Part shown: positions 1 to 25,836 of the stretch, piece after piece
How the letters are laid out: every line of letters begins with the position of its first letter
How positions within the stretch are numbered: position 1 is the first letter of the stretch
Assembly: GCA_903891735.1 (NCBI GenBank)
Contig: CAITFQ010000073.1
Location: forward strand, 1 to 25,836
DNA length: 25,836 nucleotides
Reading direction: 5' to 3'
Origin: Candidatus Uhrbacteria bacterium
Lineage (GTDB): Bacteria > Patescibacteriota > Patescibacteriia > UBA9934
Notes under the pieces: generated by a model
Databases searched by the model: none
What the model was told of the DNA's origin: nothing
What the model saw: only the letters and a program-made list of their open reading frames with translations
Made by a program: the position numbers and the translations under genes

Positions 1-341
1 ACGACTTCCTTGAGGCGGCGACCGAAGTCCTTGACGAAGGAAAGCTTGGCGCGGCGGACGCGCATTTGCTTCAAGACTTCCACCTTGGTGACGTTAGGTG
101 AGGCGAGAGGATAGATCTTCTCGACGCCGAAACCGTCGGTGACTTTGCGCACGCGGAAGTTGCGGCTAGCGCCAGCACCACGAACGCCCATAACAAGACC
201 TTCAAAGATCTGGACGCGGTTGCGCTTTTCGCCTTTGGCGTTAGTGTCTTCAATTTTTTCGTGGACGCGGACGACCATGCCTGGCTTGATTTCCGGGATG
301 GTGATGACGGCGACTTCTGGGGTGATGGTTTCTTCGCTCAT
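1..341 (-). CDS. rplS: 50S ribosomal protein L19 (3' end runs off the window start)
   Basis: My translation from ATG at 341: MSEETITPEVAVITIPEIKPGMVVRVHEKIEDTNAKGEKRNRVQIFEGLVMGVRGAGASRNFRVRKVTDGFGVEKIYPLASPNVTKVEVLKQMRVRRAKLSFV. It carries the L19 motifs QIFEG, GVEKIYP and VRRAKL. Not in the supplied ORF track because it is open-ended. Confidence 0.95.
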   Translation of the reverse strand, partial: MSEETITPEVAVITIPEIKPGMVVRVHEKIEDTNAKGEKRNRVQIFEGLVMGVRGAGASRNFRVRKVTDGFGVEKIYPLASPNVTKVEVLKQMRVRRAKLSFVKDFGRRLKEV

Positions 342-360
342 AAAATAGGGTAATAACTGG

Positions 361-389
361 CAAGATAGTAATGGAAAGCTGGACTTTGG
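361..389 (-). promoter_or_regulatory. Putative sigma70 promoter for rplS
   Basis: Minus strand reads TTGACC-17 nt-TACTAT upstream of the rplS ATG. Confidence 0.55.
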
Positions 390-396
390 TCAAGGT

Positions 397-951
397 TTAA
401 TGTGACTTGAGGGCGGCTAAAATGGCTTCTACTACCTGATTTGCTGGGGTTTTGGTGGTGTCGATGACTAGGTCGTAGTTGGCGCGATCGAGGTAGCTGA
501 CACCGTAAAGGGCTTGGTAACGGGCGTCGTCGGCGAGGAGACGGGCACGAATAGCGGCCTCGACTTCGGCTATGGAGGTGTAGACTGGTTCATCGCTGCG
601 ACTCTCCGGTTGGGCGAGTTTGGCCTGGTAAATGCGTTTGGCAGCCTCGGCTGGAGCCACGTCGAGAAAGACTTTGAAACTTTGGGGGATGAAATGCCAG
701 GAGAGACGGCCGTCGATGATGAAGTTGTCCTCGCGGCTGGCAATCTCGGTTTGGTAGTTGTCCACCTCGTGGTCGATTTCTGGTTTACCGAGCGCCCAGG
801 TGTTGAACTCGCCGATGGTCATGCCGTATTTGAGCGCTAGCTGGCCGAAGACGTCGCCCATGGAGTAGCGCTTGAGGCCGAGAGCGTCGGCTAAGGCGTT
901 GCGAACGGTGGTTTTGCCGGCGCCGGGAAGGCCAGTAATCGAAATGATCAT
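397..951 (-). CDS. cmk: Cytidylate kinase, short archaeal-type/AAA_17 family
   Basis: MIISITGLPGAGKTT P-loop, plus IIDGRLSWHF and KVFLD motifs, 184 aa. Confidence 0.85.
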   Translation of the reverse strand: MIISITGLPGAGKTTVRNALADALGLKRYSMGDVFGQLALKYGMTIGEFNTWALGKPEIDHEVDNYQTEIASREDNFIIDGRLSWHFIPQSFKVFLDVAPAEAAKRIYQAKLAQPESRSDEPVYTSIAEVEAAIRARLLADDARYQALYGVSYLDRANYDLVIDTTKTPANQVVEAILAALKSH

Positions 952-966
952 AGACGATGAGGAGAG

Positions 967-1893
967 TTAGTGTTTGCGACCACTCTGGCGCATGTGGTCG
1001 AGAGTATCAACGAGAGCTTGGGGGAGAGGAGCGGTGAAGGTCTGCTGGCCGCCGCTAGGGAGTTCGATAGTAAGTTCGCGAGCGTGGAGGAAGAGACGAC
1101 CTAGGTCAATCTGCTTTTGGCCTTTTTGGACGTAGAGTTGGTCGCCGACGACAGGGTGTTCGAGAGCAAAGAAGTGGGCGCGGATTTGGTGAGTACGGCC
1201 AGTTTCAATGACGACGTCGAGTAAGGTGGCGTGGCCGTTTAAGCGTTCAACGACGTCGTAATGAGTGATGGCTTCTTTGCCTTCTTGGCTGGTAGGACGG
1301 GCGGCCATGCGACCTAAAGTGGCACTACGGGCAATCGGGAAAGTGATGGTGCCGTGGTCGTCGACGATATTGCCGAGCACGAGGACGGTGTAGTGTTTGG
1401 TGGTGAGGCGTTCGGAGAATTGCTTTTTAAGGAAGAGGAAAGCCTCGCGGGTTTTACCGGCCACAACAATACCTGAGGCGTCGCGGTCTAAACGGTGAGC
1501 TAAGCCAGCGCGAGCAGCGTCGTCACCAACGTGCTCCATGGTGGGGCAATGGACTTTGAGGGCGTCGGCTAGAGTGAATTCGTGGCTGCCAGGAGCGGGG
1601 TGGGAGAGGACACCAGCGGCTTTGTTGACGACGATGATGTCGTCGTTCTCGAAGATGATGTCGAGCTTGGGCATGGTGCCTGCGGGGATAGGAGCGGTTG
1701 TAAAGTAGTCAGGATTGTAGCTGACGACATTTTTTATGGAGACTGAGGATTTTGGTGTGCTGGCTGCGTTGTCGACTAAAATAGCGCCAGCGGCAATGGC
1801 TTTTTGTAATTGATTGCGGCTGTAAGGCAAGACGGCCGCGAGACTTAGATCGAGGCGGGCAGGATCCTGGTTTGTGAGGGCGACGTTTAACAT
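967..1893 (-). CDS. rluD: RluA/RluD-family pseudouridine synthase with N-terminal S4 domain
   Basis: RLDLSL S4 start, VVNKAAG, catalytic HRLDRDASG, TGRTHQIRAH and HPVVGDQLY. Confidence 0.9.
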   Translation of the reverse strand: MLNVALTNQDPARLDLSLAAVLPYSRNQLQKAIAAGAILVDNAASTPKSSVSIKNVVSYNPDYFTTAPIPAGTMPKLDIIFENDDIIVVNKAAGVLSHPAPGSHEFTLADALKVHCPTMEHVGDDAARAGLAHRLDRDASGIVVAGKTREAFLFLKKQFSERLTTKHYTVLVLGNIVDDHGTITFPIARSATLGRMAARPTSQEGKEAITHYDVVERLNGHATLLDVVIETGRTHQIRAHFFALEHPVVGDQLYVQKGQKQIDLGRLFLHARELTIELPSGGQQTFTAPLPQALVDTLDHMRQSGRKH

Positions 1894-1998
1894 AGGCTCG
1901 AGTATGGCATATCTTGTGATTTTACGCTAGTTTTGCTATCATTTCAGAGCCTCTAATGGGTGACATTACAGATTGAGACTAGTTTCGATGAACGACCA

Positions 1999-2045
1999 AC
2001 CGAGCTTTCGAGGCGCACTACGAGTCGTGCGTCGAGGAAGTCGGT
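1999..2045. repeat. Imperfect palindrome upstream of tRNA-Ile
   Basis: accga-gctt-tcga-ggcgcac / gtgcg-tcga-ggaag-tcggt pair around an 8-nt loop. Confidence 0.5.
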
Positions 2046-2090
2046 GCAGGCGTGAGTCGAAAATAGGCCAAGCTGGAATGGCAGCAGTAC

Positions 2091-2166
2091 AGGCCTGTAG
2101 CTCAGGGGTTAGAGCAGCGAGCTTATACCTCGCCGGTCGATGGTTCGATCCCATCCAGGCCTACCA
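2091..2166 (+). tRNA. tRNA-Ile, anticodon UAU (TAT)
   Basis: Acceptor AGGCCTG/CAGGCCT; D stem GCTC/GAGC; anticodon stem GCGAG/CTCGC with loop CT-TAT-AC; T arm GATGG-TTCGATC-CCATC; discriminator A73; encoded CCA. Confidence 0.93.
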
Positions 2167-2290
2167 GAAATAATTAATTTGGCCTATTTTGGGCTTGTCA
2201 CGTCGTCGACTCGCTCAACGGACGGGCAATGTCCGTCTCGCGAGCTCTCCTAGTGGCGCACCCAAACTAGTCGCAAATTAATCATTTCTG
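2165..2290. repeat. Long imperfect inverted repeat downstream of tRNA-Ile
   Basis: cagaaataattaattt (2165-2180) pairs with aaattaatcatttctg (2275-2290) with one mismatch. It encloses an inner hairpin acggac-gggcaat-gtccgt and the pairs ctcgc/gcgag and tttggg/cccaaa. Confidence 0.6.
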
Positions 2291-2307
2291 CTAAAGTATT
2301 TAATTAT

Positions 2308-2469
2308 ATGTTTTTTGTAACGATTATACTGGTTGTGCTGTCGCTCACGATGTATATTTGGGGAGTGCGGAGTCACTCGGATGATAAGAAGAATTTGGGG
2401 GTGATTTTGTTTATTGGGGCGCTCGGAACTGGTGCGATTGAATATATGGCTGCTGGCCTTCTTTACTAA
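2308..2469 (+). CDS. Small hypothetical membrane protein (53 aa, two hydrophobic segments)
   Basis: My translation: MFFVTIILVVLSLTMYIWGVRSHSDDKKNLGVILFIGALGTGAIEYMAAGLLY. It is preceded by TGC-TAAAGT, and its stop is 1 nt before the next ATG. Below the ORF-track cutoff. Confidence 0.6.
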   Translation: MFFVTIILVVLSLTMYIWGVRSHSDDKKNLGVILFIGALGTGAIEYMAAGLLY

Positions 2470-2470
2470 T

Positions 2471-2860
2471 ATGCCTGGAGAATTTACGCAGTTGACTTGG
2501 GTCTTGGCGCTAACGTGGTTTATTTTGTACTGGTTGATTGGCGGGGTGATGTTCGCGATTGTGGCTTTAACGAGGTTTTTAAAGATTAAGAAGGCGCAGT
2601 TTAGCTGTTTGTTTACGGTGGCTAGTGCGGCAGCGGCCTATGGGGCGGCGGCAACTGGTTTGATTATGAGCCAAGGCCGGGCGGTTATGTGTTTGGGTGG
2701 AGCCAAGGGGCCGTTTAATGTGGCGAAAGCGATCTTTGGCTGTTCAGCCAGGGATATCTTTCTGTCGGGGGGTATTTGGTTTGCGCTGTTGATCCTGTTG
2801 TCGATTTTGTTCATGTTGCTGTCGCAATGGGAGAGTAAGGCTTTGACAAGTGACCGGTAA
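2471..2860 (+). CDS. Hypothetical membrane protein (about 3 TM segments, one Cys pair in a loop)
   Basis: ATG at 2471 (MPGEFTQLTW) directly follows the stop of the small ORF, so it is preferred over the track start at 2414. Hydrophobic stretches. Confidence 0.7.
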   Translation: MPGEFTQLTWVLALTWFILYWLIGGVMFAIVALTRFLKIKKAQFSCLFTVASAAAAYGAAATGLIMSQGRAVMCLGGAKGPFNVAKAIFGCSARDIFLSGGIWFALLILLSILFMLLSQWESKALTSDR

Positions 2861-2871
2861 AAGGCTATTCT
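2843..2871 (+). promoter_or_regulatory. Putative sigma70 promoter for tRNA-Val(GAC)
   Basis: TTGACA-17 nt-TATTCT, about 60 nt upstream of the tRNA. Confidence 0.6.
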
Positions 2872-2932
2872 TTGGCTCGTTCCTGAATGGATAATTCCAC
2901 GGGTTTGAAAACCCCTGAAATTGTCTGCTTCC

Positions 2933-3009
2933 GGACGCATAGCTCAGTTGGTTAGAGCGTTACATTGACATTGTAAAGGTCGGAGGTCCGAATCCTCCTG
3001 CGTCCACCA
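2933..3009 (+). tRNA. tRNA-Val, anticodon GAC
   Basis: Acceptor GGACGCA/TGCGTCC; anticodon stem TTACA/TGTAA with loop TT-GAC-AT; T stem GGAGG/CCTCC with non-canonical loop TCCGAAT; encoded CCA. Confidence 0.9.
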
Positions 3010-3012
3010 AGA

Positions 3013-3041
3013 AATTCCTCTACTCAGGTAGGGGATTTTTT
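3013..3041 (+). terminator. Intrinsic terminator after tRNA-Val(GAC)
   Basis: Hairpin tcctctac-tcag-gtagggga followed by a T tract. Confidence 0.65.
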
Positions 3042-3056
3042 GTTAGAGTGGCAGAT

Positions 3057-3572
3057 ATGAAAAACTATCCAACAGAGTCATGGATGAATCCAAAGCTAAC
3101 AACGAGGAATTCGCCAATGCATGGCGGGGGCGTGTTTGCGGTTGAGAATATCGACGAGGGAGAAATGTTAGTGCGTTGGGGAGGTCAAGTGTATACCACC
3201 AAGCAGCTGGAGGATGGTGAGACGAATGATCAGACTGCCTGTCAGATTGATGAGGAATTGCATATTGCTAGTCCGGCCGGAACTCCACTGATTGATGCAG
3301 ATTTGATGAACCATTCATGTGATCCGAATACTTGGATGGCCGACGAAGTGACAATAGTAGCACGTAGGCCGATTTCAGTTGGTGAGGAAGTGACGGCTGA
3401 TTATGCAGAGTGGGTGGCTTATCCAGATTATGAAACGATTAAAGATTGTAAGTGTGGCTCGTTATTGTGCCGTCATCTAGTGACGGGTAATGATTGGCGA
3501 TTGCCAGTGTTGCAGGAACGTTATAAAGGACATTGGCCACCTTATTTAGCGAAGAGGATTGAGAGGATTTAA
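3057..3572 (+). CDS. SET-domain lysine methyltransferase-like protein with post-SET Cys motif
   Basis: HGGGVFA, NHSCDPN, GEEVTADY and CKCGSLLCR. ATG 3057 is chosen over GTG 3048 because TGT-TAGAGT lies 7 nt upstream of it. Confidence 0.88.
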   Translation: MKNYPTESWMNPKLTTRNSPMHGGGVFAVENIDEGEMLVRWGGQVYTTKQLEDGETNDQTACQIDEELHIASPAGTPLIDADLMNHSCDPNTWMADEVTIVARRPISVGEEVTADYAEWVAYPDYETIKDCKCGSLLCRHLVTGNDWRLPVLQERYKGHWPPYLAKRIERI

Positions 3573-3620
3573 TTATCCACAAGTAGCGTTTTGACAATGT
3601 GAATATGTATGGTGAGATGA

Positions 3621-4496
3621 ATGCATAATCCAGTGCATTTATTTTTGCCTATGAAAAAGTCAACGCCCGCGGGGAGTGACAAGATGGCCTTTTTTAAAGG
3701 CAAAGAAGTGCGGAGGGTGATTTATGAGAAAGAGTGGTGGTTTTCGGTGGTTGATGTGATTGCTGTGCTGACCGATAGCCATAGATCTACGGCATACTGG
3801 TCAGCTATGAAAGCAAGAGTTCAGAGTGAAGACCGAATTCAGTTGTCTACAATTTGTAGACAACTGAAAATGGAGTCATTAGATGGTAAGATGTACTTGA
3901 CGGATTGTGCTAATACTGAGGGAATATTTCGTATAATTCAATCTATTCCATCGCCTAAAGCTGAACCGTTTAAGAGGTGGTTGGCTAAGGTTGGTTATGA
4001 GAGGATCCAAGAGATTGAAGATCCGGAATTAGCGTCGAAGAGAATGCGAGCGATTTATAAGGCTAAAGGATATTCGGATAAGTGGATTGATTTGCGTTTG
4101 CGAGGCATGAAAGTGCGGGAGGATTTGGTTGATGAATGGGAGCATCGTGGAGTGAAGGAAGAAAAAGAATATGCGATTTTGACAGCGGAAATTTCGGCGG
4201 CGACGTTTGGAATGACGCCAGCGGAGTATAAGAAGTTTAAGGGATTAAAGCGGGAGAATTTGCGGGATCATATGACTGATCTCGAGTTATTGTTTTCGAT
4301 GTTGGGTGAGGCGTCGACGGCTGAGATTGCTAAGGTTCGTGATGCTCGGGGATTGGGTGAGAACAAAAAAGCTGCTAAGCAAGGCGGTAAGATTGCGGGT
4401 GATGCTAGGCAGAAGCTCGAACTGACGACGGGAAAGAGGGTGGTGAAGAGAGATAATTATTTGAGTGAGCCGGAGGGTAAGAAAAAAATAAAATAG
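3621..4496 (+). CDS. Bro-N domain DNA-binding protein (antirepressor-like); start may be 3651
   Basis: FKGKEVRR..WWFSVVDVIAVLT, IFRIIQSIPSPKAEPFKRWLAKVGYERI and NLRDHMTDLEL, typical of the Bro-N family. Confidence 0.85.
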   Translation: MHNPVHLFLPMKKSTPAGSDKMAFFKGKEVRRVIYEKEWWFSVVDVIAVLTDSHRSTAYWSAMKARVQSEDRIQLSTICRQLKMESLDGKMYLTDCANTEGIFRIIQSIPSPKAEPFKRWLAKVGYERIQEIEDPELASKRMRAIYKAKGYSDKWIDLRLRGMKVREDLVDEWEHRGVKEEKEYAILTAEISAATFGMTPAEYKKFKGLKRENLRDHMTDLELLFSMLGEASTAEIAKVRDARGLGENKKAAKQGGKIAGDARQKLELTTGKRVVKRDNYLSEPEGKKKIK

Positions 4497-5576
4497 TTAT
4501 TCGACTAATGGTTCATGGTATTCAACCTCAATCCCAAATGGAGATGTGAGACGCCAAGTGTTGGTATTGGTGTGTTCGGCGAAGTTAGGAGTGAGGGGAA
4601 TTTTGCCGTGACCGCCGGGGAGGTCGAGCATGTAGCGAGGGAGGGCGATACCGGTGCAACGACCTTGAAGAGTGCGCATGATTTGCTGGCCGCGTTTGAT
4701 TGGGACGCGGAAGTGATTGGTGCCGCGAGCGAGGTCGAGTTGGTGTAAATAATAAGGTACGACGCGGATGTCGGTGAGTTTTTTGAAAAGGAGTTCGAGA
4801 GTGTCGGCGTTGTCGTTGATGCCAGCGAGAAGTGGGCCTTGGTTGCGGACGACGAGACCGGCGTTGACTAGTTTAGCGATGGCGTCGATATTGGCAGGAG
4901 CGATTTCTTGCGGGTGATTGAAATGGGTGACGATAAAAATTGGATGGGTAGCGTCTTGGTAGCGTTTAAAGATGGCGATGAGGTTGTCGGTAATGCGTGA
5001 GGGGAGATTGACGGGGACGCGGGTGTGGAAGCGGATGCGGTGAATACTTGGGATGGCGCGGATTTGTTGCAACCACTCCTCGATTTGCCAGTCGAGCAGA
5101 GTTAGCGGATCGCCGCCGGTGAAAATTACTTCTTCGACTTCAGTGTGAGATTTTAGATAGTTGATGATGCGCGCCAAGTCAGCGTCACCGGGGCCGGGGT
5201 TAGCCTCGCCGGTTTTGCTGCGGCGGAAACAGAAGCGACAGAATAGAGAACAGAAAATGGTGGCGTAGATGAGGACGCGGTCGGGGTAGCGATGAGTAAG
5301 AAATGGTACGGGGGATTTGGCATCGTCGCCGATGGGGTCGACAAGTTCTTCGGGTTGGAAGTCTAGTTCACGTTCGTGGGGGACGGACATGAGGAGAATA
5401 GGATCATTGGGGTTTTGCCAGTTGATGAGCGATAAAGTGTGCGGAGTAATCGAGAGCCTCATGTTGCCGATGACTTGCTGGAGCTTGGCTTTGTTGGGTA
5501 ACGGAAGATAGCGCTCGAGTTCGCCGAGCGTGCGGATACATTGACCGAGTTCTGTTTGCCATTGTTCTGCCGGCAT
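4497..5576 (-). CDS. KamA-family radical SAM protein (lysine 2,3-aminomutase/EpmB-like)
   Basis: LTHRYPDRVL, CxxxCxxC (CSLFCRFC), TGGDPL, THFNHP, PYYLHQLD and PLP-lysine motif PGGHGKIP. Confidence 0.9.
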   Translation of the reverse strand: MPAEQWQTELGQCIRTLGELERYLPLPNKAKLQQVIGNMRLSITPHTLSLINWQNPNDPILLMSVPHERELDFQPEELVDPIGDDAKSPVPFLTHRYPDRVLIYATIFCSLFCRFCFRRSKTGEANPGPGDADLARIINYLKSHTEVEEVIFTGGDPLTLLDWQIEEWLQQIRAIPSIHRIRFHTRVPVNLPSRITDNLIAIFKRYQDATHPIFIVTHFNHPQEIAPANIDAIAKLVNAGLVVRNQGPLLAGINDNADTLELLFKKLTDIRVVPYYLHQLDLARGTNHFRVPIKRGQQIMRTLQGRCTGIALPRYMLDLPGGHGKIPLTPNFAEHTNTNTWRLTSPFGIEVEYHEPLVE

Positions 5577-5615
5577 ATGGCCGAGACTGTTTCATGGCTG
5601 GGGCAGGGTGTCAAA

Positions 5616-6929
5616 CTAGATTTTACTAACTTGTAGTTGCAGGAAGGACAAAGCGGCGTCGCGGTCTTGGAGGGCGCCGGTGAGTTGAGCGTCGCGGACT
5701 TTTTTCAGGAGGGTGCGATAGCTGGGGCCGGGGGTGAGGCCGAGGGAGTTTAAGTCGCGGCCGCGGACGAGTTTGGGGAGGAGGCTTAGGCCGTCGTCCA
5801 AGGCGTCGAGCAGGCGGCGGGCGACGTGGAGGCGTTCGCGAGCAATGTGATGTTGGCCGTCGGCGAGGAACTTGCTGTGCATGAGGGCGAGCAAATTACG
5901 GCCGCGCTCGGAGGCGAAGTTTTTTTCGAAGGCGCTGGGCGAGAGGGTGGCGGGGTCGTGTTTATGGAAATAGTCGAGGTTGGTGAGGAGCCACGAGACG
6001 TCTTTGGTGAGATGACCTAAGTGGAATTTCTTGAGGAAGTCAGCCGCCAGTTTGCTAGCGCGTTCGTGATACATGAAGAGAGCGGCGACGATGGCCGCGG
6101 TTGCGATGCCGCTTAGCTTGAAGTGTTTATGGGTGTCGGGGTGGAGCAAGACGTCAAGAGATTTGGCGCCGGCCGACCAGGCGTCAGAGCCTAATTCGGG
6201 AGCGACAAGATGCGAGAGGCCGCTGTCGTGTAAGAGGTGGCTGCCGTACGTGGGGTGATGACGCAAAGTGTCGAGTAAGGCGCTGCCGATGACCGGGCGA
6301 GGGTGGGAGAATTCAGCAAGGCCGGCATCGTTGCGGGTGATTTTGTTTAGGCGGGGGAGGGAGCATTGCAAGGCGTGCCAGGTTTCGCCAGCGATGTGCA
6401 GGCTATGCGAGGCGGCGAGGCGCAGAGTGCGGAGCATGCGCAAAGGATCCTCGGCGAAAGTACGGAGGGGATAGCCGGGGACGCGGATTTGTTTATCGTG
6501 AAGATCGGCTAGGCCGCCGAGATGGTCGTACAGGCGCTGTTCGCGCAGGCTGTAAAGTGGAGCGTCGATGGTGAAATCAGCTGGTGGCAGGTTGTCGACG
6601 AAGATGAAGAGGGATTGGTCGGGCGTTGTGCGCGGGTGGAAAGTCATGGCCTGTTCGCTGCCTTCGAGGTCGAGATTGCCGAGTGGGGTGAGGGTGCGGC
6701 GAATATTTTTTGGGCTGACGCCGTCGATGGTGACGCTGGGATGAGTAACGTGGCGGCCGAGGAGAACGTCGCGAAGACTCGAGCCAGCGAGGGAAATATC
6801 GGCACGCTTGTTGTCCTCGAGCAACTGATTTGCCCAGGAAAAACGGGGGTCGCGGAGCAAAAAGTCGCGGGCGCGATCGCTCGGGGAAAAGGAGTTTTTA
6901 GCGTAATGCAAAAGTAGGTCGGCGGACAT
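5616..6929 (-). CDS. Class II CCA-adding/poly(A) polymerase-family protein with degenerate active site
   Basis: LRDVLLGR, DFTIDA, EDPLRMLR and C-terminal GRDL..LGLTPGP..LL are present. The catalytic DxD and RRD motifs are absent. Confidence 0.8.
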   Translation of the reverse strand: MSADLLLHYAKNSFSPSDRARDFLLRDPRFSWANQLLEDNKRADISLAGSSLRDVLLGRHVTHPSVTIDGVSPKNIRRTLTPLGNLDLEGSEQAMTFHPRTTPDQSLFIFVDNLPPADFTIDAPLYSLREQRLYDHLGGLADLHDKQIRVPGYPLRTFAEDPLRMLRTLRLAASHSLHIAGETWHALQCSLPRLNKITRNDAGLAEFSHPRPVIGSALLDTLRHHPTYGSHLLHDSGLSHLVAPELGSDAWSAGAKSLDVLLHPDTHKHFKLSGIATAAIVAALFMYHERASKLAADFLKKFHLGHLTKDVSWLLTNLDYFHKHDPATLSPSAFEKNFASERGRNLLALMHSKFLADGQHHIARERLHVARRLLDALDDGLSLLPKLVRGRDLNSLGLTPGPSYRTLLKKVRDAQLTGALQDRDAALSFLQLQVSKI

Positions 6930-6967
6930 GGTACCATTGTAGCATATTTTGATAAGTAGCTCATACT

Positions 6968-7918
6968 ATGGAAAATGATTTATTGCCTTACGACGAAAGC
7001 ATGATCGATGATGTTAAGACGACTGTTGAAAAGATATTGAATTGTAAAGCTGAAAAGGTAACAAAATTCGTTACGGGTACGATGAATCATGTGTTTAAAA
7101 TTGAGACCGATGAATCTGTGGTGGTAGCTCGGATATTCGGTAAACAAAATTTTCCAAATTGTGAGAAGCTGATTTGGGTCGACGATATTCTGAGAACTCA
7201 TGATATTAGTACGGCACGAATTCTGCATTGTGAGAAAGGTCAAATTCCATTCAAGCATGGTTATATGTTAATGGAATTTGTTGGAGGTAAGAACGGTCGG
7301 AGTGCTATAAAGGACGGAGATATTTCATTCGAAGATTATTTTATTAAATTCGGTGAGCTAATGCGGCGCATACATGCTATTAGGTTGACGGAAGATGGCG
7401 CAATCAAACTGAGTTTATTTGATGGTGGTTATGATTGGCTTGATTCGGTTTTGGCTGACTGTATGGTCAAGGGTAGTTTTTCTACTATTGATATAATAAA
7501 AGTTAAGAAATTTATTGTTGAGTCTCTTACAAAATATCAAACCAGATTTAAAAGTGTATTATGCCACTGCGATACGGGTCTACAGAATCATATCTATACT
7601 CCCTCTGGAGAGATCGTACTGATTGATTGGGATTTTGCAGAAGCGGGTTCACTTTTTAGAGATTTATCAGTGCTCACTTTTGACGGGAAGGAAATAGATG
7701 TTTTTGGGCCAAGAGAGGAGGTTATCGCTAAGATAACAGGATCATTCTTAAAAGGATACGGTGAAATTGGGTTTAATGATGACGAAATTAAGGAGATAGT
7801 TAATGCTCATCATTTGATTTCTCGAGTTTTCAACTTAGCTGCTTGTGGCGATGATAAGGCTGAGAGGACGAATATAAAAAGGATAGCGGAAGAGATAAGG
7901 TCGACGCTCAATGTATAA
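6968..7918 (+). CDS. Aminoglycoside phosphotransferase (APH)/choline kinase-like protein
   Basis: GTMNHVFKI, VVARI, Brenner-type HCDTGLQNHI and LIDWD motifs; AT-rich. Confidence 0.8.
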   Translation: MENDLLPYDESMIDDVKTTVEKILNCKAEKVTKFVTGTMNHVFKIETDESVVVARIFGKQNFPNCEKLIWVDDILRTHDISTARILHCEKGQIPFKHGYMLMEFVGGKNGRSAIKDGDISFEDYFIKFGELMRRIHAIRLTEDGAIKLSLFDGGYDWLDSVLADCMVKGSFSTIDIIKVKKFIVESLTKYQTRFKSVLCHCDTGLQNHIYTPSGEIVLIDWDFAEAGSLFRDLSVLTFDGKEIDVFGPREEVIAKITGSFLKGYGEIGFNDDEIKEIVNAHHLISRVFNLAACGDDKAERTNIKRIAEEIRSTLNV

Positions 7919-7919
7919 A

Positions 7920-9056
7920 TTATTTTGATAACTCTTTTTGTAAGTGTGTGATGACAGTTTTTTCCGCAGCGACGAGATCGATGGCATTGAGGGTGAGGCG
8001 GGCCATAGCGCGAGTGCCGCTCGACTTAAATGGGAGGCCGAGGGATAGGGCGTCGTGGGGGCGTTCGGCGTGGAGGCGAACGGCGATGGTGTCGCCTGGT
8101 TGTTCGTAGAAAATGGCCACGACTTTGGCGTCGGGGGAGGTGTTGAGGAGTTCTTCGACGATGTCGTCGAGCGCGGTGTCGTCGCTGCCAGCGTTAACAA
8201 AGTCTTGGTGAGTGAGGAGCGTCCAGACCAGGCTATGAGCAGCGTCGACCTTGAGGCGAGCGAGAGCACGACCCCACAAACGGAGGGTGGCGACACTACG
8301 GGTGCGGTAGAGTTTGGCAACGATTTCGTCACGACGGGCGCCCAAATTCATGAGACTGCCGACGGCTTTGAGGGTTTTGGGGGTGACGTTGGGAGTTTTG
8401 AAACTCTTGCTTTGCGCTACCATGCCGGTTAAGAAGCAAGTGGCGATGTCGGGGGTGATGATACTTTCGTCGAGGCGCGACATGAGATTGAAGACGACTT
8501 CACCGCAAGCGACGGCGGACACGTCGACGACGTTGAGGGCGCCGAAGTGGTCATTGCTAGGGTTGTAGTCGAGGTTGATGACAGGGGTGTTGAAAATGAA
8601 GTCGGCGTATTTTTGGCCGATAGGGCCCAAGGCGGCCAAGTCAGCAGCGCCGATGGTAATAATTAAATCGTATTTGTAGCTGTTGGTGGCGACCGCAACA
8701 TCGCCCGACTGCCACTCGCCGCTTTTGGGGGTGAGGTGAATGCGCAGGTTCTCGCCGACGACAACATATGAGAATTCGTCGAGCTGGGCATTGGCGACGT
8801 TGACGTTGATGGTGAGGGAACGGATGTTCTGGAGGTCGCCGTGGACTGGGGTCACGCCTGAGAGGAAGCTGAGGGAGGTTGGGGTAGTGCCGCCGGCGCA
8901 GATGATTTCGGTCGGCTTGTTCAGTTGGGTTAGGAGGGCGCAGAGGCCGAAGGCGGTGGCAAAGTCGTCCGTGGTGGCGACCAACGGCAAAAGAATGACA
9001 GGCCGCTCGGCACGGCTGAGGAAAGCGAGGAATTGTTCGTGGGGCAAGAGCGACAT
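7920..9056 (-). CDS. DHH/DHHA1 (NrnA-like) family protein with degenerate catalytic motifs
   Basis: Fold motifs are recognisable (DLIITIG, INLDYNPSNDHFGALNVVD, ACGEVV, IATCFLTGM, LWGRAL). Likely start ATG 9056 (MSLLPHEQF). Confidence 0.8.
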   Translation of the reverse strand: MSLLPHEQFLAFLSRAERPVILLPLVATTDDFATAFGLCALLTQLNKPTEIICAGGTTPTSLSFLSGVTPVHGDLQNIRSLTINVNVANAQLDEFSYVVVGENLRIHLTPKSGEWQSGDVAVATNSYKYDLIITIGAADLAALGPIGQKYADFIFNTPVINLDYNPSNDHFGALNVVDVSAVACGEVVFNLMSRLDESIITPDIATCFLTGMVAQSKSFKTPNVTPKTLKAVGSLMNLGARRDEIVAKLYRTRSVATLRLWGRALARLKVDAAHSLVWTLLTHQDFVNAGSDDTALDDIVEELLNTSPDAKVVAIFYEQPGDTIAVRLHAERPHDALSLGLPFKSSGTRAMARLTLNAIDLVAAEKTVITHLQKELSK

Positions 9057-9152
9057 GTAAGTATGGTGCCACGAAAGCGTGATTGAGGGGTTAGTGTAGA
9101 ATTGATGAAGATGAAAGTCAAGCTGCCAGGTTGGGGCTTCGGCCTGCAATTG

Positions 9153-9181
9153 TTGCTTTTTTATCGCTTTTTATCTACACT
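9153..9181 (+). promoter_or_regulatory. Putative sigma70 promoter for valS-tyrS-argS
   Basis: TTGCTT-17 nt-TACACT, ending 10 nt before ATG 9192. Confidence 0.5.
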
Positions 9182-9191
9182 TGGCCTATCT

Positions 9192-11834
9192 ATGAACGAC
9201 TCTTCTCCCGAATTCATGAAGGCCTACGAACCCCAGGGGGTAGAGGACGCGATTTACCAAAAGTGGCTGGATAGTGGCTACTTTACGCCAGAGAATTTGC
9301 CGGATTTCGCTGAGCGTAAAGAAGTTTTTAGTATTGCGATGCCGCCACCGAATGTGACCGGTGTGCTTCACTTAGGGCACTCATTGGAGAATTCGTTGAT
9401 GGATGCAATGGCTCGTTATCAGCGATTGTTGGGCAAGAAGGTTTTGTTGGTGCCGGGTACTGACCATGCCGCTTTGCCGACCCAGGCCAGGGTGGAGAAG
9501 ATGCTCATGAAGGATGGCTTGAAGAATCCGCGCCAGGAGTTGGGACGCGAGGGGCTGGTGGCTAAAATTCGTGAATACGCCGAGCAGTCGCGCTCGACTA
9601 TTTTGAGTCAGATTAAAAAGATGGGTACGAGCTGTGATTGGTCGCGGCTAGCTTATACGTTTGATGAGCCACGCAATGTAGCTGTAAACGAGTTGTTTAA
9701 ACGAATGTATAATGACGGTTTGATTTACCGTGGCTATCGCGTGGTGAATTGGTCGGTGAAGGGTCAGTCGACTTTTTCTGACGATGAAATAATGCACGTC
9801 GAACGGGCAGCTAAGCTCTATACTTTTAAGTATGGCAAGGATTTTCCGATTGCGATTGCAACTACTCGTCCAGAGACCAAACTCGGTGATACGGCGGTAG
9901 CGGTACATCCTGACGATGAACGATATCAGAAATTTATTGGTCAGACTTTTACGGTTGACGTTGGTGCGGCCGAGCCACTTAAGATTAAAATTATTGCGGA
10001 TCAGAATGTCGACCCTAAGTTCGGGACTGGAGCTTTGGGCGTCACTCCAGCGCATAGCGCGATTGACTTCGCGATGTACGAATTGCAAAAAATGCAAGGT
10101 AATCCGATTGAGATTATCCCGGTTATTGGCAAGGACGGAAAGATGACGGCCGCGGCTGGTCAGGAATATGTCGGGTTGAATGTTGAAGAAGCGCGTGAGA
10201 AGTTTGTAGCCTGGTTGAGGGCGCAAGATTTGTTGATTAGTGAAGAGGACATTACCCAGAATGTAGCGACCAACGATCGTTATGGCGATGTGATTGAGGC
10301 AATTCCGATGGAGCAGTGGTGGTTGGACGTTAACAAAACTATTCCACAAATGGGAAAATCGTTGCGCGATTTGTTGCGTGAAGCGGTAACAAGCGGTCTC
10401 AATGGTGAGGCTGCGCAGAAGGTGGATATTTCGCCGGAACGCTCGATTAAGATTTATTTGGATCGAGTAGAAAGTTTGCGCGACTGGTGTATTTCGCGGC
10501 AGATTTGGTGGGGACACAGGATTCCTGTTTGGTATAAAGATGGTGAGATGGTGGTTAGCGAAGTACCAATGGGCGAGGGTTGGGTTCAAGATGAGGATAC
10601 GCTTGATACTTGGTTCAGTTCAGCCACTTGGACGTTTTCCACTTTGGGTTGGCCAAAACAAACGGCTGACTTGGCAACGTACCATCCGACCAGTTGGATG
10701 CAGATGGGTAGCGATAACATCTATTTGTGGATGATGCGCATGATTTTGATGAGCGCTTATGCCTTGCAGCAGATTCCGTTTAAGGAAGTTTATTTCCATG
10801 GCATTTTGCGTGACGATCAAGGGCGTAAGTTCTCTAAATCGTTAGGAAATTCGGTTGATCCATTGGAGGTAATCGCGCAGTATGGTTGCGATGCTTTGCG
10901 TGTTAGTTTGTTGGTGGGTAATACGCCGGGTAATGATTCGCGTTTTTCCGAGGAGCGAGTAGGCAGTGCGCGCAACCTCGTCAACAAGATTTGGAATATT
11001 TCGCGTTATATTTCCATGAATGTTGGGGAGTTGCGTCATGTTGAGTTAGTCTTTCCGAAAACGTTAACGGATAAGTGGATTTTGGGTTGTTTGGCGCAGA
11101 CGGTGGAAAAAGTTTCTAAACTTTTCGATCAGAGCGATTTCTCCTTAGCGACTGAAATACTGCGCGAATTTACCTGGACTGATTTTGCTGATTGGTACTT
11201 GGAGATCGCGAAAGTTGAAAAAGGGAAAGATGATATTCTCAATTACATTCTGGAACGGTTGTTGATTTTGTGGCATCCGTTCATGCCGTTTGTGACGGAG
11301 GAGATTTATGCCAGGTTCAATAATGGAATGTTGCTGGTGGCGAAGTGGCCTGACATCGAAGATTTGAAAGAGGTTACTTCAAGCGTCGACCATCTTACTT
11401 TTACGAATTTGCAAGCTACAATTTCAGCGATTAGAAATATTCGTGCTGAATATCAGGTAACCCCGAAGCAATTAGTAGATGTAGTTCTGTCTGATAAAGA
11501 GATACTGGCTTATAGTGATATAATCATAGCGTTGGCTAAGGTTCGATATTTGACTGTCGGAGTAAAGCCAGAACAGGCAGCTAGTGCTGTGGTTGGGTTT
11601 GCCGAGGTTCATGTATCACTTGAAGGTCTTGTTGATACGGAGAAAGAAAGGACGAAGATCGAGGCTGAGCTGGTGAGTACGAAGAAGTATATCGAGGTGC
11701 AAACGATGAAACTCGACAATGCGGATTTTGTCAGCCGTGCGCCAGAGAAGGTGATTCTTGGGGAGAAGGCTAAGTTGGCCGAGGCGATCGATAAGGTGAC
11801 GAAGCTCGAACAGCAATTGAGTAGCATGAAATAA
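9192..11834 (+). CDS. valS: Valine--tRNA ligase
   Basis: PPPNVTGVLHLGH (HIGH), PGTDHA, DWCISRQIWWGHRIP, DEDTLDTWFSS, KFSKS (KMSKS) and a C-terminal coiled coil. Start taken at MNDSSPEF. Confidence 0.97.
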   Translation: MNDSSPEFMKAYEPQGVEDAIYQKWLDSGYFTPENLPDFAERKEVFSIAMPPPNVTGVLHLGHSLENSLMDAMARYQRLLGKKVLLVPGTDHAALPTQARVEKMLMKDGLKNPRQELGREGLVAKIREYAEQSRSTILSQIKKMGTSCDWSRLAYTFDEPRNVAVNELFKRMYNDGLIYRGYRVVNWSVKGQSTFSDDEIMHVERAAKLYTFKYGKDFPIAIATTRPETKLGDTAVAVHPDDERYQKFIGQTFTVDVGAAEPLKIKIIADQNVDPKFGTGALGVTPAHSAIDFAMYELQKMQGNPIEIIPVIGKDGKMTAAAGQEYVGLNVEEAREKFVAWLRAQDLLISEEDITQNVATNDRYGDVIEAIPMEQWWLDVNKTIPQMGKSLRDLLREAVTSGLNGEAAQKVDISPERSIKIYLDRVESLRDWCISRQIWWGHRIPVWYKDGEMVVSEVPMGEGWVQDEDTLDTWFSSATWTFSTLGWPKQTADLATYHPTSWMQMGSDNIYLWMMRMILMSAYALQQIPFKEVYFHGILRDDQGRKFSKSLGNSVDPLEVIAQYGCDALRVSLLVGNTPGNDSRFSEERVGSARNLVNKIWNISRYISMNVGELRHVELVFPKTLTDKWILGCLAQTVEKVSKLFDQSDFSLATEILREFTWTDFADWYLEIAKVEKGKDDILNYILERLLILWHPFMPFVTEEIYARFNNGMLLVAKWPDIEDLKEVTSSVDHLTFTNLQATISAIRNIRAEYQVTPKQLVDVVLSDKEILAYSDIIIALAKVRYLTVGVKPEQAASAVVGFAEVHVSLEGLVDTEKERTKIEAELVSTKKYIEVQTMKLDNADFVSRAPEKVILGEKAKLAEAIDKVTKLEQQLSSMK

Positions 11835-11838
11835 TTAT

Positions 11839-13038
11839 ATGGTTATTACCGATCAAAATAAGATTAATGAGGTGCTGACGCGGGGCGTGGAGAGCGTGTT
11901 GCCGACAAAAGACGCGTTTGCGGCTTTGCTTGGTAGCGGCAAGCGCTTGCGGATGTACTGTGGTTTTGATCCGACGGCCAAGTCGCTGCATATTGGGCAC
12001 GCGATTCAGTTGCGGAAGTTAAGGCAGTTCCAAGACTTGGGCCATGAGGTGATAATGCTGATTGGTTCGTTTACGGCGATGATTGGCGATCCGACCGATA
12101 AGGCAGCGGCGCGCGTGCAGCTGACGGCTGAACAGGTGAAAGAGAATGCGGCTAATTGGAAAAAGATGGCGACTAAGTTTTTGCGTTTCCGCGGGGAGAA
12201 TGCAGCGTTGTTAATGCGGAATGATAAGTGGCTGGCTAAATTGACGATGAAAGAAGTGGTCGATTTGGCGAGTAATTTTACGGTGCAGCAGATGATTGAA
12301 CGTGACATGTTTAAGAAACGTTGGGATGAAGGTAAGCCGATTCATGTGCATGAATTTATGTACCCATTGATGCAAGGGTATGATTCGGTGGCCATGGTTG
12401 TCGATGCTGAAATTGGTGGCAATGACCAGCTGTTTAACATGTTAGCAGGTCGAACTTTGGTTAAAGCATTACAACATCGAGAGAAGTTCGTCGTCGCTTT
12501 GAAGTTACTGACGAATGATGAAGGCAAAAAGATGAGTAAGAGTGAGGGTGGGTTTATTGCGATTGATGATGCGCCGGAGGAAATGTATGGTAAGTTGATG
12601 GCCATGAATGATGGCATGATTGTGCCGTACTTGGAGCTCGTTACTGATGCGACGAGAGAAGAAATCGATGAGATGAAAACGAAGTTAGTAAGTGGCGAGA
12701 ATCCACGAAATGCGAAGATGAGATTGGCCAAGATGGTGGTGCAGCAATTTCATGGAGTACGAGCTGGAACTAAAGCGCAGAAGCATTTCGTCGACGTTTT
12801 TCAGAAGAAAGAAATGCCAACCGAGATGATTGATTTTAAGGTTAACGAAGCAATGACGCTGGCGGATTTGTTGGTGGTCACGAAGCTGGCGGAGAGTAAA
12901 GGTGAGGCTCGACGGTTAGTTGAGCAAGGCGGGATTACGTTGGATGACGTGAAGTTGAGTGATGCGTTTGCGATGATGACGCCGGGAACGAGTGGGGTGT
13001 TACGTCGTGGTAAGCGACAGTTTGTGAGACTCAGTTAA
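11839..13038 (+). CDS. tyrS: Tyrosine--tRNA ligase
   Basis: YCGFDPTAKSLHIGH, YPLMQGYD, GGNDQLFN, KMSKS and a C-terminal S4 domain. Confidence 0.97.
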   Translation: MVITDQNKINEVLTRGVESVLPTKDAFAALLGSGKRLRMYCGFDPTAKSLHIGHAIQLRKLRQFQDLGHEVIMLIGSFTAMIGDPTDKAAARVQLTAEQVKENAANWKKMATKFLRFRGENAALLMRNDKWLAKLTMKEVVDLASNFTVQQMIERDMFKKRWDEGKPIHVHEFMYPLMQGYDSVAMVVDAEIGGNDQLFNMLAGRTLVKALQHREKFVVALKLLTNDEGKKMSKSEGGFIAIDDAPEEMYGKLMAMNDGMIVPYLELVTDATREEIDEMKTKLVSGENPRNAKMRLAKMVVQQFHGVRAGTKAQKHFVDVFQKKEMPTEMIDFKVNEAMTLADLLVVTKLAESKGEARRLVEQGGITLDDVKLSDAFAMMTPGTSGVLRRGKRQFVRLS

Positions 13039-13064
13039 TAGGTCGAATAGGACCAATAAGACCT

Positions 13065-14771
13065 ATGTATACACTTGATAAAGCAAGAAAAGAGGCGTTG
13101 GTGAGTTTAAAGAAGACGCTGGGGAAGAAGTTCCTGGTGACGCCAGATATGTTGACTGCGGCGCCGAAGCCGGAGTTGGGTGATTTGTCGTTCGGCTGTT
13201 TTGCGTTGGCTAAGGGACAAGGGAGGAATCCAGTTGAGGTAGCGACCGAGTTGGCGGCGCATTTGGGATTGAGTACGCTGATTAGTAAGATTAGCTCGGC
13301 TGGGCCGTATGTTAATTTTCATTTTAATGAGGCGAACTTTGCGTCATTAGTTTTGCATGACGTGTTGAAGATGAAGAAGCGTTATGGGCAGGGGACGGCG
13401 GGGAAGGGTAAGAAAGTGTTAGTGGATTTTGCGCAGCCAAATACGCATAAAGAATTTCATGTTGGGCATATTCGCAATGCCTTGCTAGGGCAATCGATTA
13501 TCAATGTGCTCCGAGCTAGTGGCTACGAAACGATTGGAGCAGCGTATATTGGTGATATTGGCGCGCACGTAGCCAAGGCATTGTGGGGATATGAAAAGTG
13601 GTACAAGGATATTAAGATTGAGAAGAGTGAGCGCGCTAAGGTGCTGGGCGAGATTTATACTAAGGCGACGCAGTACGTGGCGGATCACGAGGAGGCGAAG
13701 TTAGAGATTGCCGAAGTGCAGAGGAAGTTAGAGGCGGAAGAGGAGCCGTGGTTGGGTTTGTGGAAGGAGACGAGGGAGTGGAGTCTGGCGTCCTTCCGCG
13801 AGATTTTTGGCGAGCTTGGGGTGAAGCCTGATGAATGGTATTTTGAAAGTCAGGTGGAGAAGCCGGGGAAAGAATTGGTTAAGAAGATGTTAGTGGAAGG
13901 GATTGCGAAGAAGAGTGAAGGGGCGACGATTGTCGACCTGGAAGATGAGAAGTTGGGTGCGTTTTTGGTTTTGAAAACGGATGGATCTTCGTTGTATGCG
14001 ACGAAGGATTTGGCGTTGGCGTTTAAGAAGGATGAGGATTATCACGCGGACAGGCAGATTTTTGTCATCGATGTGCGACAGAGTTTGTACATGAAGCAGT
14101 TGTTTGTGACGTTGCGACGATTAGGATTCACGCCGGACCTGGTGCATATTGGTTATGAGTTGGTGAATTTGCCGGAGGGGACGATGTCGTCTCGAACCGG
14201 GAATGTGGCGAAGTATGAGGATTTGCGTGACGCCATGCGGGCTAAGTTGACGGAGGAGACGGTGTCGCGTCATGCGGATTGGCGGGCGAAGAAAGTGAAG
14301 TTGAACGCCGAGGCGCTGACGCAGGCGGGGATTGCCTTTACCATGTTGCGCCAGGATCCGGGGAAGATTATTACGTTTGATATGGCCGAGGCGATGAGCG
14401 TCGACGGCTTTACGGGCCCGTATATTTTGTACACGATTGCTCGCATCTACAGTTTGGAGGCTAAGGCTGATATGCCGCCGATAATGTTGGGCGAGCAGTT
14501 GACGCACCCGCTGGAGGCTCAGTTGTTGCGCTTGGTGGCGGAGTTCCCGAGTGTTGTCGGCAAGGTGGCAGCGAGCTATCAGGTGAGCATGATTGCCCAG
14601 AAAACTTACGATTTAGCTAAGGTTTTTGCCGAGTATTACCATCAAGTGCGGGTTTTGGACGACGTCAACCATGACCGCAAGGGGGCGCGATTGGCCTTGC
14701 TCGCTGTGGTCAGGCAGACACTTATCAACAGCTGTGACTTGCTCGGCATGCAGACAGTCAAGGAAATGTAA
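13065..14771 (+). CDS. argS: Arginine--tRNA ligase
   Basis: GDLS, AGPYVNF, QPNTHKEFHVGHIRN, DGSSLYATKDLA, MSSRTG, GPYILY and a terminal xEM. Confidence 0.96.
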   Translation: MYTLDKARKEALVSLKKTLGKKFLVTPDMLTAAPKPELGDLSFGCFALAKGQGRNPVEVATELAAHLGLSTLISKISSAGPYVNFHFNEANFASLVLHDVLKMKKRYGQGTAGKGKKVLVDFAQPNTHKEFHVGHIRNALLGQSIINVLRASGYETIGAAYIGDIGAHVAKALWGYEKWYKDIKIEKSERAKVLGEIYTKATQYVADHEEAKLEIAEVQRKLEAEEEPWLGLWKETREWSLASFREIFGELGVKPDEWYFESQVEKPGKELVKKMLVEGIAKKSEGATIVDLEDEKLGAFLVLKTDGSSLYATKDLALAFKKDEDYHADRQIFVIDVRQSLYMKQLFVTLRRLGFTPDLVHIGYELVNLPEGTMSSRTGNVAKYEDLRDAMRAKLTEETVSRHADWRAKKVKLNAEALTQAGIAFTMLRQDPGKIITFDMAEAMSVDGFTGPYILYTIARIYSLEAKADMPPIMLGEQLTHPLEAQLLRLVAEFPSVVGKVAASYQVSMIAQKTYDLAKVFAEYYHQVRVLDDVNHDRKGARLALLAVVRQTLINSCDLLGMQTVKEM

Positions 14772-14789
14772 GGTAACATAACAAAAGTT

Positions 14790-15194
14790 ATGGCTTTTGG
14801 AATATCTACTATGGCAAAACACAACGGTGAGGAGACGGTGATTGCACACGGCGTGCGAGTGGAGGGTGAGTTTGTGAGTGGCGGCAACGTCGTGATTGAA
14901 GGCGATGTGCAGGGCTTGATTCGTACCTCTGGTGATTTGCGAGTTGGTGATGAAAGCAAAATTGTGGCTGACGTGACCGCGGCAAATGCCGTGATTGCCG
15001 GCGAAGTGCGCGGTAATATTACGGTTAGCGGTAAGTTGGAGTTATTGGCGACGAGTAAGATTATTGGCGACGTGGCGGCGGAAATTATTTCCGTGTTAGC
15101 CGGCGCACAAGTGAATGGCCGGGTGACGATGGACGGCACAGCTGGCGTCAAAGCGAAAGTAGCCAGAGAAGAAGTAGAGTCTGACGTCGAATAA
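14790..15194 (+). CDS. Bactofilin (polymer-forming cytoskeletal protein, CcmA family)
   Basis: ETVIAHGVRVEGEF..IEGDVQG..VIAGEVRGNI..AGAQVNG beta-helix repeats. Confidence 0.9.
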   Translation: MAFGISTMAKHNGEETVIAHGVRVEGEFVSGGNVVIEGDVQGLIRTSGDLRVGDESKIVADVTAANAVIAGEVRGNITVSGKLELLATSKIIGDVAAEIISVLAGAQVNGRVTMDGTAGVKAKVAREEVESDVE

Positions 15195-15199
15195 AAAGT

Positions 15200-15940
15200 G
15201 TGTATCTTTACGTGTACGACGAAATTGTCCAAGGTCAACGCTTCGAGCGTGAACTGGCGCTAATCGAAACACGTTTGACTGACTTAGGGATTAGCGGCAA
15301 AATTGCCCGCTTGGCTTTGTTTCGTGATGCTGAAGAATTGATTAAAGATGAGATCAGACGGGGGACGCAGACGGTGGTGGCGGTGGGGAACGACCAGACG
15401 TTGCGGAAGGTGATGGATGCAGTTGGTGATCCGAAAGTGGTCGTCGCGATTATTCCGCTCGGCCCTGGGAATAATATTGCGCAGATTTTGGGTGTGCCAA
15501 GTGGGGTGGCGGCCTGTGATGTGTTGTCGGCTAGGCTGGTAGAAGAGTTGGATTTGGGCAGCGTCAACGGCATGCGGTTTTTGCATGTGGTGACGCTCGA
15601 AGGTGCGCAACCAGCCTGCACTTTTGAAGGTAATTATACTTTGACGCCGGCGGTGAAAAGCAGTTTGGCGATTAGAAATTTGGCGGAAAGTGATGAGCTT
15701 GGTGCGGCTAACCCGACAGATGGAAAGCTAGAGTTTGTGATGAAGACGCCCAGGCGGAGCTGGCTTATTAAGAAAACTGATGAGGTGTCGACTGTGCCGT
15801 TTAAGAAGCTGCAACTGAAGAGTTCAGAAATGATGAGTATGTTGGTTGATGGGGAAAAATTAGAGGGGACGGAGTTTGAGATTAAGGTGTTGCCGCGGCA
15901 AGTAAAGATTGTAACGGGGAAGGATAGGAAGTACGTTTAG
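15200..15940 (+). CDS. Diacylglycerol kinase catalytic-domain (YegS/DAGK-like) protein
   Basis: VVAVGNDQT (variant of GGDGT), IIPLGPGNNIAQILG, LDLGSVNG and MLVDGE; GTG start. Confidence 0.75.
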   Translation: MYLYVYDEIVQGQRFERELALIETRLTDLGISGKIARLALFRDAEELIKDEIRRGTQTVVAVGNDQTLRKVMDAVGDPKVVVAIIPLGPGNNIAQILGVPSGVAACDVLSARLVEELDLGSVNGMRFLHVVTLEGAQPACTFEGNYTLTPAVKSSLAIRNLAESDELGAANPTDGKLEFVMKTPRRSWLIKKTDEVSTVPFKKLQLKSSEMMSMLVDGEKLEGTEFEIKVLPRQVKIVTGKDRKYV

Positions 15941-15956
15941 AGGCTATCGTCGCCGT

Positions 15957-16147
15957 GCATCTGCCAGGTAGTCCTCCTCCTAGCTGCGCCATCGTCAACC
16001 GTAATGGCCGGCTCACCTCGGCCAGCTCAGCTGGCCAGGTCTGACTCGGGCGCCATTACAGGGCCGACGGCTGGCGTCGTCAGAGAACTACCCGACAGCT
16101 GCTGGCTCCTACGACCCACTACAAGACTTCTGGCTCGCTAACGACCT
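15957..16147 (+). repeat. Dispersed long-hairpin repeat, copy A
   Basis: GTAG foot (15968) pairs with CTAC (16088). Core CGTCAACC-GTAATGGC...GCCATTAC-AGGGCCGA; near-identical to copy D. Confidence 0.9.
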
Positions 16148-16580
16148 TTGTGGCTGCTTTCGGATAAAAGAAGTAACTGAGGACGAAGAGCAGGGTTGAG
16201 GTGATGGCGGAGCCGAGGCACCATTGGCAGATAGCGTGAATGAGGAAGATTTGGGCGAAGAGAAACCAGAGTGACATTAAGAAGCCGGCTAGGGAAAAGC
16301 GGGTGATGAGGCGGAAGATCCGTTCTTTTTTTGATTCGAGAGAGATAATCGTCCCGAAGATTAGGGTGAAGTAATAGAGGCTGCCGAGGAGGGCGACTGG
16401 AATGCCGAGGATGAGGGAGTATTGGCTGGTGGTGACGAGTTCGCAGCCGTGGGTGAGGGAACAGGGGACGATGGTTTGAGTGAAGTGTTTGATAGCCAAC
16501 CAAGTAGCGTCGCTAAAGCCGAGAACGGCCAGGACGATAAAGACAAAGGGGAACCAGGGTTTGGTTGGGGTGAGACTCAT
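16119..16580 (-). CDS. Vitamin K epoxide reductase (VKOR) family disulfide-bond formation protein
   Basis: CSLTHGCELVTTSQYS, LGIPVALLG and C-terminal CQWC, with four TM segments. Confidence 0.92.
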   Translation of the reverse strand: MSLTPTKPWFPFVFIVLAVLGFSDATWLAIKHFTQTIVPCSLTHGCELVTTSQYSLILGIPVALLGSLYYFTLIFGTIISLESKKERIFRLITRFSLAGFLMSLWFLFAQIFLIHAICQWCLGSAITSTLLFVLSYFFYPKAATKVVSEPEVL

Positions 16581-16583
16581 AGA

Positions 16584-17273
16584 CTACGGAGTAGTGGTCG
16601 GTGCTTGAGCGGTTTTAGCGAGAGCAGATTCAATGACGGCAGCGAAGGCGTTGTAGCTAGCAGGGTTGGCGATTTTTACGCCCTGGAGGAAGAAAGTAGG
16701 AGTACCGTCAATGCCGGCGGCCAAGCCACTGCGATAGTCGGCTTCGATGCGATCACGGACAGCGACGGAGCCAGAGTCGGCGTTAAACTTGTCCATATCG
16801 AGGCCGAGTGATTTAGCGTAGCCTTGGAAGGTTACCTTGGGGTCGGCGAGATCTTGCCAGCTGGTTTGATTGGCATAGAGGACGTTGTGCATTTCCCAGA
16901 ACTTGCCTTGCAGGCCGGCGGCACCAGCAGCTTCCGCAGCAGCTTCGGCGTTGGCGTGCTTTTCGCGGAGGGGGAAGTTGCGGTAGACGAAGTCGACGCG
17001 ATCGCCGTAGACGCTAATAAGTTGGGCGAGTAGTGGGTCGAATTGGCCGCAGGCTGGGCATTGGAAGTCGGCGTATTCAACTAAAGTGACGCTAGCTTCC
17101 TGGTTGCCTTTTTGCCAGTCATTGTTGGTGACGACGCTGGCCAAGGGTACTGGAACGGTCAGTTCTGAGCTTTTGACAGCGCTATAAATGCCGAAAACGA
17201 GTAAGGCGAGAACTGCTAGAGCGATCAAGTAATAGCTGAGGCGGACGAGGAGGTTCTTAGTTTGATATTCCAT
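16584..17273 (-). CDS. dsbA: DsbA-family thiol-disulfide oxidoreductase with N-terminal membrane anchor
   Basis: VEYADFQCPAC, YRNFPL, QGKFWEMH and cis-Pro GTPTF. Confidence 0.9.
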   Translation of the reverse strand: MEYQTKNLLVRLSYYLIALAVLALLVFGIYSAVKSSELTVPVPLASVVTNNDWQKGNQEASVTLVEYADFQCPACGQFDPLLAQLISVYGDRVDFVYRNFPLREKHANAEAAAEAAGAAGLQGKFWEMHNVLYANQTSWQDLADPKVTFQGYAKSLGLDMDKFNADSGSVAVRDRIEADYRSGLAAGIDGTPTFFLQGVKIANPASYNAFAAVIESALAKTAQAPTTTP

Positions 17274-17347
17274 AATGAGCCCAGTTTAGCGCAAACTTTG
17301 ATTTGGAGCAAACAAAAATCCCTTAGCGCTAGGCTAAGAGATGTTTG

Positions 17348-17433
17348 TGGTGCGCGGAAGAGGAGTCGAACCTCCACAGCCTTACGGCTACCACCCCCTC
17401 AAAGTGGCGTGTCTACCATTTCACCACCCGCGC
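17348..17433 (-). tRNA. tRNA-Leu, anticodon GAG
   Basis: Minus strand GCGCGGG...TCCGCGC-A-CCA; anticodon loop TT-GAG-GG; long variable arm AGCCGTAAGGCT. A TTGCCA-17-TATAGT promoter lies upstream. Confidence 0.93.
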
Positions 17434-17519
17434 GTGGCTAATTTGCCGCAAAACTATAGCGGAGCGGGGCTGACTTGGCAAGTTTAAGAAAATACTGTAG
17501 GATTTCGTCGAACAAATAG

Positions 17520-17596
17520 GGACGCCTAGCTCAGCTGGTTAGAGCATCTCGTTTACACCGAGAGGGTCGAGGGTTCGAATCCCCCGGCGTCCACCA
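17520..17596 (+). tRNA. tRNA-Val, anticodon TAC
   Basis: GGACGCC/GGCGTCC; TCTCG-TT-TAC-AC-CGAGA; TTCGAAT T loop; encoded CCA. Confidence 0.93.
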
Positions 17597-17695
17597 CCGA
17601 GCTGAGCTCGGTTGTTGGTTTGCGAGGAAAGCTAAGCTTTCCTAACTCAACAACAAATAATGTTGGCTCAGCGAAGGTGATCGCGCTCAGCGCGA
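17596..17695. repeat. Cluster of short palindromes with GC-TNA-GC apex in the tRNA spacer
   Basis: accgagc-tga-gctcggt (17596-17612), ggaaagc-taa-gctttcc (17626-17642), tcgcgc-tca-gcgcga (17681-17695). Confidence 0.75.
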
Positions 17696-17706
17696 CAGAA
17701 CAATAG

Positions 17707-17782
17707 GGGCTGTTAGCTCAGTTGGTAGAGCGCTTCCATGGCATGGAAGAGGTCAGCGGTTCGAGCCCGCTACGGTCCACCA
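17707..17782 (+). tRNA. tRNA-Ala, anticodon GGC
   Basis: GGGCTGT/ACGGTCC with the G3:U70 Ala determinant; CTTCC-AT-GGC-AT-GGAAG; encoded CCA. Confidence 0.94.
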
Positions 17783-17787
17783 CAAAC

Positions 17788-17820
17788 ATCTTTCAGGGCA
17801 ACCTGAAGGATTTTTGTTTT
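17788..17820 (+). terminator. Intrinsic terminator after tRNA-Ala
   Basis: atctttcagg-gcaa-cctgaaggat followed by a T tract. Confidence 0.75.
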
Positions 17821-17840
17821 GTGCTATAATTGGGATAACT

Positions 17841-18086
17841 ATGATTCAACGAATACTTATTGGTTTAGTGATCGTCGCACTTGGTTGGTTGTTGGTTTGG
17901 AAGACGGACTGGTTTATGAGCATCATGGGTTACGTCGACTGGGCCGAGAAGTGGCTAGGTGGCGGCGGCACACGCTTGTTTTATAAGTTATTGGGGACGT
18001 TGATCATCGTGATTGGTTTGATGGTGATGACAAACTTGTTTAATTCTTTTGCGGCGAGTGTGATTGGCGGCGTGTTTGGTAAATAG
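17841..18086 (+). CDS. Small hypothetical membrane protein (81 aa)
   Basis: MIQRILIGLVIVALGWLLVWKT...GGGTRLFYKLLG. An extended -10 TGCTATAAT ends 10 nt before ATG 17841. Confidence 0.75.
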   Translation: MIQRILIGLVIVALGWLLVWKTDWFMSIMGYVDWAEKWLGGGGTRLFYKLLGTLIIVIGLMVMTNLFNSFAASVIGGVFGK

Positions 18087-18101
18087 GCGGTAAATAATTT
18101 T

Positions 18102-18641
18102 ATGGCAGGAGTGGCTTTACTTGATGTGCGTGCGATTCTCGAGGCCTTGGACATTACGCCAGGGTCCAGAGTTGGCGACTTGGCGGCTGGGAGGACGGGG
18201 CATTTTGTGGTGCCTTTGAGCCGGCTAGTTGGGAGTGAAGGCGTCGTTTATGGCGTCGACTTGTTGCCGGACGTGGTGGCGGCTTTGCAAGGACATAGAA
18301 CGCAGCATGGGCTGACGCAGCTACGACCAGTGTGGGGAGATTTGGAAAGACACGAGGGCGTAGGAATCGATACAGGGACGCTTGATTTGGCACTGCTGGT
18401 CAATGCGCTTGGGAGCATGAAAGAGCGTGAGGTGGCGGCACGAGAGACAGTACGGCTGATGAAGCCGCAGGGCCGGATTGTGGTGATTGATTGGCAGACT
18501 GGGGCTAAACATCCGTTGGCTAAGTTGGCCAGAAGTATGCCGGAAGACCAGGCGGACGCGTTGTTTGACCATGTGGGGTGCCGGAAATGTGGGGAGTTTA
18601 CGCCGAGTAAGTGGCATTACGGCCGTGTCTACGCATCTTGA
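18102..18641 (+). CDS. Class I SAM-dependent methyltransferase
   Basis: Motif I-like GSRVGDLAAGRTGHF, then VYGVD, GDLE and LMKPQGRIVVIDW. Confidence 0.8.
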   Translation: MAGVALLDVRAILEALDITPGSRVGDLAAGRTGHFVVPLSRLVGSEGVVYGVDLLPDVVAALQGHRTQHGLTQLRPVWGDLERHEGVGIDTGTLDLALLVNALGSMKEREVAARETVRLMKPQGRIVVIDWQTGAKHPLAKLARSMPEDQADALFDHVGCRKCGEFTPSKWHYGRVYAS

Positions 18642-18666
18642 CGATAATGCTTGATTTACCTACCAT
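18638..18666 (+). promoter_or_regulatory. Putative sigma70 promoter for the 18676 membrane gene and yraN
   Basis: TTGACG-17 nt-TACCAT, ending 9 nt before ATG 18676. Confidence 0.55.
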
Positions 18667-18675
18667 GTCGCTACT

Positions 18676-19089
18676 ATGATTAATTTGCAGCCAGTATTAA
18701 CCGCCAGCTTTTGGTTCGATTTGACGCCAAACGCCATGGGCCCATTGTTCTCCAAGATTTTTTTCATCATTTTCGCGGTGTTGGTCATTGCGGCGTCGGC
18801 AGCTAGAATTGTCGCTAACAACAAGCTGACGGATAAGTACCACAAGATAATTGCTTTGCGCGCCGCCAACATTGCTTTCATCACCGGGATTCTCGGCTTC
18901 GTCATTTACTTCTTTACCTTTGAAGAGATTCAGTTCTTCGGTTCACGTTTTTGGTTCTTGGTGTTATTGCTCGGGGTGATTGTCGCGGTAGTGCGTTTGC
19001 TCAAGTACGCTAAGAAGGACGTGCCAGCTATGCGCAAGCACGAACAATCGAAAGCTGAAGTTAATAAATATCTTCCTCGAAGAAACTAG
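18676..19089 (+). CDS. Hypothetical membrane protein (3 TM segments)
   Basis: 137-aa ORF with three hydrophobic helices and a basic C-terminus (NKYLPRRN); 2 nt from the yraN start. Confidence 0.75.
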   Translation: MINLQPVLTASFWFDLTPNAMGPLFSKIFFIIFAVLVIAASAARIVANNKLTDKYHKIIALRAANIAFITGILGFVIYFFTFEEIQFFGSRFWFLVLLLGVIVAVVRLLKYAKKDVPAMRKHEQSKAEVNKYLPRRN

Positions 19090-19091
19090 TT

Positions 19092-19448
19092 GTGGTCGAC
19101 GCGCGCCGTATATTCGGAAATAGTTCTGAAGAGTTGGCCGCTAATTATTTGATTGACTTGGGTTATAAGATTATTGAGCGACAGTATAGTAACAAGCTCG
19201 GTGAAATCGATCTCATCGCTCTGGACGGGCGTGAGATCGTTTTTGTTGAGGTGAAAGCCAGGAAGAGTAAAGAATTTGGTTATCCGGAAGAAGCGGTGAC
19301 GCCCCATAAGCTACGGAAGATTGGGAATACAGGACTCGTTTACTTGCGGGCGAATGGGCTGGAGTCGTCCGACTACAGGATTGATGTGATTGCGATTGAA
19401 TTCTACGAGTCTCCGCCGAAGGTGACCCATTTGAAAGCAGTTTATTAA
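19092..19448 (+). CDS. yraN: YraN (UPF0102) PD-(D/E)xK nuclease-like protein
   Basis: GNSSEELAANYL..GYKI, GEIDLIA, IVFVEVKAR and YRIDVIAI. Confidence 0.93.
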   Translation: MVDARRIFGNSSEELAANYLIDLGYKIIERQYSNKLGEIDLIALDGREIVFVEVKARKSKEFGYPEEAVTPHKLRKIGNTGLVYLRANGLESSDYRIDVIAIEFYESPPKVTHLKAVY

Positions 19449-19456
19449 ATTGATAG

Positions 19457-19482
19457 GCGGGGTTACCATGCCCCGCTCTTTT
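19457..19482 (+). terminator. Intrinsic terminator after yraN
   Basis: gcgggg-ttaccatg-ccccgc followed by tctttt. Confidence 0.6.
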
Positions 19483-19512
19483 CGTCTTTGCGAGCGCTAG
19501 CGAAGCAATCTT
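19483..19512 (+). repeat. CGTC-tagged short palindrome (REP-like), copy 1
   Basis: cgtctttgcgagcgctagcgaagcaatctt; matches 25675-25704 except for two substitutions. Confidence 0.8.
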
Positions 19513-19540
19513 GAGTTAATCGATATCATCAGCGCGAGAC

Positions 19541-19706
19541 TCGGGTGGTCCCACTCCTAGCTGCGCCTCGTCAACCGTAATAGCTGGCTCACCTCGTCTG
19601 ACTCGGGGGCTATTACAGGGCCGAGGCTGGCGTCGTCCTAGGACACACCGCTCGTCTTCGCTGACAATGACCGCTCTATAAGACTTCTGGCTCATAAACG
19701 GCTTAC
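19541..19706 (+). repeat. Dispersed long-hairpin repeat, copy B
   Basis: Core CGTCAACC-GTAATAGC...GCTATTAC-AGGGCCGA; outer pair cctag/ctagg; tail agacttctggctc shared with copy A. Confidence 0.88.
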
Positions 19707-19827
19707 TCGACCTGAGTTGAAAATTTTAAGGGAGTGTGATATCGTCCAAGTAATGAACTCGGCTGATGGCCGGGTTCGTAATGTATAGAGTCAAATTCAA
19801 TTTAATAACAATTGTCGATACAAGCCT

Positions 19828-21075
19828 ATGTCCAGTGTAATTGAGCAAGCAATCCGCCAGATTTGTGATGAAAAGGGTTTGGAGTATGAATCCGTGTTGA
19901 GTACGATTGAGGCGGCGTTGGCCGCGGCGTACAGGAAGGATTTTGGTGATAAATATCATAATTTGGAGGCGGAGTTTGACCCGGAGACAGCTGGTGTGCG
20001 CGTGTTTGATGTGAAGACGGTGGTAGCTGATATTACGGATGAAGAGCGCGAGGAACTTGAGAGGAAAGAGGCTGAGAAGCAAGCGGCGCGTGAGGCCGCG
20101 CGGGCGATTGGCGATAACCGTCCGGAAAAAGAAGAGGTGCCAGTAGATGGCGTAGTTAAGTTTAATCCGAAGACGGATATCATGGAGTCGCAGGCCAAGA
20201 TTTTGAAACTAACGGCTAAAGTGGGCGACGTGTTGCGTACGGAGTTGCCGACGGCTGGTGAGTTTGGTCGCATGGCTGCGATGACTGCCAAGCAGGTGAT
20301 TACGCAAAAGTTGCGTGAAGCAGAACGCGAAATTGTGTTTAATGAGTACAAAGGTCAAGAGGGTGAGGTGTTGGTCGGCACGGTGCAACGTCGTGAAGGT
20401 CGCATAGTGCTGGTCGACATTGGTCGCACGGCTGGAATTTTGAAGCCAGAGGATCAGATGGCTAACGAGCGGTATCAGTCGGGTGACCGGATTAAGGTTT
20501 ATGTGCGTGAAGTCAGCGTTGGCCCTAGAGGCCCCCAGATTTTATTGTCGCGCACGCATGAGGGTTTGGTACGACGCTTGTTTGAGATCGAAATTCCGGA
20601 AGTTGCTGAAGGTATCGTCGTAATGAAAGCGTTGGCTCGTGAAGCTGGGGCGCGGACCAAGATTGCGGTGAGCTCGACGGATACTGCGATTGATCCGATT
20701 GGTGCTTGTATTGGTCAGCGTGGGAGCCGCATTCAGACGATTATTTCCGAGATCAGTGGTGAGAAGATCGACGTGATTGAATGGAGCGAAGATGCGAAGG
20801 AATTTATTCGTCACGCACTGGCCCCAAGTAAGATTACCAGTATTACGATTCATGAGGATGAGCGCACGGCGACCGCTTTGGTAGCAGCTGACCAGTTGTC
20901 ATTGGCGATTGGCCGGGGTGGTCAGAATGTCCGTTTGGCAGCTAAATTGACTGGTTGGAAGCTCAATATCCAGGAAGATGGTGCAACTAAACCTGTAGTT
21001 GAAGAAGTCGAATCAGCTGAGTCGTCGATTGAACCTGAGTTGGAAGCATCGGCCACCGAAGCAACAGCTGAGTAA
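19828..21075 (+). CDS. nusA: Transcription termination/antitermination factor NusA
   Basis: IEAALAAAYRK, FGRMAAMTAKQVI, AREAGARTKIAV, DPIGACIG, EKIDVIEW and AIGRGGQNVRLAAKLTGWKLNI. Confidence 0.97.
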   Translation: MSSVIEQAIRQICDEKGLEYESVLSTIEAALAAAYRKDFGDKYHNLEAEFDPETAGVRVFDVKTVVADITDEEREELERKEAEKQAAREAARAIGDNRPEKEEVPVDGVVKFNPKTDIMESQAKILKLTAKVGDVLRTELPTAGEFGRMAAMTAKQVITQKLREAEREIVFNEYKGQEGEVLVGTVQRREGRIVLVDIGRTAGILKPEDQMANERYQSGDRIKVYVREVSVGPRGPQILLSRTHEGLVRRLFEIEIPEVAEGIVVMKALAREAGARTKIAVSSTDTAIDPIGACIGQRGSRIQTIISEISGEKIDVIEWSEDAKEFIRHALAPSKITSITIHEDERTATALVAADQLSLAIGRGGQNVRLAAKLTGWKLNIQEDGATKPVVEEVESAESSIEPELEASATEATAE

Positions 21076-21077
21076 TT

Positions 21078-21845
21078 ATGGGAAATATATTTTTCACCAT
21101 TTTGTACCAGCCGTTGTATAACTTGCTGGTCGTGCTCTACAACTTGATTCCGGGCGGCGGGTTGGGCTTGGCGATCATCATCATGACGATTCTGATTAAG
21201 GGATTGTTATTTCCATTGACCTTCAAGAGTATGAAGGCGCAGAAGGACATGGCGGAGATTCAGCCGAAGATTGCCGAGATTAAAGAGAAGTACAAGAATG
21301 ATAAGGAAACGCAGGCTAAGGAGCTAATGAGCGTGTACAAGAATAATAAGGTCAATCCATTTGCGTCGTGCTTGCCGACCATTGTGCAGTTGGTGATTTT
21401 CATCACGCTGTACCAGGCCTTGCGTAAAGGTTTGGGCACGATTGATGCCACTTCGCTGTACAGCTTTGTGATGAATCCAGGCGAGATGGGTCACTGGTTC
21501 TTGGGCATTGATTTGGGTAAGGTGTCGATTCCGTTGGCGATTGTGTCCGCTATCGCCCAATACTTCCAGGCCCGCCAGATGGTGGCCAAGCGACCACCAA
21601 AGGAGGTGCGTCAAACCAGCGCCGCGATGGATGAAGATATGACAGCGACGATGAACAAGATGACGGTGATTATGTTGCCGCTGATGACTTTGTTGATTGG
21701 CGTGACGACGTTACCGGGTGGTTTAACCTTGTACATTCTGGTGTCGACGGTTTTGACCTTCTTGCTATATCACTTCTTTGTGGGCAAAATTAAAGTGGCT
21801 AATAAGAGCGAGATTATCGATGTTGTCGCTAAAGATACAAAATAA
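21078..21845 (+). CDS. yidC: Membrane protein insertase YidC/Oxa1 (short form without periplasmic domain)
   Basis: GLAIIIMTILIK.LLFPL, QPKIAEIKEKY, NPFASCLP and LPGGLTLY. Confidence 0.93.
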   Translation: MGNIFFTILYQPLYNLLVVLYNLIPGGGLGLAIIIMTILIKGLLFPLTFKSMKAQKDMAEIQPKIAEIKEKYKNDKETQAKELMSVYKNNKVNPFASCLPTIVQLVIFITLYQALRKGLGTIDATSLYSFVMNPGEMGHWFLGIDLGKVSIPLAIVSAIAQYFQARQMVAKRPPKEVRQTSAAMDEDMTATMNKMTVIMLPLMTLLIGVTTLPGGLTLYILVSTVLTFLLYHFFVGKIKVANKSEIIDVVAKDTK

Positions 21846-21862
21846 GGTACAATGGGCCCATT

Positions 21863-22873
21863 ATGGCAGCACAAGCGGCAGCTAAGTGGAAAAAAGCTCT
21901 TCTTCTGGTGGTCGCAGTGATCATCGGGGGAGGGCTTTTTGCTTTTTTGATTTGGCGAACAGGAGCAGCGGCGACGTATCAGGCCTTGCGAGCCTTTGGC
22001 GCGTTGCCGTGTATCGGGTTCGTGCTGATTTCGTTAACCAACTTTACGCTGTACAGTTTGCGTTGGCAGATTATTAGTAATGATATTTCGCCTAAACATA
22101 AGTTGCCGTTGCAGCGCTTTTTCTTACATAGAATGAGCGGCTACGCGGCTGGGTATTTGACGCCAGCTAGCCAGGTGGCAGGCGAGCCGATTCGCGTGGC
22201 GATGTTGGTGGCCGATGGCGTGCCAGTGAAAGAAGCGACGAGTTCGGTGATTTTGGATTTAGCGTTTGAGATTTCGGCAGTGGTGGCCTTTATTATTTCG
22301 GGCGTGGTGATCGCGTTGAGTCAAGGTTTTGGTGGCAGTACCGCGATTGCTGGCGCTGGCGTGATGATTGCCGTGATTGTGGCAATTCTGTTGGCATTTT
22401 TCTGGCGCTTGGCGCGGGGCGACGGGTTTTTCTCGTCGATTATGCAATTGTTGCAGTTGCACCGGGTTAAGAAGTTGCAGGGAATGTACAAATGGTTAGT
22501 GGAAACTGAGAGTTTGATTAGTAAGTTTTTTGCCGGCAAGAAGAGCAAACTGGCGTTTATTGTCATGCTTAGTATCGTCATGGTGTCCTTCAAGGCGGTG
22601 GAGGCGTTCTTTATTACCCATTTCTTTGGAGTACCGATTAGCTTGCGTGACGGCTTCTTGTTGGCGACGTTGCCAGGGATTGTGCTGTTATTGCCAGTAC
22701 CAGCTGGACTTGGGGTGTATGAAGGGAGTAACGCGGCCATCTTCTCCTTGCTTGGTTTACACTTGAATGCAGTGGCGTACACGGCGATTATTCGGATAAG
22801 AGACTTCGTGTTTATTATGATTGGTGTTATTCATGCGGTGCGTCGAGGTGAGAAGCTGATAGTGTCAGAATAG
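21863..22873 (+). CDS. UPF0104/lysylphosphatidylglycerol synthase TM-region (flippase-like) membrane protein
   Basis: LRWQII, AGYLTPASQVAGEPIR, PVPAGLGVYEG and IIRIRD, typical of the LPG_synthase_TM family. Confidence 0.85.
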   Translation: MAAQAAAKWKKALLLVVAVIIGGGLFAFLIWRTGAAATYQALRAFGALPCIGFVLISLTNFTLYSLRWQIISNDISPKHKLPLQRFFLHRMSGYAAGYLTPASQVAGEPIRVAMLVADGVPVKEATSSVILDLAFEISAVVAFIISGVVIALSQGFGGSTAIAGAGVMIAVIVAILLAFFWRLARGDGFFSSIMQLLQLHRVKKLQGMYKWLVETESLISKFFAGKKSKLAFIVMLSIVMVSFKAVEAFFITHFFGVPISLRDGFLLATLPGIVLLLPVPAGLGVYEGSNAAIFSLLGLHLNAVAYTAIIRIRDFVFIMIGVIHAVRRGEKLIVSE

Positions 22874-22874
22874 T

Positions 22875-23810
22875 ATGTTTGAGCCAGAAAATATTTCGCT
22901 GGCGTCGGTCATCGAATGGGATTGTTTTAAAGTGTTGGCTTATTTTTCTTATTTTAAATATCCGTTAACAGCTTTTGAAGTGTGGAAGTGGCAGTATAAA
23001 CCAGAGGGTAAGTGGTCACTAGAAGAAGTTATTAGGACGTTGGCGACGTCGACGTGGTTGCGCGAAAGAATGAGTGAGAAGAACGGTTTTTTTGCTTTGG
23101 GTGAAGAAGTTGAGGGTTGGTTGGCTGATAGGCACGAGCGATTTTTGGACGCGCTGCGCAAATATGAAGTATTACGGCAGGCGATGATGTTTATTGGTCG
23201 AGTGCCAGGGGTGGAAGCGGTGCTGGTTGGCAATTCTTTGGCTTGGCAGCACACTAATGTTGAGAGTGATATTGATTTGTTTATTGTAACTGAACCTAAG
23301 CGGGTGTGGAGCGTTAGGTTGTTGACAGTGGCGATGATGGCGGCTTTGCGGAAGAGGCCAGGTGAGGCGAAGATAGACCCGATTTGTTGTAGTTTTTTTA
23401 CGGATAGTAATCACTTGGATTTGGCTGATTTGAAAATTGAGGGAGCTGATGAAGAGGATCCGTACTTGGCTTTTTGGATTAGATCTTTGATTCCGGTGGT
23501 CGACAGAAAAGGAGTTCAAGGACGGTTAGAGGTGATGAATAGATGGGTGGGGGAGGCACTGCCGGCAGCTTGGGGAGTTGAGCGAGCAGCCAGGTGGCGA
23601 CTGCGGCCTAAGAAGTGTTGGCCGAGGTTAGGGTTATCTAGCATAACGGAAAACTGGGCTAAGCAGCTGCAGGAAAAAAAGTTCCCGCGGATTATTCAGG
23701 AGATGAAGAATCGGGATACGCGAGTAGTGGTTAATGATAATATGTTAAAATTTCATGAGAATGATAGACGGTCGACGATTAAACAGTTTTTAACAGATGC
23801 CTTATGTTAA
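22875..23810 (+). CDS. Pol-beta-superfamily nucleotidyltransferase-like protein with N-terminal helical/HTH-like region
   Basis: LVGNSLA...ESDIDLFIV (GS + DxD-like signature). Confidence 0.65.
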   Translation: MFEPENISLASVIEWDCFKVLAYFSYFKYPLTAFEVWKWQYKPEGKWSLEEVIRTLATSTWLRERMSEKNGFFALGEEVEGWLADRHERFLDALRKYEVLRQAMMFIGRVPGVEAVLVGNSLAWQHTNVESDIDLFIVTEPKRVWSVRLLTVAMMAALRKRPGEAKIDPICCSFFTDSNHLDLADLKIEGADEEDPYLAFWIRSLIPVVDRKGVQGRLEVMNRWVGEALPAAWGVERAARWRLRPKKCWPRLGLSSITENWAKQLQEKKFPRIIQEMKNRDTRVVVNDNMLKFHENDRRSTIKQFLTDALC

Positions 23811-25120
23811 ACATAAAAAAGATCTGGGCAGCTTATAGCTGGAAGACTTGGTGGCTGATGGTGTTTTTCTTTTTCGTACCGTGGCAGACGCATTATCTAT
23901 TTGGGCAGACGTTGATTGGTGGCTTGGTTTCACCGTTCGGCGATATTAGTTTGTATGTAACCGAGGTGTGGTTGTGGCTCGGATTGGTGTTGTCGTTGCT
24001 CCGTAAGGAAGATCGGCCCAAGTTTGCACCTGAGGCGAAGAAGCCGTTGTGTTTCGCATTGTTAGTGTTGGTGACGGCGACGTTGTCTTTAACGATGAGT
24101 GTTAACACTAATTTGTCGTTGATAATGTTGCTGCATTTGGCGTCGGCCTTGGTGCTGTTTGTGCTGCTGCTTGATAAGAAAATTGATTGGCGGCCGTTGC
24201 TAGCGGCGTTTGGTTTAGGCTTGGTGCTGCCGGCGATTTTGGGCGTCTGGCAAGTATTGTTTGATTCTTCGCCAGCGTCGACGATATTGGGTTTGGCGGC
24301 CAGAGATGCTAATAATTTGGGCGATGCAATTACGGTGAGGGGCGGTGTGCGGGAATTGCGAGCATATGGTAGCTTTCCGCACCCCAATATTTTTGCTGGT
24401 TATTTGGCGGTTGGCGTGCTGTGTCTGCGGACGTTGCTGATTCGCGCTAAAGCTGGAGCGTATCGTAAGCTGTTGCTGGCGAGTATGTTGCTGCTGACGA
24501 TTTTGCTCGTTTACACGGGCTCGCGGTCCGCGATGCTTGGCTTGCTATTAGGCATTGGGTTGGCCGCGTTTGTGACGTATTACAAGAATACAGCTAAGGC
24601 TCGTATATTAGTTGTACCACTGGCGCTGCTGGTTATTGGGCTGGGGATTGCCGGAACATTTTTGACACCGAATATTTTGTCGTCAATCAGAGGTGGCGGC
24701 ATGTTTGAGGATCAATCACTGACCGACAGGGTAGCGCAGTATGAGGCCTATCCCTCGATTATGTCGCGTGGAGTAGGCGAGTGGTTGGTTGGGTCAGGTT
24801 TGGGCACTTATACGACGAATTGGTCGACGGTGGCGCCAGGTGGTACGGCTTGGGATTACGAACCGATTCACAATATTCCGCTGTTGGTGTTGTCGGAAAT
24901 TGGCTTACTTGGCTTGATCGCGGTGCTGTTATGGGCGTCGTCGATTGATAGCGTTAACTTTGCGCGCTTCCCGAATCACGACGCGTTGATGGCGTTTGCG
25001 ATGGGGAATGTGGTGCTGGTGATTTTGTTCTTTGATCATTATATTTGGTCGAGTTATGCGGGGCTTGTGCTCATAGCTTTTGTGATGGCGCTGACGGTGA
25101 GGATGGGAGAAAAGGATTAG
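23804..25120 (+). CDS. O-antigen ligase (Wzy_C/RfaL-like) family membrane protein
   Basis: RAYGSFPHPNIFAGYL, TGSRSAMLG, GSGLG and PIHNIPLLVLSEIGLLG; many TM segments. Confidence 0.88.
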   Translation: MLNIKKIWAAYSWKTWWLMVFFFFVPWQTHYLFGQTLIGGLVSPFGDISLYVTEVWLWLGLVLSLLRKEDRPKFAPEAKKPLCFALLVLVTATLSLTMSVNTNLSLIMLLHLASALVLFVLLLDKKIDWRPLLAAFGLGLVLPAILGVWQVLFDSSPASTILGLAARDANNLGDAITVRGGVRELRAYGSFPHPNIFAGYLAVGVLCLRTLLIRAKAGAYRKLLLASMLLLTILLVYTGSRSAMLGLLLGIGLAAFVTYYKNTAKARILVVPLALLVIGLGIAGTFLTPNILSSIRGGGMFEDQSLTDRVAQYEAYPSIMSRGVGEWLVGSGLGTYTTNWSTVAPGGTAWDYEPIHNIPLLVLSEIGLLGLIAVLLWASSIDSVNFARFPNHDALMAFAMGNVVLVILFFDHYIWSSYAGLVLIAFVMALTVRMGEKD

Positions 25121-25142
25121 CTCGGCCGAGCTTCGTCGCAAA

Positions 25143-25304
25143 CATCTGCCGAGTAGTCCTGCTTCGCGCTGCAGGTCGTCAACCGTAACGGCTGGCTCAC
25201 CTCGTCCAACTCGGGGGCCGTTACAGGGCCGACCTTCGCTTGGCGCAGGAGCTACCCGACAGCTGTTCGCTCCTAAAAGGCCTGAGTGGCTCATAACGAC
25301 TTAC
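25143..25304 (+). repeat. Dispersed long-hairpin repeat, copy C
   Basis: GTAG (25153) pairs with CTAC (25252). Core CGTCAACC-GTAACGGC...GCCGTTAC-AGGGCCGA; flanks catctgcc and ctacccgacagctg shared with copy A. Confidence 0.88.
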
Positions 25305-25307
25305 GGT

Positions 25308-25334
25308 TTGGCAGTCATTGACAATGAGTGCTAG
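25308..25334 (+). promoter_or_regulatory. CIRCE element (HrcA operator) upstream of groES
   Basis: TTGGCAGTC-N9-GAGTGCTAG versus consensus TTAGCACTC-N9-GAGTGCTAA. The spacer ATTGACAAT contains a TTGACA -35-like box. Confidence 0.8.
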
Positions 25335-25374
25335 TTTTGACAATATGAGCGTGTCTAATTTAATGATATTTCCT

Positions 25375-25662
25375 ATGAATATTCGGCCATTAGGAGGACA
25401 TATTATTGTGGAAGCTAAGATTAAAGAAGCTAAGACGGCGTCGGGGATTATTTTGCCGGAGAGTGAGGAGAAGCAGCCGGAACAGGGGAAAGTGTTGGCT
25501 GTTGGCCCGGGCAAGTTTTTGGATAATGGAACCAGACAGGTAATGGAGGTGAAGATCGGTGATACGGTGGTGTTCAAGAAATACGGGCCGGATGAGATTG
25601 AGATTGATGGTAAAAAGTATTTAGTTGTTGCAGCCGAGGATATTATTGCGGTGATCGAGTGA
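25375..25662 (+). CDS. groES: Co-chaperonin GroES
   Basis: MNIRPLGGHIIV, TASGIILP, GKVLAVGPG and VKIGDTVVFKKY, 95 aa. Confidence 0.96.
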   Translation: MNIRPLGGHIIVEAKIKEAKTASGIILPESEEKQPEQGKVLAVGPGKFLDNGTRQVMEVKIGDTVVFKKYGPDEIEIDGKKYLVVAAEDIIAVIE

Positions 25663-25674
25663 TGAAGTTTAATT

Positions 25675-25704
25675 CGTCTTTGCGAGCGTCAGCGAAGCAA
25701 TCTT
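25675..25704 (+). repeat. CGTC-tagged short palindrome (REP-like), copy 2
   Basis: cgtctttgcgagcgtcagcgaagcaatctt. Confidence 0.8.
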
Positions 25705-25730
25705 ACGTAAGTCGAAAGTCGTTTCGAGGC

Positions 25731-25836
25731 CGCCAGGGCAGTCCTCCTCCTAGCTGCACCTCGTCAACCGTAATGGCCGTCTCACCTCGGCCAGCTCAGC
25801 TGGCCAGGTCTGACTCGGGCGCCATTACAGGGCCGA
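25731..25836 (+). repeat. Dispersed long-hairpin repeat, copy D (truncated by window end)
   Basis: 25741-25836 matches 15971-16067 of copy A apart from two substitutions and one indel. Confidence 0.9.

Follow-up and report, generated by a model that had tools for sequence, protein, structure and literature searches.

The window analysed here, a stretch of 25,836 nucleotides, carries four copies (A to D) of a long hairpin repeat, which sit 3.5-5.5 kb apart among housekeeping genes such as nusA, groES and VKOR. All four had been located by the initial annotation and were found again at those places, with their bounds revised here (Table 1). They lie on the plus strand, each 6-93 nt 3' of a plus-strand gene (DAGK-like, UPF0102/YraN, Wzy_C-like and groES for copies A to D, in that order), and the site of copy D is the groES-groEL spacer. 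The four invariant segments are kept in the four copies alike, and the compensatory changes of the inner stem match those originally listed. The minus-strand VKOR gene shares its last ~9 codons and its TAG stop with the tail of copy A. Copies A and D, like a minority of other copies, carry a perfect 7-bp hairpin in the apical loop, and the arms of copy B are also found around a type II core elsewhere and around a type III core in one relative. An ordinary terminator-like hairpin with a T run follows the UPF0102 gene, which therefore ends at a terminator of its own before copy B is reached. Moreover, a separate short repeat, TTGCGAGCG..AGCGAAGCAA, lies just upstream of copies B and D; it occurs 10 times in the genome, at 7:3 between the G-rich and C-rich strands, and is thus not strand-locked.

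Table 1. Hairpin copies and adjoining features in the window.
Feature	Position	Strand	Description
Copy A	about 15947-16150	+	type I core, arm variant 1
Copy A, left arm	15947-15991	+	
Copy A, core	15992-16067	+	starts with invariant TCGTCAACC (15992-16000), ends with AGGGCCGA (16060-16067)
Copy A, inner stem	16001-08 / 16052-59	+	within core
Copy A, apical-loop hairpin	16020-16036	+	perfect 7-bp hairpin, optional
Copy A, right arm	16068-16106	+	
Copy A, tail	16107-16150	+	
VKOR gene	16119-16580	-	
Terminator-like hairpin and T run	19456-19483	+	after UPF0102 gene
Short repeat TTGCGAGCG..AGCGAAGCAA	19483-19515	+	just upstream of copy B; not part of hairpin element
Copy B	about 19529-19706	+	arm variant 2
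Copy B, type I core	19568-19624	+	
Copy B, tail	19666-19706	+	
Copy C	about 25133-25304	+	upstream of groES
Copy C, type I core	25176-25232	+	
Short repeat TTGCGAGCG..AGCGAAGCAA, second copy	25674-25705	+	just upstream of copy D
Copy D	25716-25836	+	arm variant 3; type I core begins at 25761; truncated at contig end

Size, range and architecture of the family

We then searched the 642,780-bp assembly to which the window belongs (G000) with a profile built from copies A to D. This returned 46 matches at E<1e-3, with values of 6e-25 to 7e-50 for the window copies, and bore out the suspicion that the four belong to a larger family. The total reaches 55 once a second core type is included, and such recurrence far exceeds chance. 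The copies are mostly intergenic, and the superfamily makes up roughly 1.5% of the sub-megabase genome; many contigs of this assembly terminate within a copy. Among related genomes (designated G001 to G007 below where they need to be told apart), four of eight congeners were found to carry the type I core, a fifth has one minimal copy, and G004, a 100% complete genome, holds 42 copies. None of the 60 genomes examined from 14 further genera had this core, and the family is confined to a small clade of uncultured Uhrbacteria. The exact core pattern had no match in IMG/VR or in JGI metagenome contigs, and all 63 JGI matches to a looser 17-base pattern were rejected as chance on profile check. BLAST against plasmids and phages gave no match to the element. 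In agreement with the initial impression that the family was unfamiliar, types I-IV matched no Rfam family on either strand at gathering thresholds, and permissive searches gave no meaningful hit up to E = 10 for copy A, or up to E = 0.1 for types II-IV and the minimal copy.

An element spans 150-200 nt; its arms covary, its core is asymmetric and nearly invariant, and a tail follows at the 3' end. Arms and tail are shared by at least four core types (I-IV) that can replace one another: type II is found within type I arms and tail, G001 has type III and G005 has type IV, while the smallest form is a core hairpin of ~75 nt in the atpD-atpC spacer of G006. The covariation first proposed from the four window copies was upheld on a larger set: among 79 distinct copies from four genomes, double changes were found in 20 of 28 pairs, none of 500 shuffles reached the observed values, and slid controls collapsed. 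As judged from this strong covariation, the hairpin fold is conserved. The motif CGTC, 4 nt before the inner stem and within an internal loop, is invariant in 79/79 copies, and GTAG is limited to some arm variants. In Watson-Crick-only folds, where stem mismatches were counted as 1x1 loops, A.C exceeds G.T about 7:1 on the G-rich strand, which argues that the better-folding strand is the C-rich one. Folds of the G-rich strand are about 10-13 kcal/mol less stable, and the fold asymmetry is identical in every transcription context.

Turnover at shared spacers and strand of the copies

Comparison of orthologous spacers gave a picture of frequent replacement. The spacer after the DAGK-like gene holds a type I element in G000 and G004, a type IV element in G005, only a tail in G001 and nothing in G003. 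In the spacer of copy C, G004 has a type I element with other arms and G001 a type III element; in the groES-groEL spacer, G004 has type I and G001 has type III plus the remnant of a type I left arm. In addition, the dprA-Mur ligase pair of copies is flipped in place between G000 and G004. A gene flanked by copies in inverted orientation (L101) resembled an autonomous element and was rejected as such, being a Mur ligase in the dprA-topA region. Different cores, a lone tail, flipped copies or nothing at all at the spacers of sister species indicate turnover at the DNA level, with copies gained, lost, re-cored and flipped at the same sites. Furthermore, 20 of 24 G000 copies are nearest to another copy of the same genome (74-95% identity vs 67-91% to copies elsewhere), which shows that copies were multiplied or homogenised within each genome. 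No two copies are identical: the closest pair in G000 stands at 95%, and in a relative identity rises to at most 98%. In relatives a constant 6-nt TCGCTC on either side of the hairpin is the sole flanking direct repeat; no variable target-site duplication is present, and inverted symmetry extends over the whole length. In two lake metagenomes the Logan contigs are interrupted at the repeats and offered no clean population-level empty site; no RNA run was found to contain the locus, and a loose pattern for solo tails in G000 gave mostly chance matches.

The position 3' of a co-directional gene, which holds for the four window copies and had been noted as a shared trait, fails as a rule genome-wide. 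Copy orientation is independent of flanking gene direction: the gene contexts in G000 comprise 15 same/same, 9 opposite/opposite, 6 convergent and 3 divergent cases. Orientation follows instead the G-rich strand, in 32/32 contigs of G000 (type I, 33/33; type II, 13/15), and in the relatives copies lie on this strand in 15/15 and, for type I, in 54/55. Copies are also denser in high-skew DNA (1/14 kb) than in low-skew DNA (1/50 kb), and the strand lock is roughly 9:1 even in the latter.

On the largest scale, all seven type I copies of contig G004:C1 are in plus orientation, three to the left and four to the right of dnaA, which we took as the likely, inferred position of the origin. At this dnaA the gene-strand bias switches while the sign of the GC skew stays. 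The sign is unchanged across dnaA in the element-bearing G004, G002 and G001, and flips there in the element-poor G003, G006 and probably G007; no sustained flip was seen across 1.07 Mb of G004. A constant skew sign and a constant orientation across dnaA indicate that the lock is to a contig-wide, possibly chromosome-wide, G-rich strand and not simply to fork direction. The possibility that the elements are themselves directional sources of skew was rejected, as skew is equal 3 kb upstream and downstream of copies (differences of 0.007 in G004 and 0.026 in G000, both with confidence intervals that include 0).

Possible origin and maintenance of the repeats

The search for a mobilising enzyme covered the Y1, TnpB, IS110 and RT families. 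A link to RAYT/HUH enzymes had been proposed initially, with a gene flanked by copies as its expected sign; no copy adjoins either Y1 gene of G000 (C71, C14), nor the inspected Y1 genes of G004 (two) and G005 (one). A REPtron reading was rejected on the same loci, as the Y1 genes of G000:C14, G004 and G005 sit between their own, different, identical perfect palindromes; the upstream flank of the C71 gene holds nothing resembling the element. Y1 HUH paralogs are the sole transposase-like candidates found, and their presence does not track the element: they occur in 26/41 genomes of the bacterial family, element-free congeners included, and G004, with its 42 copies, has no orthologue of the 291-aa protein. 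Readings as omega-RNA (TnpB) or bridge-RNA (IS110) elements were likewise discarded, as PF07282 found nothing in G000 and G002-G005, and PF02371 nothing in five congeners, with positive controls in both cases; a retro-element was rejected because no RT was found in G004 or G000.

Based on these results, the reading we tentatively prefer, with a probability of roughly 45%, is that these DNA repeats form a superfamily confined to one lineage, non-coding, modular and built as long hairpins, which is REP/BIME/REPIN- or MITE-like and would act as single-stranded DNA and not as an RNA gene. The known substrates of Y1 HUH enzymes are hairpins in single-stranded DNA, and REPs are known to pair into larger hairpins (PMC6006769, PMC3733652). 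A trans-acting enzyme may recognise the folded core, namely its invariant unpaired segments between covarying stems, and could insert, exchange or retain elements on whichever strand is preferentially exposed as single-stranded DNA. Several observations count against this reading: no mobilising enzyme is tied to the element; variable target-site duplications, identical copy pairs and a clean empty site are all lacking; the strand lock does not follow the inferred fork direction, contrary to the lagging-template targeting of the IS200/IS605 type; and the better-folding strand is the C-rich one.

It is also possible, albeit unlikely, that the repeats are passive palindromes with no dedicated enzyme, spread and homogenised by recombination, gene conversion and template switching, and that selection, by removing stable hairpins from the strand most often single-stranded, filters their orientation. 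The swapping of cores while arms and tail stay, the in-place flips and the lack of a transposase tied to the element agree with such a process, the tail-only site of G001 and the TCGCTC direct repeats of the relatives fit slippage or recombination, and the deficit of about 10-13 kcal/mol on the G-rich strand also speaks for it. However, passive spread leaves the colonisation of new intergenic sites unexplained, and accounts neither for an asymmetric core that is almost invariant between species whose proteins differ by 10-25%, nor for a lock of roughly 9:1 in low-skew DNA.

We find it rather improbable that the hairpins are host-serving single-strand initiation signals, comparable to sso/ssi or to the hairpins that act as ssDNA promoters in rolling-circle plasmids and conjugative leading regions. 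A unidirectional strand-exposing process (rolling-circle or strand-displacement replication, or transfer) would then produce the uniform GC skew, and the co-oriented hairpins would prime or organise complementary-strand synthesis. Such an arrangement could explain why orientation and skew sign are the same on both sides of dnaA in G004:C1, why the sign is kept in G002 and G001 and flips in the element-poor genomes, why 1.07 Mb of G004 pass with no sustained flip and why copies are denser in high-skew DNA; moreover, size, imperfect hairpin, conserved unpaired loops, interchangeable types and strict orientation recall sso elements. Nevertheless, exposure would be expected of the G-rich strand, whereas stems appear better kept on the C-rich strand, unless repair of G.T mismatches in folded DNA accounts for this; the patchy distribution within one genus and the rapid turnover suit a selfish element; and skew shows no directional rise downstream of copies. 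A more general form of this idea, which we regard as a long shot, is that one strand is G-rich across the likely origin, and perhaps over the whole chromosome, with the hairpins as cis-acting signals or obligate passengers of the strand-exposing process. That process might be rolling-circle or strand-displacement replication or chromosome transfer, with the hairpins as dispersed single-strand initiation or processing sites, and would amount to a strand-asymmetric chromosome maintenance undescribed in bacteria.

A structured RNA encoded by each copy (small RNA, 3'-UTR stabiliser, terminator or ribozyme) is very unlikely: covarying stems, conserved loops, G.U-compatible mismatches on one strand and the many copies that abut stop codons would suit it, but orientation is unrelated to neighbouring gene direction, the better-folding strand is the same whether sense or antisense to its neighbours, cores are exchanged at fixed sites, Rfam gives no match on either strand, and no conserved promoter or terminator was noticed when the tail and flanks of several copies were read by eye. 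Of the two options left by the initial annotation, the single-stranded DNA substrate is thus favoured over the RNA, on the basis of an orientation that ignores genes and a fold asymmetry that is independent of transcription.

Genomes of the candidate phyla radiation are usually called streamlined and repeat-poor. Here, a sub-megabase genome holds an abundant hairpin superfamily whose core is nearly invariant, whose modules can be exchanged and whose strand lock is almost absolute. If, as in the preferred reading, the repeats are moved by a trans-acting enzyme, they would represent a new hairpin-recognising single-stranded DNA system in a lineage without genetics; if they serve the process behind the non-flipping skew, they would point to an unrecognised way of handling a chromosome. 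In either case the repeats break assemblies, and GC skew is no safe proxy for replication direction in these genomes.

Comparison with known systems

Like REP/BIME/REPIN sequences (PMC3733652, PMC3116915, PMC6006769), the element is high-copy, extragenic and hairpin-forming, with several sequence types per genome, units that combine into larger hairpins and Y1 HUH genes in the genome. REP hairpins have a conserved GTAG/GTGG or CGTC at their 5' foot; the invariant CGTC of the element, though next to a stem, lies within an internal loop. At 150-200 nt it is 4-8 times longer than a REP (20-40 nt), its asymmetric central core and not its ends is most conserved, no Y1 gene is flanked by it, and it is locked to one strand, a feature not mentioned in the REP papers searched. 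By analogy with IS200/IS605 and its miniature derivatives (PMC6006769), it may be described as strand-specific, dependent on folded single-stranded DNA and free of variable target duplications. Those elements have two different subterminal hairpins and target the lagging template, whereas ours is one long hairpin, with no TnpB found and no Y1 gene bearing these ends, and its orientation is not reversed across dnaA.

ERIC/IRU, Correia (NEMIS) and RUP elements are intergenic imperfect palindromes of 100-200 bp, often co-transcribed and divided into subfamilies, with IS-type terminal inverted repeats and target duplications; we know of no strand lock in MITEs of this type. The element shares the intergenic imperfect palindrome and the subfamilies with them, but its arms covary freely, its core is invariant and exchangeable and its orientation is fixed.

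The sso and ssi/Frpo signals are imperfect hairpins of about 150-300 nt that function on single-stranded DNA in a single orientation; their unpaired loop motifs are conserved, their types can replace one another, and they are borne by plasmids or phages in one to few copies. In size, fold and strict co-orientation the element would seem analogous to them, whereas it has about 50 chromosomal copies, and the CS-6 hexamer of ssoA is not seen in the family consensus. Finally, in integron attC sites structure is better conserved than sequence, a single strand is active in its folded form and orientation with respect to the chromosome matters; unlike attC sites, which belong to integrase-linked cassette arrays, copies of the element are dispersed among housekeeping genes.

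A lineage-restricted family of structured hairpins

The four copies of the hairpin element were found in the window where the initial annotation had placed them, with four invariant segments common to all, and the compensatory inner-stem changes it had listed were borne out. Copies also exist beyond the window: with a profile built from these four, the assembly to which the window belongs (G000; 642,780 bp in 84 contigs, 66% complete) gave 46 matches at E<1e-3, every one of them intergenic relative to the ORF calls made in the analysis. In many contigs of this assembly an element copy is interrupted by the contig end.

The anatomy was read from an alignment of copies with their flanks. The left and right arms are mutually paired, and three or more sequence versions of them exist, every one self-complementary. 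The central, asymmetric core extends from TCGTCAACC to AGGGCCGA by way of a covarying stem of 8 bp, a sequence-conserved apical loop of approximately 22 nt (with an additional perfect hairpin inside it in some copies) and the returning side of the stem. A conserved 3' tail of approximately 40 nt has no 5'-side partner. Type II cores (13 full copies) are housed in the same arms and tail as type I, and at orthologous sites the relative G001 carries type III and G005 type IV, a fragment of the latter being also found in G000. In a set of 79 distinct type I copies drawn from four genomes, both sides had changed at 20 of the 28 proposed pairs, in support of the covariation initially proposed; doubly changed cells numbered 321 versus 119 after shuffling (0 of 500 shuffles reached the observed value), and slid controls collapsed.

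The exact core pattern was found in only three other assemblies among 185,579 species genomes searched, all of them Candidatus Uhrbacteria, one being mislabelled as Gammaproteobacteria. The record CAYHFQ01 bears the name 'uncultured Gammaproteobacteria bacterium ERP119702_co3_211'. As its match positions agree with those of G004, it is apparently this relative from the same genus, and the label looks wrong. A covariance model searched against the whole GTDB family (68 genomes) detected 36 copies in G000, 9 in G002, 42 in G004, 35 in G005 and one minimal copy in G006; 60 genomes belonging to 14 further genera of that family had none. Moreover, the element was absent from the IMG/VR, JGI contig, plasmid and phage collections searched, and Rfam searches with both strands of the four core types gave no matching family, in line with the novelty suspected at the outset. 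Overall, the hairpin family is real, structured and lineage-restricted, and it is uncatalogued in the libraries and papers searched.

Some further features were observed around the copies. At window positions 16119-16147 the element tail encodes the final codons and stop of an opposite-strand VKOR gene, and in about ten other G000 copies an opposite-strand ORF ends 0-7 nt from the tail end, where TTA reads as TAA on the other strand. A separate repeat of approximately 32 nt, TTGCGAGCG..AGCGAAGCAA, often lies directly upstream of the hairpin and shows no strand lock (7:3), and in several copies the tail is followed by short arrays of the heptamer CTACCNN, which reads as GGTAG on the opposite strand.

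Coordinates of repeats and palindromes associated with the element or with Y1 HUH genes
Feature	Location	Remark
~32-nt repeat	window 19483-19515 and 25674-25705	eight more in G000
CTACCNN heptamer arrays	L063:2030-2090	G001
CTACCNN heptamer arrays	L064:1985-2010	G004
CTACCNN heptamer arrays	G000:C9 and C59 copies	
Y1-flanking palindromes	G000:C14	L032:1250-1280, 2005-2035
Y1-flanking palindromes	G004:C7	L201:1315-1350, 2075-2110
Y1-flanking palindromes	G004:C19	L202:1212-1246, 2046-2080
Y1-flanking palindromes	G005:C17	L203

Strand lock and GC skew

Relative to flanking genes, 15 copies are in sense tandem, 9 in antisense tandem, 6 convergent and 3 divergent. All copies are co-oriented in each of the 10 multi-copy contigs, and the orientation described initially corresponds to the G-rich strand in 32/32 element-bearing contigs of G000, a genome with an extreme GC skew of about 0.25. 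By motif, 33/33 type I and 13/15 type II matches lie on the G-rich strand in G000; counts in relatives were 15/15 and, for type I, 54/55. Exceptions are few; among them are two head-to-head copies in the spacer between dprA and the Mur ligase gene, a pair shared by four genomes, and between G000 and G004 each of the two has been inverted at its site. What is most unusual about the family is this almost absolute lock to a G-rich strand that keeps its bias across dnaA.

The behaviour at dnaA is best seen in contig G004:C1 (169,961 bp), which is collinear with G006:C2 across 120 kb and carries dnaA, together with DnaA boxes, near 104 kb. Genes there are mostly on the '-' strand at 0-70 kb and mostly on the '+' strand at 80-170 kb, yet to the left as well as to the right of dnaA the '+' strand is the G-rich one (skew 0.14-0.16 and 0.30, respectively), also at third codon positions; all seven type I copies are '+', three to the left and four to the right. 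The skew sign is likewise unchanged across dnaA in two further element-bearing species (G002:C3 and G001:C2), whereas a classical flip occurs in G006:C2 and G003:C4, and apparently in G007:C42, where only about 4 kb to the right of dnaA is assembled. In G004:C1 a segment of about 5 kb (121.6-125.4 kb) lies in the opposite direction to its G006 counterpart, and its GC skew is reversed too, which shows that skew belongs to the strand and that the segment was inverted recently.

No contig across 1.07 Mb of G004 showed a sustained flip. In G004, high-skew contigs (about 0.25) carry one copy per 14 kb and 60% of coding on the G-rich strand, versus one copy per 50 kb and 39% in low-skew contigs (about 0.08). 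G000 contigs split likewise, and in both genomes genes favour the G-rich strand in the high-skew class and the C-rich strand in the low-skew class. Skew downstream of copies is not higher than upstream. The simplest description, with the origin position taken from inference, is a uniform strand component superimposed on an ordinary replication component, the elements following the uniform one. The origin may instead have been relocated, with both skew flips hidden in assembly gaps.

Turnover and the folding strand

Orthologous spacers differ in content. Downstream of a DAGK-like gene, the spacer is occupied by type I in G000 and G004, by type IV in G005 and by the tail alone in G001; in G003 it is empty. 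Both groES flanks are filled, by type I in G000 and G004 (with different arms) and by type III in G001, where a remnant type I left arm precedes the downstream copy. Upstream of nusA, G000 has a type I element (copy B) and G004 one of type III, while G005 lacks an element. Moreover, 20 of 24 G000 copies have their nearest relative inside G000. These spacer differences and within-genome similarities show that copies have been multiplied or homogenised within genomes and exchanged at fixed sites.

The nusA-upstream site of G005 (L072, G005:C8) holds a reverse transcriptase gene with a YADD motif. Similar genes of approximately 350 aa occur in G001, G002, G003 and G005; the matches in G006 were weaker or fragmentary, and no match was found in G000, G004 or G007.

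Read on the genome's G-rich strand, the element is C-rich, and its complement folds better in 25/27 type I and 13/13 type II copies, by a predicted 10-13 kcal/mol. Mismatches were counted without bias as 1x1 loops in folds restricted to Watson-Crick pairs. On the G-rich strand, A.C outnumbers G.T by 122 to 17 in type I, 44 to 8 in full-length G000 copies and 10 to 0 in type II, versus 47 to 86 in random genome windows, and the asymmetry is equal for neighbour genes on the same or opposite strand. The fold may be kept on the C-rich strand, where A.C mismatches of the G-rich strand become G.T wobbles. Another possibility is that it forms on the exposed G-rich strand and that repair there converts G.T or G.U mismatches to G-C, which would also account for the reversed element composition.

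Candidate enzymes and comparison with known families

G000 has two Y1 HUH genes, one of which, at 79.2 bits, falls just short of the cut-off of 80 for the REP-associated transposase model. Neither adjoins an element. The rpoD-Y1-typA arrangement is syntenic in G000, G004 and G005, the Y1 gene being bracketed by its own identical perfect palindrome in each of the three species, and a second G004 gene has a different palindrome pair. Among the Y1 genes whose flanks were read, palindromes differ between paralogs and species, and DnaA-box-like TTATCCACA or near-DnaA-box motifs adjoin them. Y1 paralogs are common among element-free genomes. Searches of five congeners for TnpB and IS110 found neither.

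Between the two roles initially offered, a single-stranded DNA substrate or a structured RNA, the former fits better, as gene-relative orientation is mixed. The element failed defining tests of the REP/REPIN family (unit length, a flanked Y1 gene and co-occurrence with Y1 genes). Inverted symmetry of the hairpin MITE kind spans its whole length, and the one flanking direct repeat, seen in relatives, is a constant TCGCTC. In the way it works, it most resembles REP/BIME/REPIN elements or hairpin MITEs that act as single-stranded DNA.
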